Below are positions 1-64,000 of a stretch of 64,000 nucleotides of DNA, in pieces. The notes beneath the pieces are model-generated. The model saw nothing but the letters and a program-made list of their open reading frames with translations. It searched no databases and had not been told where the DNA came from. The translations under genes and the position numbers were made by a program. The stretch comes from Alphaproteobacteria bacterium (GTDB lineage: Bacteria; Pseudomonadota; Alphaproteobacteria; Rickettsiales; SXRF01). Numbering within the stretch: the first letter of the stretch is position 1; each line of letters opens with the position of its first letter. The stretch lies in assembly GCA_033763775.1 (NCBI GenBank), contig JANRJW010000010.1, forward strand, positions 90,430-154,429, in the 5' to 3' direction.

Positions 1-348
1 CAGTTCCAGGCATCGCTGTGCCACCTGAATGGCAGGGTGTGGTGCATCGGCAAGCAGCCACAGGAAACTCATGTTTTTGAGCATTTCGCCGTTATTGGGG
101 TCGAGCTGAAATGCCACGCTGAAATCCTGCGCCATGCGCGGGATATCCGACAGGCGGAAATAAAGCGTGCCGCGGTTGAAATAGGCAAGGGCTGAGCGCG
201 GGCTGAGCGCAATGGCTTCATCCATCAGTGCCATCGCGCGGTCAAACTGTTTGCGGTTAAAACACGCAATACCCTCATTCATGCGCTCAACCGAGCGCGC
301 TTCGCTCATCAGCGGCGATGCGGAAAGGTCAGGGGTGGCGTGGGGCAT
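1..348 (-). CDS. TPR-repeat protein, runs off the window edge (3' partial)
   Basis: Own translation from ATG at 348: MPHATPDLS...FDRAMALMDEAIALSPRSALAYFNRGTLYFRLSDIPRMAQDFSVAFQLDPNN, a typical TPR pattern; GAGGA RBS upstream; no stop before position 1. Confidence 0.75.
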   Translation of the reverse strand, partial: MPHATPDLSASPLMSEARSVERMNEGIACFNRKQFDRAMALMDEAIALSPRSALAYFNRGTLYFRLSDIPRMAQDFSVAFQLDPNNGEMLKNMSFLWLLADAPHPAIQVAQRCLEL

Positions 349-489
349 CGCGATTCCTCGATTTTGGTGACAATTCAACAAGTAGTAGGGATGATAAGGC
401 TTGGTGCAAGCAAATTCAGTGCCACTTAACTTTCTGCCGCTGGGGCAGAGTGGGCTTGCATTTGTGCCAAGATTTCTTAAGATAAATCC

Positions 490-1215
490 ATGTCCACTGT
501 TACCAAAATCAGCCCATCCGGGGCATTTTCTCACCCATTGCTTGATACGAATCCCGCGCTATGGACGCCGGTAGCCTCGTCGCTGCGCAGCCGCCACGCG
601 GCAAACCATGATCATATTGTGTCGCATGGCGATGAGGCGTCGAACCTCTGGCTGGTGACCTCCGGCTGGATTAAGCTCACCCGCCAGACACCAGACGGCA
701 AGGAAAGCGTGGTTGGGCTATGCACTAGCGGCGATGTATTTGGCGAGGCGGCGCTGTTTGCCCATGCCAACTATCCTTACACCGCTGAGGTCGTGGGGGC
801 AGATGCAGAGCTGATCGCCGTTCCTGCTGCCACCATCCGCAGCTTGGTAGCGAAAGAACCACAGCTCTCGTCACGCATCATGGCGCTGCTCAATGATCGC
901 ACCTCACAGGCGCAGCTCAAACTTGAGCACATGACCACCATGACGGCGGCGCAGCGCCTTGGCTGTTTCCTGCTCAGGCTGTGTCATACGCAGGTGGGCG
1001 GCGCAAAAACGCTGCAGATTCCGGTGGAAAAACACATCCTCGCCGCCTATCTCGGCATGAAGCCGGAAACGCTCTCGCGCAGCCAGCAGCAGCTCAAAGC
1101 CGTGGGCGTGCAGGTCTCCGGGCATAAAATTGATATCGCACATATTGAAAAACTGCGCGATTTTGTGTGCGGCAGCTGCTCAGAATTCGGAAGCTGCGAA
1201 ACGGAAGAAAATTAG
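490..1215 (+). CDS. Crp/Fnr-family transcriptional regulator
   Basis: cNMP-type beta-barrel (SGWIKLTRQTPDGKE, GDVFGEAALF) and HTH with FNR-type ETLSR recognition helix; adjacent to FNR-boxed genes. Confidence 0.92.
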   Translation: MSTVTKISPSGAFSHPLLDTNPALWTPVASSLRSRHAANHDHIVSHGDEASNLWLVTSGWIKLTRQTPDGKESVVGLCTSGDVFGEAALFAHANYPYTAEVVGADAELIAVPAATIRSLVAKEPQLSSRIMALLNDRTSQAQLKLEHMTTMTAAQRLGCFLLRLCHTQVGGAKTLQIPVEKHILAAYLGMKPETLSRSQQQLKAVGVQVSGHKIDIAHIEKLRDFVCGSCSEFGSCETEEN

Positions 1216-1485
1216 GGCGTGTGGACATTCATTTTGCTCCTTTTCGTTTGGTGGAAAATAGCCGGAGGAACAGGAGAAATGCGTAGGCCGTAGCAGGGAC
1301 TACGGACAAGCATTTCGACACATTCATCCGGCTATTTTGCCAAACCCGTAGGGCAGCACCCATGTCTTGCCCTGCGTTGTTAAAAGTCTCGCGCGTAGTC
1401 CCAGCTACGCGCATCACCTTTCGCCTAGCAGGACAAGACATGGCTTGCTGCGAAAAGAGATAAAATGAATGTCCACACGCCCTAA
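1212..1485. mobile_element. MITE-like non-autonomous element with 24-bp perfect terminal inverted repeats
   Basis: ttagggcgtgtggacattcatttt (1212-1235) is the exact reverse complement of aaaatgaatgtccacacgccctaa (1462-1485); two long internal stem-loops; no transposase. Confidence 0.8.
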
Positions 1486-1904
1486 CCCGCCAGCACCTGC
1501 TCCAGCGCGTGGCTCAGCTGCCCAGCCTCGGCCTGCGCAAACCAGCCCGCCACCAGCGGATATTCAATCTCCGCCGTAACGCTATGTGCCGCCTCTGGCG
1601 GCAGGGTGTGGCGCATCCAGGAAATATCGTTCGCACTGCCCACCAGCAGCAGCTGGTCAAACTGCTTGCTGCTGGCGGCTCGGGTCAGATGATGGGCAAA
1701 ATCATCCGGCGAGGCGGCGACCGCTTTCCCCTCCTGCGGATGCAGGGCAAGCTGGCCGTTTTGCTGCTTTTCAAACAGCGCGATCATGCCGGCGCATGCC
1801 GCCACCACCCAGATGCGTGGCAGCGCACCACACCCGCCGCCGCCCTTGCACTTGCCGGAGCAGGCTTTGAATTCAGCCAGTGATGTAACGCTGCCGCTGC
1901 ACAT
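1482..1904 (-). CDS. Hypothetical protein, possibly host-attachment/eRF1-like (baeRF12) family
   Basis: 140-aa ORF starting 3 bp after the ompW stop; IWVVAA N-terminal strand and FAHHL...FDQLLLVG segment resemble this family; assignment is from memory. Confidence 0.5.
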   Translation of the reverse strand: MCSGSVTSLAEFKACSGKCKGGGGCGALPRIWVVAACAGMIALFEKQQNGQLALHPQEGKAVAASPDDFAHHLTRAASSKQFDQLLLVGSANDISWMRHTLPPEAAHSVTAEIEYPLVAGWFAQAEAGQLSHALEQVLAG

Positions 1905-1907
1905 AAA

Positions 1908-2516
1908 CTAAAACTTATAACCAATGCCCACGCCCACCAGCCATGGGTCGATATCCACATCGGCGCGCACGCCGCTGGGGCTGAATTTAGCGGTGGTATC
2001 GATATAAACTTTTTTCACATCCACGTTGAAATACCAGTTATCCTGAATGGGAATATCAATCCCGGCCTGCAGGGCAAAACCAAAGCTGTCATCATACTTC
2101 ACAGAGTTCAGCGATCCTGCATCTTCGTTGAAGAAATGGGTGTAGTTCACGCCCGCGCCGAGATAGGGCTTAAAGCCATCAAACTGGGTGACGTGATATT
2201 GCAGCGTCAGCGTCGGTGGCAGCAGCCACACATCCCCGGCATTGATACCGCTGCTGGTTTTCACGTTATGCGGCGTCACGGCAGCAATCAGCTCGGCCGC
2301 GATATTCGGCGTGAAGAAATAGGTGAAATCAAGCTCTGGCACATAGCTGTCGTCAATGCTCACGCTGTCGCCGTTTGATACCCGGCCGCTTTCATCCGCA
2401 ATCACCCCCAGCGCACGCGCGCGCACCATGAAGTCCCCGGCAGCAAAATCGCTGGCGGCCTGTGCTGAACCAGAAAATGCCATCGCTGCGGCGGTGCTTA
2501 GTAGAATCTTTCTCAC
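1908..2516 (-). CDS. ompW: OmpW-family outer membrane protein
   Basis: Signal peptide, LLPPTLTLQYH, KPYLGAGVNYT, C-terminal IDPWLVGVGIGYKF; GTG start with AGGAG RBS. Confidence 0.95.
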   Translation of the reverse strand: MRKILLSTAAAMAFSGSAQAASDFAAGDFMVRARALGVIADESGRVSNGDSVSIDDSYVPELDFTYFFTPNIAAELIAAVTPHNVKTSSGINAGDVWLLPPTLTLQYHVTQFDGFKPYLGAGVNYTHFFNEDAGSLNSVKYDDSFGFALQAGIDIPIQDNWYFNVDVKKVYIDTTAKFSPSGVRADVDIDPWLVGVGIGYKF

Positions 2517-2574
2517 TGTTAGTCTCCTTGGTTATTGTGATGAAACGACCATAAGTCACTGCCGTTTTATGGCC

Positions 2575-2588
2575 TTGATGTTCGTCAA
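2575..2588. promoter_or_regulatory. FNR/FixK box upstream of ompW
   Basis: TTGAT-GTTC-GTCAA, one mismatch to TTGAT-N4-ATCAA, about 60 bp upstream of ompW. Confidence 0.8.
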
Positions 2589-2740
2589 GCACCGGAGTTT
2601 TTTTCATCATCGCGCAGCATGCGATGCGGCGCGCCGTCCAGATCGTCAAACTGGCCGTTGTTCATCGCCCAGAAAAAAGCAAAAAGCCCCACCAGCCCAA
2701 GGCTGAGTGCAATCGGGATCAGGTACACAAGAATGCTCAT
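2585..2740 (-). CDS. ccoS: cbb3 oxidase assembly protein CcoS/FixS (51 aa, absent from ORF track)
   Basis: Own translation MSILVYLIPIALSLGLVGLFAFFWAMNNGQFDDLDGAPHRML...; FFWA..GQFDDL motif; ATGA overlap with ccoI. Confidence 0.92.
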   Translation of the reverse strand: MSILVYLIPIALSLGLVGLFAFFWAMNNGQFDDLDGAPHRMLRDDEKNSGA

Positions 2741-4959
2741 AGACCCTCGCGCCTTAGCCGCATGGCGTTAGCAATCACCAGCAGTGACGAGCTGGACATG
2801 GCAATAGCAGCCACCAGCGGCGTGACCATGCCCGCAACCGCCAGCGGTATTGCGATCACGTTATACAAAATAGCGAGCCAGAAATTCTGCCGCACCAGTG
2901 TTTGCGAAAATTTTGCCGTGCGCCACGCGGTGATGACCGGCTGCAGCTTGTCACCTTGAAACACCATATCCGCCGCATTCTGGGTGATATCCATACCGCT
3001 TGCTGGCGACATGGAAACACTCGCCACCGCCAGCGACGGTGCATCATTCAGCCCATCGCCCACCACCAGCACCTGATCGCCAGATGTTTTCAGCGCCGCG
3101 ATGCGGTTTGTTTTTTCCACGGGCGAAAGACCCGCTTCAAACGATGCAATCCCCAGCTTCTTTGCTATTGCCTGCGTGACCTCCGGCAGGTCGCCGGACA
3201 GCAGCGTCGTGCCCATATGCTCCTCGTGCAGCGCCTGCACCACGGCCTGTGCATCGGCGCGCAGCTGATCAGCAAAGGTGAAGCGAACGGGTTCTTTTCC
3301 ATCTTCAGCAAGCCAGAGTTCGGTTGCCTCGCTGCGCCCACTTGCCGCCGCCTGCGGCGCTGCCCAGCTTCGCTTACCCAGCCTCACACCTTTCGCCTCC
3401 AGCCCGCAGCCCGGCACTTCCGCAACCGTAAGCGGCAGCAGCGAGCCGCTACAGGCGCTGCTGATGGCCTGCGAAAGAGGATGTTTGCTATGCGCAGCGA
3501 GGGATGAGGCTAGTTGTAACTTTTTAAGTTGCTCCCGGCTCAGGCTGCTGCCTTCGCCATGGAACGCAGCATTCGCTGGCTCATGGCTAGCCGGATCTGC
3601 TGATCCGGCAATCGAGAGCAGCACTGGTTTTCCCATCGTCAGCGTGCCGGTTTTATCAAACACCACATGGGTGATGGCGGCGAGGCGCTCCAGCGCGCTT
3701 GCGGATTTCAGCAGGATGCCGCGCTTCATCAGCATGCCGCTGGCCAGCACCTGCACCACCGGCACCGCAAGGCCGAGTGCGCACGGGCAGGTGATGATCA
3801 GCACGGTTGCGGCATAAAGCAAGGCGAGCTGCCACTCGATGTGCCCCAGAAACAACCAGCCAATGAACGTGGCGGCTGCCAGCGCATGCACCGCCGGGGT
3901 ATACCAGCTGGAAATGCGGTCAGCGAGCGTGACATAGCGCGCCTGCGACTGCTCGGCAGTTTCCATCAGGCGGATAATGTCGGAAAGCAGCGAGCGCTGG
4001 CCAGCGCGGCTGACCTTCATCACCAGCGGCGCGCTGAGATTGATGGTGCCGGCAAACACCGTATCGCCAGCGCCAGCGCCCCTCGGCAGGCTTTCACCCG
4101 TGATCAGGCTGGTGTTGATTTCTGAATCACCGCTGATGATCAGCCCATCTGCGCCAATTTTCTCACCCGCTGCTACCAGCAGTGTCATGCCTTCTTTAAT
4201 CTCGGAAAGCGGGATGGTTTCCTTTGTGCCATCGGACAGTAATATGGTTGCTGAGCCGCTCATCATCTGCAGCAGGTCGTGCGCCGCCGAGCGCGCATGG
4301 CCGCGTGCGCGCGCTTCCAGATAGCGCCCCACAAGCAGGAAAAACAGCAGCATCACCGCCGAATCAAAATAAGAATGCTGGCCAAAGGTGAGGGTTTCAA
4401 ACAGGCTCATCAGCGCAGCTAAAATCACCGCCACGGAAATCGGCACATCCATGTTCGTGTGCCCCTGCCTTAGTGCTTTGAAGGCGGAGATGTAAAACGG
4501 CATGCCGCTATAGGCGATGGCGGGAAAGGCAATCGCCGCCTGCACCCAGTGGAAGAAGGTGCGCGTGGCCTCGCCCATTTGCAACGGGTCGCTGCTCCAT
4601 AATGGAACCGAAAAAAGCATCAGATTGCCGCTGGCAAATCCAGCCGCGGCCATGCAGCGCAGCAGGAAGCGCGCTTCTTTCTTTTCGGCCGTGTCGCTGG
4701 TTGCCGGGTCAAACGGCGCCGCCTTATAGCCCATCGCATCGATCATCGCCACCCAGCGATCAGCGAGTTCTGCTGTGCCATCCCATTCCACCAGCAGTCG
4801 TCTGGTTGAAAGGTTGAGACGTGCTTTCACAACCTCCGGCACTTTTTTCAGCGCATTTTCGATGATCGCAACACAGGACGGGCAATGCATGCCATCCACC
4901 AGCAGGTTCACGCTGAGATGGCCATTTGCTTCCTGATGGGCAAAGCTGCGCGCGCTCAT
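2737..4959 (-). CDS. ccoI: Cu-translocating P1B ATPase CcoI/FixI
   Basis: GMHCPSC metal-binding domain, TGES, CPC, DKTGT, GDGLNDAP; start placed at the ATG overlapping the ccoH stop. Confidence 0.95.
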   Translation of the reverse strand: MSARSFAHQEANGHLSVNLLVDGMHCPSCVAIIENALKKVPEVVKARLNLSTRRLLVEWDGTAELADRWVAMIDAMGYKAAPFDPATSDTAEKKEARFLLRCMAAAGFASGNLMLFSVPLWSSDPLQMGEATRTFFHWVQAAIAFPAIAYSGMPFYISAFKALRQGHTNMDVPISVAVILAALMSLFETLTFGQHSYFDSAVMLLFFLLVGRYLEARARGHARSAAHDLLQMMSGSATILLSDGTKETIPLSEIKEGMTLLVAAGEKIGADGLIISGDSEINTSLITGESLPRGAGAGDTVFAGTINLSAPLVMKVSRAGQRSLLSDIIRLMETAEQSQARYVTLADRISSWYTPAVHALAAATFIGWLFLGHIEWQLALLYAATVLIITCPCALGLAVPVVQVLASGMLMKRGILLKSASALERLAAITHVVFDKTGTLTMGKPVLLSIAGSADPASHEPANAAFHGEGSSLSREQLKKLQLASSLAAHSKHPLSQAISSACSGSLLPLTVAEVPGCGLEAKGVRLGKRSWAAPQAAASGRSEATELWLAEDGKEPVRFTFADQLRADAQAVVQALHEEHMGTTLLSGDLPEVTQAIAKKLGIASFEAGLSPVEKTNRIAALKTSGDQVLVVGDGLNDAPSLAVASVSMSPASGMDITQNAADMVFQGDKLQPVITAWRTAKFSQTLVRQNFWLAILYNVIAIPLAVAGMVTPLVAAIAMSSSSLLVIANAMRLRREGL
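3527..3603. repeat. Family A 77-bp repeat inserted in frame in ccoI
   Basis: Matches 6033-6109 with 7 mismatches in 77 bp; encodes SADPASHEPANAAFHGEGSSLSREQL. Confidence 0.9.
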
Positions 4960-5408
4960 GGCACCACGACGCGCCGGTGCAGCTGGTAGGGCTGATCGCC
5001 CACCATCGCCTCGATCCGAATATCCCACACGCCTTTTTCCGGCAGATCAAGCACCGCCTGCTGATCGTGCAGCGCAAGCACCATGTCGCTGGCGGTGCTG
5101 GTGGGGCGGCTGAGATAGGCAGTGGCGCGGGGGCTGTGCAGCGGCTTTTTCTGGGCATCCATCAGCACAAAGCGAAGCAGGCCTGACTCAAGTGTGATGC
5201 TACCCTGCCAGCCGAGTTTTTCCTGTACGTTGCTTGCTTTCACTACCTCGTTATAGGCCAGACCTTTTTCATAAGGCTCAGAGGTGATGAGGCCAGAATG
5301 GGTGCGGATGGCCGAAGTGACCATGAAGGCATCCATCGCCGCCACCACGCCAAAAAACGCTACAAAATAAAAAGCAACGCGCCTGCCTGTTAATACTGCT
5401 TCGCTCAT
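4956..5408 (-). CDS. ccoH: CcoH/FixH
   Basis: N-terminal TM (FVAFFGVV), YEKGLAYN motif, position between ccoG and ccoI. Confidence 0.88.
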   Translation of the reverse strand: MSEAVLTGRRVAFYFVAFFGVVAAMDAFMVTSAIRTHSGLITSEPYEKGLAYNEVVKASNVQEKLGWQGSITLESGLLRFVLMDAQKKPLHSPRATAYLSRPTSTASDMVLALHDQQAVLDLPEKGVWDIRIEAMVGDQPYQLHRRVVVP

Positions 5409-6871
5409 GGCCGCTCACTCACAAAAATACTCTCCGAACTGCTGATTTCGCCGCTCATACTATCACGCACTTCGAAGGTGATGCCTTGACGTGGATCAGA
5501 TTGTTTGGCCGCTGTGATATAAATCCTGAACTGGCCGACACTATCGGCAAAAACCGGCAGGGAATCTGCCGATAAGTTGCCCGCACCCTCGACATGCAGC
5601 TCGCGGTAATCAAGCCCATGCACTAAGAGCCGGTAGCGATGATCTTCATGGGTTTTGTTGATGATATGCACCGTGTAACCATTGCGCACCGCGCCGTCTG
5701 AAAGCTTAACGAGGAGCGGGTTTCGGTCGTGAATCACATTGAGGTCAAGCTCAGCGCGTGTCATCAGGCCGTAAAGCATCAGCCCGCCCACGGCAGACAA
5801 AATCCCCGCATACCAGAAGCTGCGCGCGCGAAACAGCGTGAAGGGCTCCTTGCTTTCGGTTTCGTAGCGAATCAGGCCGCGCGGCAGGCCAATTTTATCC
5901 ATGACATTATTGCAGGCATCAACGCACAACCCACACGCGATACACTCCATCTGCAGGCCATTGCGAATATCGATACCCATCGGACAAACCACCACGCAGC
6001 TATCGCAATCAATACAGTGACCGCGTGTTTTCAGTTGCTCCCGGCTCAGGCTGCTGCCTTCGCCATGGAGCGCAGCATTCGCTGGTTCATGACTGGCGTG
6101 GTCTGCTGACCGCGCCATCAGAGCCTGAAGTTCTTTCCATTTGCCCCGTGGTTCGCCGCGCTTTTCGTCATAAGCGATGATCAATGTGTTTTTATCAAAC
6201 ATCGCAGATTGAAAGCGCGCATACGGGCACATATAGGTGCAGACCTGCTCGCGCGCATAGCCCGCCATCAGGTAGGTAGAAAAGGTGAGCGCGAGAATCC
6301 AGCCGCCAACGCTGAGCGGCACATCCAGATGAATGATCTGGTCAAGCAGGGTCGGCGCGTCGTTGAAATAAAACACCCACGCCCCGCCGGTGCACATTGC
6401 GATGATGAGCCAGATCAGATGGGTGATGGCTTTTTTACGGATTTTTTCAAAACCAAGCGGCGATTCATCCAGCTTTTTTCGGGCATTGCGATCACCCTGC
6501 ACAATGCGCTCCACCCAAACAAACAAATCCGTCCACACCGTCTGCGGACAAGCATAGCCGCACCACACACGGCCAAACAGCGAGGTGACAGCAAATAGCC
6601 CCACCGCACCTAAAATCAGAAGGCCGGTTAAATAATACACTTCCTGCGGCCAGATCTCGATGCCGAAAAAATAGGCCTTTCGCGAGGGCATATCGATCAA
6701 AATCGCCTGATCCGGCGCATGTTCGCCGCGATGCCAGCGCAGCCACGGCGCGCTGTAATAAATGCCCAGCAGCGTGATCATCGCCGCCCATTTCAGCTTG
6801 CGATACCGCCCCCAGACACGGCGCGGGTAGATACGTTTCTGCTTGGCGAAGAGTTGGACAGCATCGCTCAT
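5405..6871 (-). CDS. ccoG: CcoG/FixG 4Fe-4S cupric reductase
   Basis: GRVWCGYACPQT, CTYMCPY, CIDCDSCVVVCP, CIACGLCVDAC. Confidence 0.96.
   Translation of the reverse strand: MSDAVQLFAKQKRIYPRRVWGRYRKLKWAAMITLLGIYYSAPWLRWHRGEHAPDQAILIDMPSRKAYFFGIEIWPQEVYYLTGLLILGAVGLFAVTSLFGRVWCGYACPQTVWTDLFVWVERIVQGDRNARKKLDESPLGFEKIRKKAITHLIWLIIAMCTGGAWVFYFNDAPTLLDQIIHLDVPLSVGGWILALTFSTYLMAGYAREQVCTYMCPYARFQSAMFDKNTLIIAYDEKRGEPRGKWKELQALMARSADHASHEPANAALHGEGSSLSREQLKTRGHCIDCDSCVVVCPMGIDIRNGLQMECIACGLCVDACNNVMDKIGLPRGLIRYETESKEPFTLFRARSFWYAGILSAVGGLMLYGLMTRAELDLNVIHDRNPLLVKLSDGAVRNGYTVHIINKTHEDHRYRLLVHGLDYRELHVEGAGNLSADSLPVFADSVGQFRIYITAAKQSDPRQGITFEVRDSMSGEISSSESIFVSERP
6033..6109. repeat. Family A 77-bp repeat inserted in frame in ccoG
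   Basis: Second copy; encodes SADHASHEPANAALHGEGSSLSREQL. Confidence 0.9.
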
Positions 6872-6874
6872 GGC

Positions 6875-7768
6875 CTATGGCTTCGGCGTTTCCTTTTCGC
6901 CGCCTCCCAGTGAGTGCACATAAATCGCCAGTTCCTTGATGGCATCATCGCTCAGGCGCTCATCCCAGTTCGGCATCACACCGCCATATGCATTGGTAAT
7001 CATATCGATCACCGCCGCGCGGCTGCCGCCGTAAAGCCAGATGCCATCGGTCAGGTTCGGCGCGCCAAAATCCCGGTTTCCTTTGCCGCCGTCACCGTGG
7101 CACGAGGCGCAGTTGGTGGCAAAGAGCGCTTTACCCTTTTCGTGAGTCTCGGCTGGCTTGCTGCCGGAAAGCGTGAGCACATAATCCGCCACCGCCTGCA
7201 CCTCATCGCGTTTTAGAATACCGTCGCGGCCAAAGGCCGGCATCTGGGAAAGATGCGTTTTATCGTGCTTGGTGCGAATGCCGTATTTGATGGTGGTGTA
7301 AATCTGCTCCAGCGTGCCGCCCCACAGCCAGTCATCATCATTAAGGTTGGGGTAGCCCCTGCGGCCTTCAGCGCCGGTGCCATGGCATGCGGCGCAATTT
7401 TCTTTAAAGAGCGTTTTGCCACCCGCCACCGCAAAAGCATAAAGCGAGGGGTCGCTTTCAATCGCCTGCAGGCTTTTGCCCTGCAGTGCTTTGCCTTGCT
7501 CGCCGCGGCGCTGTAAAATCTCCGCCTGTTCTTCGCGGAGCTTTTCATATTGTGTCCAGCCTTTGATGCCGGGCGTGTGGCCGGAAAGGGTCGGCCATGC
7601 CGGATACACCACCCAGTAGCCCACCGCCCAGATGACGGTGATAAAAAACACCCACAGCCACCAGCGCGGCGCCGGATTATTCAGCTCTTTCAGCCCGTCC
7701 CATTCATGGCCGGTGGTTTCCACACCGGTCAGTTCATCTTTTTCTTTGGGCTTATTGGGATCTGTCAT
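6875..7768 (-). CDS. ccoP: cbb3 oxidase subunit III
   Basis: TTGHEWDG..ELNNPAPRWW; two CxxCH haem motifs. Confidence 0.97.
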   Translation of the reverse strand: MTDPNKPKEKDELTGVETTGHEWDGLKELNNPAPRWWLWVFFITVIWAVGYWVVYPAWPTLSGHTPGIKGWTQYEKLREEQAEILQRRGEQGKALQGKSLQAIESDPSLYAFAVAGGKTLFKENCAACHGTGAEGRRGYPNLNDDDWLWGGTLEQIYTTIKYGIRTKHDKTHLSQMPAFGRDGILKRDEVQAVADYVLTLSGSKPAETHEKGKALFATNCASCHGDGGKGNRDFGAPNLTDGIWLYGGSRAAVIDMITNAYGGVMPNWDERLSDDAIKELAIYVHSLGGGEKETPKP

Positions 7769-7913
7769 GATGTTCCTCCTTCAGGGGGATGCGGGCATGT
7801 TCCTGCATCCGGGCTTTGGCGCGGGGGTGGTAGGTGCGAAAGGCCATCCACACAAAAAATGTGAAGAAAAAAAGCAGCCCTGCCACCGGGGCATGGTCGT
7901 AGATCAGGTTCAT
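7752..7913 (-). CDS. ccoQ: cbb3 oxidase subunit IV (53 aa, absent from ORF track)
   Basis: Own translation [47 protein letters not shown]...; ATGA overlap with the ccoO stop. Confidence 0.88.
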
Positions 7914-8641
7914 GGACGCGCCCCCGCCTGAAGCTGATAATCCTTGATGTCGGCCAGTGTGCCGAGCGATTGCAGGTACGCAACCAGCGCATCCATCTCG
8001 CTCACATGTTTTGGCTGGCCATCAAAATCGCGCACATTCACTTTGCTGCCATAGCGCGCGATGAGGCCTGCGCTATCGCCCTCGGGGTGTGCCTGCGCCA
8101 TCGCATCGTTATAGGCATTCTCAATCATGGCATCGGTATAAGGCACCCCCACGATGCGATAGGTGGCAAGCAACGCCTGGATGCTACGCAGATCCACCGC
8201 CTGATTCATCATGAAGCGGTAGGTCGGCATGATCGATTCCGGCACCACATCACGTGGGCTCATGAGATGCGCGGTGTGCCATTCATCCGAATATTTGCCG
8301 CCAACGCGTGCAAGATCCGGCCCGGTGCGTTTGCTGCCCCACAGGAAAGGGTGGTCAAACATGCTCTCGGCCGCCAGCGAATAATGGCCGTAGCGCTCCA
8401 CCTCATCGCGCAGCGGGCGAATCTGCTGGCTGTGGCACGAAGAGCAGTTTTCGCGGATATAGATCTGCTGCCCCGCCAGCTCCAGCGGTGTGAGCGGGCG
8501 CATGCCGCTGACTTTTTCGATCGTGGTCTCGAGGCGAAACAGCGGCACAATCTCCACCAGCCCGCCCACCGAGATAGCAACGAGTGTAAACACCAGTAGC
8601 AGGATGGAATTTTTTTCAAGTTTCTTATGGTGATCAAGCAT
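7910..8641 (-). CDS. ccoO: cbb3 oxidase subunit II
   Basis: [23 protein letters not shown]. Confidence 0.97.
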
Positions 8642-8660
8642 AAACCGCTCCCTTGATAGG

Positions 8661-8792
8661 TGTCATCCCGTGCCTGAGCGCACTTGCGCGAGGAACCGAC
8701 ACGGGATCCAGTCGCCGCGGCAAGCGGCGAGAAAGTAATTGGTAGGCTCGCAGACGCTCGCCTGCTGGATTCCCACTGTCGTGGGAATGACA
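8661..8792. repeat. Family C (YGTCATYCC) REP-like element bracketed by 26-bp direct repeats
   Basis: tgtcatcccgtg...cacgggatcca and tggattcccac...gtgggaatgaca ends; tcaagcataaaccgctcccttgatag at both 8634-8659 and 8803-8828. Confidence 0.9.
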
Positions 8793-8802
8793 GGTAAAAT
8801 TC

Positions 8803-10224
8803 TCAAGCATAAACCGCTCCCTTGATAGCCTGCTGTTTCGGCGGGTTCACGGTGCGCCAGCAATTATAAAGCATGATGACCATGCCCGCGAGATAGAGCG
8901 CGCCGCCGAGCGCACGGATGAGGTAGTAAGGGTGCATCGCCTCCACCGTTTCCACAAAGGAATATTCAAGAAAACCAAGGCTGTCATAAGCACGCCACAT
9001 CAGCCCCTGCATGATGCCGGCCACCCACATGGCGCTGATATAGAGCACGATGCCGATGGTGGCGACCCACAGATGGGTATTCACCAGCTTCAGCGAATAG
9101 ATCTCCTGCTTTTTCCACAGCACCGGCACCAGATAGTAAATCGCGCCGAAGCTGATAAACGCCACCCAGCCGAGCGCACCGGAATGCACATGGCCGATCG
9201 TCCAGTCGGTGTAATGGGAGAGCGAGTTCACCGCCTTGATCGACATCAGCGGCCCTTCAAAGGTGCTCATGCCATAAAAGGCGAGCGCGATGATCATGAA
9301 GCGCAAAACCGGGTCATCGCGCAGTTTGTTCCATGCGCCCGATAACGTCATCACACCATTGATCATACCGCCCCAGCTTGGCATCCACAGCATGATGGAA
9401 AAGGTCATCCCTAAGGTTTGTGCCCAGTCGGGAAGCGCGGTGTAGTGCAGATGGTGTGGCCCCGCCCAGATATAAATAAAAATCAGCGACCAGAAATGAA
9501 GGATGGACAGGCGGTACGAATAAATCGGACGGTTCGCGCGCTTGGGAATGAAATAATACATGATGCCAAGAAAGCCCGCTGTGAGGAAGAAGCCCACCGC
9601 ATTATGGCCATACCACCATTGAATCAGCGCTGACTGCACCCCGCCCCACACCGGCACGCTTTTCGCGCCAAGGCCGGAAACCGGAATGCTGATACCGTTG
9701 ACCAGATGCAGCACCGCCACGGTGGCGATGAAGGCAAGGAAAAACCAGTTCGCCACATAAATATGCGGCTCCTCGCGCTGTTTAAGTGTCATCAGAAACA
9801 CGATGAGATACGCCACCCACACCACGGTCAGCCACAGATCGGCATACCATTCCGGCTCGGCATATTCCTTGCCCTGCGTCACGCCCAGCACATAACCAAG
9901 CGCTGCGATCACAATAAATGTCTGATACCCCCAGAAGGTGAAATTCGCGAGCTTGTCATTCCATAGCCGCGTGCGGCAGGTTCGCTGTACCACGAAATAG
10001 GAGGTGGCAAACAGCACGCTACCACCGAAAGCAAAAATCACTGCCGAGGTGTGCACCGGGCGCAAGCGTCCAAAGGAAAGATACGGCTCGAAATTAAGCC
10101 AAGGAAACGCCATCTGCAGGGCGATCACGAGGCCGACCAGCATGCCCACCGCGCCCCAGAAAAGCGCTGCGATGGTGAATTTTTTGACGATATCGTCGTT
10201 ATATATAGGGGCGGGTTTGTGCAT
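8803..10224 (-). CDS. ccoN: cbb3 oxidase subunit I
   Basis: [28 protein letters not shown]; start at the ATG overlapping the upstream TAA (TAATG). Confidence 0.97.
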
Positions 10225-10877
10225 TACCTGAAACTCCTTGCAGCTAAAACGAGTAATGTGAGGCCACTGGTAGCCATGCCGAAGCGGCCGATGGTGTGCA
10301 TGAGGCGTTGCCATTTGAAAGCGAGTGCGGCGGCGAAACCGCTCGATGCCAGCAGCACCGGCATGGTGCCGAGTACAAACAACCACATCGCCACCATCGC
10401 CTGCAGTGGGTTTGCGAGTGCCCCTGCCATCATCAGCGCCGCATAAAGCAGGCCGCACGGCATGAAGCTCATCGCCATGCCGCGGACAAAACCATTGCCG
10501 CCAGTCATCCATCGTGAAGTGAGATTGCTATGGGAAGGCATCAGGCTGCTGGCGATGAAAAGTAGCGCCGCCAGAACCATCATGCCGCTGGAGATCGCCG
10601 GCCAGAACGGGCTGGTTGCAATTTGCCTGGAAAGAAGCGCAGCGACAAAACCCAGCGCGCCATAAACAACAAGCCGGCCAAGATGGTAGTGCCACTGCGA
10701 CGCGATGCTCAGCTTTTTACCACATGCCCCGCCGCACGCCGCCTGGCAGGCCACCATCGGCCCGCACATGACAAGGCAGTGCGTCAGGCTGCCAGCAAGG
10801 CCGCCCAGAAAAAACACCGCCATCAGACCCGATTGACTTGAAAACTGCGCACTGCAATGCGATAACAACGCTTCCAC
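10224..10877 (-). CDS. DsbD_2/TauE-like membrane protein associated with cco operons
   Basis: [30 protein letters not shown] motifs. Confidence 0.85.
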
Positions 10878-10925
10878 AAACTCTCCCTAACGCTAGCTGT
10901 CTACCGCGTTAGCCGGAGTCATGCC

Positions 10926-10939
10926 TTGATATGCATCAA
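10926..10939. promoter_or_regulatory. FNR/FixK box upstream of the cco operon
   Basis: Perfect TTGAT-ATGC-ATCAA about 50 bp upstream of the first gene. Confidence 0.9.
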
Positions 10940-11081
10940 GACAAAATAAATCTAAAATATTTAATAAAAACAGTCGGATGAAGCAATTCTGACTGATTTA
11001 ATAATAATTAAGGTTTTTTTGCAATAATCATGTTAAATAAGTCGGGTAACAGTTCCGCAAGTCCAGAAAATTGGAAGATCT

Positions 11082-12701
11082 ATGTCGCCATTGCGTCCTG
11101 CAGGAGAGAATTCAGCAAAAAAACAGCCTATGGCCGAAGCTTACGCGCGCGAGCTGGTTCAGCCATATACCTACAAAGTTAATCAATCACCTGAGGAAAA
11201 CAACCGGCAGATTTTCCGTCGCCCATTTCTGATCAACAAAAAAGTTTTTTTTGATCGCTTTGAGCCGCGCGAAACAATCAAACCGAACGATATCTATCTC
11301 GGTGTTGCTGGGTTTAATTCGCTGGATCTCATCTGCAAGCAGTCAAAAAACAAAGAGCACTACCAGCAGGCAGCTTTATTCGATATCAACCGATCGCAGC
11401 TTTGTGCTATGAATGAGGTGCTTGATGCGGTGAAGCTATGCGATACAGCAGATGAATTTATTAAAAAATACATTCATATTAATAGTAAATATCGAAAAGA
11501 TCCTGAGCATAACTCCGAGCGTCCGGAATCCATGGAATTTAAAAATGCGTGGGATGAAGAAAAGAAACTCTATCATGAAGTGCTGGGCGCGGCGAAGCCT
11601 GAATATCAACCTCAGGGTGGCCCAGAGCTGAAAGAATATTTGAAAAGCCTGGGGAAAAATGAATCCAGCTGGCTGCATCCTGATAATTTTAGGCTTATCA
11701 AAGAGCTGGTTAAAAATGAAAAAATAAAACTATTCACGCTTGATCTGCGCGATGAAAATCGTTTTGGCCATCTACGCGAGTGGCTGAAAAAATCTCATCT
11801 TGTCGTGGGTGATATGTATATTTCTTCGATCCGCAGTTTCATGGATCCCGCCCTTCGAACCGACTACCACAGTAAAAGCTCAGGCAATAAGCTAAAAGAT
11901 GCACAGAGCTTTTATGATGACCTGCTCAGCCTTGCTCAGGATGGAACTAGGTTTTTATCATCCGAACCCAACCGCGATCAATCCTGCCTGCAGGACTACT
12001 ATGTGACTGCCATGTCAAAGAAAAATATGCAGGAATATCGTAATAGTCTTCGGAACATCAAACCACAGAATGAGAAACACGATTACCAGTTTGAAGCGGG
12101 CGGCATGACCTGGCGCATGCTGAGTGTTGCAGCGGGTGAACCAGGCGATGCACCGCCGCGTTATTTCAGAATTTTTGCTGACAAACCATCGCCAAAAAGC
12201 AAGCTTCCGCAAGCTAGAGAAATGCGTGATCGTATTCAAAAAATCATCGATGAGTTTAACGTGGGGCGGGAAGGCACTCAGAAGCTTTTATTAAGCGATC
12301 AGCAAATAGTTGATGATGATGTCAAGAAACTCGTGAATGAAAGAACCCCGGTTCAGATTTACAGCTATGATCAAGAGCAAATCAAAAAAGCGAATAGTGG
12401 TAAAACCGGCTATCTTTCAACCAAGCCGTTTGCGATCGATATGAAGCGGCAGCCACAAAACATTGAGGATCGCGATCCAGCGAAACTACTCAAAGAGATT
12501 GAGCTCAAAATTAAGAATGAGCTGGACAAAGCCAAGCCGGAGCAAGCATTCAGCGAATCGGCGCCAGCGGCAAGGGACATTAAAGTAAATCGTAGTGCAA
12601 TTGATAGTCTTCTAAATCGCTCTGGTGCTGCGCCAATCGATGCAATCCGTGGTGCTGGGCGGCGTGGCCGCAGCGGCGGTGCTGCGCCGGGTATTTCATA
12701 A
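11082..12701 (+). CDS. Hypothetical Lys-rich protein in an AT-rich segment
   Basis: 539-aa ORF in AT-rich DNA with GGAAG upstream; no family securely recognised. Confidence 0.75.
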   Translation: MSPLRPAGENSAKKQPMAEAYARELVQPYTYKVNQSPEENNRQIFRRPFLINKKVFFDRFEPRETIKPNDIYLGVAGFNSLDLICKQSKNKEHYQQAALFDINRSQLCAMNEVLDAVKLCDTADEFIKKYIHINSKYRKDPEHNSERPESMEFKNAWDEEKKLYHEVLGAAKPEYQPQGGPELKEYLKSLGKNESSWLHPDNFRLIKELVKNEKIKLFTLDLRDENRFGHLREWLKKSHLVVGDMYISSIRSFMDPALRTDYHSKSSGNKLKDAQSFYDDLLSLAQDGTRFLSSEPNRDQSCLQDYYVTAMSKKNMQEYRNSLRNIKPQNEKHDYQFEAGGMTWRMLSVAAGEPGDAPPRYFRIFADKPSPKSKLPQAREMRDRIQKIIDEFNVGREGTQKLLLSDQQIVDDDVKKLVNERTPVQIYSYDQEQIKKANSGKTGYLSTKPFAIDMKRQPQNIEDRDPAKLLKEIELKIKNELDKAKPEQAFSESAPAARDIKVNRSAIDSLLNRSGAAPIDAIRGAGRRGRSGGAAPGIS

Positions 12702-12744
12702 GTTCAGTGTGTTATTTTTGTTAAAAATGAGCTATAGTGACACG

Positions 12745-13062
12745 ATGATGAAACGCCCGCTCTACTTGCTGATTGTGCTTCCGCTACTTGCTTCCTGCCG
12801 CCCGGCATGGCTGCTGACGGTTGATCCGGCGGGCACGCCGGAATATTCGCTCGGCTGGGAAGATGGCTGCGATTCAGGCCTCTCTGCCGAGGGATCGTGG
12901 TATTACAAAGTCATGTTCGGCTTTAAAAAGCGCCCGGAACTCGCGGCCAATGACCAATACAAGCAGGGCTGGAACGAAGGCTTTTCTTATTGCCGCTTCT
13001 CGCTCGCCTCATCCAAAGCGCCTTCCACTTGGGAAAGTATTGGTATGGGCAGCGGGTTTTAA
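12745..13062 (+). CDS. Hypothetical lipoprotein
   Basis: MMKRPLYLLIVLPLLASC lipobox; repeated YxxGWxxG motifs with two Cys. Confidence 0.75.
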   Translation: MMKRPLYLLIVLPLLASCRPAWLLTVDPAGTPEYSLGWEDGCDSGLSAEGSWYYKVMFGFKKRPELAANDQYKQGWNEGFSYCRFSLASSKAPSTWESIGMGSGF

Positions 13063-13114
13063 CACGCTGTTTACCGCTCTCTGGCATGATAAGTCTTTGA
13101 CCTGAGGAATTATC

Positions 13115-14485
13115 ATGCCCCATCAAATTGCTATTAACCCTGCCACCGGCGCTGAGATCGCACGCTACCAAGTCCATAGCGATGCTGAGGTGGATGACAT
13201 CATCCAAAAAACGCATCAGGCATTTCTTTCGTGGCGCAGCGTACCGGTCGTGCAGCGCGCAGCGGCGGTCGCGCGCGTGTCTGAGGTGATTTTAAAAAAT
13301 AAAGAGCGCTACGCTGCCATCATCGCCAGCGAAATGGGTAAGCCCTTCAAGGAATCCATTGCCGAGGTGGAAAAATGCGCCTCTGCAGCGCGCTATTACG
13401 GCGAGCATGGCGCTGAATTTCTGCAGGACAAAGCCGTTCCCACCGAATATCGGAGGAGCTATGTCACCTACCAGCCGATCGGCATTGTGCTGGGTGTCAT
13501 GCCATGGAATTTTCCATTCTGGCAGGTGCTGCGCTATGCGTTTCCGACCTTAGTTGCAGGTAACGGCGCACTTTTAAAACATGCTTCCAACACGCCGGGC
13601 TGCGCGCTCGCCATCGAGTCCATCTTTAAGGAAGCCGGTCTTCCGGAACATCTGTTTCGCAGCCTGCTGATTCCCGGCAGTCGTGTCGAGCGGGTGATAG
13701 CGGATCCGCGTATACGCGCGGTCACACTCACCGGCAGCACACCGGCGGGCAAGGCGGTGGCGGCCGCGGCGGGCAAGCATCTCAAAAAAACCGTCCTCGA
13801 GCTGGGCGGCAGCGATCCCTATCTCATTTTAGAGGATTGCGATATTGAGCACGCGATTAAAACCTGCGCAGCGAGCAGGCTGAATAATTGCGGCCAGTCC
13901 TGCGTATCGGCCAAGCGGATGATTGTGCTGGAAAAGCACCTTGCCCGTTTCGAGTCCGGAATCAAAGACATCTTCGAAAAAGCTGCGCTGGGTGATCCGA
14001 TGCAGGCTGCTTCCACCCTTGGGCCCATGTCGCGCGCCGATCTTCGCGATGAGCTGCATGAGCAGGTAATGCGCTCGGTGAAAGCCGGCGCACGTCTCGT
14101 ACTTGGTGGCCAGAACCCCGGCGGCGCCAGCGCGTTTTACCCGCCGACCATTCTCTCGGATGTTAAAAAAGGCATGGCCGCGTATGAGGAAGAATTTTTC
14201 GGGCCGGTGGCCATCATCATTCCGGCCAGAAGCGAAGAAGAGGCGATCGCGATTGCTAACGACACGCCTTTTGGTCTTGGCGGCGCGGTGTTTTCAACCG
14301 ATCTTGCGCGCGCTGAAGCGATTGCGCGTGAGCGGGTGGATTCCGGGCTGTGCTTTGTGAACATGATGGTGCGTTCTGATCCGCGCCTGCCATTTGGCGG
14401 GGTGAAGGAAAGTGGCTATGGCCGCGAGCTGGGGCCTTTCGGCCTGCACGAGTTTGTGAACATCAAAACGGTGATTGTCGCTTAG
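13115..14485 (+). CDS. NAD(P)-dependent succinate-semialdehyde dehydrogenase-like ALDH
   Basis: MPWNFP, LTGS, LELGGSD, GQSC, EEFFGP, FGGVKESGYGRE. Confidence 0.9.
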   Translation: MPHQIAINPATGAEIARYQVHSDAEVDDIIQKTHQAFLSWRSVPVVQRAAAVARVSEVILKNKERYAAIIASEMGKPFKESIAEVEKCASAARYYGEHGAEFLQDKAVPTEYRRSYVTYQPIGIVLGVMPWNFPFWQVLRYAFPTLVAGNGALLKHASNTPGCALAIESIFKEAGLPEHLFRSLLIPGSRVERVIADPRIRAVTLTGSTPAGKAVAAAAGKHLKKTVLELGGSDPYLILEDCDIEHAIKTCAASRLNNCGQSCVSAKRMIVLEKHLARFESGIKDIFEKAALGDPMQAASTLGPMSRADLRDELHEQVMRSVKAGARLVLGGQNPGGASAFYPPTILSDVKKGMAAYEEEFFGPVAIIIPARSEEEAIAIANDTPFGLGGAVFSTDLARAEAIARERVDSGLCFVNMMVRSDPRLPFGGVKESGYGRELGPFGLHEFVNIKTVIVA

Positions 14486-14499
14486 TTGTCACTTCATCC

Positions 14500-14649
14500 G
14501 TCATTCCCCGAATTTAGCCAGCAGGCGAAATTATAGGGGAATCCACATTAAAAATGTCAGCAGACATTTTTAGACGCAAAAAGTCTTCTGACTTTTTGCT
14601 GTTCTGGATCCCGGATAAATTTTTCTGCTGAAAAATTTGCCGGGATGAC
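14500..14649. repeat. Family C element between convergent genes
   Basis: gtcattcccc...ggggaatcca and tggatcccgg...ccgggatgac ends; internal aaaaatgtc-N4-gacattttt hairpin. Confidence 0.85.
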
Positions 14650-14688
14650 AGCATTGCTAAGCGCGTGATGCGCGCTAACCAATGCTAG

Positions 14689-15735
14689 TCAACTCTTCCA
14701 CCTCAGCACCTTTTCTTTAATCGGATTCACAAACGGCTCGCGCGCCGCTTGCGCCGCGATGAATTCGCGCTTGATCTTGAAATACCACAGCGCCTGCTGG
14801 TCGGCATCGCCCAGCAGCATCAGCGAGGGGTGCCCTTCCACCAGCCCTTCCTGCTGCATCTTCACCACCTTTACGTCCTGCTGAATAAATTTTCTGCCAA
14901 ACGGTTTCAGCAGCGGCATCAGCAGTTTCAGCAGCGGAATCGTAGTAAAGACGAACTGGTGCAGCCGTGTGTTTTTTTCATCTTCCGGTGTCAGCGCGGT
15001 GAGCAGTATAATGTGATGGTGACCGACGGTGATATGCTCGGTGCGAAAGCCGGGCAGCTCGAAAGCAATCTCGGTGGTGCGGTCGCCGCCTAAGATTTTG
15101 TAGGCACGTGAGTTGGAAGATGGCTTGTGCTGCGCCATTTTAAAGCCGTGGGTCGTGGGCGCAAAATGCTTTTGTTTTTCGTGCATCGAGCGGGTGCTGC
15201 GCCACCACCACGACGCATGCACAAACGGCCCATGCGAGGGATCCATCAGCCCGATCACCGCATGGTCGATAGGGCAGGGCAGGTGCACTGAGTCCACCAC
15301 GTCAAAATCCAGCGCTGGGTGGGCAGGGATGGCGGGCAGGGGGGGCAGATTTTCCGGCGCGCGCGTTTTGGGGGCGGGGACATACACCCAGATGAGCCCA
15401 TAATGCTCTCGGCAGGGAAAGGATTGAGCGCGGATGCGTGAAATATCAACCGTTTCGCTTTCGGAAAGCGAGGGAATGGCGGTGCACTGACCGCTGCAAT
15501 CAAAGCGCCAGCCATGGTAGCAGCATTCAATTTCCTTGCCGTCAAACGTGCCGTAAGAAAGTGGAATACCGCGATGCGGGCAGAAATCCCGCAGGGCAAA
15601 TGGCTCACCAGCCTCACTGCGGCCGAGCAGCAGCTTCACGCCAAGCATCTGTACTTTCTTTGTTTTCCCGCGCGCAAGCGCCTTCGCATGTGCAGCGACA
15701 TACCAGGCATCATAGATCAGTTCGGTGTTCGTCAT
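14689..15735 (-). CDS. Rieske non-haem iron oxygenase, alpha subunit
   Basis: CPHRG...CCYHGW Rieske motif; DPSHGPFVH iron ligands. Confidence 0.9.
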   Translation of the reverse strand: MTNTELIYDAWYVAAHAKALARGKTKKVQMLGVKLLLGRSEAGEPFALRDFCPHRGIPLSYGTFDGKEIECCYHGWRFDCSGQCTAIPSLSESETVDISRIRAQSFPCREHYGLIWVYVPAPKTRAPENLPPLPAIPAHPALDFDVVDSVHLPCPIDHAVIGLMDPSHGPFVHASWWWRSTRSMHEKQKHFAPTTHGFKMAQHKPSSNSRAYKILGGDRTTEIAFELPGFRTEHITVGHHHIILLTALTPEDEKNTRLHQFVFTTIPLLKLLMPLLKPFGRKFIQQDVKVVKMQQEGLVEGHPSLMLLGDADQQALWYFKIKREFIAAQAAREPFVNPIKEKVLRWKS

Positions 15736-15751
15736 AGGCAGCTACAAAAAA

Positions 15752-15767
15752 TGTTTCACGTGAAACA
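15752..15767. promoter_or_regulatory. parS centromere-like site
   Basis: TGTTTCACGTGAAACA, the canonical parS, inside a 28-bp perfect palindrome (15746-15773). Confidence 0.85.
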
Positions 15768-15811
15768 TTTTTTAGCACAGCCGCGAAAATTGCCCAGCAA
15801 ATTCCCGCTTA

Positions 15812-17085
<1,274 letters not shown>

Positions 17086-17089
<4 letters not shown>

Positions 17090-18678
17090 GCGGCATTCCT
17101 TTCGGTGTTTACCAGCCTTTCATACGCCGGAAGCGTTAAGAAATCCTGAAGTTCGCTGGCCAGCACAATGTCCGAAAGAAGGCTTTTTGCGGCTTCAAAC
17201 TGCGCAGATGGGTAGTTAGCTCCTTGCTCCCGTTTGATTTTTTCCATCTCTTCAGCAAGCATCGCCTGATAAAGCGCGCTATCAATCTTTCTGCCATCAT
17301 CCAGCATGGCTTTTGGATGATGCACCCATTGCCACAGCTGCGTGCGTGAGATTTCTGCCGTTGCGGCATCTTCCATCAAATTAAAAATCGGCACGCAGCC
17401 CTGACCGGAAAGCCACGAAGCCAGATAGCGCAGCGAAACGCTGATGTTATTACGAAGGCCAGCCTCGGTGATGGTGCCGCTAGGCGGCGTAAGCAGCTCC
17501 TGCTGGCTGGTAGAAAAGTCATCAAGCGTTCGGTGAAGCTGGTTGGGGGTTGGCATCAGCCGGTCGAAGATCTCCATCGCAATCGGCACCAGCGCGGGAT
17601 GCGCGACCCACGTGCCATCATGGCCATCGCCTGCCTCACGCTCTTTATCCGCTCGGACTTTGGCAAGCGCAGCGTCGTTCGCCGCCGGATCGTTCTTGAT
17701 TGGAATCTGCGCCGCCATGCCGCCCATCGCCATGGCACCGCGCTGATGACAAGTCTGAATCACCAGCCGCGAATAGGCGCGCAAGAACGGCTGCGTCATG
17801 GTCACCTGCGCGCGGTCAGGCAGCAGAATATCCGGGTGAGCGCGCAGCTTTTTGAGATAGCTGAAAATATAGTCCCAGCGGCCGCAATTGAGCGCCACAA
17901 TCCAGTCCCGCAGCTCATAAAGAATTTCATGCAGCTCGAAAGTGGCGGTGATGGTTTCAATCAGCACCGTGGCGCGGATACTCCCATGGGGTATGCCAAG
18001 CGCTTCTTCGCTGAACCCGAAAATATCCGCCCAGAGCCTTGCTTCAAGATGGCTCTCGAGTTTTGGTAAATAGAAATAAGGTGCGGTGCCGAGCGCCAGC
18101 TGCTCACGCGCATTGTGAAACAGAAACAGCCCAAAATCAAACAGCGCGCCGGGGATGGGTTTACGCGCAAGCAGCACATGTTTTTCATCCAGATGCCAGC
18201 CGCGCGGGCGCACAAACAAAATCGCCGGTTTATCTACGAGTTTATAATGCTTGCCCTCGGGGCTGACATAATCAATCGTGCGGCGCACAGCATCACGCAT
18301 ATTGAGCTGGCCATCCAGCGTGCCTTCCCATGTCGGCGCGTGGGCGTCTTCAAAATCGGCCATGAACACACGCGCGCCCGAGTTCAGCGCATTGATCACC
18401 ATCTTGCGATCGACCGGGCCGGTGATCTCCACGCGGCGGTCAAGAAGCTCGGCGGGAATAGGGCCGATCTTCCAATCGCCCTCACGAATATGTTTCGTAT
18501 CCGAAATGAAATCCGGTTTTTCGCCAGCATCAAAACGCTTCTGGCGAGCGGCGCGCATGGCGAGCAATTCATCCCGCCGCGCCGCAAAGCGGCTGGCGAG
18601 CGTTTCCACAAACGCCAGTGCCTCAGTGGTTAGAATTGGTTGATGATGCGGCGCTACCGCTGCACGAAGTTCCAGCAT
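17086..18678 (-). CDS. aceB: Malate synthase A
   Basis: [38 protein letters not shown]. Confidence 0.97.
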
Positions 18679-18723
18679 AAAGCCTCCATGAATGAAGGCG
18701 TTACCATGCCAGAATTATGACGG

Positions 18724-19581
18724 TTAGACAATCGCGGCGACGTGTGAGGCTGCCTGCTGGCGCTGGGCATCAATTGTCGCCACATAGGATTTGGCGGGCT
18801 TTTCCTCGCGCGGCGCTGGTGTTTCTACCGGCGCGGCGGGCTCGGATGCGGTGGGTTTCTTTTCTGTCTTGCGCGCGATGAAGCGGCTGGAAACATAAAG
18901 CCCCGCTGTGCAGACCGAGGTGTAAAACAGTTCAAAAATACCGATGCCAGAGAGTGTTTTTAGGTCATGCTTGGCGATCCATTGAGGAAGTTTTTTAGTC
19001 TGAAGCCAGCTGCCTAATTTCTCGCCGGGCTCAGTAAACATTTTGTAATTCAGACTTGCGCCACCAATTTTTTTATCCAGCAAGTAGGCCGTGGGTGCGA
19101 CAATGCCGGCCGTGATAAAACGGCCGCCCAGCACGCTGAGCCAAGACTGTTTCGGTTCGGCTTTGTAGGCATCATCATTCTCTGGTGTGGTGCCCATTTT
19201 ATCATCAAACCACTTGCCGATTTTTTCACGCCTGTCTTCGACCAGCTTGACAACAGGTGCCAGCAGCGATCCGTCGAGGAAAGAGGAGAACACCATCTTA
19301 GAGACATTTGCAGACTCATGATTCATACCCATAGATTTAAATTTATCCATCAGCCAGTCGCCGCGCTGCTGGAAAAATTCACCCACTTTGCCGTAAATGA
19401 GCTTACCTTCTTTCGTGCGGTCGCCGCCCCGCGAGGTGAGGTAGGTCGCGCCCACAGAAATGCCAAACACCGCGAGGTTGGTCACAATCGGATACAGTAC
19501 CACATCAAACAGCTTAAGCCCCGGCGTGCGCTTGGCCGGCTCCTTATCTGGTTCGGTGGGTGGTGTATGTAACGTTTCCAT
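18724..19581 (-). CDS. Hypothetical membrane-associated protein downstream of the SAM-II-like riboswitch
   Basis: ORF with several moderately hydrophobic segments and Pro/Glu-rich ends; start placed at ATG 19581, downstream of the terminator. Confidence 0.75.
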   Translation of the reverse strand: METLHTPPTEPDKEPAKRTPGLKLFDVVLYPIVTNLAVFGISVGATYLTSRGGDRTKEGKLIYGKVGEFFQQRGDWLMDKFKSMGMNHESANVSKMVFSSFLDGSLLAPVVKLVEDRREKIGKWFDDKMGTTPENDDAYKAEPKQSWLSVLGGRFITAGIVAPTAYLLDKKIGGASLNYKMFTEPGEKLGSWLQTKKLPQWIAKHDLKTLSGIGIFELFYTSVCTAGLYVSSRFIARKTEKKPTASEPAAPVETPAPREEKPAKSYVATIDAQRQQAASHVAAIV

Positions 19582-19608
19582 GGCACTTTTTGAGATGCGC
19601 GGCGCACC

Positions 19609-19643
19609 AAACAAAAAACCACCAGCGGCTGGAACCGTGGTGG
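19609..19643 (-). terminator. Intrinsic terminator in the leader of the 18724-19581 gene
   Basis: Minus strand CCACCA-CGG-TTCCAG-CCG-C-TGGTGG followed by TTTTTTGTTT. Confidence 0.75.
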
Positions 19644-19657
19644 TGGATCTCTTGCCG

Positions 19658-19707
19658 CTTTAGCTGGTTGTTTAATGTGCCCGCAATTTGGGTTAAATCA
19701 GCACATT
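19658..19707 (-). ncRNA. SAM-II (SAM-alpha) riboswitch aptamer
   Basis: Minus strand AAUGUGC-UGAUUUAAC-CCAAAUUGCGG-GCACAUU-AAACAACCAGCUAAAG: P1 stem, UGAUUU, UUGC and 3' GCUAAA pseudoknot strand as in SAM-II. Confidence 0.82.
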
Positions 19708-19710
19708 CAC

Positions 19711-19739
19711 ACTATGTGCGGATGGCAGCCCTTTGTCAA
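19711..19739 (-). promoter_or_regulatory. sigma70-type promoter for the riboswitch leader
   Basis: TTGACA-17 bp-CATAGT immediately upstream of the aptamer. Confidence 0.7.
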
Positions 19740-19764
19740 AGTGCGAAATATGAAGATTTTGTGA

Positions 19765-20937
19765 CTAGGCGCGCTCAAGCGCTGATTCGAGGTCATGAAG
19801 CAAGTCGCTAATATCCTCAATTCCAACGGAAATTCGGATAAGGCCGTCCTCGATGCCAATTTTGCGGCGCACGTCCGCCGGAATCGAGGCATGGGTCATG
19901 ATGCCGGGATGCTCAATCAGGCTCTCAATGCCGCCCAGGCTTTCCGCCAATGTGAAGACCTTGCAGCTTGTGAGCATAGCGCGGCAGGCCGGCTCGCCGC
20001 CTTTTAGCACCGCCGAGATCATGCCGCCGAAGCCGCCGGTCATCTGATTTTTCGCGAGGCTGTGCTGCGGGTGGCTCGCGAGACCGGGATAAATCACACG
20101 CTGGATTTTAGGATGTTTTTCCAGAAAACGCGCAATCTCCATGGCATTTTCCGAGTGGCGCTGCATGCGTAGCGGCAGAGTTTTCAGGCCGCGGTGTGCA
20201 AGGAAGCTGTCAAAGGGGCTTGCAATCCCGCCAATCGCATTTTGCAAAAAGCCGATGCGTTCAGCCAACTCCCCATTCGCAGCGACCACCACCCCGCCAA
20301 TCACATCCGAATGGCCGCCGATATATTTGGTGGCGGAGTGCAGCACGAGATCAAAACCATGCTCTATCGGGCGCTGCAGGGCAGGGGAGGCAAAGGTGTT
20401 ATCGGCCACACAGATGAGATGGTTCTTTTTCGCAATCTTCGCCGCCGCTGATAAATCGACGAGTTTAAGCAGCGGGTTGGTCGGCGTTTCCACCCAGAGC
20501 ATCTTCGTGTCCTTGGTGATGGCGGCCTCGAGCTTGCTGCTATCCGTGAGATCGACATAGGTGACATTTAAATTGGCGGACATTTTGCGCACGCGCTCAA
20601 ACAGACGGTACGTGCCGCCGTATAAATCATCCATCGCCACGATGTGCGAACCGGCGGGAAGCATGTCTAAAATGCAAGACGCCGCCGCCATGCCCGATGC
20701 AAATGCAAAACCGCTATGGCCGCCTTCCAGCGCCGCAATCGCACGCTCATAGGCAAAGCGCGTGGGGTTGTGGCTGCGGCCATAATCATAGCCGAGATGC
20801 TCGCCCGGCGAAATCTGCGCATAGGTGGATGTCGCATAAATCGGCGTAATCACCGCATTCGTCGCCGGATCAAATTCCTGCCCGCCGTGGATGGCGTTAG
20901 TGGCCGGTTTCCAGTCTTTGTTATGGCGCTTGGTCAT
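19765..20937 (-). CDS. metB: Cystathionine gamma-lyase/synthase
   Basis: YGRSHNPT, ETPTNP, HSATKYIGGHSD, AESLGG; pairing with cbs favours gamma-lyase function. Confidence 0.9.
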   Translation of the reverse strand: MTKRHNKDWKPATNAIHGGQEFDPATNAVITPIYATSTYAQISPGEHLGYDYGRSHNPTRFAYERAIAALEGGHSGFAFASGMAAASCILDMLPAGSHIVAMDDLYGGTYRLFERVRKMSANLNVTYVDLTDSSKLEAAITKDTKMLWVETPTNPLLKLVDLSAAAKIAKKNHLICVADNTFASPALQRPIEHGFDLVLHSATKYIGGHSDVIGGVVVAANGELAERIGFLQNAIGGIASPFDSFLAHRGLKTLPLRMQRHSENAMEIARFLEKHPKIQRVIYPGLASHPQHSLAKNQMTGGFGGMISAVLKGGEPACRAMLTSCKVFTLAESLGGIESLIEHPGIMTHASIPADVRRKIGIEDGLIRISVGIEDISDLLHDLESALERA

Positions 20938-20948
20938 ATTTGTCTTTC

Positions 20949-21025
20949 TGTTATCCTGGGCGAGGCGTTAGCCGATTCGAAGGATCTTAAACTGAAAAGA
21001 TCCCTCGGCTACGCTCGGGATGACA
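20949..21025. repeat. Family C element between cbs and metB
   Basis: tgttatcctgggcgag...cgaaggatct / agatccctcgg...ctcgggatgaca; close sibling of 34935-35010. Confidence 0.85.
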
Positions 21026-22396
21026 TTAACCATGTCCTGTCTGTTTGCGCAAATATTGAAGTAAATCAATCGGGGTGATGAGGCCGAGGAAGGCCTCGCC
21101 GTCCATCACAATCGCAACCAACCCGCGCTCGAAAATCGGTAGCAGCTCTTCAAACGGGCGCGATACATCGATGGTGGTGAGGTGCTTCGTCATCGCATCC
21201 GACACTTTCATCGCAAACCCGCCGGGATTGCCGGTGATGCCAAGCAGGATATCCATCTCCGAGATGAGGCCGAGCAGCTTGCCATCCCCCATCACCGGCA
21301 GCTGCGATACATCATACATTTTCATTTTACGGTAGGCGGCCGCGAGCGTATCGGACGGCAGCACGGTGATGGCGTTTTTGGCAGTGTGCGGGCGCGTGAT
21401 GAGGTCGCGCAGGTCGTGCGCTTCGTCTTTCATCACCAGCCCGTGGTCATCCAGCCAGTATTCGTTATAGATTTTCGAGAGGTATTTATTACCCGAATCG
21501 CACACAAAGCTCACCACGCGCTTTTTGGTTTTCTGTGCGCGGCAATAGGCAAGCGCGGCGGCGATCAGCGTGCCGGATGATGAACCGCAGATGATGCCTT
21601 CCTTTTTTAGCACCTCGCGCGCGGTCGCGATCGACTGCGCATCCGAAATCGTGTAGGCATGTTTGACGAAAGCAAGCTCGCAGTTTTTGGGGATGAAATC
21701 CTCGCCGATGCCCTCCACCAGCCAGCTGCCGGCTTCAATCATGACACCATCATTCACATACGGCGCCAGCACCGAGCCCTTGGGATCCGCCAGCACCATC
21801 TCCAGATGCGGCGCGACTTTTGAGAAATAGCGCCCAAGGCCGGTGAGCGTGCCGCCGCTGCCAACGCCGCACACCACGGCATCCACATCATGCTCCATCT
21901 GCTCCCAGATTTCCGGGCCGGTGGAGCGTTCATGCGTGACGGGATTATTGGGGTTTTCAAATTGATTCACATAAAAGCCGCCGCGCTCCGAGGCGATGCG
22001 CTTTGCCATATCCTGATAATATTCCGGGTGGCCAATGCCGACATCCGAGCGCGTCATCACCACTTCAGCGCCGAGCGCCTTTAAGTGAAAAATTTTCTCC
22101 TGGCTCATTTTATCGGGAATGACGAGTACCAGCTTGTAGCCCTTCTGGCTGGCAACCAGCGCAAGGCCAAGGCCAGTGTTGCCGGCAGTCGCCTCCACCA
22201 GCGTACCGCCGGGTTTCAAGCTGCCATCTTTTTCCGCCGCCTCGATCATCGAAAGTGCGATACGGTCTTTGATCGAGCCGCCGGGGTTGTGACTTTCCAG
22301 CTTGAGATAAAGCTCGCAGGGGCCAGTATCCAGATGGTTCACGCGCACCATCGGCGTGCCGCCAATCAGCGATAAAACATTCGTGGCGCTAGGCAT
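21026..22396 (-). CDS. cbs: Cystathionine beta-synthase with C-terminal CBS domains
   Basis: NPGGSIKDR, EATAGNTG, GSGGT, EGIG, C-terminal SQLPV CBS pair; start could be 22417. Confidence 0.92.
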   Translation of the reverse strand: MPSATNVLSLIGGTPMVRVNHLDTGPCELYLKLESHNPGGSIKDRIALSMIEAAEKDGSLKPGGTLVEATAGNTGLGLALVASQKGYKLVLVIPDKMSQEKIFHLKALGAEVVMTRSDVGIGHPEYYQDMAKRIASERGGFYVNQFENPNNPVTHERSTGPEIWEQMEHDVDAVVCGVGSGGTLTGLGRYFSKVAPHLEMVLADPKGSVLAPYVNDGVMIEAGSWLVEGIGEDFIPKNCELAFVKHAYTISDAQSIATAREVLKKEGIICGSSSGTLIAAALAYCRAQKTKKRVVSFVCDSGNKYLSKIYNEYWLDDHGLVMKDEAHDLRDLITRPHTAKNAITVLPSDTLAAAYRKMKMYDVSQLPVMGDGKLLGLISEMDILLGITGNPGGFAMKVSDAMTKHLTTIDVSRPFEELLPIFERGLVAIVMDGEAFLGLITPIDLLQYLRKQTGHG

Positions 22397-22508
22397 CGCG
22401 GATCCGTTTGTCGTCATCGCCTGCCGTGGAAGGCTTGCCGTAGTTCAGCGCGTCCCAGTGGGATTTGGGGCGAAATAGTTTGGAAAATAATTGCTTGAGC
22501 CAGTTCAT
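22389..22508 (-). CDS. Putative 39-aa small protein coupled to cbs
   Basis: AGGAAGG RBS; MNWLKQLFSKLFRPKSHWDALNYGKPSTAGDDDKRIRDA; stop overlaps the cbs ATG (ATGCCTAG). Confidence 0.55.
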   Translation of the reverse strand: MNWLKQLFSKLFRPKSHWDALNYGKPSTAGDDDKRIRDA

Positions 22509-22562
22509 AAAAACCTTCCTAGTTGCCATAACCATGTATCGCAAAAAAAGAAGGAAGGGAAG

Positions 22563-22637
22563 TGGCGACCCCTACGGGAATCGAACCCGTGTTACCTCCG
22601 TGAAAGGGAGGTGTCCTAACCGCTAGACGAAGGGGTC
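22563..22637 (-). tRNA. tRNA-Glu(TTC)
   Basis: GACCCCT acceptor, CCTCC-CTTTCAC-GGAGG anticodon arm, GGTTCGATTCC, CCA end. Confidence 0.97.
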
Positions 22638-22819
22638 ATAAAAGTTCAGCTGCTATGTGCCAGAAACAGAAATCACGAAGTTGATTTTTGCTTCTGCCTG
22701 AACCCGGAAAGGGTGCGTAATATCTTCATAACTGAAAGCGGAGTCAACAAAAAAATAAGTTTTGTGATGGCCGCCCGGTTAGCGCTTGCAATTAGGCGCG
22801 ACAAGCCTAGGATTTTCCT

Positions 22820-23377
22820 ATGATTGCCATGCAATATTCTATCCCGCTGCCTGCTAATTTCGACCCGCAAGGGGTGAGAAGCCGAGTGGAAAGCCGCCGC
22901 GCATCGTTTGATGCGCATGCCGGACTGGTGCATAAATCCTTCCTGTACAATGCTAAAGAGCGCCTTTATGCCCCGTTTTATGTGTGGAAAGATGTCGAGC
23001 AGGCGAGGGATTTTCTGCTCGACGACCTGTTTCATGGCGTGGTTGAAACCTTTAACCGCCACCGCGTGCGCAGCTGGTATGTTGCCAGCATGATTTATGG
23101 GAATCGAGAGGTTTTTACGAGTTTTGCCAGACGCGAGCTGGATATGATTCCGGCGGAAGCAAAGCTCGACGATTTTATGACGCGTGAGCTCGAAGCACAG
23201 CGCGAATTGACGGCGAACGAAGATGTCTATGCCCATACGCTTGCCTTTGACCCTGAACGCTGGGAAATTCTACGCTTCAGCCTGTGGAAAGACAAAAGCA
23301 GCGCCCCGAAATCCGGCAGCGATACGGTCATGGAATACGAAGTGCTGCATGTGAGCGAGCCAGTTAGATTTCCTTAG
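22820..23377 (+). CDS. DUF4865-family protein
   Basis: MIAMQYSIPLPANFD start, YAPFYVW and RFSLW motifs. Confidence 0.75.
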   Translation: MIAMQYSIPLPANFDPQGVRSRVESRRASFDAHAGLVHKSFLYNAKERLYAPFYVWKDVEQARDFLLDDLFHGVVETFNRHRVRSWYVASMIYGNREVFTSFARRELDMIPAEAKLDDFMTRELEAQRELTANEDVYAHTLAFDPERWEILRFSLWKDKSSAPKSGSDTVMEYEVLHVSEPVRFP

Positions 23378-23523
23378 CAGCTTGCTGCTTAGGAAATCAA
23401 CTGCCCCGGCGTAGGCCGGAGCCTAGGCAAATGCAAAATCCCTTAGCAGCTTGCTGCTTAGGAAATCAACTGCTCCGGCGTAGGCCGGAGCCTGAGCAAA
23501 TACAAAATCCCTTAGCAGCTTGC
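23372..23523. repeat. 69-bp tandem repeat (about 2.2 copies) containing decayed family C left ends
   Basis: ccttagcagcttgc at 23372, 23441 and 23510; each full unit has a ccggc-gtag-gccgg hairpin. Confidence 0.9.
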
Positions 23524-23537
23524 CTTGATATGTCACG

Positions 23538-23564
23538 TGGATACCGGCCTACGCCGGTATGACG
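23538..23564. repeat. Family C right end
   Basis: tggataccggcctacgccggtatgacg, reverse complement CGTC-ATACCGGC-GTAG-GCCGGTAT-CCA. Confidence 0.85.
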
Positions 23565-23570
23565 AAAAGG

Positions 23571-24050
23571 CTAGAACCCGCCGGGGTTGCCTCCTCGGCG
23601 ACCGGGCGCGGCGCCGGTATCCCCGCCGCGATTAAACCGGCCGATATTACCCAGCATCTGCTCCAGCGCGTTCATGGTGTGGCCTTCGGTAGGCGTGGTG
23701 CGCTTGGCAAGGTCAAATTCCCGGCTGGCGGATTGGTCAAAATACTCAACTTGCTTTACTACGCCGCTGGGCTCAAACACCACGCGCACCACCTGCTGCT
23801 CGACTGTTTCCGGCGCAAAAAATGCGACTGTTTCACGGCGCGCGCTGATGTAGTACCATGTTTCATCGCCGAAGCTGGAGGTGGCGGAGGGTGAACCGAA
23901 ATTAGCTAAAATATCGTCTCGTGTGGTGCTGCCGGTGATCACCGATTCTTTCCAGCTGGCCGTGCTGACATGACCCCGCGTATCCACGCGCGGCGAGCAG
24001 GCACAGAAAACAAGCAGTGCAGGAAGTATAACACAATGTTTTAGCTTCAT
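23571..24050 (-). CDS. bamE: Outer membrane assembly lipoprotein BamE
   Basis: Lipobox, FGSPS, WYYIS, C-terminal QMLGNIGRF. Confidence 0.9.
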   Translation of the reverse strand: MKLKHCVILPALLVFCACSPRVDTRGHVSTASWKESVITGSTTRDDILANFGSPSATSSFGDETWYYISARRETVAFFAPETVEQQVVRVVFEPSGVVKQVEYFDQSASREFDLAKRTTPTEGHTMNALEQMLGNIGRFNRGGDTGAAPGRRGGNPGGF

Positions 24051-24197
24051 AAAAACCAGTTTGGAGGTGATTTTCCGCTACGCTAGCGGATTTTATGCGC
24101 AAAGGCAAGGCTGCCTAGAATTTCTCCTTGGTTTTTCCCGTGGCAGCCGATAAAACAATAGTTTGTTTTTTAACCAGTCGCAGCGTGTGAGGATTCT

Positions 24198-24761
24198 ATG
24201 GGCATCATGCCGGATAGCTGGATTCGTGAGCAGGCCAAAAAAGGCATGATCGAGCCATTTGTTGAAAACTTAAGCCGTGAGGGGGTGATCTCCTACGGCG
24301 TGTCCAGCTATGGTTATGATGCGCGCGTGGCAGATGAGTTTAAAATTTTTACTAATGTCGATTCCGCCATCGTTGATCCGAAAGATTTTTCCCCGAAAGG
24401 TTTTGTTGACCGCAAAGGGCCGGTCTGCATCATTCCACCTAACTCATTTGCGCTGGCGCGTACGGTGGAATATTTCCGTATTCCGCGGGATGTGCTGGTG
24501 GTGTGCGTCGGCAAGAGCACTTATGCGCGCTGTGGTATCATCGTGAATGTTACTCCGCTGGAGCCGGAGTGGGAAGGGCATGTCACGCTTGAATTTTCAA
24601 ATACGACGCCGCTGCCCGCCAAGATTTATGCGAATGAAGGCGCCTGTCAGTTTTTATTTTTAAAAGGCGATAGCGTCTGCGAAACGTCGTATGGCGATCG
24701 CAAGGGAAAGTATCAGAAACAAACCGGGGTGACGCTGCCCAGAGTGGAGAATGTTGCTTAA
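24198..24761 (+). CDS. dcd: dCTP deaminase
   Basis: [27 protein letters not shown]. Confidence 0.97.
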
Positions 24762-25277
24762 ATGACTGCAATGAAGGCCGAAGCGCCACAAGCTGAAAAC
24801 TTTACCATGCGCCGGATCACGCCTGCTGACAACCAGCATATGGCCGATATCGTGCGCCGTGTAATGACCGAGTTCGGCTGCACTGCCGATGGCTTTGCGA
24901 TTCACGACCCTGAGCTGGAGAATCTGTTTGATGCCTATGACCATGCGCGCAGCCGCTATTTCGTCGTGGAAGTGGACGGCGCGGTGGTTGGTGGGGGCGG
25001 TGTCGCGCCGCTTCGTGGTACTTATCAGAATATTTGCGAGCTGCAGAAATTTTATGTGCTGCCTGAGCATCGCGGCCGCGGCTATGGCCGTGCGCTGCTG
25101 GAAGCCTGCCTTGCCTTTGCCCGCGAGCAGAAATTTCAGCGTTGCTATTTAGAAACCGTCGAGCAAATGCAAGCGGCCGACAGCCTTTACCGCAAGGTCG
25201 GGTTTGAACCCATCGAAATGCCGCTGGGTAATACTGGCCACCATGCCTGCGACCGCTGGTATGCGAGAGTGCTGTAA
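24762..25277 (+). CDS. GNAT N-acetyltransferase
   Basis: CELQKFY, RGRGYG, CYLET, LYRKVGF. Confidence 0.9.
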   Translation: MTAMKAEAPQAENFTMRRITPADNQHMADIVRRVMTEFGCTADGFAIHDPELENLFDAYDHARSRYFVVEVDGAVVGGGGVAPLRGTYQNICELQKFYVLPEHRGRGYGRALLEACLAFAREQKFQRCYLETVEQMQAADSLYRKVGFEPIEMPLGNTGHHACDRWYARVL

Positions 25278-25278
25278 C

Positions 25279-25653
25279 TGTCATCCCGGCGAAGGCCGGG
25301 ATCCATGTATGAGGAAGTGTGAGAAATGGATTCGTTTACATCGTCACCAACAAGCCCTTTGGCACGCTTTACATTGGTGTTACTAATAATCTTGTCAGGC
25401 GTATCTGGGAACACAAACAAAAATTGGTAGACGGCTTTACAAAACATTACGGATTGGATCGTTTGGTCTATTACGAAATATGTGATGATATCCAATGTGC
25501 TATAGCACGTGAAAAGCAGATGAAAGAATGGCGGCGAAATTGGAAACTAAGGCAAATCATGGACATGAACCCGGACTGGAAAGATTTATATGACCAGATT
25601 GCATCGTAGATCCGTTATGCATGGCATGGGCCCCGGCCTGCGCCGGGGCGACA
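25279..25653. mobile_element. Candidate autonomous element: GIY-YIG gene between inverted family C ends
   Basis: Left end 25279-25305 tgtcatcccggcgaaggccgggatcca; right end 25627-25653, reverse complement tgtcgccccggcgcaggccggggccca; only the nuclease gene lies between. Confidence 0.7.
25319..25609 (+). CDS. Stand-alone GIY-YIG nuclease (96 aa)
   Basis: FVYIVTN...[33 protein letters not shown]; visibly AT-richer than its neighbours. Confidence 0.93.
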
Positions 25654-25668
25654 ATACCGGATATGCCC

Positions 25669-26979
25669 ATGGATAAAATACGCATCATTGGCGGCACATC
25701 GCTGCGTGGCACCATTCCCATCTCCGGCGCGAAAAACGCGGCGTTGCCACTCATGGCTGCCAGCCTGCTCACCGATGGCAAGCTTGAGCTTGCGAACATG
25801 CCTTACCTCGCTGACATTGTAACCATGGCCAAGCTGCTCGCGCAGCATGGGGTGGCGCTGTCCTTTTCGCCGCAGCCTGGTGGCCGCAGCATGTCGCTTG
25901 CTGCTGGCAATATCCACAATCTGACTGCGCCGTATGAGCTGGTGCGCACCATGCGCGCTTCGGTGCTGGTGCTGGGGCCGCTGCTATCGCGCTTTGGTGC
26001 GGCGAAGGTTTCGCTGCCCGGCGGCTGCGCTATTGGCACACGCCCCATCGATCTGCACCTCAAGGCACTTACCCAGATGGGCGCTGAAATCGATCTGCAG
26101 GGCGGTTATATCCATGCCAAAGTGGCTGGCCGTCTGAAAGGCGCTGACATCACCTTCGAAAAAGTTTCTGTCGGCGCGACCGAAAACCTGCTGATGGCCG
26201 CCAGCCTTGCTGAAGGCGTGACCATCCTTCGCAACGCCGCGCGCGAGCCGGAAGTGACCGATCTGGTGCACTGCCTGCAGGCCATGGGTGCGCAGATTGA
26301 TGGGGCGGGCAGCGATGTGCTGACCATTACGGGTGTGGAACAGTTGCATGGCGCAAGGCACAGCGTGATTGCGGATCGCATTGAAACCGGCACCTACATG
26401 GCGGCCAGCGCTATGACCGGCGGGGATGTCGAGCTTATCCACGCGCGGGCGGATCTGCTTTGTGCGGTGATTGCCAAGATGCAGGAAGCTGGCGTAGAGA
26501 TCACCGAAACGCCGCGCGGCCTGCGCGTGCGGGCGGCAGGCGGCCTTCGTGGCGTTGATATCATGACCGAGCCATACCCGGCATTTCCCACCGATATGCA
26601 GGCACAGATGATGGCGCTGCTTTCCACCGCCACCGGTGCCTCGATGATGACCGAAACCATTTTCGAAAACCGCTACATGCATGTGCCGGAGCTTTCGCGT
26701 ATGGGGGCGAATATTGTGGTGCATGGCTCTTCCGCACTCATTCGCGGCGTGGGCGAGCTGCGCGGCGCGGAAGTGATGGCGACCGACCTGCGCGCCTCAG
26801 TCTCGCTGGTGATTGCGGCGCTGGCTGCCAAAGGTGAGACGATGATTCACCGTGTCTATCATCTCGATCGTGGCTACGAACAGCTGGAAGAAAAGCTCCG
26901 CGCCTGCGGCGCGCAGATTGAGCGCATCAGCGAGCGCCGCCAGACAGGCGCCATGACCGATGCGTCCGAGGCCGCATGA
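25669..26979 (+). CDS. murA: UDP-GlcNAc enolpyruvyl transferase
   Basis: [27 protein letters not shown]; start could be 25663. Confidence 0.97.
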
Positions 26980-27623
26980 TGAAGCCCATCGTCATCGCGC
27001 TGCCCAAGGGCCGCATTCAGGAAGAGGTGGTGCCGATACTGGAAAAGGTTGGCATTCGCCCGCAGAAAGCTTTTTTTGATGATCGCGAGCGCCAGCTGCA
27101 GTTTGAATGCGAGGGCGGTTTTTCCATCATTCGTGTGCGCTCGTTTGATGTGGCCACGTTTGTCGCATTCGGCGCGGCGCAGCTGGGCATTTGCGGCAGC
27201 GATGTGCTGATGGAATTTGACTATCCGGATCTCTATGCGCCGCTGGATTTAGGCATTGGCAAGTGCCGCCTCAGCGTGGCCGAGCCGCAGGATGCCAAGG
27301 CGCTGGATTTGGCGCGCCTCAGCCATATCCGTGTCGCCACCAAATATCCTAACACCACGCGCCGCTATTTTGCAGGCCTTGGCATTCAGGCGGAATGCGT
27401 GAAACTTTCCGGCGCCATGGAGCTTGCCCCCAGCCTTGGACTCGCACAGCATATTGTTGATCTGGTCTCCAGCGGCAAAACGCTGGAGGCGAATGGGCTG
27501 AAAGAAACATCGGTGATTGCTGATATCTCTTCGCGCCTGATTGTTAACCGCGCCGCTTTCAAAACACGCAGCCATGAGCTGAGCGCGGTAGTGGATCGTT
27601 TCCGTGAGGTTGCCGGTGGCTAA
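26976..27623 (+). CDS. hisG: ATP phosphoribosyltransferase, short form
   Basis: [23 protein letters not shown]; 215 aa. Confidence 0.95.
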
Positions 27624-28923
27624 AAAAATCTTCATCACGCAGCCTGATTTTGAAAAGGCCTTTGGCGCGCTGATCTCTTCGCGCCAGCAGGCAGTGCAGT
27701 CGGTGGCGCCCACTGTGAGCAGCATTGTGTCGCGCGTGCGCGCAGAAGGGGATATTGCCCTGTTTGACTATACGCGCAGGTTTGACCGCTTTGAGCCGAG
27801 CGCCCAGACGGTGGAGGTTCAGCCGCAGGAAATTGCGAATGCGCTTAGCCTCTGCTTACCGGAATTGATGCGCTCGCTCAAAATAGCCTGCGCGCGCATT
27901 CGTGAGTATAGCAAGCAGCAAATGCCGCAGGATCTTGATTATGTCGATGGGGCAGGGGTGCGCCTCGGCCATCGCTGGAGCGCGATCGATCGCGTGGGGC
28001 TGTATGTGCCTGGCGGTCTTGCGGCCTATCCCAGCTCGGTGCTGATGAACGCCGTGCCAGCGAAAGTGGCAGGCGTGAAAGAGCTGATCATGGTGGTGCC
28101 GCATCCGGATGGCAAAACCAACCCGGCGGTGCTGGCGGCGGCGCATGTCGCTGGCGTGGATCGCATCTTTAAAATTGGCGGGGCGCAGGCAGTCGCCGCG
28201 CTGGCTTATGGCACCGCGAGCATTCCCGCCGTTGATAAAATCGTAGGCCCTGGCAACAGCTATGTGGCCGAAGCCAAGCGGCAGGTCTTTGGCAAGGTCG
28301 GCATCGACATGATCGCCGGGCCATCTGAAATTCTGGTGATTTCGGACAATCGCAGCAATCCCGCCTGGATTGCCTCTGACCTCTTGTCGCAGGCCGAGCA
28401 CGATGAAGCGGCGCAGTCCATCCTGATCACCGATGACAGTGCTTATGCGGATGTTGTCCTTGCGGCTGTGGAGGCGCTGCTCGCCACCCTGCCGCGTGAA
28501 GCGATTGCCCGCGCATCATGGCGCAGTCATGGCGCGGTGATCGTGGTTGAAAATCTGCATCAGGCCTGTGAGCTGGCCAACCGTATTGCGCCGGAGCATC
28601 TGGAGCTGGCGCTTTACCAGCCCGAAGAAATTCTGCCGCAGCTGCGCCACGCGGGTGCGATTTTCCTTGGCCGCTACACGCCGGAAGCGATCGGTGATTA
28701 CATTGCCGGCCCCTCGCATGTGCTGCCCACCTCGGGCACCGCGCGTTTTTCTTCCGGCCTGTCGGTGTATGATTTCCTCAAGCGCACCTCCATTGCGGGG
28801 TGCACACCGGCTTCGTTTGCCTCGCTCGCGCCCTATGTGCTCACGCTGGCGGAGAGTGAGGGCTTGGGAGCGCATGCGCTGTCCATTGCCACGCGCAAAG
28901 AAGCCATTTCGGAGGAAAGGTGA
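27616..28923 (+). CDS. hisD: Histidinol dehydrogenase
   Basis: [25 protein letters not shown]; start uncertain. Confidence 0.96.
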
Positions 28924-29393
28924 GCGAGCGTATTGGCCGCATCACGCTGGATGAAAGCAGCATCAAACATCGCTCCAGCGAAGTGGAGCATGAGCGCGCT
29001 GTGGCGATTGCCGATCTGCTGGGCGATAATCAGTTTGCCCCAGTGGGTATGCAGCCGGGGCCGTATGATGTGCATCTTGGCATCACCGATGGCAGGCTGG
29101 TCTTTGATATTACCGCAGCAGGCGGCAGCAAAGGGCGTGTGGCGCTTTCGGTGGCGCCGCTGCGCTCCATTATCCGCGACTATTTCCTGATCTGCGAAAG
29201 CTATTACGAAGCGCTGAAAAACGCGACCCCCGCCAAGCTGGAAGCGGTGGATATGGGGCGCCGCGGGGTGCATAACGAAGGTTCAGACAAGCTCAGCGAG
29301 CTGCTGGAAGGCAAGATCAGCCTTGATCATCGCACCTCGCGGCGGCTTTTTACCCTCATTTGCGTGCTGTCTGTTGGCGCGAGGTTTCAGTAG
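28920..29393 (+). CDS. UPF0262-family protein
   Basis: EHERAVAIADL, DYFLICESY, DMGRRGVHNEG; usual position after hisD. Confidence 0.9.
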   Translation: MSERIGRITLDESSIKHRSSEVEHERAVAIADLLGDNQFAPVGMQPGPYDVHLGITDGRLVFDITAAGGSKGRVALSVAPLRSIIRDYFLICESYYEALKNATPAKLEAVDMGRRGVHNEGSDKLSELLEGKISLDHRTSRRLFTLICVLSVGARFQ

Positions 29394-29449
29394 CCAGATG
29401 CTAAAGGGAGGTAAGATTCTGCTTGGCGCTGGCTGATTTCCTGCTAAAA

Positions 29450-29480
29450 CCTAGCACCTGTCTCCTAACACCTATAACCT
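29450..29480. repeat. One-sided heptamer array (CCTNNNN) upstream of infA
   Basis: cctagca cctgtct cctaaca cctataa cct. Confidence 0.5.
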
Positions 29481-29489
29481 CAGATCATT

Positions 29490-29708
29490 ATGGCAAAAGA
29501 AGAACTTCTTGAATTCCCCGGCATCGTCACTGAGCTGCTGCCCAACGCTACCTTCCGTGTGAAGCTTGAGAACGATCACATGGTGATCGCCCACACCTCC
29601 GGCAAGATGCGCAAAAACCGCATCCGCGTCCTCGCTGGTGATAAGGTGATTGTCGAGATGACGCCCTACGACCTCACCAAAGGTCGCATTAAATTCCGCG
29701 AAAAATAA
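29490..29708 (+). CDS. infA: Translation initiation factor IF-1
   Basis: MAKEE...[23 protein letters not shown]. Confidence 0.98.
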
Positions 29709-30328
29709 TGTTAGTCCTGGCCTCAGCCTCGCCGCGGCGGCTGCAGTTGCTGAAGCAGATTGGCATCGTACCTCAGCTGGTAGTGCCTGCCGATATTGAT
29801 GAAACACCGCATAAGCTGGAAACCCCGCTTGATTATGTTCGCCGCATGGCGCGCGAAAAAGCCATGCGTGTAGCAGGCCTTCATCCTGAAGCGGTCGTAC
29901 TGGCTGCCGATACGGTGGTGGCATGTGGCCGGCGCATTTTGCCAAAAGCCGAAACAGAAAAGCAGGCGCATGACTGCCTGACGTTGCTGTCAGGTCGCCG
30001 TCACCGCGTGCTGACAGCCGTTGCACTTTCACCCCCCCATATCCCCCCCGCAAGCGGGGGGGAAGTAAGGGGGGGCTTACTACTTCGTACAGTGACCACG
30101 CAGGTGCGCTTTCGCCGCCTGAGCGAAGCCGAGATTCAGCGCTATATCCAAACTGGCGAGTGGCAGGGCAAGGCGGGTGGCTATGGCATTCAGGGGCAGG
30201 CGGAGGCATTTATCCCCTGGATTTCCGGCAGCTACTCAAATGTCGTTGGCTTGCCGCTGGCCGAAACCGCTGCTATGCTTATTCGGTATTTTCCTCTCCC
30301 GCTTACGGGGGAGGAAGATATTTCTTAG
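29708..30328 (+). CDS. maf: Maf-family nucleotide pyrophosphatase
   Basis: [29 protein letters not shown]. Confidence 0.95.
30032..30075. repeat. Family B C/G-run palindrome in frame in maf
   Basis: C7-atat-cccccccgc-aa-gcggggggg-aagtaa-G7; encodes [15 protein letters not shown]. Confidence 0.85.
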
Positions 30329-30391
30329 GCTTCGTCTAGGCGCTGAAGCGCCAAGACTTCGCAACCCTTTCCCGCAGGCGGGAGAGAGGAA
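30291..30391. repeat. Family B dimer overlapping the maf 3' end
   Basis: ttcctctcccg-ctta-cgggggaggaa and ccctttcccgc-ag-gcgggagagagg hairpins. Confidence 0.8.
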
Positions 30392-30411
30392 GTATCAAGA
30401 AAGGACGATGA

Positions 30412-31938
30412 GTGGTTTCACACATTTCAACTCTGACTTTTGAAGGCCTGAAGGCTGTGCCCATCGACGTGCAGGTGCAGATGGTGACCGGCCTGCCATC
30501 CGTCACCATTGTCGGCCTCGCCGATAAGGCGGTGGCGGAATCTAAGGAGCGGGTGCGCTCCGCCATTCATGCGCTGGGTTTGTCGGTACCGGCGAAGCGT
30601 GTGATTGTGAATTTATCACCTGCTGATATCCAGAAAGAGGGCAGCCATTTCGATCTGCCGATTGCGCTTGCCATTCTGGTTGCGATGGGCGTGCTCCCGC
30701 AGGAAGAGCTGGATGGCTATGTGGCGCTCGGCGAGCTGTCGCTGGACGGGGCGGTGCTGCCGGTATCGGGCGTGCTGCCGGCGGCGATGCATGCCGCGAC
30801 CGAGAATAAAGGCCTGATCTGCCCTGGCGCCTGCGGCGCCGAGGCGGCATGGTCGGGCTTAGAGCCGGTGCTCGCGCCGCCCTCACTGCTATCGCTCATC
30901 AACCATATCAAAGGTGCGCAGCTTCTAAGCCCGCCTGCCTGCGCTCCCGAAGAAAGCTCTCTGGTCTCTGCCGATATGCGCGAAATTCGTGGCCAGAGCC
31001 TCGCGCGCCGTGCGCTGGAAGTGGCGGCGGCGGGCGGTCATAACCTGCTGATGGTAGGGCCGCCCGGTGCGGGCAAATCGATGCTGGCCTCATGCCTGCC
31101 CGGCATTCTGCCGCCGATGGATGCCAGCGAAGTGCTGGAAGCGAGCATGATTGCCTCGATTGCTGGAAAAATTGAAGGTGGCAGGCTCTCCCGCCAGCGA
31201 CCATTTCGCGCGCCCCACCACAGCGCCTCGCCCGCGGCCATGACCGGCGGTGGCAAGCGCGCACTGCCCGGCGAAATTTCGCTGGCGCATCTGGGGGTGC
31301 TCTTTCTTGATGAACTGCCGGAATTTCCGCGCGCCGTGCTCGAATCGCTGCGCCAGCCGCTGGAATCCGGCACCATTTCTGTGGCGCGCGCGGCGGCTCA
31401 TGTCAGCTATCCGGCGCGGTTTCAGCTGGTGGCGGCAATGAATCCATGCCGCTGCGGCTACCTCACCGATCCTCTACGTGCCTGCGGCAAAGCGCCGCGC
31501 TGCGCCGATGAGTATCAGGCGAAAATATCCGGCCCGCTGCTTGATCGTTTTGATATGACCATCGAGGTCGCCGAAGTGCCGACGCTGGAAATGCTGAGCA
31601 CCAGCTCCGGCGAGCCGTCCGAGCGCGTGGCGGCGCGGGTGCTGGCTGCCCGCCAACGCCAGAAGGAGCGCTACCAGAAAAACAACCTGCCGGTGCGCAC
31701 CAATGCCGAAATCTCCGGCGAGGCGCTGCACCAGAGCGTGGTGCCCGATAGCGCGGGCAAAGCGCTGCTGGAGCAGGCAACCAGCCAAATGCGCCTTTCC
31801 ATGCGCGGCTATACCCGGGTTTTGCGGGTGGCGCGCACCATTGCCGATCTGGAGGCTAGCGAGCAGGTGGAAAAGCGTCATATCGCCGAGGCGCTTTCCT
31901 ACCGCCATATGCAGCTTTCCAGGCTGGAAGCTGCTTAG
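30412..31938 (+). CDS. comM: YifB/ComM Mg-chelatase-like AAA+ ATPase
   Basis: ESKERVRSA, GPPGAGKSM, FRAPHH, LFLDELPEF, SGPLLDRFD. Confidence 0.93.
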   Translation: MVSHISTLTFEGLKAVPIDVQVQMVTGLPSVTIVGLADKAVAESKERVRSAIHALGLSVPAKRVIVNLSPADIQKEGSHFDLPIALAILVAMGVLPQEELDGYVALGELSLDGAVLPVSGVLPAAMHAATENKGLICPGACGAEAAWSGLEPVLAPPSLLSLINHIKGAQLLSPPACAPEESSLVSADMREIRGQSLARRALEVAAAGGHNLLMVGPPGAGKSMLASCLPGILPPMDASEVLEASMIASIAGKIEGGRLSRQRPFRAPHHSASPAAMTGGGKRALPGEISLAHLGVLFLDELPEFPRAVLESLRQPLESGTISVARAAAHVSYPARFQLVAAMNPCRCGYLTDPLRACGKAPRCADEYQAKISGPLLDRFDMTIEVAEVPTLEMLSTSSGEPSERVAARVLAARQRQKERYQKNNLPVRTNAEISGEALHQSVVPDSAGKALLEQATSQMRLSMRGYTRVLRVARTIADLEASEQVEKRHIAEALSYRHMQLSRLEAA

Positions 31939-32936
31939 AAATGCGAAAACCCTTTTTTATCTAAAGCCATCTCGCTACCATCTTTATCCAGCACCACCAC
32001 GCCGCCAGCGGCCGTGATCTCGCCGATGCGCATCACAGAGCAGGGTAGCTCCAGCGCGCTCACCTCATGCTGGCTGGTAAAAAGCAGTTCATAATCATCC
32101 CCGCCGGAAAGCGCCGCTTCCAGATGTCCGGGCTGTTTTCTTGCGGCGTCTGACAGCGGCAGTGCTGCAGCATGAATCACCGCGCCCACGCCCGATGCTT
32201 TGCAGATATGCCCAAGATCCTGCACCAGCCCATCGGAAATATCCATGCAGCTGGTGGCGATGCCGCGCAGCTTCATGCCCAGTTCCAGGCGTGGCTGGGG
32301 GAGCAGGTAGCGGGAAATGAGAAATTCCCTCTCCCTTTCAGGGAGAGGGACAGGGTGAGGGTTAGAATGGTTGTAAGGGTTAGATGTATAACCCCCACCT
32401 TTATCCTCCCCCTGAGAGGGGGAGGAAATAAGGGGTAAGCCCAGCGCGCTGTCGCCCAGTGTGCCGGAGACATAAATGCCATCGCCCGGCCTCGCGCCGC
32501 TTCGCCTGAGCGCCGCGCCGCGCGGCGCCAGCCCCATGGCGGTGATAGACAGGGTAAGGTCGTTTTCTGACGAGGTGGTATCCCCGCCCGCGAGATGAAG
32601 GCCAAATTCTTTCTGGTCTGAGGCAAGGCCGAAGGCGAAAGAGGCAAGCCAGTCACCGTCTGCGCGAGGTAGTGACAGCGACAAAAAATAGCAAAGCGGC
32701 TCAGCGCCCATGGCGGCGAGATCGGAAAGATTGGTGCGTAGTAATTTGCGCGCAATCAGCGCTGGCTCTTCGTTTCCTATGAAATGAATGCCCCAGTTCA
32801 TCGCATCCTTGGTGACGATGAGCTGCTGGCCGGCCGGGATATCCAGAATCGCCGCATCATCAGTTAAATTCAGCCCGCCGGGAAAACCAGCCGCAAGCGG
32901 CGCGAAATAGCGATGGATCAGTTCAAATTCATGCAT
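31935..32936 (-). CDS. thiL: Thiamine-phosphate kinase
   Basis: EFELI, DDAA, NLSDLAAMG, GGDT, MDISDGL, GGDDYEL. Confidence 0.96.
   Translation of the reverse strand: MHEFELIHRYFAPLAAGFPGGLNLTDDAAILDIPAGQQLIVTKDAMNWGIHFIGNEEPALIARKLLRTNLSDLAAMGAEPLCYFLSLSLPRADGDWLASFAFGLASDQKEFGLHLAGGDTTSSENDLTLSITAMGLAPRGAALRRSGARPGDGIYVSGTLGDSALGLPLISSPSQGEDKGGGYTSNPYNHSNPHPVPLPEREREFLISRYLLPQPRLELGMKLRGIATSCMDISDGLVQDLGHICKASGVGAVIHAAALPLSDAARKQPGHLEAALSGGDDYELLFTSQHEVSALELPCSVMRIGEITAAGGVVVLDKDGSEMALDKKGFSHF
32325..32428. repeat. Family B dimer in frame in thiL
   Basis: tccctctccct-ttc-agggagaggga and tcctccccct-gag-agggggagga; peptide SSPSQGEDKGGG...NPHPVPLPERE. Confidence 0.9.
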
Positions 32937-33402
32937 GGTAGCGTTGATGCAGTGCGCTCAGCGCGCCATACACAAAATCGACCTCAGCATCGTCAAAAAA
33001 GCGGCGCGTCAGGCGCGTATATTCATCGATAATCACCTTCGGCTTGCCGTCTTTATGGAAGAATAATTCAAAGGTTGCGCACTCTAAAATCGCAAGCAAC
33101 ACCGGGCTCATGCGCTCGCGCTTCCAGTCTTTGCCGAAGGCGCTATCCACGCGCTCGCGGATTTTTTCTTCCCATTCCTCCACACCGGAAAGCAGCGCCA
33201 AAAGCAGCGGATAGTTTGGCTCGATGCTGCTACCGAGTATCTGTTTCTGCTCCGGCTTATTGTTCGCAAGCTGTTTCTTCACGGCTGCCACGCACGCATC
33301 GCTGCTTCGTTTTTTGCCTTCAACCGCCATCTGATACAGGCACTGCACCGCGACTAGCCGGGCTGCGGATTTTTTCTGAAGTGAAAGGTTGATCGTGGTC
33401 AT
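32929..33402 (-). CDS. nusB: Transcription antitermination factor NusB
   Basis: ARLVAVQCLYQ, VIIDEY, FVYGAL; ribH-nusB-thiL synteny. Confidence 0.92.
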   Translation of the reverse strand: MTTINLSLQKKSAARLVAVQCLYQMAVEGKKRSSDACVAAVKKQLANNKPEQKQILGSSIEPNYPLLLALLSGVEEWEEKIRERVDSAFGKDWKRERMSPVLLAILECATFELFFHKDGKPKVIIDEYTRLTRRFFDDAEVDFVYGALSALHQRYHA

Positions 33403-33828
33403 TTATGCACCAAATTTCTTTTTAAGCGCCAGCATGGCAAGGCAGGTTTCTGCCGCTGCGCCGCCCTTGTTGCCTTCGCGCCGGTCAGCACGAAGCATTG
33501 CCTGCGCCTCATTTTCGACGGTGAGGATGCCATAGCCAATCGCGATCTTTTTGTCGGTGGCAAGGTTCATCAGCCCGCGCGCGCTTTCACCGCATACATA
33601 GTCATAATGCGTGGTCTCGCCGCGAATCACGCAGCCCAGCGCCACATAGCCGTCATACTTGCCGCTGGCCTCTGCCATGGTAATCGCCGCTGGTACCTCA
33701 AACGCGCCGGGCACAAAAATTTCGTCGTAGCTCGCGCCCGCCTTGGTCAGCGCTGCCGCCGCACCTTTGGAGAGTTCATCGGAGATCTCTGGGTAAAAGC
33801 GCGAATTGATAATCAGGATATGCGTCAT
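33403..33828 (-). CDS. ribH: Lumazine synthase
   Basis: [22 protein letters not shown]. Confidence 0.97.
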
Positions 33829-34925
33829 GTCAGGCTCCTTGTGCCCACCACTTTCAGCCCGTAACCCTCAAGGCCTGCGATGGAGCGGTGGCTCGAGGTG
33901 ATGAGTACCATGCGTCTGACCCCCAGGTCGAGCAGGATTTGCGCGCCAATACCATAATCGCGCAGGTCGCTGACGATGGGTTTTTCGCCGGTTTCGCGCG
34001 CCTTGATGCGCGCACGCACGCTGTCGGAAAGGCTGGTGGGGCTGGGTTCACGAATCAGCAGCAGCACGCCGCCTTCCTTACTAATGATTTCCAGCGAGCG
34101 TTGTTTGCTGCCGCCGGCTTCGGCGTCGCCCAGCACATCGCGCAGCACATCCAGCTTATGCACCCGCACCAGCACGTCTTTATCCGGCGAAATATCGCCC
34201 TTCACCAGCGCCACATGCTCGGCATAGTTCATGGTGTTGGTGTAGATGAACATCTTAAACTCGCCGCCATAGCGGCTTTTAAACGTGGTTTCAATCTCGC
34301 GGCGAACCAATTTCTCGCGGCGGCGGCGATAGGCGATCAGATCGGCGATGGTCGCGACATTCAGCTGGTGTTTGGCGGCAAACTCCATCAGCTGCGGCAG
34401 ACGTGCCATCGTGCCATCATCATTCATGATTTCGCAGATGACGCCAGAGGGATTAAGCCCGCTAAGCCGGGCGATATCCACCGCAGCTTCCGTATGGCCG
34501 GCGCGCACCAGCACACCGCCATCGCGCGCCACCAGCGGAAACACATGCCCGGGCGAGCCAATATCGTGTTTGCCCTTTGCCGGGTCAATCGCAACGGCAA
34601 TGGTGCGCGCGCGGTCATGGGCGGAAATGCCGGTGGTGACACCTTCGCGCGCTTCGATCGACACGGTGAACGCCGTCTGGTGGCGTGTGGCATTGTCGCG
34701 CGCCATCAGGTCGAGCCCGAGCGTTTCCACGCGTCCGCGCTCCAGCGCGAGGCAGATGAGCCCGCGCCCGTGCTTGGCCATGAAATTCACTGCTTCCGGC
34801 GTGGCATACTGCGCCGGAATCACCAGATCGCCTTCATTCTCGCGGTCTTCATCATCCACTAAAATGAACATGCGCCCGGCGCGGGCATCATCAAGGATGG
34901 TTTCAATGGGGGAGAGTTGTTTCAT
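33825..34925 (-). CDS. ribB: DHBP synthase with a degenerate GTP cyclohydrolase II domain (RibBX type)
   Basis: [24 protein letters not shown]; C-terminal domain lacks the Zn-binding Cys; start 34925 or 34940. Confidence 0.93.
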
Positions 34926-34934
34926 GGCGTTATT

Positions 34935-35010
34935 TGTCATCCTGAGCGAGCATAGCGAGTCGAAGGATCTTTTGAAAGCATAAGATCCCTCGACTACGCT
35001 CGGGATGACA
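34935..35010. repeat. Family C element at the ribE/ribB junction
   Basis: tgtcatcctgagcgag...cgaaggatct / agatccctcg...ctcgggatgaca; contains the ribE stop. Confidence 0.88.
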
Positions 35011-35575
35011 ATAATCGCTCGACATAGCGCGCAATGAGGTCGATTTCCAGATTCAGCACATCGCCCGTCTTCCGCTCGCCCAGCGTGGTTGCCTGCCAGG
35101 TATGGGGAATGATATTCACCGAAAAACGCGCCCCTTCCACCTGATTCACCGTGAGCGACACGCCGTCAAGCGTGACCGAGCCCTTTTCAGCGATGTAGCG
35201 CGAAAGAGCAGGGGGGGCTTCGATCTGAACAAGGTGAGAGCCGCCTTGCGGCGTGATGGCGGTGATGCGCGCCAGACCATCCACATGGCCGGTCACCAGA
35301 TGGCCATCCAGCGCATCCCCAAGCTTCATCGCACGCTCAAGATTAACCTTATCGCCACTGTTCCAGCGTGGCGCGGTGCGAGCGAGCGTTTCTCCGGAGA
35401 GCTGAACAGTAAAAGAACCTTGCTGCCAGGTGGTGACCGTCAAACATGCGCCGCTAACCGAGATGGATTCACCGATACGCAGATCGTTCCACGGACAGGA
35501 AATGGCCAACGTCAGGTCGCCCTCTTGTTTAGAGGAAATAACGGTGCCAATGGAGGTGATAATACCTGTGAACAT
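34994..35575 (-). CDS. ribE: Riboflavin synthase alpha chain
   Basis: MFTGII N-terminus, GACLTV, VNLERA, GHVDG, DGVSLTV. Confidence 0.96.
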   Translation of the reverse strand: MFTGIITSIGTVISSKQEGDLTLAISCPWNDLRIGESISVSGACLTVTTWQQGSFTVQLSGETLARTAPRWNSGDKVNLERAMKLGDALDGHLVTGHVDGLARITAITPQGGSHLVQIEAPPALSRYIAEKGSVTLDGVSLTVNQVEGARFSVNIIPHTWQATTLGERKTGDVLNLEIDLIARYVERLLSSRA

Positions 35576-35580
35576 AATGC

Positions 35581-35607
35581 TGTCATCCCGGCTAAGACTG
35601 GGATCCA
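35581..35607. repeat. Solo family C end containing the ribD stop
   Basis: tgtcatcccggctaagactgggatcca. Confidence 0.75.
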
Positions 35608-36605
35608 TCCTTCTCATAAATTTCAAGCATATCCCTGTCAAACATCGTTTCACTCACTTTCTTCCAACCGCTGAGGCGCTCTTTCAGTGAGCCTTCAACA
35701 ACCGAAAGCCCATCCTCGCCAATATTATGCGGGGCTTTGAACCAGTAAAGCGTATCCACCATGCCGGATTCGAGCATGGCGGTATTCAGCTTCTGCCCGG
35801 CCTCGACCATCACCCGGGTGATGCCTTTTTCCGCCATGGTGCCGAGGGCTTCGGGAATCGTTTTGCTGCCCAGCACCCACAGCGCTGATACATCTATCGT
35901 TTTGGAAAGGTTGCTGCCTCGTGGCAAACGGTGGCTACGATCCAGCACCACGCGCACCGGCGATTTGTGTTCAAGCCCTGGTGCGCGCACGGTCAGCAGC
36001 GGGTCATCGGCCAGCACGGTGCCAATGCCGGTGAGAATCGCATCAAACTCGCTGCGCAGGCGGTGCACCTCGGTGCGCGCGGCCTCGCCGGTGATCCATC
36101 GCTCGTTGCCGCCAGCGATTTTTTCATCCGCCGAGGTGGCTACTTTCATCATGACATAGGGGCGTTTCTGTTCCACAGCCGAAATAAAACCGCGGTTGAG
36201 CTCGCGTGCTTCCTGCTCGCACACGCCAAGCACCACCTCAATGCCCGCCTCGCGCAGCTTCGCAATACCTTTGCCGCCCACCAGCGGGTTCGGATCCCCA
36301 CAGGCAATGACTACCCGGCTGATGCCTGCAGCGATAATGGCATCCGTACAGGGAGGGGTTTTGCCCTGGTGCGCGCATGGCTCCAGCGAGACATAGAGTG
36401 TTGCACCACGCGCTGCTTCGCCCGCTTTCGCAAGCGCTTGCGGTTCGGCATGCGGCCTGCCACTGCGAGCGGTGAAACCTTCGCCGATAATGGCATCATC
36501 TTTCACCACCACCGCGCCCACCGCCGGGTTTGGCCAGGTCTGGCCGAGATTGGTGCGCGCGAGCGTGAGTGCAGCCTTCATATATGTGGAATCGATGTTT
36601 GGCAT
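35592..36605 (-). CDS. ribD: Riboflavin biosynthesis deaminase/reductase
   Basis: PNPAVG, HAE, SLEPC...PPC, GTVLADDP. Confidence 0.96.
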   Translation of the reverse strand: MPNIDSTYMKAALTLARTNLGQTWPNPAVGAVVVKDDAIIGEGFTARSGRPHAEPQALAKAGEAARGATLYVSLEPCAHQGKTPPCTDAIIAAGISRVVIACGDPNPLVGGKGIAKLREAGIEVVLGVCEQEARELNRGFISAVEQKRPYVMMKVATSADEKIAGGNERWITGEAARTEVHRLRSEFDAILTGIGTVLADDPLLTVRAPGLEHKSPVRVVLDRSHRLPRGSNLSKTIDVSALWVLGSKTIPEALGTMAEKGITRVMVEAGQKLNTAMLESGMVDTLYWFKAPHNIGEDGLSVVEGSLKERLSGWKKVSETMFDRDMLEIYEKDGSQS

Positions 36606-36612
36606 ATAAATT

Positions 36613-36730
36613 TGTCATTCCCGCGAAAGCGGGAATCCAGTTCTTTTAATAAGACGAAAAATGTCTCCTGACATTTTTCTTTTCTGGATCCCGTGCTTCG
36701 CCGTCTACTGACGGCGTCCACGGGATGACG
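36613..36730. repeat. Family C element between nrdR and ribD
   Basis: tgtcattcccgcgaaagcgggaatcca ... tggatcccgtg...cacgggatgacg; internal aaaaatgtc-N4-gacattttt. Confidence 0.9.
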
Positions 36731-37189
36731 CTACTCCCCTGTTTCCCCTAATTCACCGACGATGTCTTCAAAATCCTTGGCTTCCGTGAAATCACGGTAC
36801 ACCGAAGCAAAGCGGATATAGGCCACGGTGTCGATTTTCTTGAGCTCTTCCATCACGATCTTGCCGATCATGGCGGTGGGGATTTCGTTTTCGCCGATGG
36901 ATTCCAGTTTCTGGGTGATGCGGGTGGCGAGCTGTTCCGTCTGCTCGGAGGTGACAGGGCGCTTGCGAAGCGCAATGCCGAGCGAGCGCATCAGCTTGTC
37001 GCGGTCAAACAGCCTGCGCTCGCCATTTTTCTTGACCACGGTAAGTTCGCGCAGCTGCACGCGCTCGAAGGTGGTGAAACGTGAGTTACATTCCGGGCAA
37101 TAGCGCCGGCGGCGGATGGATGTGCCATCATCGCTGGGGCGAGAATCTTTCACCTGAGTGTCGTCATGACCGCAAAATGGGCATTTCAT
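36731..37189 (-). CDS. nrdR: Transcriptional repressor NrdR
   Basis: MKCPFC, IRRRRYC, ATP cone, AYIRFASVY. Confidence 0.97.
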
Positions 37190-37204
37190 AATCTACTCCT
37201 TACG

Positions 37205-37401
37205 TGTCATCCCCGCTTTATGCGGGGATCTAGAGCCCATAGCTCCATTTGAAATTGTGGCTCCAGACCCCCGCGCAAGGCGGGGGTGACGAAAAAACAT
37301 GACCGCATAGGCGGGGATCCTGTAGGTGCCCCCCGAAGTTTGAACAATGTTTGCTATACTCATCATGAACCTCTTACAGGATCCCCGCTTTCGCGGGGAA
37401 T
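37205..37401. repeat. Two adjacent family C elements (37205-37291 and a decayed one at about 37299-37401)
   Basis: tgtcatccccgc...gcggggatct ... agacccccgc...gcgggggtgacg; then gcggggatcctgta ... tacaggatccccgc. Confidence 0.8.
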
Positions 37402-37403
37402 TT

Positions 37404-38699
37404 CTAGTAAATCGGGAACCGTTTACACAGCTCTTCCACTTTGGTTTTCACGGCTTTTTCCACCGCGCTGTTGTCGCCACCTTTCGATAAGCCATCCAGC
37501 ACATCGCCAATCAGCTCGCCGATCTGTTTGAACTCGGCTGTGCCAAAGCCGCGTGTCGTGCCCGCCGGTGTGCCGAGGCGAATGCCGGAGGTGATGAATG
37601 GTTTCTCCGGATCAAACGGAATGGCGTTTTTGTTGCAGGTAAGGCCAGCGCGCTCGAGCGATTCCTCGGCGGCTTTGCCGGTGACTTTTTTGGCGCGCAG
37701 ATCCACCAGCATCAGGTGGTTGTCGGTGCCGCCGGTGGTGATGGCAACACCCCGTTTTGTCAGCGTTTCCGCTAGTATGCGGGCATTATCCACAATCTGT
37801 TTGCCATACGCTTTGAACTCTGGCCTGAGCGCTTCGCCGAAGGCTGCGGCCTTGCCGGCGATCACGTGCATCAGGGGGCCGCCCTGAATGCCCGGGAAAA
37901 TCGCCGAGTTGAATTTTTTGCCAAGCTCGAGGTCGTTGGAGAGAATCATCCCGCCGCGCGGGCCACGAAGTGTTTTGTGCGTGGTGGTGGTCACGACATG
38001 GGCGTGGGGCAGGGGCGAAGGATACATGCCTGAAGCCACCAGCCCGGCGATATGCGCCATATCCACCAGCAGGTAGGCGCCCACTGAATCGGCGATGCGG
38101 CGGAAATGCGCCCAGTCAATCACCCGCGGATAAGCCGAGAAACCAGCAATAATCATTTTCGGTTTGTGTTCTTTGGCAAGGCGTTCCACTTCGTCCATAT
38201 CAATCAGATGGTCGCTCTCACGCACGCCATACGCCACCGCCTTGAACCACTTGCCTGACTGGTTGACCGACGCGCCATGTGTCAGGTGTCCGCCTGCCGC
38301 CAGCGACATGCCGAGGATGGTATCGCCCGGCTGCAGCAGCGCGGTGAACACGCCTTGGTTGGCCTGTGAGCCGGAGTTGGGCTGCACGTTGGCATAGGCG
38401 CAGTTAAATAGCTTGCAGGCGCGCTCGATTGCGAGTTTTTCAGCCACATCCACAAATTCGCAGCCGCCATAATAGCGCTTGCCGGGATAGCCCTCGGCAT
38501 ATTTGTTCGTTAGCACGGAACCTTGCGCATCAAGCACCGCTTTGCTTACGATATTCTCGCTGGCAATCAGCTCGATTTGCGTCTGCTGGCGATGCAGCTC
38601 TTCCTGCATGGAGGCAAACAGTTCGGGGTCAGACTTGGAAAGCGGCGTGGCAAAAAACGGGTTCATCATGGTCTCTTTCTTCATTGCGGCTTGGGTCAT
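37404..38699 (-). CDS. glyA: Serine hydroxymethyltransferase
   Basis: [29 protein letters not shown]. Confidence 0.98.
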
Positions 38700-39136
38700 G
38701 GATTCATTTTCCTTATGCGGGTTTCATGTCTTCCGCCTTCAAAGCGGGTGGTTAAAAATCTCTGTAGACAGTTGCGTGCGGCCGCTTCGCTGATCTGGCG
38801 CGCACCAAGGCACAGCACATTGGCATTATTATGTTGCCGCGAAAGTGCTGCTTGCTCAGTGGTCGAAACCAGTGCCGCGCGGATGTGGGGGTGGCGGTTC
38901 GCCGCAATGGACATGCCGATGCCCGAGCCGCAGATGAGCACGCCAAGCGCGCCAGGATGCTCTTTCATCCAGTCAGCAAGCTTGTGCGCATAGTCTGGGT
39001 AGTCAACGGAGGCTGTTTCCTGTGGCCCAAGATCCAGCACCTCATGCCCCGCCTGCGCTGCATCGGCAAGCAACAACTGCTTGAGAGAAACGCCGGCATG
39101 GTCAGAAGCCATCGCAATCACTGGTAGCGTAGTCAT
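38696..39136 (-). CDS. rpiB: Ribose-5-phosphate isomerase B
   Basis: SDHAG, DYPD, CGSGIG, HNNAN, FEGGRH. Confidence 0.96.
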
Positions 39137-39189
39137 GTTTATTCCACTATATAATCCAGCATTTCTGCCATGTTATGGGCTAAAACGCA

Positions 39190-39927
39190 ATGGAATACCT
39201 ACATTTAGTGGCTCTCGGGGGCGCGGCGGCGCTGGGGGCGGCGATCAACGCGGTGGCTGGCGGCGGAACTTTCCTTGTTTTTCCGCTGCTTATTTTAAAT
39301 GGCCTCGGGGCGGTTGCAGCCAATATTATGGCTACCATTGCCTTGTGGCCGGGCAGCGTGGCCAGCTCGGTCGCGTTTAAATCCCAGCGCGCGCACCTTG
39401 ATATGAAGCGGCTTATACCACTGATTGTGATGAGTGTGGCTGGCAGCGCACTGGGCACATGGCTGCTGCTTTCCACGCCGGAAGCGCTGTTTGCCGGGCT
39501 GGTGCCATACCTGCTGCTGGCTGCGACGCTGATTTTTACGTTTGGCCGCTCGCTGACCATTCGCGGCAATGGCAGTAAAACAGCGCCGCTGCTGCAATTT
39601 CCCATCGCCATTTACGGCGGCTATTTCGGCGCTGGCATTGGCATTCTGATGCTGGCCATGCTGCAAATCCTTGGCATGCGCCAGATTCATGAGATGAACG
39701 CGGTGAAAACTGTGCTCGGCAGCACGATCAATGCGGTGGCATTTCTGGTGTTTGTGTTTTCACCACTGGTGGTATGGGATGTGGCGCTGGCGATGATGAT
39801 TGGTGCCATCATTGGCGGCTATGCAGGCGCGCGCCTTTCGCTTCGCGTTTCGCCGCAGAAAGTGCGTCTTGTCATTAGCCTCCTTGGCTTTGCGATGAGT
39901 GGCTATTTCTTCTTGTATGGCGTTTAG
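39190..39927 (+). CDS. TauE/SafE-family membrane protein
   Basis: INAVAGGG, YGGYFGAGIG, multiple TM segments. Confidence 0.9.
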   Translation: MEYLHLVALGGAAALGAAINAVAGGGTFLVFPLLILNGLGAVAANIMATIALWPGSVASSVAFKSQRAHLDMKRLIPLIVMSVAGSALGTWLLLSTPEALFAGLVPYLLLAATLIFTFGRSLTIRGNGSKTAPLLQFPIAIYGGYFGAGIGILMLAMLQILGMRQIHEMNAVKTVLGSTINAVAFLVFVFSPLVVWDVALAMMIGAIIGGYAGARLSLRVSPQKVRLVISLLGFAMSGYFFLYGV

Positions 39928-40083
39928 ATTTGTGCTCTAAATTTTACCTGAGTTGAACTGAATTGTTTTTACCAATAACAATTCGGTAAAAACCGCGCAA
40001 AGCGCGGCGCACGAGCGGCGAAATATGGGGCGAAGCGTTCCGGCGCACGCAGTGCGAAAAACAGGTGACGGGGATAAGAAACC

Positions 40084-41217
40084 ATGAATGAACCAGCAAC
40101 AGGCGCGCCAGCCACTCCTGTTTTGCAGCAAGCCAAAAAGGCTCATGTCATCGTAATCGGCAACGAGAAGGGTGGCTGCGGCAAAACCACCACCGCCATG
40201 CATCTTATTGTTGCGTTGCTGCGTATGGGTTTTTCGGTCGGTTCTATTGATATCGATTCGCGGCAGCGCTCGCTCTCCCGCTACCTTGAAAACCGCAAGC
40301 AAACCGCGCTGAAGGAAGATGTGCCGCTGCCATCGCCGCAGCATGTGGTGGTGCAGAAAAGCCCGTTTAACATTGTTCAGGAAGCGGAAGCAGACGAGCA
40401 TGAGCGCTTTATCAAGGCGCTTGGCCGAATTCAGGCCGCCAACGATTTTATCGTGATCGACAGCCCCGGCTCCGACACCTACCTTGCGCGCGTTGCGCAT
40501 GCCTATGCTAACACGGTGATTACCCCCATTAATGACAGCTTCGTCGATCTTGATGTGCTGGCCAATGTCGATGGGCAGACGATGAAAATCATCAAGCCAT
40601 CCATCTATTCTGAAATGATGTGGGAGCAGAAGCTGCAGCGCGCCAAGCGCGATGGCGGCTCTATCGAGTGGATTGTGATGCGCAACCGCCTTTCCAACAT
40701 CGACGCGAAAAACAAACGTTTCATGACACAGGTTACCGGCGATCTTTCGCGCCGCATTGGTTTTCGAGTGGCGCCGGGCTTTTCTGAGCGCGTGATTTTC
40801 CGTGAAATGTTCCTGCAGGGACTCACCGTCCTTGATATTATGGAAACCAAAGGTGCAACCATCTCCATGTCGCATATTGCCGCACGTCAGGAAGTCCGCG
40901 ACTTGCTGCGCACGCTGAAAATTCCGGCCATCGAGGAACGCCTCACTAAATCTGGCAGGGACGATGGTGAACAGGAAGAAAAACACGAAGCAGCTTCACC
41001 GTCTGCTGCGGAAATGAATGCCGTGGAATCGAAGAATGAACCGGCTGAAGTAAAACAGCAGGCCGACCTGCCGACAACTCATGTAGCCACCGAACCTGCC
41101 GCGGCTATCCAGCCCGCCGCCGAGACGGATAATCATCAACACAAGGTCGTTACGATGCCTCCGGCTGCACCCGTTATTGTCGCGTCGCCGCGACCGATGG
41201 TTGAGCTGGCTTCGTAA
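40084..41217 (+). CDS. mipZ: Division-plane positioning ATPase MipZ
   Basis: GNEKGGCGKTT, DSRQ, TPINDSFVDLD, WIVMRNRLS, ERVIFREMF. Confidence 0.93.
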   Translation: MNEPATGAPATPVLQQAKKAHVIVIGNEKGGCGKTTTAMHLIVALLRMGFSVGSIDIDSRQRSLSRYLENRKQTALKEDVPLPSPQHVVVQKSPFNIVQEAEADEHERFIKALGRIQAANDFIVIDSPGSDTYLARVAHAYANTVITPINDSFVDLDVLANVDGQTMKIIKPSIYSEMMWEQKLQRAKRDGGSIEWIVMRNRLSNIDAKNKRFMTQVTGDLSRRIGFRVAPGFSERVIFREMFLQGLTVLDIMETKGATISMSHIAARQEVRDLLRTLKIPAIEERLTKSGRDDGEQEEKHEAASPSAAEMNAVESKNEPAEVKQQADLPTTHVATEPAAAIQPAAETDNHQHKVVTMPPAAPVIVASPRPMVELAS

Positions 41218-41220
41218 TAT

Positions 41221-41323
41221 CGTCATCCTCGGGTCGCGCAGAGCGCGGATCCGGGATCCATTTTTGGGATTGTTTTTTTGATAGCTGGATCCCCGGACGA
41301 CGCTTTGCATCGCCGAGAATGAC
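41221..41323. repeat. Family C element after mipZ
   Basis: cgtcatcctcgg...ccgggatcca ... tggatccccgg...ccgagaatgac. Confidence 0.85.
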
Positions 41324-41342
41324 CGCTATAACAGTAAGTACC

Positions 41343-41762
41343 ATGCCCTACCTTCTTCTTATCTTTCTTGTTCTGGTTGCTCTACTTATCTATAGTCTTT
41401 CAAAAGGCAGGGCGCAGATGAGGCGATATTCTTCCAGTGAGTGGATGAAAGCAGGCGGGGTGCTCGGCGCGGCGATTCTGCTGGCGCGTTTTGCTAAGCT
41501 ACCTCTAGCCACTATCCTGACCGCGCTCCCCTTTATTCTGCCCTACCTGAAACAAGCTGAAAGCGCTCAGGCGCAGACCTCTGCCAGTGGCGGGATGACG
41601 CGTGAGGAAGCGGCGCTGATTCTTGGCATTTCCGCGCGTGCAACGCCCGAGCAGGTGAAAGAGGCGCACCGCCGCCTGATCACCCGAAACCATCCTGATA
41701 CTGGCGGTAGTGATTATCTGGCGGCAAAAATTAATCAGGCGCGGGATGTGCTGCTTGGGTAG
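41343..41762 (+). CDS. Membrane-anchored J-domain protein (Pam18/Tim14-like)
   Basis: MTREEAALILG...HPDTGGSDYLAAKINQA. Confidence 0.9.
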   Translation: MPYLLLIFLVLVALLIYSLSKGRAQMRRYSSSEWMKAGGVLGAAILLARFAKLPLATILTALPFILPYLKQAESAQAQTSASGGMTREEAALILGISARATPEQVKEAHRRLITRNHPDTGGSDYLAAKINQARDVLLG

Positions 41763-41849
41763 TTGCTAGTTGCGAGTGACGAGTGGTGAGAAATCCTGTA
41801 ATCAGGTTGCCATGCATCACTCACCACTCACCACTTACCACTCACCACT
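41756..41849. repeat. Inverted heptamer arrays (family D) before murJ
   Basis: tgggtag ttgctag ttgcgag tgacgag tggtgag ... tcaccac tcaccac ttaccac tcaccac. Confidence 0.85.
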
Positions 41850-43385
41850 ATGAACCTTCTCAAATCCACCGCCACCATCGGAAGCTACACGCTGATTTCC
41901 CGCGTGCTGGGCTATGTGCGCGATGTGACCATTGCCTCAGGCCTTGGCGCCAGCATGCTTTCGGATGCGTTTCTGGTCGCTTTCAAGTTGCCGAATTTCC
42001 TTCGCCGCTTGTTTGCAGAAGGGGCGTTTAACTCCGCCTTTGTTCCTCAATATGCGGGCATGATGGCAACCGAAGGCGAGGCCAGAGCCAGGCAGTTCGC
42101 CTCCGAGGCGATGTCATTTCTGCTGCTGGTGTTGCTGGTGGTTTCCGGGGTGCTGATCTCCATCATGCCGTGGTTCATGCACGTTCTGGCGCCCGGCTTT
42201 GCAGCAAACCCTGAGAAGTTTGAACTCACCATTGCGCTCACCCGCATCACCATGCCGTATATTATTTTTATTTCGCTGGTGTCACTGCTTGGCGGCATTT
42301 TAAACAGCAGCGGCAAATTCGCGGCGGTCGCGGCAACGCCCATTATCATGAATCTCTGCCTCATCATCATTCCGTTTTTCATTGAGGGCATCACGCCCAG
42401 CGGCGCTCATGCGCTCGCCATCGCAGTGATGGTCTCCGGCGTCCTGCAATGGCTGTGGCTTGTGTATTTCTGCGCGAAAAAAAATGTGCTGCCAAGGCTA
42501 CAAAAGCCGCGCCTTTCGCCTGATGTGAAAAAGCTAATGCTGCTGATGGCGCCGGTGGCGCTGGGGGCAGGGGTGGCGCAGATTAATCTCGTGGTGGACA
42601 TGATTCTCGCGTCCTATTTCGGCCACGGTGTTTCCTATCTTTATTTTGCAGATCGCATTAACGAGCTGCCACTCGCCGTTATCGGGATTGCGCTGGGCAC
42701 CGCGCTGCTGCCCATGCTCTCCAAGCAATTCCGCGAAGGAAGGCGTGAAGACGCCTTCGCCAGCCAGAACCGCGCGCTGGAGCTTGGCCTGTTTCTCAGC
42801 CTTCCGGCGGCAGCTGCGATTGCTGTCATCGCCGAGCCAATCATCACCGTGATGTTTGAGCGCGGCGCGTTTTCCGCCCATGATACGCTGCAAACCTACC
42901 GCGCACTGGTGGCGTTCTCGCTGGGTCTTCCAGCCTTTATCATGATTAAAATTCTGGGCCCCGGCTTTTTTGCTAACGAGGACACCAAAACACCGTTTAA
43001 AATTGCTACCTTATGCGTTGTTCTTAATCTGGTGCTTAACCTTATTCTGATGATTCCTCTGGCGCATGTGGGCATGGCACTCGCCACCTCCATCGCCGCA
43101 TGGGTGAACGTGATCTTGATGCTGCTGGTGTTGAAGAAGCGCGAGTGGGTAAGGCTCTCGCCAAAGCTTAGGATTGAAATCGGTAAAATACTCCTCGGCT
43201 GCCTGCTGATGGCGGCGGCGCTGTGGCAACTGATGCCGTGGCTTTCAGGTCAGCTTCATCAGGGTGAGATAGAGCGGGCTGCCGCGCTGATACTGACCGT
43301 GCTGGCAGGATCTGCGGCCTATTTCACTGCCGCAATTGCATCCAATACCCTTGGTCTTCGCAGCTGGCTGAGAAGAAAGACCTAA
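41850..43385 (+). CDS. murJ: Lipid II flippase
   Basis: SRVLGYVRD, PNFLRRLFAEGAF, ADRINELP. Confidence 0.97.
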   Translation: MNLLKSTATIGSYTLISRVLGYVRDVTIASGLGASMLSDAFLVAFKLPNFLRRLFAEGAFNSAFVPQYAGMMATEGEARARQFASEAMSFLLLVLLVVSGVLISIMPWFMHVLAPGFAANPEKFELTIALTRITMPYIIFISLVSLLGGILNSSGKFAAVAATPIIMNLCLIIIPFFIEGITPSGAHALAIAVMVSGVLQWLWLVYFCAKKNVLPRLQKPRLSPDVKKLMLLMAPVALGAGVAQINLVVDMILASYFGHGVSYLYFADRINELPLAVIGIALGTALLPMLSKQFREGRREDAFASQNRALELGLFLSLPAAAAIAVIAEPIITVMFERGAFSAHDTLQTYRALVAFSLGLPAFIMIKILGPGFFANEDTKTPFKIATLCVVLNLVLNLILMIPLAHVGMALATSIAAWVNVILMLLVLKKREWVRLSPKLRIEIGKILLGCLLMAAALWQLMPWLSGQLHQGEIERAAALILTVLAGSAAYFTAAIASNTLGLRSWLRRKT

Positions 43386-43609
43386 TTTTTCTCTTTATCG
43401 CCTTCTTCCTCGTCTTTGTCGTCCTGTTCATCATTCTCGTTATCTTCATCCGAGCCTTCGCCCTGAGTCGCTTCTTTATCTTCCTCTTCTTCCTGTTCGG
43501 CGGTCTGCTCGGCGTTGGCTTTGGGTTTTTCATCATCGGCATGTGCAGTCGTTATCGGCATCATCATGGCGGTGAGTAGCATCGTCATATATAATTTGAA
43601 TTTCATCAC
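43382..43609 (-). CDS. Small secreted, highly acidic protein
   Basis: Signal peptide ending in AHA followed by an Asp/Glu-dominated tail; GGAG RBS; overlaps the upstream stop. Confidence 0.65.
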   Translation of the reverse strand: MMKFKLYMTMLLTAMMMPITTAHADDEKPKANAEQTAEQEEEEDKEATQGEGSDEDNENDEQDDKDEEEGDKEKN

Positions 43610-43983
43610 TTTTTCTCCTCGGTTTGTTTTGCTTCACGTTCTTTCTGCGCTCGCGCGCGGCGGCGCTCTTCGCGCTCTTTTTGTTCTTTTTCCCATGCCT
43701 CAGGGGTGAGTGTTTCAAGGCGTGCAAGTTCTTTGCGCAGGCGCTCTTTGGCCTCGTCCAGCGTAGGCGGCCTTCGCGGCGCGGCTGGGCGTGCCTCTTG
43801 CGGCGAGCGATCAGCCAGCGGCGGCAGTCGCTCCGGCGCTTTAGAAAGCGAGCCAGTGCGCACCGCAGGTTCTTCCTGCCGCGCGGCTTTCATATTGCTG
43901 GTTTCGGGTGTTTGTGCGAGAAACACTATCAGCACCAGTGGCAGCAACAGCAGGCTGGCTAACAATACAACGCGTTGATTCAT
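43606..43983 (-). CDS. Hypothetical membrane-anchored coiled-coil protein
   Basis: From MNQRVVLLASLLLL: one TM, Pro-rich linker, charged helix. Confidence 0.6.
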   Translation of the reverse strand: MNQRVVLLASLLLLPLVLIVFLAQTPETSNMKAARQEEPAVRTGSLSKAPERLPPLADRSPQEARPAAPRRPPTLDEAKERLRKELARLETLTPEAWEKEQKEREERRRARAQKEREAKQTEEKK

Positions 43984-43992
43984 AGGCAGGTC

Positions 43993-44310
43993 ATGAGCGA
44001 TATCTAGAGTATTCATAGCACATTTGCCACCCGCGACGAAGCGATTTTGGTCGCCCGCACACTCATTGAGGCGCGGCTTGCCGCCTGCGTGAATCTTCAC
44101 GAGAACGTGACCTCCATCTATCGCTGGCAGGGGCAGGTTCAGCAGGAAACAGAAGTGGCGCTGGTTGCCAAAACCAGCAAAAAAATGCTCCAGAAGGCCA
44201 TGGAAACCATCAAGCAGCTGCATTCTTATGAGGTGCCCTGCATTATTGCCACGCAGCACGATGGCGGTTATCCCCCTTATTTGGACTGGATTAAGCGTGA
44301 AACCGCTTGA
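43993..44310 (+). pseudogene. cutA: CutA divalent-cation tolerance protein with an in-frame TAG at codon 5
   Basis: ATG AGC GAT ATC TAG AGT ATT CAT AGC ACA TTT... is in frame with RLAACVN, SIYRWQG, HSYEVPCI. Confidence 0.75.
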
Positions 44311-44320
44311 CTTCACCCGC

Positions 44321-44352
44321 CCCTAGCCCCTAATCCCTAACCCCTGAACCCT
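44321..44352. repeat. One-sided heptamer array (CCCTRNN) in the tRNA-Gln promoter region
   Basis: ccctagc ccctaat ccctaac ccctgaa ccct. Confidence 0.6.
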
Positions 44353-44356
44353 TTGT

Positions 44357-44431
44357 TGGGGCGTAGCCAAGCGGTAAGGCAGCGGATTTTGATTCCGCCA
44401 TTCCCAGGTTCGATCCCTGGCGCCCCAGCCA
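44357..44431 (+). tRNA. tRNA-Gln(TTG)
   Basis: TGGGGCG acceptor, GCGGA-TTTTGAT-TCCGC anticodon arm, GGTTCGATCC, CCA end. Confidence 0.97.
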
Positions 44432-44474
44432 ACTTGTTTTTCTCGAGCAGTCATGCTGCCAGACTTCATTCGCC

Positions 44475-46091
44475 ATGCTACGCCTGACAGAAATCAAACT
44501 ACCGCTGGATCATCCGCCGCAAGCCATTACTGAGGCGGTGACTTCGCGGCTGAAGATTGCCCCGGGCGATCTGATTTCCTGCACGGTCTTTCGCCGCGCG
44601 CACGACGCCCGCAAGAAATCCAATATTTTTCTGATTTACACGCTGGATGTCGAGCTGCGCGATGAAGCCGGCGTGCTGAAACGTTTTGCTGGCGACAGCC
44701 ATGTGCGCGAAACACCGGATCTTACCTACCAGTATGTCGCCCGCGCGCCCAAGGGGCTGACGCAAAGACCGCTGGTGATTGGTGCCGGCCCGTGCGGGCT
44801 GTTTGCGGGGTTGATACTGGCGCAGATGGGCTTTCGGCCGATTATTCTCGAGCGCGGCAAGGTGGTGCGTGAGCGTACCAAAGATACCTGGGGGTTCTGG
44901 CGCAAATCCGTGCTGCATACGGAATCGAATGTGCAATATGGTGAAGGCGGTGCGGGTACTTTTTCCGACGGCAAACTCTACAGCCAGATTAAAGATCCTC
45001 GCCATCTTGGCCGCAAGGTGCTGACAGAATTTGTCAAAGCAGAAGCCCCGCCGGAGATTCTTACCGAAGCACACCCGCATATCGGCACGTTTCGTTTGGT
45101 GAAGATGGTGGAGAACATGCGCCGCACGATCGAATCGCTCGGGGGTGAATATCGTTTTGAAAGCCGCGTGACTGGGCTGGATATTGAGACAGATGCGGCC
45201 GGCCAGCGCCGTGTGCGCGGGGTCATGCTGACGGATGGGCAGCATCTTTCGGCCGATCACGTGGTGCTGGCAATTGGTCATAGCTCGCGCGATACGTTTC
45301 AGATGCTTGCAAACCACGGCGTTTACATCGAGGCTAAACCTTTTTCCGTTGGGTTTCGTATTGAGCACCCACAATCCTTGATTGATGCGGCGCGCTTCGG
45401 TGCCTATGCCGGCAATCCCGTGCTCGGCGCGGCGGATTACAAGCTGGTCTATCATGCCAGCAATGGCCGTTCTGTTTATAGTTTCTGCATGTGTCCGGGG
45501 GGCACGGTGGTGGCAGCGGCATCCGAAGAAGGGCGGGTGGTCACCAACGGCATGAGCCAGTATTCACGCGCCGAGCGCAATGCCAATGCCGGCATTGTGG
45601 TCGGCATCACGCCGGAGGTGGATTATCCCGGCGATGCGCTGGCGGGTGTGGCCTTTCAGCGGCGCTGGGAAGAAGCGGCTTTTGTCGCAGGCGGCGGCAC
45701 TTACGCGGCGCCCGCGCAGCGCGTGGCTGATTTTCTTGCCGGGCGGCCGAGCGTCTCGCTCGGGAAGGTGGTGCCATCGTACAAACCCGCCGTTACACCG
45801 ACGGATTTATCGTCCTGCCTGCCGGACTATGCAATTACAGCAATTCGCGAGGCGCTACCGGCATTCGGCAAGCAGATACGCGGGTTTGACATGGAAGATG
45901 CAGTGCTGACCGGCGTGGAAACGCGCACTTCTTCGCCTATTCGTATCCGCCGCGGCGATGATTTTCACAGCATCAACACGCGCGGGCTGTTTCCGGCGGG
46001 TGAGGGGGCGGGCTATGCTGGCGGCATTCTCTCTGCCGGGGTTGACGGTATCAAGGTGGCCGAGGCAGTCGCGCTCAGTATGGTGAGCTAG
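44475..46091 (+). CDS. NAD(P)/FAD-dependent oxidoreductase, uncharacterised family
   Basis: GAGPCG, GEGGAGTFSDGKL, SFCMCPGG, ETRTSSP, GEGAGYAGGI. Confidence 0.9.
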   Translation: MLRLTEIKLPLDHPPQAITEAVTSRLKIAPGDLISCTVFRRAHDARKKSNIFLIYTLDVELRDEAGVLKRFAGDSHVRETPDLTYQYVARAPKGLTQRPLVIGAGPCGLFAGLILAQMGFRPIILERGKVVRERTKDTWGFWRKSVLHTESNVQYGEGGAGTFSDGKLYSQIKDPRHLGRKVLTEFVKAEAPPEILTEAHPHIGTFRLVKMVENMRRTIESLGGEYRFESRVTGLDIETDAAGQRRVRGVMLTDGQHLSADHVVLAIGHSSRDTFQMLANHGVYIEAKPFSVGFRIEHPQSLIDAARFGAYAGNPVLGAADYKLVYHASNGRSVYSFCMCPGGTVVAAASEEGRVVTNGMSQYSRAERNANAGIVVGITPEVDYPGDALAGVAFQRRWEEAAFVAGGGTYAAPAQRVADFLAGRPSVSLGKVVPSYKPAVTPTDLSSCLPDYAITAIREALPAFGKQIRGFDMEDAVLTGVETRTSSPIRIRRGDDFHSINTRGLFPAGEGAGYAGGILSAGVDGIKVAEAVALSMVS

Positions 46092-46102
46092 AGGCCGGAA
46101 TA

Positions 46103-46129
46103 AATTGCAGATGAGAATCATTTGCAATT
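46103..46129. promoter_or_regulatory. Fur-type iron box
   Basis: aattgcagatga-gaa-tcatttgcaatt near-palindrome with ATGAGAATCAT core upstream of the Fe(III) ABC operon. Confidence 0.8.
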
Positions 46130-46204
46130 CGTGACAAAGCTGCTATAGCACTGGGTCACTGGCGCTTCACGCCAGATCTCTGACCCACTTTAAAAGGATT
46201 TTCT

Positions 46205-47248
46205 ATGCTGCGTTTTTCCAGATTAACCTTGGCGGCGTGCGTGCTCGCGCTGCTACCTGTCTCGTCTGCCTTCAGCGCCGAGCAGACATTGACTATTTAT
46301 ACCTCGCGCAAGGAAGAGCTGATCAAGCCGCAGCTGGAGGCGTTCACCAAGAAAACCGGTATCAAAGTCAACATGCTCTATGACGAAGCGCCCAAGCTGA
46401 TCGCACGGCTCGAATCTGAAGGCAAGGACAGCCCGGCCGATGTGCTGATGCCGGCGGACGTGGCCAGCATGGTGCTGGCGGCGGATAAAGGGTTGCTTGC
46501 GGCGGTGGATTCCTCCGCCTTGACGGCGGCAGTGCCGGCGGCGCTGCGCGATGAGAAAGGGCGCTGGTTTGGTCTTGGGCAGCGCCTGCGTGTGGTGTTT
46601 TATAATAAGGAAAAAGTAAAACCTTCCGAACTTTCTACCTACGAAGACCTCGCCGATCCTAAATGGAAAGGACAGATTCTGGTGCGCAGCTCGTCGCATC
46701 CTTACAATCTCTCGCTCATCGCAGCGATGATTGCGACAAGCGGCGCAGAAAAAGCTGAAAGCTGGACAAAAGGAGTGACCTCAAATCTTGCGCGCACGCC
46801 GCAGGGCGGCGATGTGGATCAGATTCGCGCGGTGGCTGCCGGTGAGGCAAAACTGGCGATAGCCAACAGCTATTACTACGCGCGAATGCTCAATTCGCCG
46901 CATCCGGAAATGAAAGCGGCGGCGCAGAAAGTGGGCATTTTCTTTCCCAATCAGAAAGCAGCAGAAGGCCAGCTTCAAGGTGCGCACCTCAATTTAAGCG
47001 GCGCTGGCGTGGTGGCGGGCTCGCGTCATCAGGCGCAGGCGGTTCAGTTTATTGAGTATCTGGCCAGCGAGGAAGGCCAGCGCCTGTATGCAGATAGTAA
47101 CTTTGAATACCCCGTCAATCCAAAAGTAGCGCCGTCTGAAACCTTAAAGCAGTTTGGCGCTTACCGTGCGGATGAAGCGGCGGTTAAAACCATGGCGGCG
47201 CACGTGCAGGAAGCCATCCGCATCACCGATCGCGCTGGCTGGAAGTAA
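46205..47248 (+). CDS. Fe(III) ABC transporter binding protein (FutA/FbpA)
   Basis: YTSR, EGKDSPAD, HPYN, ANSYYY, NFEYP. Confidence 0.93.
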   Translation: MLRFSRLTLAACVLALLPVSSAFSAEQTLTIYTSRKEELIKPQLEAFTKKTGIKVNMLYDEAPKLIARLESEGKDSPADVLMPADVASMVLAADKGLLAAVDSSALTAAVPAALRDEKGRWFGLGQRLRVVFYNKEKVKPSELSTYEDLADPKWKGQILVRSSSHPYNLSLIAAMIATSGAEKAESWTKGVTSNLARTPQGGDVDQIRAVAAGEAKLAIANSYYYARMLNSPHPEMKAAAQKVGIFFPNQKAAEGQLQGAHLNLSGAGVVAGSRHQAQAVQFIEYLASEEGQRLYADSNFEYPVNPKVAPSETLKQFGAYRADEAAVKTMAAHVQEAIRITDRAGWK

Positions 47249-48825
47249 TGGATCGGCTACTCGCCTTTGGCATTGCAACGCTGTGCCTGCTGCCAGTGGT
47301 TCTGGTGCTATCGGCGTGGGGGCTCTCCCTGCCTGCAGCCAGCCAGGAAAGCTGGCAGCATGTGCGCGCAGCGTTGCTGCCGGGCGATGCTGCGACCACT
47401 TTACTGCTGGCGCTGATGGTGGCGTGTTTTGCGGCGGTGGTAGGGGTCAGCACGGCGTGGTTTGTGACGCGGTGCGAGTTTCCCGGACGCCGGCTGCTCA
47501 GCTGGCTGCTGGTCATGCCACTGGCCATGCCAGCCTATATTCTGGCGATCACCTATGGCTCATTGTTTGAATTTGCCGGGCCGCTGCAAACGATGCTGCG
47601 TGAGCTGACAGGCTGGCAGCGAGACGATTACTGGTTTCCCGCGGTTCGCAGCCTTGGCGGCGCCGTGGTGATGCTGGGGCTGGCGACGACCCCGTATGTG
47701 TATCTGCTGGCGCGGCTGGCTTTTGCCTCGCAGCCCGCAGAATGGGCGGATGTGGCGCTCAGCCTCGGAAAAACCCGTCGTCAGCTGTTCTGGCAGGTGG
47801 CATTGCCGGCGGCGCGACCATTTATCGTGATCGGGCTTGCGCTGGTGGTGATGGAAACGATTGCCGATCTTGGCACGGTGCAGATACTTGGCGTGCCCAC
47901 CCTTGCCACCGCAATTTATCGCACCTGGTTTTTCATGAACGAACCTTATGTAGCGGCGCGGATTGCAAGCCTGCTTCTGATACTGGCGGCGCTGATACTA
48001 TGGCTGGAGCAGCTCAGTCGCCGCGGTGCGGCCTATCATCTCCTGCGCGGGCGGCCACAGCGAGCGCGCCGTGCGCTCAAACCGATCAAAGGACTGGGCG
48101 TTAGCCTGTGGTGTGCGCTGCCGGTGATGGCTGGCTTTGTGGTGCCGTGCTTGTGGCTGGCGCGCATGGCCTCATTTCAGTCACAGCTGCCCTACCCGGC
48201 GATGATGGCGGCGCTCGCTGATTCACTCACGCTTGCCGCTGGCGCGGCGATGCTGGTGGTAGCGGCGGCACTGGTGCTGGCACTGGCCGAGCGCCAGCAT
48301 GGCCCTTGGTCACGCGCGGCGAATATGGCGGCGTCGCTTGGCTATGCGATGCCGGGGGTGGTGATTGCGGTGGGGCTGCTGATATGGCAGGGGCTGGTCA
48401 AAGATATCACCGCCACGCCGCTGCTGCTCACAGGCACCATCGCTGGCCTGCTTCTGGCGTATCTCATTCGCTTTCTGGCGCCAGCCTACAGCGCGATTCA
48501 TAGCGGCTATCTGCGTGTGCCTGCGGAAGTTGACCGCGCGGCGGTATCGCTGGGCACTGGCAGGCTGGCGCTGCTGCTGCGCGTGCATGTGCCAATGCTG
48601 CGCGCACCGCTCGCCACCAGCGCGCTGATTGTCGCGATTGATGTATTCAAGGAGCTTCCCGCCACGCTGATACTGCGTCCGTTTGATATCAACACGCTAG
48701 CGCTTTCTGTGCTTGAGTTTGCGGGTGATGATCGGCCGGTGGAAGCCGCACCGTTTGCTCTGCTGCTGGTAGGGGTTGCCAGCGTGGCGGTGGCTGCGTT
48801 ACACAAGCTGCAGAGGAATTACTGA
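47248..48825 (+). CDS. Fe(III) ABC transporter permease
   Basis: PLAMPAY, PYVYLLAR, KELPATLILRPF. Confidence 0.92.
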   Translation: MDRLLAFGIATLCLLPVVLVLSAWGLSLPAASQESWQHVRAALLPGDAATTLLLALMVACFAAVVGVSTAWFVTRCEFPGRRLLSWLLVMPLAMPAYILAITYGSLFEFAGPLQTMLRELTGWQRDDYWFPAVRSLGGAVVMLGLATTPYVYLLARLAFASQPAEWADVALSLGKTRRQLFWQVALPAARPFIVIGLALVVMETIADLGTVQILGVPTLATAIYRTWFFMNEPYVAARIASLLLILAALILWLEQLSRRGAAYHLLRGRPQRARRALKPIKGLGVSLWCALPVMAGFVVPCLWLARMASFQSQLPYPAMMAALADSLTLAAGAAMLVVAAALVLALAERQHGPWSRAANMAASLGYAMPGVVIAVGLLIWQGLVKDITATPLLLTGTIAGLLLAYLIRFLAPAYSAIHSGYLRVPAEVDRAAVSLGTGRLALLLRVHVPMLRAPLATSALIVAIDVFKELPATLILRPFDINTLALSVLEFAGDDRPVEAAPFALLLVGVASVAVAALHKLQRNY

Positions 48826-49790
48826 TGGCCAGCCTGCTGATCGAACAACTTTCCTACCGCCGCAGCGCCTTTGCGCTGGAGGGAATTTCATTATCGCTGG
48901 CAAGCGGCAGTACGGCGTCGCTGGTGGGTGCATCCGGCAGCGGAAAAACTACCCTTCTGAATCTGATTGCGGGATTTATCATGCCCGAGAGCGGGCGTAT
49001 CATGATTGGCGGTCAGTGTGTGGCCGAAAATGGCCATGGGCTGGCAGCGAACAAGCGTGGTGTCGGGCTGGTATTTCAGCAGCATGCGCTGTTTCCTCAC
49101 CTGCGCGTGGAAGATAACATTCTGTTTGGTTGCCCGCAATCTGGCGCGGCGCGCCAGCATGTGCTGCAGGGATTGCTTTCGGATTTTCATATTGCACCGC
49201 TGGCACGGCGCTACCCGCATGAGCTTTCTGGCGGCGAGCAGCAGCGTGTTGCGCTGGCGCGTGCACTGGCAGCTGGGCCGCGCGTGCTGCTCATGGATGA
49301 GCCTTTTTCCAGCATTGATATGGCATTGCGCCGAGAGCTTCGCCTGGAATGCCTGGAGGTGCTCAGGCGCGCCGGTGTCACCACCCTGATTGTCACCCAT
49401 GAGGCGGAAGAGGCGCTGGAACTTTCCGATCAGGTCTATGTGCTGGAGCAGGGACGCATGGTGCAGGTAGGAAGCCCAGAGCAGGTTTATTTCGAACCAG
49501 CCAGCGCGCGTATTGCCAGCCTGTTTGGTGAGGTCAACATCATCACCGATCCTCAGGTAGCCGCAGCGCTGGGCGGCGATGGTGCGGCGATGCTGCTGGT
49601 GCGGCCAGAATCATTGCATGTGAGCAAGGAAAGTGGCGTGCTGGGCGGCGAGGTGATACGAGCTTATTTCCATGGCAATCATTATCTCGCTGATTTTCGT
49701 CCGCAAGGCAGTGAATCGGTGATCACACTGGAACTTCCCAGCAGCATGAAACTCCACGCGGGTGAGTCCATCTTCATCAGTCGTATTTAG
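48825..49790 (+). CDS. Fe(III) ABC transporter ATPase
   Basis: GASGSGKT, LSGGEQQR, LLMDEP. Confidence 0.92.
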   Translation: MASLLIEQLSYRRSAFALEGISLSLASGSTASLVGASGSGKTTLLNLIAGFIMPESGRIMIGGQCVAENGHGLAANKRGVGLVFQQHALFPHLRVEDNILFGCPQSGAARQHVLQGLLSDFHIAPLARRYPHELSGGEQQRVALARALAAGPRVLLMDEPFSSIDMALRRELRLECLEVLRRAGVTTLIVTHEAEEALELSDQVYVLEQGRMVQVGSPEQVYFEPASARIASLFGEVNIITDPQVAAALGGDGAAMLLVRPESLHVSKESGVLGGEVIRAYFHGNHYLADFRPQGSESVITLELPSSMKLHAGESIFISRI

Positions 49791-49864
49791 AGTATTTTTT
49801 GATTTAATCGTGCGCGAAACATTCCTTCTCCCTTACGGACAAAAGTAGGGACAAGGTAGTATCG

Positions 49865-50470
49865 TTATATTTCAGCGAGTTTGACCTCAGGCGGCTTGCA
49901 GCGCAGGGCGGTGCTCATGCCGCGCAGGTAAGCACGGCGGATTTTACCGGACTCATAGGCGCGCGCCACGGCTTTGGAGTGCTTCTCCGCACCGGTAACT
50001 TTACGCACAATACTGCGAAAAGGAATAATGCTGGCTTTGCCTGCCACAAACCCGATCGCTTCTTTCTGAAGCATGCTCGCGCCATCTTTCACGTAGTCTG
50101 GCGATTCTTCGGGTCTGAGCGAAAGTTTGCCATCAGCGCTATAATGCGCATCGCTTCCCAGTACTTCGTCCAGCGCGGCGATCTCGCTCTGGATGTCTTT
50201 GCATTTAGGTTTGCTGCCGCTGCTGTAAGGGTTGGCAGCAATCTGCTGGAGCGAATCAGGAATCTCATCTTTTTTGATATTGAGATCCACCAGCGGGCTC
50301 TGCGCCGCTTCAAATGCCCCCTGCAGGCTACCTTTGATTGTTTGTGTAAGTAGATTAGTGGCTTCTTCTTTGGTATCCGTCTGAGTAAAGCGTTCGCTGC
50401 CGGCGCAGGCGCTTAAGAAACACAAGCTGCCAAACAGAAAACCAAACCAGTAAAAACTGCGTCCCGTCAT
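49865..50470 (-). CDS. Hypothetical lipoprotein
   Basis: LSAC lipobox; PLVDLN, IPFRSIVRKVTGA, RRAYLRG...C motifs. Confidence 0.75.
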   Translation of the reverse strand: MTGRSFYWFGFLFGSLCFLSACAGSERFTQTDTKEEATNLLTQTIKGSLQGAFEAAQSPLVDLNIKKDEIPDSLQQIAANPYSSGSKPKCKDIQSEIAALDEVLGSDAHYSADGKLSLRPEESPDYVKDGASMLQKEAIGFVAGKASIIPFRSIVRKVTGAEKHSKAVARAYESGKIRRAYLRGMSTALRCKPPEVKLAEI

Positions 50471-50600
50471 AGCTTCCCCATGCCATTCGCTTGAGCGCGA
50501 ATCCTTTCTTGGGGATATGTTGCAATTATACCACATGGTGCGGTGCAACAAAAGGAAAAAATCACTGGCTAAGCGTTAGTGAGTGTGGTTTGTAGCTTTT

Positions 50601-52475
50601 ATGACCTCCACCCATACCAAGCCTAAACTCATTGCGCTAACCCTCGGTTCTGTCGGCGTTGTTTATGGCGATATTGGCACCAGCCCGCTTTATGCCTTCC
50701 GTGAGTCCCTGGCCGCAGCGGCAGCGGGCGGGGCGGTAACGGCAGGCATGGTGCTTGGCGTATTATCGCTGATTTTATGGGCGCTTATCATCACCGTGAC
50801 GCTGAAATATGTCGTGCTGCTGCTGCGCGCGGATAATCAGGGCGAGGGTGGTATCCTCTCCTTGATGGCGCTGGCCATGCGCTCGCTCGGGGGCAAGGCC
50901 GCTCCGTTTCTAGTGCTACTGGGGATGGCAGGGGTTTCGCTCTTTTATGGGGATGCTATCATCACCCCAGCTATTTCCGTACTGTCGGCTATTGAGGGGC
51001 TGAAGCTGGTCACTGGCCATTTCAAGCCTTATATTGTGCCGCTGGCGCTTGCCATCATGCTGGTGCTGTTCATCGCGCAGTGCCGCGGCACGGCCAGCAT
51101 GGGGCGTTTTTTCGGGCCGATCATGGTGGTGTGGTTTCTCGCGCTCGGCTGGGGCGGTTTTCTGCACATGTTTGATAGCCCCGAGGTCTGGCAGGCGTTT
51201 AATCCGATGCATGCCATTTATTTTCTCACCCACCATGGCTTTGCCAGCGTCATTGCGCTGGGGGCTGTTGTGCTGGCGGTGACGGGTGCCGAAGCACTCT
51301 ATGCTGATATGGGGCATTTCGGCAAAAAGCCCATTCGACTTGCGTGGCTTGGTTTTGTCATGCCCTGCCTGATGCTGAACTATATCGGCCAGGCGGGACT
51401 TGTGCTGTCAAACCCCGAAGCGGCGCACCAGTCCTTTTATTTAACCTATCCTGACTGGGCGCTGGCGCCGATGGTGCTGCTCGCCACCATGGCTTCCATC
51501 ATTGCGTCGCAGGCGGTGATTTCCGGCGCTTACTCGCTGTCGCAGCAGGCGGTGCAGCTGGGTTTTCTGCCGCGCCTTCGCGTGGTCTATACCTCCGCCG
51601 AGCATCGCGGACAGATCTATCTGCCGCAGGTCAACTGGCTGCTACTTATCGGCGTGGTGCTGCTGATTGAAATCTTCAAAAGCTCCGAGGCGCTTGCGTC
51701 CGCTTATGGCATCGCGGTAACCGGCACGATGGTGATTTCATCGCTGGTGATGTTTGTGGTAGCGCGGCACGTGTGGCAATGGCCAGCAGTGCTGGTGGGG
51801 GCGGTGGTGCTGCCGCTTTTCCTGATCGATGTGGTGTTTCTTGGTGCCAACCTGCCCAAGCTTTTCGAAGGCGGCTTTGTGCCGGTGTTGATTGCCATTG
51901 CCATGATCATCGTGATGCGCACCTGGCGGCGCGGTAGCGCCTCGCTGCATGAGCAAACACGCGACTACCAGCACAGCATGGAGCTGCTTATCCGCGACAT
52001 CAACCACCACCCGCCAAAACGCGTCGAGGGCACGGCCATTTACTTAAGCAGCAATGCCGCTTACGCCCCCAGCGCTCTGCTGCAGAACCTCAAGCACAAC
52101 AAAGTGCTGCATGAGCATAACCTCATCATCAACATCCGCTTTGCCACCACGCCCCATGTCGCGGAGGATGAGCGCGTACAGGTTGAAAAGCTTTGTGAAG
52201 ACTTTTCTCGCGTCACGATGCAGTTTGGCTATATGGAGCAGCCCAACGTCACCAAAGCGCTTCAGGTGATGCGCCGTCATGACCTTGCCATGGACATGAT
52301 GCACACCAGCTATTTTATCTCGCGGCGAAACATTGTGCCGTCGGCACGCTTCGGCATGCCGCTGTGGCAGGATCGCATTTTTATCATGCTTGCTAATAAT
52401 GCTGCCGACGCGGCAGAATATTTCCACATCCCGCGCACCCGCGTCGTGGAGCTCGGCGTGCAGATGACCGTGTGA
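50601..52475 (+). CDS. kup: Potassium transporter Kup
   Basis: GVVYGDIGTSPLY, GAEALYADMGHFG, AYGIAV. Confidence 0.97.
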   Translation: MTSTHTKPKLIALTLGSVGVVYGDIGTSPLYAFRESLAAAAAGGAVTAGMVLGVLSLILWALIITVTLKYVVLLLRADNQGEGGILSLMALAMRSLGGKAAPFLVLLGMAGVSLFYGDAIITPAISVLSAIEGLKLVTGHFKPYIVPLALAIMLVLFIAQCRGTASMGRFFGPIMVVWFLALGWGGFLHMFDSPEVWQAFNPMHAIYFLTHHGFASVIALGAVVLAVTGAEALYADMGHFGKKPIRLAWLGFVMPCLMLNYIGQAGLVLSNPEAAHQSFYLTYPDWALAPMVLLATMASIIASQAVISGAYSLSQQAVQLGFLPRLRVVYTSAEHRGQIYLPQVNWLLLIGVVLLIEIFKSSEALASAYGIAVTGTMVISSLVMFVVARHVWQWPAVLVGAVVLPLFLIDVVFLGANLPKLFEGGFVPVLIAIAMIIVMRTWRRGSASLHEQTRDYQHSMELLIRDINHHPPKRVEGTAIYLSSNAAYAPSALLQNLKHNKVLHEHNLIINIRFATTPHVAEDERVQVEKLCEDFSRVTMQFGYMEQPNVTKALQVMRRHDLAMDMMHTSYFISRRNIVPSARFGMPLWQDRIFIMLANNAADAAEYFHIPRTRVVELGVQMTV

Positions 52476-53089
52476 TGCAAGCCGATCTACTGCTCCAATT
52501 CTTTCTAGTATGCTTGGTGATCGAGGCGACGCCGGGCCCTAACATGGGCACGCTGGCGTTGCTGTCACTTGAGGGCGGAAGACGCGCCGGCATGATGATG
52601 GTGGCGGGCATTGCCACCGGACTGGCGCTGCTTGGTTTCATCGCGGCGCTGGGTGTATCAACTTTGCTTGCAGCCTATCCGCTGGTCTATCATTGGCTTC
52701 GCTGGCTGGGTATTGCCTATCTTCTGTGGATGGCATTTTCCAGCTGGCAGGGCAGCACTGAAGCATCTCCCAGCCAGCTCGGCACAAACGGTCAGCACAG
52801 CCTTTACTATCGCCACGGCCTCATCCTGAACCTGCTGAATCCAAAGGCGTTGGTATTTTATGTATCCGTGCTGCCCGGGTTTATCGATCCGCTACTGCCT
52901 ACTATGGTTCAAACACTGGTCATGACTGCGCTATCAGTAATCGTGGCCACCATTGCCCACAGCTTGATCGTGCTGCTTGCCAGCAGATCAGCAACATCAC
53001 TCAGCGTCGCCGGTTCTCATCAAAGGCTGCGACGTATCCTCGCGCTCATGTTTGCCGGGGTAGCGCTGTGGATGGCATTTTCCGGCTAG
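52475..53089 (+). CDS. LysE/RhtB translocator
   Basis: TPGPN, LNLLNPKALVFY. Confidence 0.92.
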   Translation: MQADLLLQFFLVCLVIEATPGPNMGTLALLSLEGGRRAGMMMVAGIATGLALLGFIAALGVSTLLAAYPLVYHWLRWLGIAYLLWMAFSSWQGSTEASPSQLGTNGQHSLYYRHGLILNLLNPKALVFYVSVLPGFIDPLLPTMVQTLVMTALSVIVATIAHSLIVLLASRSATSLSVAGSHQRLRRILALMFAGVALWMAFSG

Positions 53090-53934
53090 CGTGCCTTGCG
53101 CTCGCGCTCCCACAGGCTGCGCAGCAGGCCGCGGAAGCTCTGCAGCTCCTGAGCAGTCCACTGGCCGCGCATCAGCATCGTCTGCAGGTTTTGCCACATC
53201 ACGTCTTTTTTCTCTGGCACGCGGTAGTAATTTACCTCGTCCAGATAACCCTCCAGCTGGCCAAAAAGACCATGCCAGTCAGCTTTGGTAGCCAAAGCAG
53301 ATGACGGATGACGGATAACGGATGACGATGGAGCGTGTTCTGTCATCCGTCCACTGTCATCTGTCATCCGGTGCGCTCTCGCGCACCATAACTCATACCC
53401 CACCACAATCACGCTTTGTGCGAGGTTCAGCGAGAAAAACTCAGGATCGGTGGGAATGGTGATGATGGTGTCACACTGCGCAATCTCGGCATTCTCAAGC
53501 CCGGTGCGCTCGGGGCCAAACACCAGCGCCGCTCGATAACCCTCACCCCGACCCTCTCCCTGAAAGGGAGAGGGAGTAGTAAGTTCCTTCTCCCTTTCAG
53601 GGACAAGGTTAGGATGAGGATTGTACTGTAACATAATTTCGGCTGCCGCTTCCCTCGGCGTTACCACGCGCTTTTCCATGTCGCGCGGGCGGGCGGTGGT
53701 CGCGTAGAGTTGGTGACAGTCTGCGGTGGCGGATGCAAAATCAGCAAAAATTTGCGCCTGCTCCAGAATGTGCGTGGCGCCGGAAGACACCTCAAAGGCG
53801 CGGCTATTTGGCCAGCCATCGCGCGGGGCGACCATGCGCAGCTCGGTAAGGCCAAAATTCGCCATGGCACGCGCCACCGCGCCGATATTCTCGCCCAGCT
53901 GCGGGCGCACCAGAATAACAGCAGGAGACGTCAT
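53086..53934 (-). CDS. trmJ: TrmJ/LasT SPOUT RNA methyltransferase carrying two repeat-derived insertions
   Basis: NIGAVARAMANFG, FGPERTGL, SLNLAQSV. Confidence 0.92.
   Translation of the reverse strand: MTSPAVILVRPQLGENIGAVARAMANFGLTELRMVAPRDGWPNSRAFEVSSGATHILEQAQIFADFASATADCHQLYATTARPRDMEKRVVTPREAAAEIMLQYNPHPNLVPEREKELTTPSPFQGEGRGEGYRAALVFGPERTGLENAEIAQCDTIITIPTDPEFFSLNLAQSVIVVGYELWCARAHRMTDDSGRMTEHAPSSSVIRHPSSALATKADWHGLFGQLEGYLDEVNYYRVPEKKDVMWQNLQTMLMRGQWTAQELQSFRGLLRSLWERERKAR
53298..53370. repeat. Inverted heptamer arrays (family D) in frame in trmJ
   Basis: cagatga cggatga cggataa cggatga ... tgtcatc cgtccac tgtcatc tgtcatc. Confidence 0.88.
53538..53622. repeat. Family B dimer in frame in trmJ
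   Basis: ccctctccct-gaa-agggagaggg and ccttctccct-ttc-agggacaagg; peptide NPHPNLVPERE...PSPFQGEGRGEG. Confidence 0.9.
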
Positions 53935-55457
53935 GCCCTAAGCATCCTCTCGACCACCTCGTCCGCAAGCGGCCTTAAGGTTACGGGGCTTCCTTCCATG
54001 GCCGCCATGAAGCGGGCGTGATCGCTTGGCGCGGCAAAGGAAAAGCCCATCAGCGCGCGGCCAATTGATTCACCTGTATAGGCATAGTTGAAATAGCAAA
54101 GGCTGGCGACGTTCGAAATCCGCCGCAGAAAATCGCGCAGCGCGCCGCGCCGCTCAGGGAAATGCACATGGAAGAAGAGGGGGTGCGTAAACAGCGCTGG
54201 ATTATAGGGGATGATGCGGTAGCGCGCATCAGCATCGCCGGTGATGTCCTGGTAGGGAATAGCGCGCATATTCAGCTCAGCAAGCAGCTTTTCAAGGCGC
54301 TCCGGCGAGGCCTCAAATGCCATCACCGGCCAGCCATCCGTCTCGCTGGTTTTGCCATATTGAAATTCCGACACGTTGATATCCGGCAGCAGGTTTTCAA
54401 GCAGCCCAAGCAGGCTGCCGCGCCCTTCGGCGATGTGCATACGCAAATAGCGCCGGCGGTGTGCCCCCACGGCGGACTGGCTGGAAATCAGCGCCAGCTT
54501 ACCAAAATCCATATTCGCGCCGCAGACAATGGCGAGCAGCTTTTTGCCGCGCACTTTATCGGGGTTCGCCTGCGCATAGTGAATCAGCCCGGCTAGCCCC
54601 ATCGCGCCGCTCGGCTCGGGAATCACGCGCGAGCACTCCCAGAGCTGCTGGATGGCTGCTGAGACTTCCTCGTTAGAAACCGTTACGACACCGGAAAGAG
54701 TTTCCTTGCAGATGGTAAAGGTGAGATCACCCACACGCTTCACGGCTGTGCCGTCGCAGAACGCATCCACCTCAGCAAGCGTCACAGGCTCGCCCGCCGC
54801 CAGCGCCGCTTTCATGCTGGCCTGCCCCACACCTTCCACGCCGAGCATCAGTGTTTTGGGGTGGTGTGATTTAAGCCATGCCGAGACACCCGCCGCTAAT
54901 CCCCCGCCGCCGATTTGCAAAAACACCACATCAAACGGCCCTTCGCCGCAAAGCGCCAGCTCGTCGGCGATCGTTGCTTGCCCGGCGATGGTGTGCAGGT
55001 CGTCAAATGGGTGAACATAGTCATAGCCGTGCTTATCGCAGTAGGCGCGCGCTTCGGCGGAGGTCTGGTCAAAGTTATCGCCGACCAGAATCACTTCGGC
55101 GGCATTCTGTCCGTGGCGTTTCACCGCGTCCTGCTTCATCAGCGGGGTGGGCAGGGGCATGAAAATCTTGGCTTCAATACCAAGCATCCGCGCGGCCAGC
55201 GACACGCCCTGCGCGTGGTTGCCGGCCGAGGCCGCGACCACCATCTTCGCACCTTTTTCTTTCAGCACCGCGGTGGCGTTATACGCCCCGCGCCATTTAT
55301 AGGCATTGATCGGCGAGAGATCCTCGCGCTTGATGAAAATCTCCGCTTCGATGCCCGGAATGCGAATCTTCTCCAGCGGCGTCGCGCTTCCGGCATGATA
55401 CACGCGCGTGCGGGCAAGTAATACTTCGGAGAAGAGTTGTTCTTTGGGCGAGGTCAT
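53931..55457 (-). CDS. ilvA: Biosynthetic threonine dehydratase
   Basis: KREDL, YKWRGAYN, SAGNHAQG, GGGGL, C-terminal regulatory repeats (FPERRGAL). Confidence 0.93.
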   Translation of the reverse strand: MTSPKEQLFSEVLLARTRVYHAGSATPLEKIRIPGIEAEIFIKREDLSPINAYKWRGAYNATAVLKEKGAKMVVAASAGNHAQGVSLAARMLGIEAKIFMPLPTPLMKQDAVKRHGQNAAEVILVGDNFDQTSAEARAYCDKHGYDYVHPFDDLHTIAGQATIADELALCGEGPFDVVFLQIGGGGLAAGVSAWLKSHHPKTLMLGVEGVGQASMKAALAAGEPVTLAEVDAFCDGTAVKRVGDLTFTICKETLSGVVTVSNEEVSAAIQQLWECSRVIPEPSGAMGLAGLIHYAQANPDKVRGKKLLAIVCGANMDFGKLALISSQSAVGAHRRRYLRMHIAEGRGSLLGLLENLLPDINVSEFQYGKTSETDGWPVMAFEASPERLEKLLAELNMRAIPYQDITGDADARYRIIPYNPALFTHPLFFHVHFPERRGALRDFLRRISNVASLCYFNYAYTGESIGRALMGFSFAAPSDHARFMAAMEGSPVTLRPLADEVVERMLRA

Positions 55458-55786
55458 GGAATCACCAATACTGATTCAACCATGCTGGCTAAAAAATCAT
55501 CGATTTCCTTCTGGTGCGCCAGCAGCATATGCTCGATATCAGAAGTAGAGACATTGCCGGCTCGAATGATAATCACTTTTGGCGGTGCGCCATAAAGCAG
55601 TGCTAGATGTAAAAAATCACTGTCCTTGGTAAGGATACAGAGAGCCTTATTTTTTGCATCTTCCCAGATCGCCCGGTCACTTGCTTGTGAAAGCGCGAGG
55701 TCATAAACATGGTTACAGCCCGGCCAGACGCGCGAAAGTGGCGCGATCAGTTTTCGTGAAAGATTTTGGTCAAGTAGAAACGTCAC
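55454..55786 (-). CDS. DUF5615 PIN-like toxin
   Basis: FLLDQNLS, SDRAIW, LTKDSDF, PPKVI; GTG start just after the DUF433 stop. Confidence 0.85.
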   Translation of the reverse strand: MTFLLDQNLSRKLIAPLSRVWPGCNHVYDLALSQASDRAIWEDAKNKALCILTKDSDFLHLALLYGAPPKVIIIRAGNVSTSDIEHMLLAHQKEIDDFLASMVESVLVIP

Positions 55787-55787
55787 G

Positions 55788-56009
55788 TTAGTGCGATGTA
55801 TGCAGCAGGTGTTCACGGTTTGCTGCAAACGCCAAACATGCCTGAATATGCTCAGATTTTAATTCAGGAAAATCCTTACGAATTTGCTCTGATGTCATGC
55901 CCGAGGCGAGATATTCCAGCACATCGCTCACCGTAATACGTGTGCCTTTGATGCATGGCTTTCCTGAGCGAACTCCAGAACGAATATCAATTAATTCTCT
56001 AAATTCCAT
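55788..56009 (-). CDS. DUF433 antitoxin
   Basis: GKPCIKGTRITV...LASG...DFPEL...IQACLAFAA. Confidence 0.9.
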   Translation of the reverse strand: MEFRELIDIRSGVRSGKPCIKGTRITVSDVLEYLASGMTSEQIRKDFPELKSEHIQACLAFAANREHLLHTSH

Positions 56010-56055
56010 AGATCCTCAATGTCAAAAAAGAACTTATGCTATTTCAGCCCAGAGA

Positions 56056-57426
56056 TCAAGCCCGTCTCCAGTCAGTGGTGCCGTCGGGGCGGTCTTCCAG
56101 TAAAATGCCACTATCGGCCAGTTCCTTGCGGATGCGGTCGGCCTCCGACCAGTTTTTCGCTTTCTTAGCGGCGATGCGCGCATCAATCTTTGCCTGAATA
56201 TCGCCATCAGCTGAAGCGCTGCTTTCGCCTTTGAACCAGCTATCTGGGTTTTGCTGCAGTAGGCCAAGCAGGTTCGTCATGGCTTTCAGCTCATCCGGCG
56301 AGGCGCTATGCATCATGCTGATCGCGCGCGGGGTGTTGAGGTCATCGCAGAGAGCGGTAAAGAAGGCATTAGGCATTAGTGATTGGGGATTGAGATTTTC
56401 TTCACTAATCCCTGATGCCTGATGCCTAATCCCTATCTGACGATACCATCCATCCAGTATCTTCTTAGCGTCCGTTAGCAGTTTTTCGTTCCAGTCTAGC
56501 GGCTCGTTATATTTGGTCATGAGATAGGCAAGGCGGATGACTTCGCCCGGCACACCCTTATCCAGCACATCTTTCACGGTGGTGAAGTTGCCGAGCGATT
56601 TGCTCATTTTTTCTCCGCCGACTGTAAGGAACCCATTATGCACCCAGTAGCGCGCGAAGTGTGAGCCTTTCGCGGAGCAGCGCGACTGTGCGATTTCGTT
56701 TTCATGGTGCGGAAACATCAGATCCGCGCCGCCGCCGTGAATGTCAAAATCCGTGCCGAGATATTTGCTGCTCATGGCTGAACATTCAATATGCCAGCCC
56801 GGGCGGCCGCGTCCCCACGGCGAATCAAACACGCTGGAGGGATCATCGCCGCTTTCCGCCGGTTTCCACAGCACAAAATCACCCGGATGTTTTTTGTATG
56901 ATTCCACCTCGATACGCGCGCCGGCAATGAGTTCATCGAGCCTCCGGCCTGATAGCGCGCCGTAATCCTGATACGAATCCACCGCGAAAAGCACATGGCC
57001 ATCCGCCGCGTACGCATGACCCTCGCTGATGAGCTTCTGGCTGATTGCGATCATTTCCTTGATGTGAGCCGTTGCGCGCGGCTCGTGCGTGGGCGGCAGG
57101 CAGTTCAGCGCGGCGATATCATCATGAAACCAGCCTTCGACGCGCTTCGTCAGCGCCGAGATCGGCTCGCCGTTTTGTTTGGCGGCAGCGTTGATTTTAT
57201 CGTCCACATCGGTGATGTTGCGCGCATAGGTGACGTGCTCTTTGCCATAGATTTCGCGCAGCACACGAAACAGCACATCATACACCACTGTGCTGCGCGC
57301 ATTGCCAAGGTGCGGCCGGTCATACACCGTCGGCCCACACACATACATTCGCACATTCTTGCTATCCAGCGGCGTGAAGGCTTCCTTGCGGCGGGTGAGG
57401 GTGTTGTAGAGAGATAGTGTGGTCAT
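56056..57426 (-). CDS. cysS: Cysteine-tRNA ligase
   Basis: CGPTVY, HLGN, PGWHIEC, FPHHENE, KMSKS. Confidence 0.98.
   Translation of the reverse strand: MTTLSLYNTLTRRKEAFTPLDSKNVRMYVCGPTVYDRPHLGNARSTVVYDVLFRVLREIYGKEHVTYARNITDVDDKINAAAKQNGEPISALTKRVEGWFHDDIAALNCLPPTHEPRATAHIKEMIAISQKLISEGHAYAADGHVLFAVDSYQDYGALSGRRLDELIAGARIEVESYKKHPGDFVLWKPAESGDDPSSVFDSPWGRGRPGWHIECSAMSSKYLGTDFDIHGGGADLMFPHHENEIAQSRCSAKGSHFARYWVHNGFLTVGGEKMSKSLGNFTTVKDVLDKGVPGEVIRLAYLMTKYNEPLDWNEKLLTDAKKILDGWYRQIGIRHQASGISEENLNPQSLMPNAFFTALCDDLNTPRAISMMHSASPDELKAMTNLLGLLQQNPDSWFKGESSASADGDIQAKIDARIAAKKAKNWSEADRIRKELADSGILLEDRPDGTTDWRRA
56364..56434. repeat. Inverted heptamer arrays (family D) in frame in cysS
   Basis: aggcatt aggcatt agtgatt ggggatt ... 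aatccct gatgcct gatgcct aatccct. Confidence 0.88.
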
Positions 57427-58733
57427 AGCATGAGTCGCTTTTTCGTTTTTTCAGCGCCCAGCAGCGGCAGGAGTTTTTTCAGCTCCGGCCCATGATCCAA
57501 GCCGGTGAGCGCCTTACGGATGGGCATAAACAGCTCTTTGCCTTTGCGCGGTGTGGTGGGCTTGATTGCGGCGATCCAAGCATCGTAAGTCGCCTCATCC
57601 CATGGCTCTGCTGGCAGCAGGCTGGCTGATTGCTTCAAAAAATCTTTTTCGCTATCGTCCGTCGCTTGCTGATTGCCTTCCTGCGAATGCAAAATATCCC
57701 ACCAAACCTTCGCATCCGGCAGGCTTTTCACGTTGGCGCGCACCGAGTTCCAGAACGCCTCATCGGCAAAAGGTAGCTGTTCTTTCACCGCCGAAAACGG
57801 CAGCTGGTGGAGTAATTTTTCATTCAGCTTTTCGAGTTCCGCCGCGTCATAATTCGCGGGTGCGCGGCCGAATTTTTTGAAATCAAAGCTATCGACCAGC
57901 GGCTGCATCGCGGCGAAAATCTCCACCGCATCTGAGGTTCCCATCTTCGCCAGCAGGGAGTTTATCGCCATCGGCAAAATGCCTTGCTCACGCATGGAGC
58001 GGATGTCGTTGCCGCCTAAGCGTTTGGAAAGCTCACCGTCTTTGGTTTTGAGCAGCGCCATATGAGCAAAGCTGGGCACGCTATAGCCCAGCGCTTTGTA
58101 AATCTGGATTTGAACGGCGGTGTTGCTGACATGGTCTTCGCCGCGAATGACATGGGTGATGTCGAGCTCGCCATCATCCACCACTGAGGCCAGCGTGTAA
58201 AGCGGCACACCATCGGCGCGCACGAGCACCGGGTCGCTCATATGGGTGGCTTTGAAATGGCTGTGGCCACGAATCAGATCATCCCACACCACCTCTTCAT
58301 CATTCAGCAGAAAGCGCCAGTGTGGCGTGCGGCCTTCAGCGATGAATTTTTTATTTTGTTCGTCGCTTGCGCGTTTATAGATTGGTGGCAGCCCGCGAGA
58401 GGCCAGCATCTTGCGCTGCACATCCAGCTCCTCGGCTGTCTCGTAGCAGGCATAAAGCCGGCCGGATTGTTTGAGCTTCTCGGTGGCAAGTGTATAGCGG
58501 TCAAACCGATCGGACTGTTTGACTAATGAATCCCAGCTGATGCCAAGCCAGCCTAGATCTTCTTTGATGGCGACTTCATATTCGCTGCGTGATCGCTCGA
58601 GATCCGTATCATCAATCCGCAGCATGAAATGCCCGCCGGCCTTGCGTGTGAACAGCCAGTTTACCAGCGCCGTGCGCACATTGCCGACATGCAAATAACC
58701 GGTGGGAGAGGGGGCAAAGCGGGTTTTAATCAT
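57423..58733 (-). CDS. gltX: Glutamate-tRNA ligase
   Basis: RFAPSPTG, HVGN, RIDDTD, IRGEDH, LSKR. Confidence 0.96.
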   Translation of the reverse strand: MIKTRFAPSPTGYLHVGNVRTALVNWLFTRKAGGHFMLRIDDTDLERSRSEYEVAIKEDLGWLGISWDSLVKQSDRFDRYTLATEKLKQSGRLYACYETAEELDVQRKMLASRGLPPIYKRASDEQNKKFIAEGRTPHWRFLLNDEEVVWDDLIRGHSHFKATHMSDPVLVRADGVPLYTLASVVDDGELDITHVIRGEDHVSNTAVQIQIYKALGYSVPSFAHMALLKTKDGELSKRLGGNDIRSMREQGILPMAINSLLAKMGTSDAVEIFAAMQPLVDSFDFKKFGRAPANYDAAELEKLNEKLLHQLPFSAVKEQLPFADEAFWNSVRANVKSLPDAKVWWDILHSQEGNQQATDDSEKDFLKQSASLLPAEPWDEATYDAWIAAIKPTTPRKGKELFMPIRKALTGLDHGPELKKLLPLLGAEKTKKRLML

Positions 58734-59325
58734 GGAGCGCGGCTGGGGCTGGTCGCCGTGGTGGTAGTCACAGTGGCGGATGTGGTATCGATGGCTGCGG
58801 GCGTCGCAGCGGCAGGTTCGGCCGTTTCTGGCAGGCTGGATCCCGCAGGCGATTTATTCTCACACCAGCCGAAATAGGCGGTGTAAGCTTCACCCACCGG
58901 CACATCTTTAATCGATCCATCCGTATGCAGCAGATAAAAGCCATACAGACCCGTTTCGGTATTGATGGTTACACGCTCGGTCACTTGCCCGCGGCTATTA
59001 TGGTTGCTGAGCGTAATCTGCCCTAGGCGGTGTGTGATGGCGCGATATTCCAGCACCAGCGATTGATCGCGGTCGAGATCTCCGGCCAGTTCCGTTTTAA
59101 TCGTTTCAACCGCCCGCGCCGGATCAATGACATATTCTACGATCTGAGTTTTTCTAACCTTGAGGATGGATCGCTCGGTGTCGTTTATCAGCCCATCATG
59201 AATCACGCGGCAGGCGGTGCCTATACATTTGCTTTTGAAACGCGTGCATTCATAGGTCAGCTGAAACTCGTTTGCCAAAGCAGGAAACGAAACCAGTGCC
59301 GCCAGCACGAAGCTGCTGAGGCGCT

Positions 59326-59329
<4 letters not shown>
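58730..59329 (-). CDS. Hypothetical exported protein
   Basis: Signal peptide (ALA), four Cys, Thr/Ala-rich tail; overlaps both neighbours. Confidence 0.7.
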
Positions 59330-62049
<2,720 letters not shown>

Positions 62050-62053
62050 AGTC

Positions 62054-64000
62054 TCATCCTTCAATTTTGCTAAAGTCAGCAACAATATCCATATTAATTT
62101 TTACGGCTTTGAGCAGGGAAAGCCTGCTAGCGCGAAGCTTTGCATCTTCGCAGTTCACCATGATGCTGTCAAAGAACACATCCAGCGGTTTGCGCAGCTT
62201 TGAAAGCGCATTCATCATATCGGTGAATTGCTCTTTCCTTGCCATATCAGCGATAGCAACTGCAAGATGGTTAAGTTCTTTGCCAAGCGCAAGTTCCGCG
62301 GGTTCTTTCAGCGCTTCAGACACGACCGCACCCTGATACGTGGTTTTATCCTTTTTCTCTTCAATCGAAAGGATATTGGCCGCGCGCTTGTAGCCGGCCA
62401 GCAGGTTTTTGCCATCATCGGTTTCCAGAAAGGCTTGCACGGCTTTCGCTTTGTCTCTGATACGCACCAGATCATCATCGCCACCTGCGATCACTGCCTT
62501 AATCACATCATGGCGAATGCCGGAATCTTTGAGCTGCACCACCAGCCGATCATGGAAAAATGCAAGAAGCTGCGAAGACAGGCTGCTGGCCGCATCTTCG
62601 GCGATATCCTGCGTCGCCGATTCGTTCACCGCCACATATTTGCCGACCTTCAGATCTTTGGGGTTTTCATGGAGCTTGGCTTCAGTTTTTTTGATGAGCT
62701 GATGATGCGCTTCGCGCAGGGCAATATCTTTAAACGGTGCATCATCGAGGAATTGTTTGAGCGGCAGGCGCAGGTTGTTTTCCAAAATAATGCGAATGAC
62801 GCCAAGCGCGGCGCGGCGCAGCGCAAACGGGTCTTTGGAGCCGGTCGGCTTTTCGCCGATGGCAAACATCGAGCAAAGTGTATCCAGCTTGTCCGCCAGC
62901 GCCACACCGATAGAAACGGGCGCAGTCGGCACCGCAGAAGAAGGGCCCAGAGGCAGGTAGTGGTCGCGGATGGCGTCCGCCACTTCAGGCTTTTCGCCCT
63001 CAGCCAGTGCGTAGTAGCGCCCCATCACGCCTTGCAATTCCGGAAACTCACCAACCATCCCCGTCACAAGATCGGCCTTACAGATCTGAGCTGCGCGCTC
63101 TACTAATTTTTTATCTGCCTTTGAGTAATCGGCAAGTTCCAGCGCCAGTTTTTTTACCCGCTCCACCTTCTGCGCCACACTGCCGAGCTTGGCATGATAA
63201 GTGACACTCTCAAGGCCTTTCGCCCAATCCTCCAGCTTTTTTTTGCGGTCGCTGTCCCAGAAAAAGCGGCCATCAGCGAGGCGTGCGCGCAGCACGCGCT
63301 CATTGCCCGCCACAATCGCTTTGCCGCCTGCCTGCGCGAAGCCGGGGCTTCGCTCCGGCATAGGCAGGCCATCGCTGGCGGTCATGTTGGCGGTGATGAG
63401 GAACTTGTCGGAAAAGCGCCCGTCTTTAGTTTCGAGTGCGAAATATTTCTGGTGAGCGCGCATCTCGGAAATCAGCACCTCCGGCGGCAGATCCATGTAG
63501 CTCGCATCAATCGTGCCCATCAGCACCACCGGCCATTCGACAAGGCCGGTGACTTCCTCTAGCAAGCCTTCATCACCGCGCAGCAGCAGTCCTGCCTTCA
63601 TCGCCACCTCATTAGCTTGGCGGAGGATCTCTGCTTTACGTACATCGCGGCTAGCCATCACATAAGCCTTATTGAGCGCTGCTTCATACCCGGTAGGGGT
63701 ATCGATGGCAATCGGCGCGGGCGCAAGGAAGCGATGGCCATAGGTGATGTTTCCAGCTTTAATGCCAGCAAATTCCACCGGCACCACCTTACCATCGAAC
63801 ACGCATAGGATGGAATGCAGCGGGCGCACCCACGCCGCATCGCCGCTGCCCCAGCGCATCGACTTCGGCCATGGGAAGCCAGCCAGTATCTCTTCGATGA
63901 TCGGCTTTAAAAGCTCAGCGGTGGGCTTTCCCTTCTGGTGGATTTTTGCCACATACACGCCATCTTCCTGAGTAAGCTCGCTCAGTGTAAGGCCGGATTT
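62054..64000 (-). CDS. glyS: Glycine-tRNA ligase beta subunit (5' end outside window)
   Basis: KSMRW, GNERVLRARLAD, EFPELQG, DPFALRRAALG; frame is open to 64000. Confidence 0.97.
   Translation of the reverse strand, partial: KSGLTLSELTQEDGVYVAKIHQKGKPTAELLKPIIEEILAGFPWPKSMRWGSGDAAWVRPLHSILCVFDGKVVPVEFAGIKAGNITYGHRFLAPAPIAIDTPTGYEAALNKAYVMASRDVRKAEILRQANEVAMKAGLLLRGDEGLLEEVTGLVEWPVVLMGTIDASYMDLPPEVLISEMRAHQKYFALETKDGRFSDKFLITANMTASDGLPMPERSPGFAQAGGKAIVAGNERVLRARLADGRFFWDSDRKKKLEDWAKGLESVTYHAKLGSVAQKVERVKKLALELADYSKADKKLVERAAQICKADLVTGMVGEFPELQGVMGRYYALAEGEKPEVADAIRDHYLPLGPSSAVPTAPVSIGVALADKLDTLCSMFAIGEKPTGSKDPFALRRAALGVIRIILENNLRLPLKQFLDDAPFKDIALREAHHQLIKKTEAKLHENPKDLKVGKYVAVNESATQDIAEDAASSLSSQLLAFFHDRLVVQLKDSGIRHDVIKAVIAGGDDDLVRIRDKAKAVQAFLETDDGKNLLAGYKRAANILSIEEKKDKTTYQGAVVSEALKEPAELALGKELNHLAVAIADMARKEQFTDMMNALSKLRKPLDVFFDSIMVNCEDAKLRASRLSLLKAVKINMDIVADFSKIEG
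63326..63369. repeat. Family E palindrome in frame in glyS
   Basis: gcctgcct ... gcgaagcc-gg-ggcttcgc ... aggcaggc; adds LPMPERSPGFAQAG. Confidence 0.85.

Follow-up and report, generated by a model that had tools for sequence, protein, structure and literature searches.

A probable Ssn-family nuclease gene between inward-facing hairpins at a GNAT–murA junction, with filled and empty sites in related genomes

At the junction of a GNAT acetyltransferase gene and murA, a 96-aa GIY-YIG nuclease gene sits between two inverted 27-nt hairpins. A first-pass annotation of this DNA proposed the arrangement as a candidate new system, in which an autonomous nuclease cassette would be accompanied by non-autonomous copies. 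The locus raises two questions: what the nuclease and its hairpins are, and whether they move. We addressed these using the 64,000-nucleotide stretch of DNA that contains the locus (hereafter the window), the 1.87-Mb genome to which it belongs (G000), and homologous loci in other genomes. Feature coordinates are given in Table 1. Direct reading, together with a Pfam match to GIY-YIG (PF01541), confirmed the basic layout as first described.

The nuclease and its hairpins

The GNAT stop codon TAA (25275–25277) and the murA ATG (25669) were read directly from the window, with the murA start fixed by alignment with relatives. Both hairpins of the cassette are 27 nt long, mutually inverted, and inward-facing. 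As single-stranded DNA, each folds into a stem of 8 bp that carries a loop of 4 nt, with energies of -9.7 and -11.8 kcal/mol; folds as good or better arise in 1 of 200 and 7 of 200 shuffles, respectively. Between the two ends there are five differences. Four of these make up two compensatory stem pairs (A-T to G-C and T-A to C-G) and the fifth lies in the loop, as the first-pass annotation had it. The gene had also been described as AT-richer, and the GC content of the ORF is indeed low (0.405 vs 0.544 for the genome, at the 1.3rd percentile of 291-bp windows). The 15-nt tail that follows the right hairpin has no significant similarity to the 3′ end of the GNAT gene (123 of 500 shuffles score as well).

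Table 1. Coordinates of the GNAT–murA cassette, its neighbours, and other repeat loci in the window
Feature	Position	Strand	Evidence or remark
GNAT acetyltransferase, upstream neighbour	24762..25277	+	Pfam Acetyltransf_1, E 3e-21
Inserted cassette, 391 bp: left hairpin, ssn, right hairpin, and 15-nt tail	25278..25668	+	Absent in five relatives
Left SRM/NTS-type hairpin, TGTCATCCCGGC-GAAG-GCCGGGATCCA; head TGTCAT, 8-bp stem, GAAG loop, tail CCA	25279..25305	+	Fits published SRM search motif
ssn, 96-aa single-domain GIY-YIG nuclease; GTG start, predicted catalytic Y7, Y18, E65	25319..25609	+	Pfam PF01541; identity to SsnA orthologue
Right SRM hairpin, inverted, TGTCGCCCCGGC-GCAG-GCCGGGGCCCA; head TGTCGC, stem GCCCCGGC, loop GCAG	25627..25653	-	Direct reading, folding
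15-nt insertion tail, right hairpin to murA ATG	25654..25668	+	Absent from empty sites
murA, downstream neighbour (UDP-N-acetylglucosamine 1-carboxyvinyltransferase family)	25669..26979	+	Pfam EPSP_synthase, E 8e-107
Solo SRM hairpin without cargo, GTCATTCCCAC-GACA	8769..8791	-	Strict detector
Doublet without cargo, 93 bp; flavour flanking the trpE–trpG paralogue	20938..21030		Present in G000, absent in G002
Solo SRM hairpin without cargo, cassette's own flavour, CGTCATACCGGC-GTAG	23538..23564	-	Pattern, strict detector, SRM motif
Solo SRM hairpin without cargo, GAAA flavour; virtually the same as the Neisseria NTS consensus	36613..36640	+	Consensus from main text of PMC11893778
Convergent SRM doublet without cargo, 85 bp, REPIN-like; flavour flanking the gatC–gatA paralogue	37206..37290		Strict detector
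Site of a 399-bp Ssn cassette in G002, 45 bp in G000; reciprocal polymorphism	38664..38708		G000/G002 comparison

Small nucleases of this kind have a published precedent. Ssn proteins are GIY-YIG nucleases of ~94 aa that bind CGTCAT-headed hairpins as single-stranded DNA (ssDNA), with cleavage immediately on the 5′ side (Chenal et al., Nat Commun 2025, PMC11893778; all references to this paper are to its main text). Four homologues characterized there bind the hairpin solely as ssDNA, cut a few nucleotides 5′, and are inactive on double-stranded DNA (dsDNA) or RNA; 71% of Ssn homologues have such repeats in their flanks (PMC11893778). The family corresponds to GIY-YIG_unchar_3 (cd10448), and the N. 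meningitidis protein, SsnA, was mutated at Y6, Y17, and E64 (PMC11893778).

The protein encoded at the GNAT–murA junction closely resembles these nucleases. PF01541 matches residues 4–76 of 96 (E 2.1e-15), and no second family was matched. A tblastn match to N. gonorrhoeae covers residues 6–94 (E 7e-21). Homology to SsnA was tested by proxy, using the ORF of the 94-aa N. gonorrhoeae orthologue (L163:589–873) in place of N. meningitidis SsnA itself; BLASTP gave 48% identity over 86 ungapped residues (E 5e-31). Judged through this gonococcal proxy, the match lies within the published definition of homology, which is more than 75% of the query aligned at E < 1e-10 (PMC11893778). Residues Y7, Y18, and E65 align with Y6, Y17, and E64 of the gonococcal orthologue, the positions mutated in N. 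meningitidis SsnA, and are invariant in an alignment of homologues from relatives (15 of 15). At 96 aa and without an extra DNA-binding domain, the protein also has the single-domain, ~94–100 aa build of the family. NCBIfam returned nothing above cut-off, the best model being TIGR01453 (25 bits vs 56, residues 4–45 only), and a PDB sequence search returned no solved Ssn structure, only spurious repeat-summed WD40 matches.

The left end (25279–25306) matches the published SRM motif, and the right end misses it at one position, with G where W is required. The head of the right hairpin, GTCGCCCCGGC, also occurs beside homologues elsewhere (for example, at L092 and L155). Taken together, these similarities in sequence make it very probable that the gene is a member of the Ssn family and that the two bracketing hairpins are its cognate SRM/NTS motifs. 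The pairing of nuclease and hairpin is not a new system, as the first-pass annotation had suggested; the same association has already been published, with biochemistry, as Ssn/SRM (NTS) (PMC11893778). The annotation had further taken CGTC-type REPs to have no assigned mobiliser, and this view is out of date because the partner of these repeats is described in the same paper. Searches of an open-access literature library returned no relevant publication on this GIY-YIG/hairpin pairing besides Chenal et al. 2025.

Hairpins beside the nuclease and elsewhere

Hairpins of this type recur throughout the genome. A strict hairpin detector returned 134 matches genome-wide, compared with 19–26 in three Markov shuffles, and was used instead of a looser detector that proved too permissive (488 matches vs 361 in a Markov genome). 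The published SRM motif matches 58 times (4–13 in shuffles), and a degenerate 27-mer pattern matches four times in the window vs none in 100 shuffles. The commonest hairpin flavour, GTCATTCCCGCGAAAGCGGGAATCC, fits the NTS consensus, and the cassette's own flavour is present in 13 copies genome-wide, 11 of them without cargo. Hairpin pairs are convergent in 31 cases and divergent in one, and 29 of the 31 convergent pairs contain no gene. An Rfam search of the whole window placed no family on the repeats.

Eight matches to the strict detector fall in the window. Two of these flank ssn and the other six lie at five loci, one of them (45222) doubtful. Degenerate copies and copies of other flavours were recognized by eye at 20938–21030, 23362–23538, 34926–35004, 35581–35607, and 37308–37401. 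The first-pass count of about ten cargo-less loci is reached when these by-eye copies are included, and is not reached by the strict detector alone.

G000 encodes four Ssn paralogues, which are 52–59% identical to one another. Each has its own hairpin flavour, and cargo-less inverted doublets of at least three flavours are seen (the C10, C12, and C2 types). The flanks of the three paralogues outside the GNAT–murA junction miss the published SRM motif altogether. Inward-facing hairpins are present on both sides of all four genes, three by the strict detector and one, of a different flavour, by eye. The three paralogues found by the strict detector are the only ORFs with inward hairpins on both sides among 2910 ORFs of 80–130 aa; for ORFs of at least 150 aa, the same detector gives 2 of 2258.

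The association extends to other genomes. Homologues in relatives (n = 28) have hairpins on both sides in 13 cases, on one side in 7, and on neither side in 8. At 76 testable loci in other species the corresponding counts are 58, 11, and 7, compared with 0 on both sides and 7 on one side for 144 displaced controls. Repeat count also correlates with Ssn count across 31 genomes (Spearman 0.62). Both comparisons had been put forward in the first-pass annotation as checks on the pairing, and both bear it out. Repeats are still present in 4 of 12 relatives with no detectable Ssn, including G013 (23 repeats) and G025 (9 repeats). At N. gonorrhoeae ssnA the hairpins face outward, and the inward layout is therefore not universal.

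The small size and intergenic location of the repeats are also those of REPs. In principle, the small gene could be unrelated to its neighbouring repeats, these being either RAYT-type REPs of the usual sort or palindromes that arose by chance. REP heads are of the GTAG type, whereas those here are YGTCAY. A search of G000, which is 100% complete, gave no match to the Y1/RAYT family (PF01797); the same search matches 6 of 14 control reference genomes. The absence of a Y1 transposase gene and the flanking-hairpin statistics (both sides at 58 of 76 homologue loci vs 0 of 144 controls) refute this explanation, to which we attach almost no credence, and the empty result for the 27-mer pattern in 100 shuffles adds to the case against it.

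Within its own genus, the relatives examined contain no orthologue of the GNAT–murA copy. The closest homologues are found in another genus (69% identity) and in distant MAGs (74–77%), and the Ssn family as a whole spans phyla at 55–60% identity. The low GC content and the lack of a close homologue in the genus point to a horizontal origin of the cassette, to judge from composition and distribution. A plasmid collection yielded 33 matching records, with 20 of 33 rows annotated as 'GIY-YIG nuclease family protein'. Since 32 of the 33 records are typed as non-mobilizable, and several in fact represent a chromosome or chromid, they identify no vehicle.

Filled and empty sites in related genomes

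We compared the cassette sites of G000 with the corresponding sites of its congeners. In the nearest sister, G002, the GNAT–murA junction reads ...gtgctaTAATGgataaa, with nothing between the two genes; GNAT is 93% identical and murA 98%. The site is also empty in G003, G001, G004, and G018, where it reads TGATG or TAATG or has a 12-nt gap, and in relatives without the cassette the GNAT stop overlaps the murA start. Empty alleles of the kind that the first-pass annotation suggested looking for are thus present in these five genomes. The comparison shows the whole cassette to be a recent insertion between the overlapping GNAT stop and murA start codons.

Other sites behave in the same way. The gatC–gatA cassette of G000 has an empty site in G002, G003, and G001, and the trpE–trpG cassette has one in G003 and G001, such that three of the four G000 cassettes have empty sites in congeners. 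At trpE–trpG, the junction that is filled by a full cassette in G000 is occupied in G004 by a doublet of matching flavour without cargo. G002 itself has seven cassettes, all at other sites, and the corresponding G000 sites hold 0–158 bp. Aligned flanks in the comparison of G000 with G002 are 88–98% identical, and cargo-less doublets are polymorphic between the two genomes as well. The two hairpins and the gene between them are present or absent together, as a single insertion/deletion unit. Stable synteny, which the first-pass annotation had regarded as fatal to its proposal, is not what we find, as cassettes are absent at conserved sites in congeners.

Filled and empty alleles would also be left by a free-standing GIY-YIG homing endonuclease gene whose product cleaves the dsDNA of empty alleles, into which repair then copies the gene, with the hairpins as incidental terminators. 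The weak, sub-threshold match to TIGR01453, a group I intron endonuclease model, hints in this direction. That model has 215 positions, compared with 96 aa here, and the protein lacks a DNA-binding domain. The cassettes occupy many unrelated sites, and the hairpins vary in step with the protein and are also found where there is no cargo. On direct reading, no T-run follows the hairpin stems at the GNAT–murA cassette, and a search of a phage collection gave no match to the nuclease. The characterized homologues, moreover, do not cut dsDNA (PMC11893778). Homing of this kind appears highly improbable.

The insertion boundaries are less regular than the units themselves. In both clean cases the left boundary lies 2–3 nt 5′ of GTC, which is near the published cleavage site, ~3 nt from the NTS on its 5′ side (PMC11893778). 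Boundary-to-head distances are 2 and 16 nt at GNAT–murA, 2 and 9 nt at gatC–gatA, and 4–36 nt elsewhere. GNAT–murA has a flanking duplication of at most 1 bp, the C4 cassette one of 22/26 nt, and G002:C39 one of 38 bp. Such variable duplications and boundaries are not like the result of one defined staggered cut. We found neither defined ends nor a target-site duplication of constant length, and the ends of the element, as they appear at these junctions, are not fixed. Given that the paralogues are 52–59% identical and that the nearest homologue lies outside the genus, there is no evidence of recent transposition within G000.

Two further observations concern the insertion sites. A possible flanking duplication of ~10/12 was seen at trpE–trpG, by eye only. 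Relative to their neighbours, 103 cassettes are oriented ++ in 59 cases, -+ in 23, +- in 18, and -- in 3; these counts are unremarkable for bacterial genes, and an orientation rule was dropped.

Movement, host function, and known systems

The activities of the four published homologues suggest how such a unit might be gained and lost (PMC11893778). By analogy, Ssn would bind a YGTCAY-headed hairpin only in ssDNA and would cleave that strand by hydrolysis, a few nucleotides to the 5′ side of the hairpin head. Replication forks and incoming transforming strands would be the sources of transient ssDNA. With inward-facing hairpins, cuts are predicted immediately beyond the left and right ends of the cassette, one on each strand. 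GIY-YIG enzymes are hydrolytic and form no covalent intermediate, and the strands therefore cannot be rejoined by the enzyme alone. Nicking of transient ssDNA by Ssn may start a process, completed by host replication or repair, through which cassettes and doublets are gained, lost, or spread; we give this sequence of events somewhat less than even odds. Ssn might instead serve the host as an ssDNA restriction factor or a recombination modulator, as in Neisseria, and gain and loss could reflect allele exchange by homologous recombination.

A fully autonomous transposon would go further, with Ssn as the sole 'transposase' of a new class of insertion sequence (IS), SRM hairpins as its ends, and doublets as MITE-like derivatives. 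Predicted cuts at the outer edges suit such an element, as does unit-wise insertion at sites without a prior repeat or flanking foreign DNA. The complete turnover of cassette sites between G000 (four) and G002 (seven) argues in the same direction, as do the convergence (31 vs 1) and polymorphism of the doublets, the same-flavour doublet of G004 at trpE–trpG, and the spread of the family across phyla at 55–60% identity. We know of no strand-transfer chemistry for GIY-YIG enzymes, however, and the variable ends and duplications and the absence of near-identical copies within G000 also speak against a transposon of this type. The sole in vivo phenotype reported in the main text of PMC11893778 is modulation of transformation in N. 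meningitidis, and mobility appears there as a hypothesis of the Discussion. We regard full autonomy as possible but doubtful. For the first-pass proposal of an autonomous nuclease cassette with non-autonomous copies, the nuclease-hairpin pairing and the cargo-less doublets stand; the autonomous mobiliser is unproven, given a hydrolytic enzyme, boundaries of 2–36 nt, and paralogues at 52–59% identity.

The evidence can also be read in terms of a domesticated host function, in which Ssn would, for example, restrict or trim incoming or replicative ssDNA at the repeats. The adjoining hairpins would then be relics or regulators, and presence and absence would arise through homologous recombination and microhomology deletion. 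In N. meningitidis, knockout and complementation revealed a 5-fold effect on the transformation of NTS-bearing DNA (PMC11893778), which favours such a function. The cassette common to G002 and G003 (G000 C1:37147) has degenerate heads and an intact ORF, and the variable boundaries suit repair-mediated events. Across the diverged paralogues the ORFs are intact and the catalytic residues invariant, which implies purifying selection on the Ssn protein and is again in keeping with a host role. Against it, four diverged paralogues with private flavours, at 0–7 copies in close relatives, resemble selfish turnover. The GC content (0.32–0.41 vs 0.544) and the lack of an orthologue of the GNAT–murA copy in the genus also fit poorly, and it is difficult to imagine how a cell would benefit from an insertion into a TAATG junction with translational coupling. 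Domestication seems to us unlikely.

A more far-reaching reading, which we hold with rather less than even confidence, is that the Ssn cassettes represent a type of active selfish element as yet undemonstrated in bacteria. A unit of ~390 bp, with a hydrolytic, ssDNA-specific GIY-YIG nuclease as its sole gene, would nick just outside its own inverted hairpins and be moved or copied by host replication or repair, with SRM doublets as MITE-like dependants and a private flavour for each nuclease lineage. Insertion would favour tight junctions, several of them at overlapping stop/start codons (TAATG, ATGA) or at a GTCAT/ATGAC start region.

The value of the locus lies in its evidence on a question left open by the main text of PMC11893778, namely whether such hairpin-ssn-hairpin units are mobile or have been domesticated as tools of the host. 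Congeners offer clean examples of both filled and empty sites, including at overlapping stop/start codons in housekeeping operons (GNAT–murA, gatC–gatA, and trpE–trpG). Together with the four coexisting nuclease/hairpin pairs and the full turnover of sites, they allow direct tests of nuclease-dependent mobility, of cognate specificity, and of the choice of target. A toolbox for cutting ssDNA at specific sites is proposed in PMC11893778, and every diverged pair is a candidate for inclusion in it. With two sisters carrying four and seven cassettes at entirely different sites, the genus is a natural test bed for the idea that the cassettes are selfish elements.

Several known systems share parts of this arrangement. 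As in I-TevI-like homing endonucleases, there is a GIY-YIG catalytic fold, a selfish intergenic gene, and both filled and empty alleles. I-TevI-like enzymes carry a DNA-binding domain distinct from the catalytic one and cleave dsDNA at a single cognate site, whereas Ssn consists of the catalytic domain alone and its cassettes have many unrelated insertion sites. IS200/IS605 elements are likewise small, with subterminal hairpins recognized as ssDNA and without the long terminal inverted repeats of DDE-type elements. In IS200/IS605, both cleavages occur on one strand, the left and right hairpins differ, and the target is a fixed tetra- or pentanucleotide. The present cassettes, in contrast, have inverted copies as their ends, variable boundaries, and a hydrolytic enzyme whose predicted cuts fall on opposite strands. 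RAYT/REPIN systems also comprise one small gene between inverted hairpin repeats that are scattered as solos and convergent doublets, and the proposed action is likewise on single-stranded hairpins. RAYTs are HUH/Y1 transposases that form a covalent intermediate, and G000 has no such gene. They are usually single-copy and vertically inherited, unlike Ssn cassettes, which turn over between sister genomes.

The published Ssn/SRM system shares with this locus a single GIY-YIG domain of ~94–96 aa with the same predicted catalytic Tyr/Tyr/Glu. Its hairpins, too, lie on either side of the gene, and they agree with those here in head, stem length, loop, and tail. Copies without cargo likewise number in the tens in the genome, and gene presence correlates with repeat number. 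An IS-like layout and the analogy to RAYT and REP-BIME were already drawn in the Discussion of PMC11893778. Unlike at the gonococcal Ssn locus, the hairpins here face inward, which places the predicted cuts outside the unit. Unlike in the main text of PMC11893778, four diverged paralogues with private hairpin flavours share one small genome, and insertion/deletion polymorphism of the whole unit is documented.

The nuclease gene and its flanking hairpins

The cassette in the window consists of a hairpin, a short ssn gene and a second, inverted hairpin. The GIY-YIG catalytic domain is the sole Pfam family in the ORF (E 2.1e-15, residues 4-76), and the GC content of the ORF is 0.405 versus 0.544 for the genome, at the 1.3rd percentile among equal-sized windows. 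Folded as ssDNA, each end forms a stem of 8 bp closed by a 4-nt loop (-9.7 and -11.8 kcal/mol). Five positions distinguish the left end from the right, and four of them make up two compensatory stem pairs. These results bear out the first-pass annotation's description of a nuclease between inverted hairpins. For cargo-less copies in the window, its figure of about ten holds only when degenerate and other-flavour copies are counted in; the strict count is six hits at five loci.

Features of the cassette and its neighbours (window positions)
Feature	Position	Strand	Basis or remark
GNAT acetyltransferase, TAA stop	25275-25277	+	Acetyltransf_1 E 3e-21 (Pfam)
Left hairpin, TGTCATCCCGGC-GAAG-GCCGGGATCCA	25279-25305	+	one base after GNAT stop
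ssn ORF, 96 codons	GTG 25319 to TAG 25609	+	ORF read
Right hairpin, inverted, TGTCGCCCCGGC-GCAG-GCCGGGGCCCA on minus strand	25627-25653	-	
murA	ATG at 25669	+	15 bases past right hairpin; EPSP_synthase/MurA E 8e-107 (Pfam)

The arrangement had also been put forward as a candidate new system, but it is already published as Ssn/NTS-SRM (Chenal et al., Nat Commun 2025, PMC11893778). In that work, NTS is the Neisseria repeat CGTCATTCCCGCGMAVGCGGGAATCYRG, and ssnA is a 94-aa single-domain GIY-YIG gene (CDD cd10448). NTS-like hairpins, termed SRM, flank 71% of ssnA homologues, and 42% have them on both sides. Binding of the hairpin by purified SsnA requires ssDNA, and the cut falls a few nucleotides 5' of the hairpin; cutting is abolished by Y6A, Y17A and E64A, and three more homologues act alike on their own repeats (PMC11893778). 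Searches of the open-access full-text literature found no other relevant work.

Matches to the window protein by tblastn (E 7e-21 and 1e-20) were present in two chromosome-sized N. gonorrhoeae records of about 2.17 Mb in the plasmid collection. One of these contains a 94-aa ORF with Y6, Y17 and E64, which we take as the SsnA orthologue because its length and the mutated residues match those of meningococcal SsnA. BLASTP aligns the window protein to it at 48% identity over 86 residues with no gap (E 5e-31) and pairs Y7, Y18 and E65 with Y6, Y17 and E64; the three window residues do not vary across 15 aligned relatives. The left hairpin fits the published degenerate SRM search motif, and the right fails at one position, with G versus the required A/T. 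The genome contains 58 matches to this motif versus 4-13 in three Markov shuffles, and its commonest flavour, GTCATTCCCGCGAAAGCGGGAATCC, is consistent with the Neisseria NTS consensus. Judged by sequence, we assign the feature with high confidence to a known kind: a gene for a predicted ssDNA nuclease of the Ssn family with its cognate SRM hairpins.

The window contains further elements. At 23362-23538, 177 bp missing from G002 (a relative of the same genus) contain a unit of about 80 bp in two tandem copies, each with a CYCCGGCGTAGGCCGGAGCC hairpin without the GTCAT head; G002 has one different SRM hairpin at this position. Palindromic repeats of another, unrelated family (CTCTCCC...GGGAGAG type, e.g. 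32328-32351) occupy some of these gene junctions too, and in G002 (locus L075) such a repeat stands in place of the SRM doublet, a cargo-less hairpin pair, found at window 34926-35004 in G000, the window's own genome. The SAM-alpha riboswitch at 19639-19714 (-) (Rfam RF00521, 40.7 bits) indicates an alphaproteobacterial origin. A tRNA-Glu lies at 22563-22637 (-), and about 1.7 kb beside it is present in G002 and missing from G000.

Association of Ssn genes with hairpins

G000 (1.87 Mb, 14 contigs) encodes four Ssn paralogues with 52-59% mutual identity. Judged by eye, all four sit between inward YGTCAY-headed hairpins, each pair having a private stem sequence. A strict detector, which asks for a GTC[AG][CT] head, 8 bp of stem (one mismatch tolerated), a loop of 3-20 nt and a following C, gave 134 hits in G000 versus 19-26 in shuffles. 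Inward hits on both sides were found for 2 of 2258 ORFs of at least 150 aa, with 85 having one side, and for 3 of 2910 ORFs of 80-130 aa, which are three of the four Ssn paralogues. Hairpin pairs within 450 bp were convergent in 31 cases versus divergent in one, and 29 of the 31 convergent pairs hold no gene and span 51-211 bp. The window cassette's own flavour (C10 type) occurs in 13 copies, two of them flanking the window gene. Of the other patterned flavours, the C12 type has about 25 copies, the C4 type 4 and 3, and the C2 type about 35 arms; a GAAA flavour has 27 copies and no cognate cassette in G000. A genome search of G000 found no Y1/RAYT transposase.

The first-pass annotation had proposed testing the flanks of homologues and repeat number, and both associations were seen. 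Among homologue loci from many phyla in the genome_contigs set (76 of 80 with enough flank for testing), 58 have hairpins on both sides, 11 on one and 7 on none, versus 0 on both sides and 7 on one for the same set displaced by 700 bp (n=144). The corresponding counts for 28 loci from relatives are 13, 7 and 8. The left and right hairpins of a cassette are mostly of one flavour, and the nearest homologues of the window protein come with the same A/G-Y-CCCGGC stem. Counts of one repeat pattern and of Ssn matches correlate across 31 related genomes (Spearman 0.62), a purely descriptive value among kin; 15 have gene and repeats, four gene only, four repeats only and eight neither.

The related genomes G013 (90% complete, 380 contigs) and G025 (100% complete) have 23 and 9 repeat-pattern copies and no Ssn match at E <= 1e-5; these repeats may be orphans after nuclease loss. 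At L024 (G002:C89) a GCCAT head replaces GTCAT at both hairpins of the cassette, a matched change that hints at co-variation of head and nuclease. At L032 (G027:C8) an Ssn homologue has no stop before the downstream hairpin, and its open frame (1609 aa) runs on across the hairpin to join a large ORF resembling glutamate synthase, which may be a real fusion or an assembly or annotation quirk.

Filled and empty sites

The GNAT-to-murA stretch was compared by BLAST with 30 relatives, and the empty sites sought by the first-pass annotation were found in G002, G003, G004, G018 and G001. In G002, where GNAT is 93% and murA 98% identical, nothing separates the genes (...gctaTAATGgat...) and the GNAT stop overlaps the murA start; the junction is TGATG or TAATG in G003, G004 and G018, and G001 has a 12-nt spacer. 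Because the junction is cassette-free in these relatives, we read the 391 bp at 25278-25668 as an insertion between TAA and ATG.

Two other paralogues also have empty sites in relatives. The gatC|gatA junction is TAATG without a cassette in G002, G003 and G001, and trpE|trpG is ATGA without a cassette in G003 and G001. In G004, trpE|trpG holds a cargo-less doublet with the hairpin flavour of the G000 cassette, and in G002 (L062 2284-2915, G002:C53) a 632-bp insert encoding DUF433 (E 6.8e-25) and DUF5615/PIN_10 (E 2.4e-25). The 9 nt directly 5' of the trpG ATG are common to G000 and G002, which indicates that this junction was struck more than once. The DUF433 and DUF5615/PIN-like pair is toxin-antitoxin-like. 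The fourth G000 paralogue is common to G003 and not G002.

Seen from the other side, the sites of all seven G002 cassettes, and of one each from G003 and G001, hold 0-158 bp in G000; one of these sites is window 38664-38708. There, in G002 (L042/L072, G002:C31), the minus-strand gene beside the cassette apparently takes its start ATG from the hairpin head, read as reverse complement (CGTCAT = ATGACG). A GTCAT/ATGAC start region is found at, or close to, several insertion sites, possibly by chance. One cassette is common to G002 and G003 at a site empty in G000, and its degenerate hairpin heads suggest an old insertion lost from G000. Cargo-less doublets are also polymorphic: the 93-bp doublet at 20938-21030 is missing from G002.

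Mobility of the unit and comparison with known systems

Since the nearest homologues of the window protein are 69% identical in another genus and 74-77% in uncultured alphaproteobacterial MAGs, the window insertion evidently came from outside and is not a sister copy. Given this lack of a within-genus source, and given that GIY-YIG enzymes are hydrolases, what actually moves the unit may be host repair, template switching or homologous allele exchange. The variable insertion boundaries and duplications also leave room for such an engine. The left boundary lies 2-3 nt from the GTC head in the two cleanest cases, near the reported SsnA cut about 3 nt 5' of NTS (PMC11893778), and the right boundary lies at 16 and 9 nt, with 4-36 nt in other cassettes. 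Flanking direct duplication is at most 1 bp at the window cassette, 22/26 nt over a gene end at the C4 cassette (G000:C4 ~28352-28378 and ~28809-28835; a score equalled by 0 of 500 shuffles) and 38 bp over a gene start at the G002:C39 cassette (L157; G000:C10:147818-147855).

Hairpin orientation bears on the same question. In N. gonorrhoeae (L163, NZ_CP119140.1), NTS hairpins at 457-484, 875-902 and 950-977 lie around the ssnA orthologue and face outward (minus upstream, plus downstream), whereas those here and at 58 of 76 other homologue loci face inward. The gonococcal layout puts the predicted cuts between hairpin and gene, not outside the unit, and this too leaves room for an engine other than the nuclease.

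The RAYT/REPIN-like autonomous reading of the first-pass annotation is upheld in part: the filled and empty sites support mobility of the unit, but nuclease-driven movement would be a step beyond the comparative data. That reading is a hypothesis already printed by Chenal et al. (PMC11893778), whose Discussion notes that NTS-ssnA-NTS resembles an insertion sequence, likens it to IS200/IS605 and to the transposases associated with REP/BIME, and suggests domestication. By term search, the main text of that paper raises mobility in this passage only and does not mention paralogues or excision. The system is not new, but as a natural experiment on whether it is mobile this genus is unusually clean.
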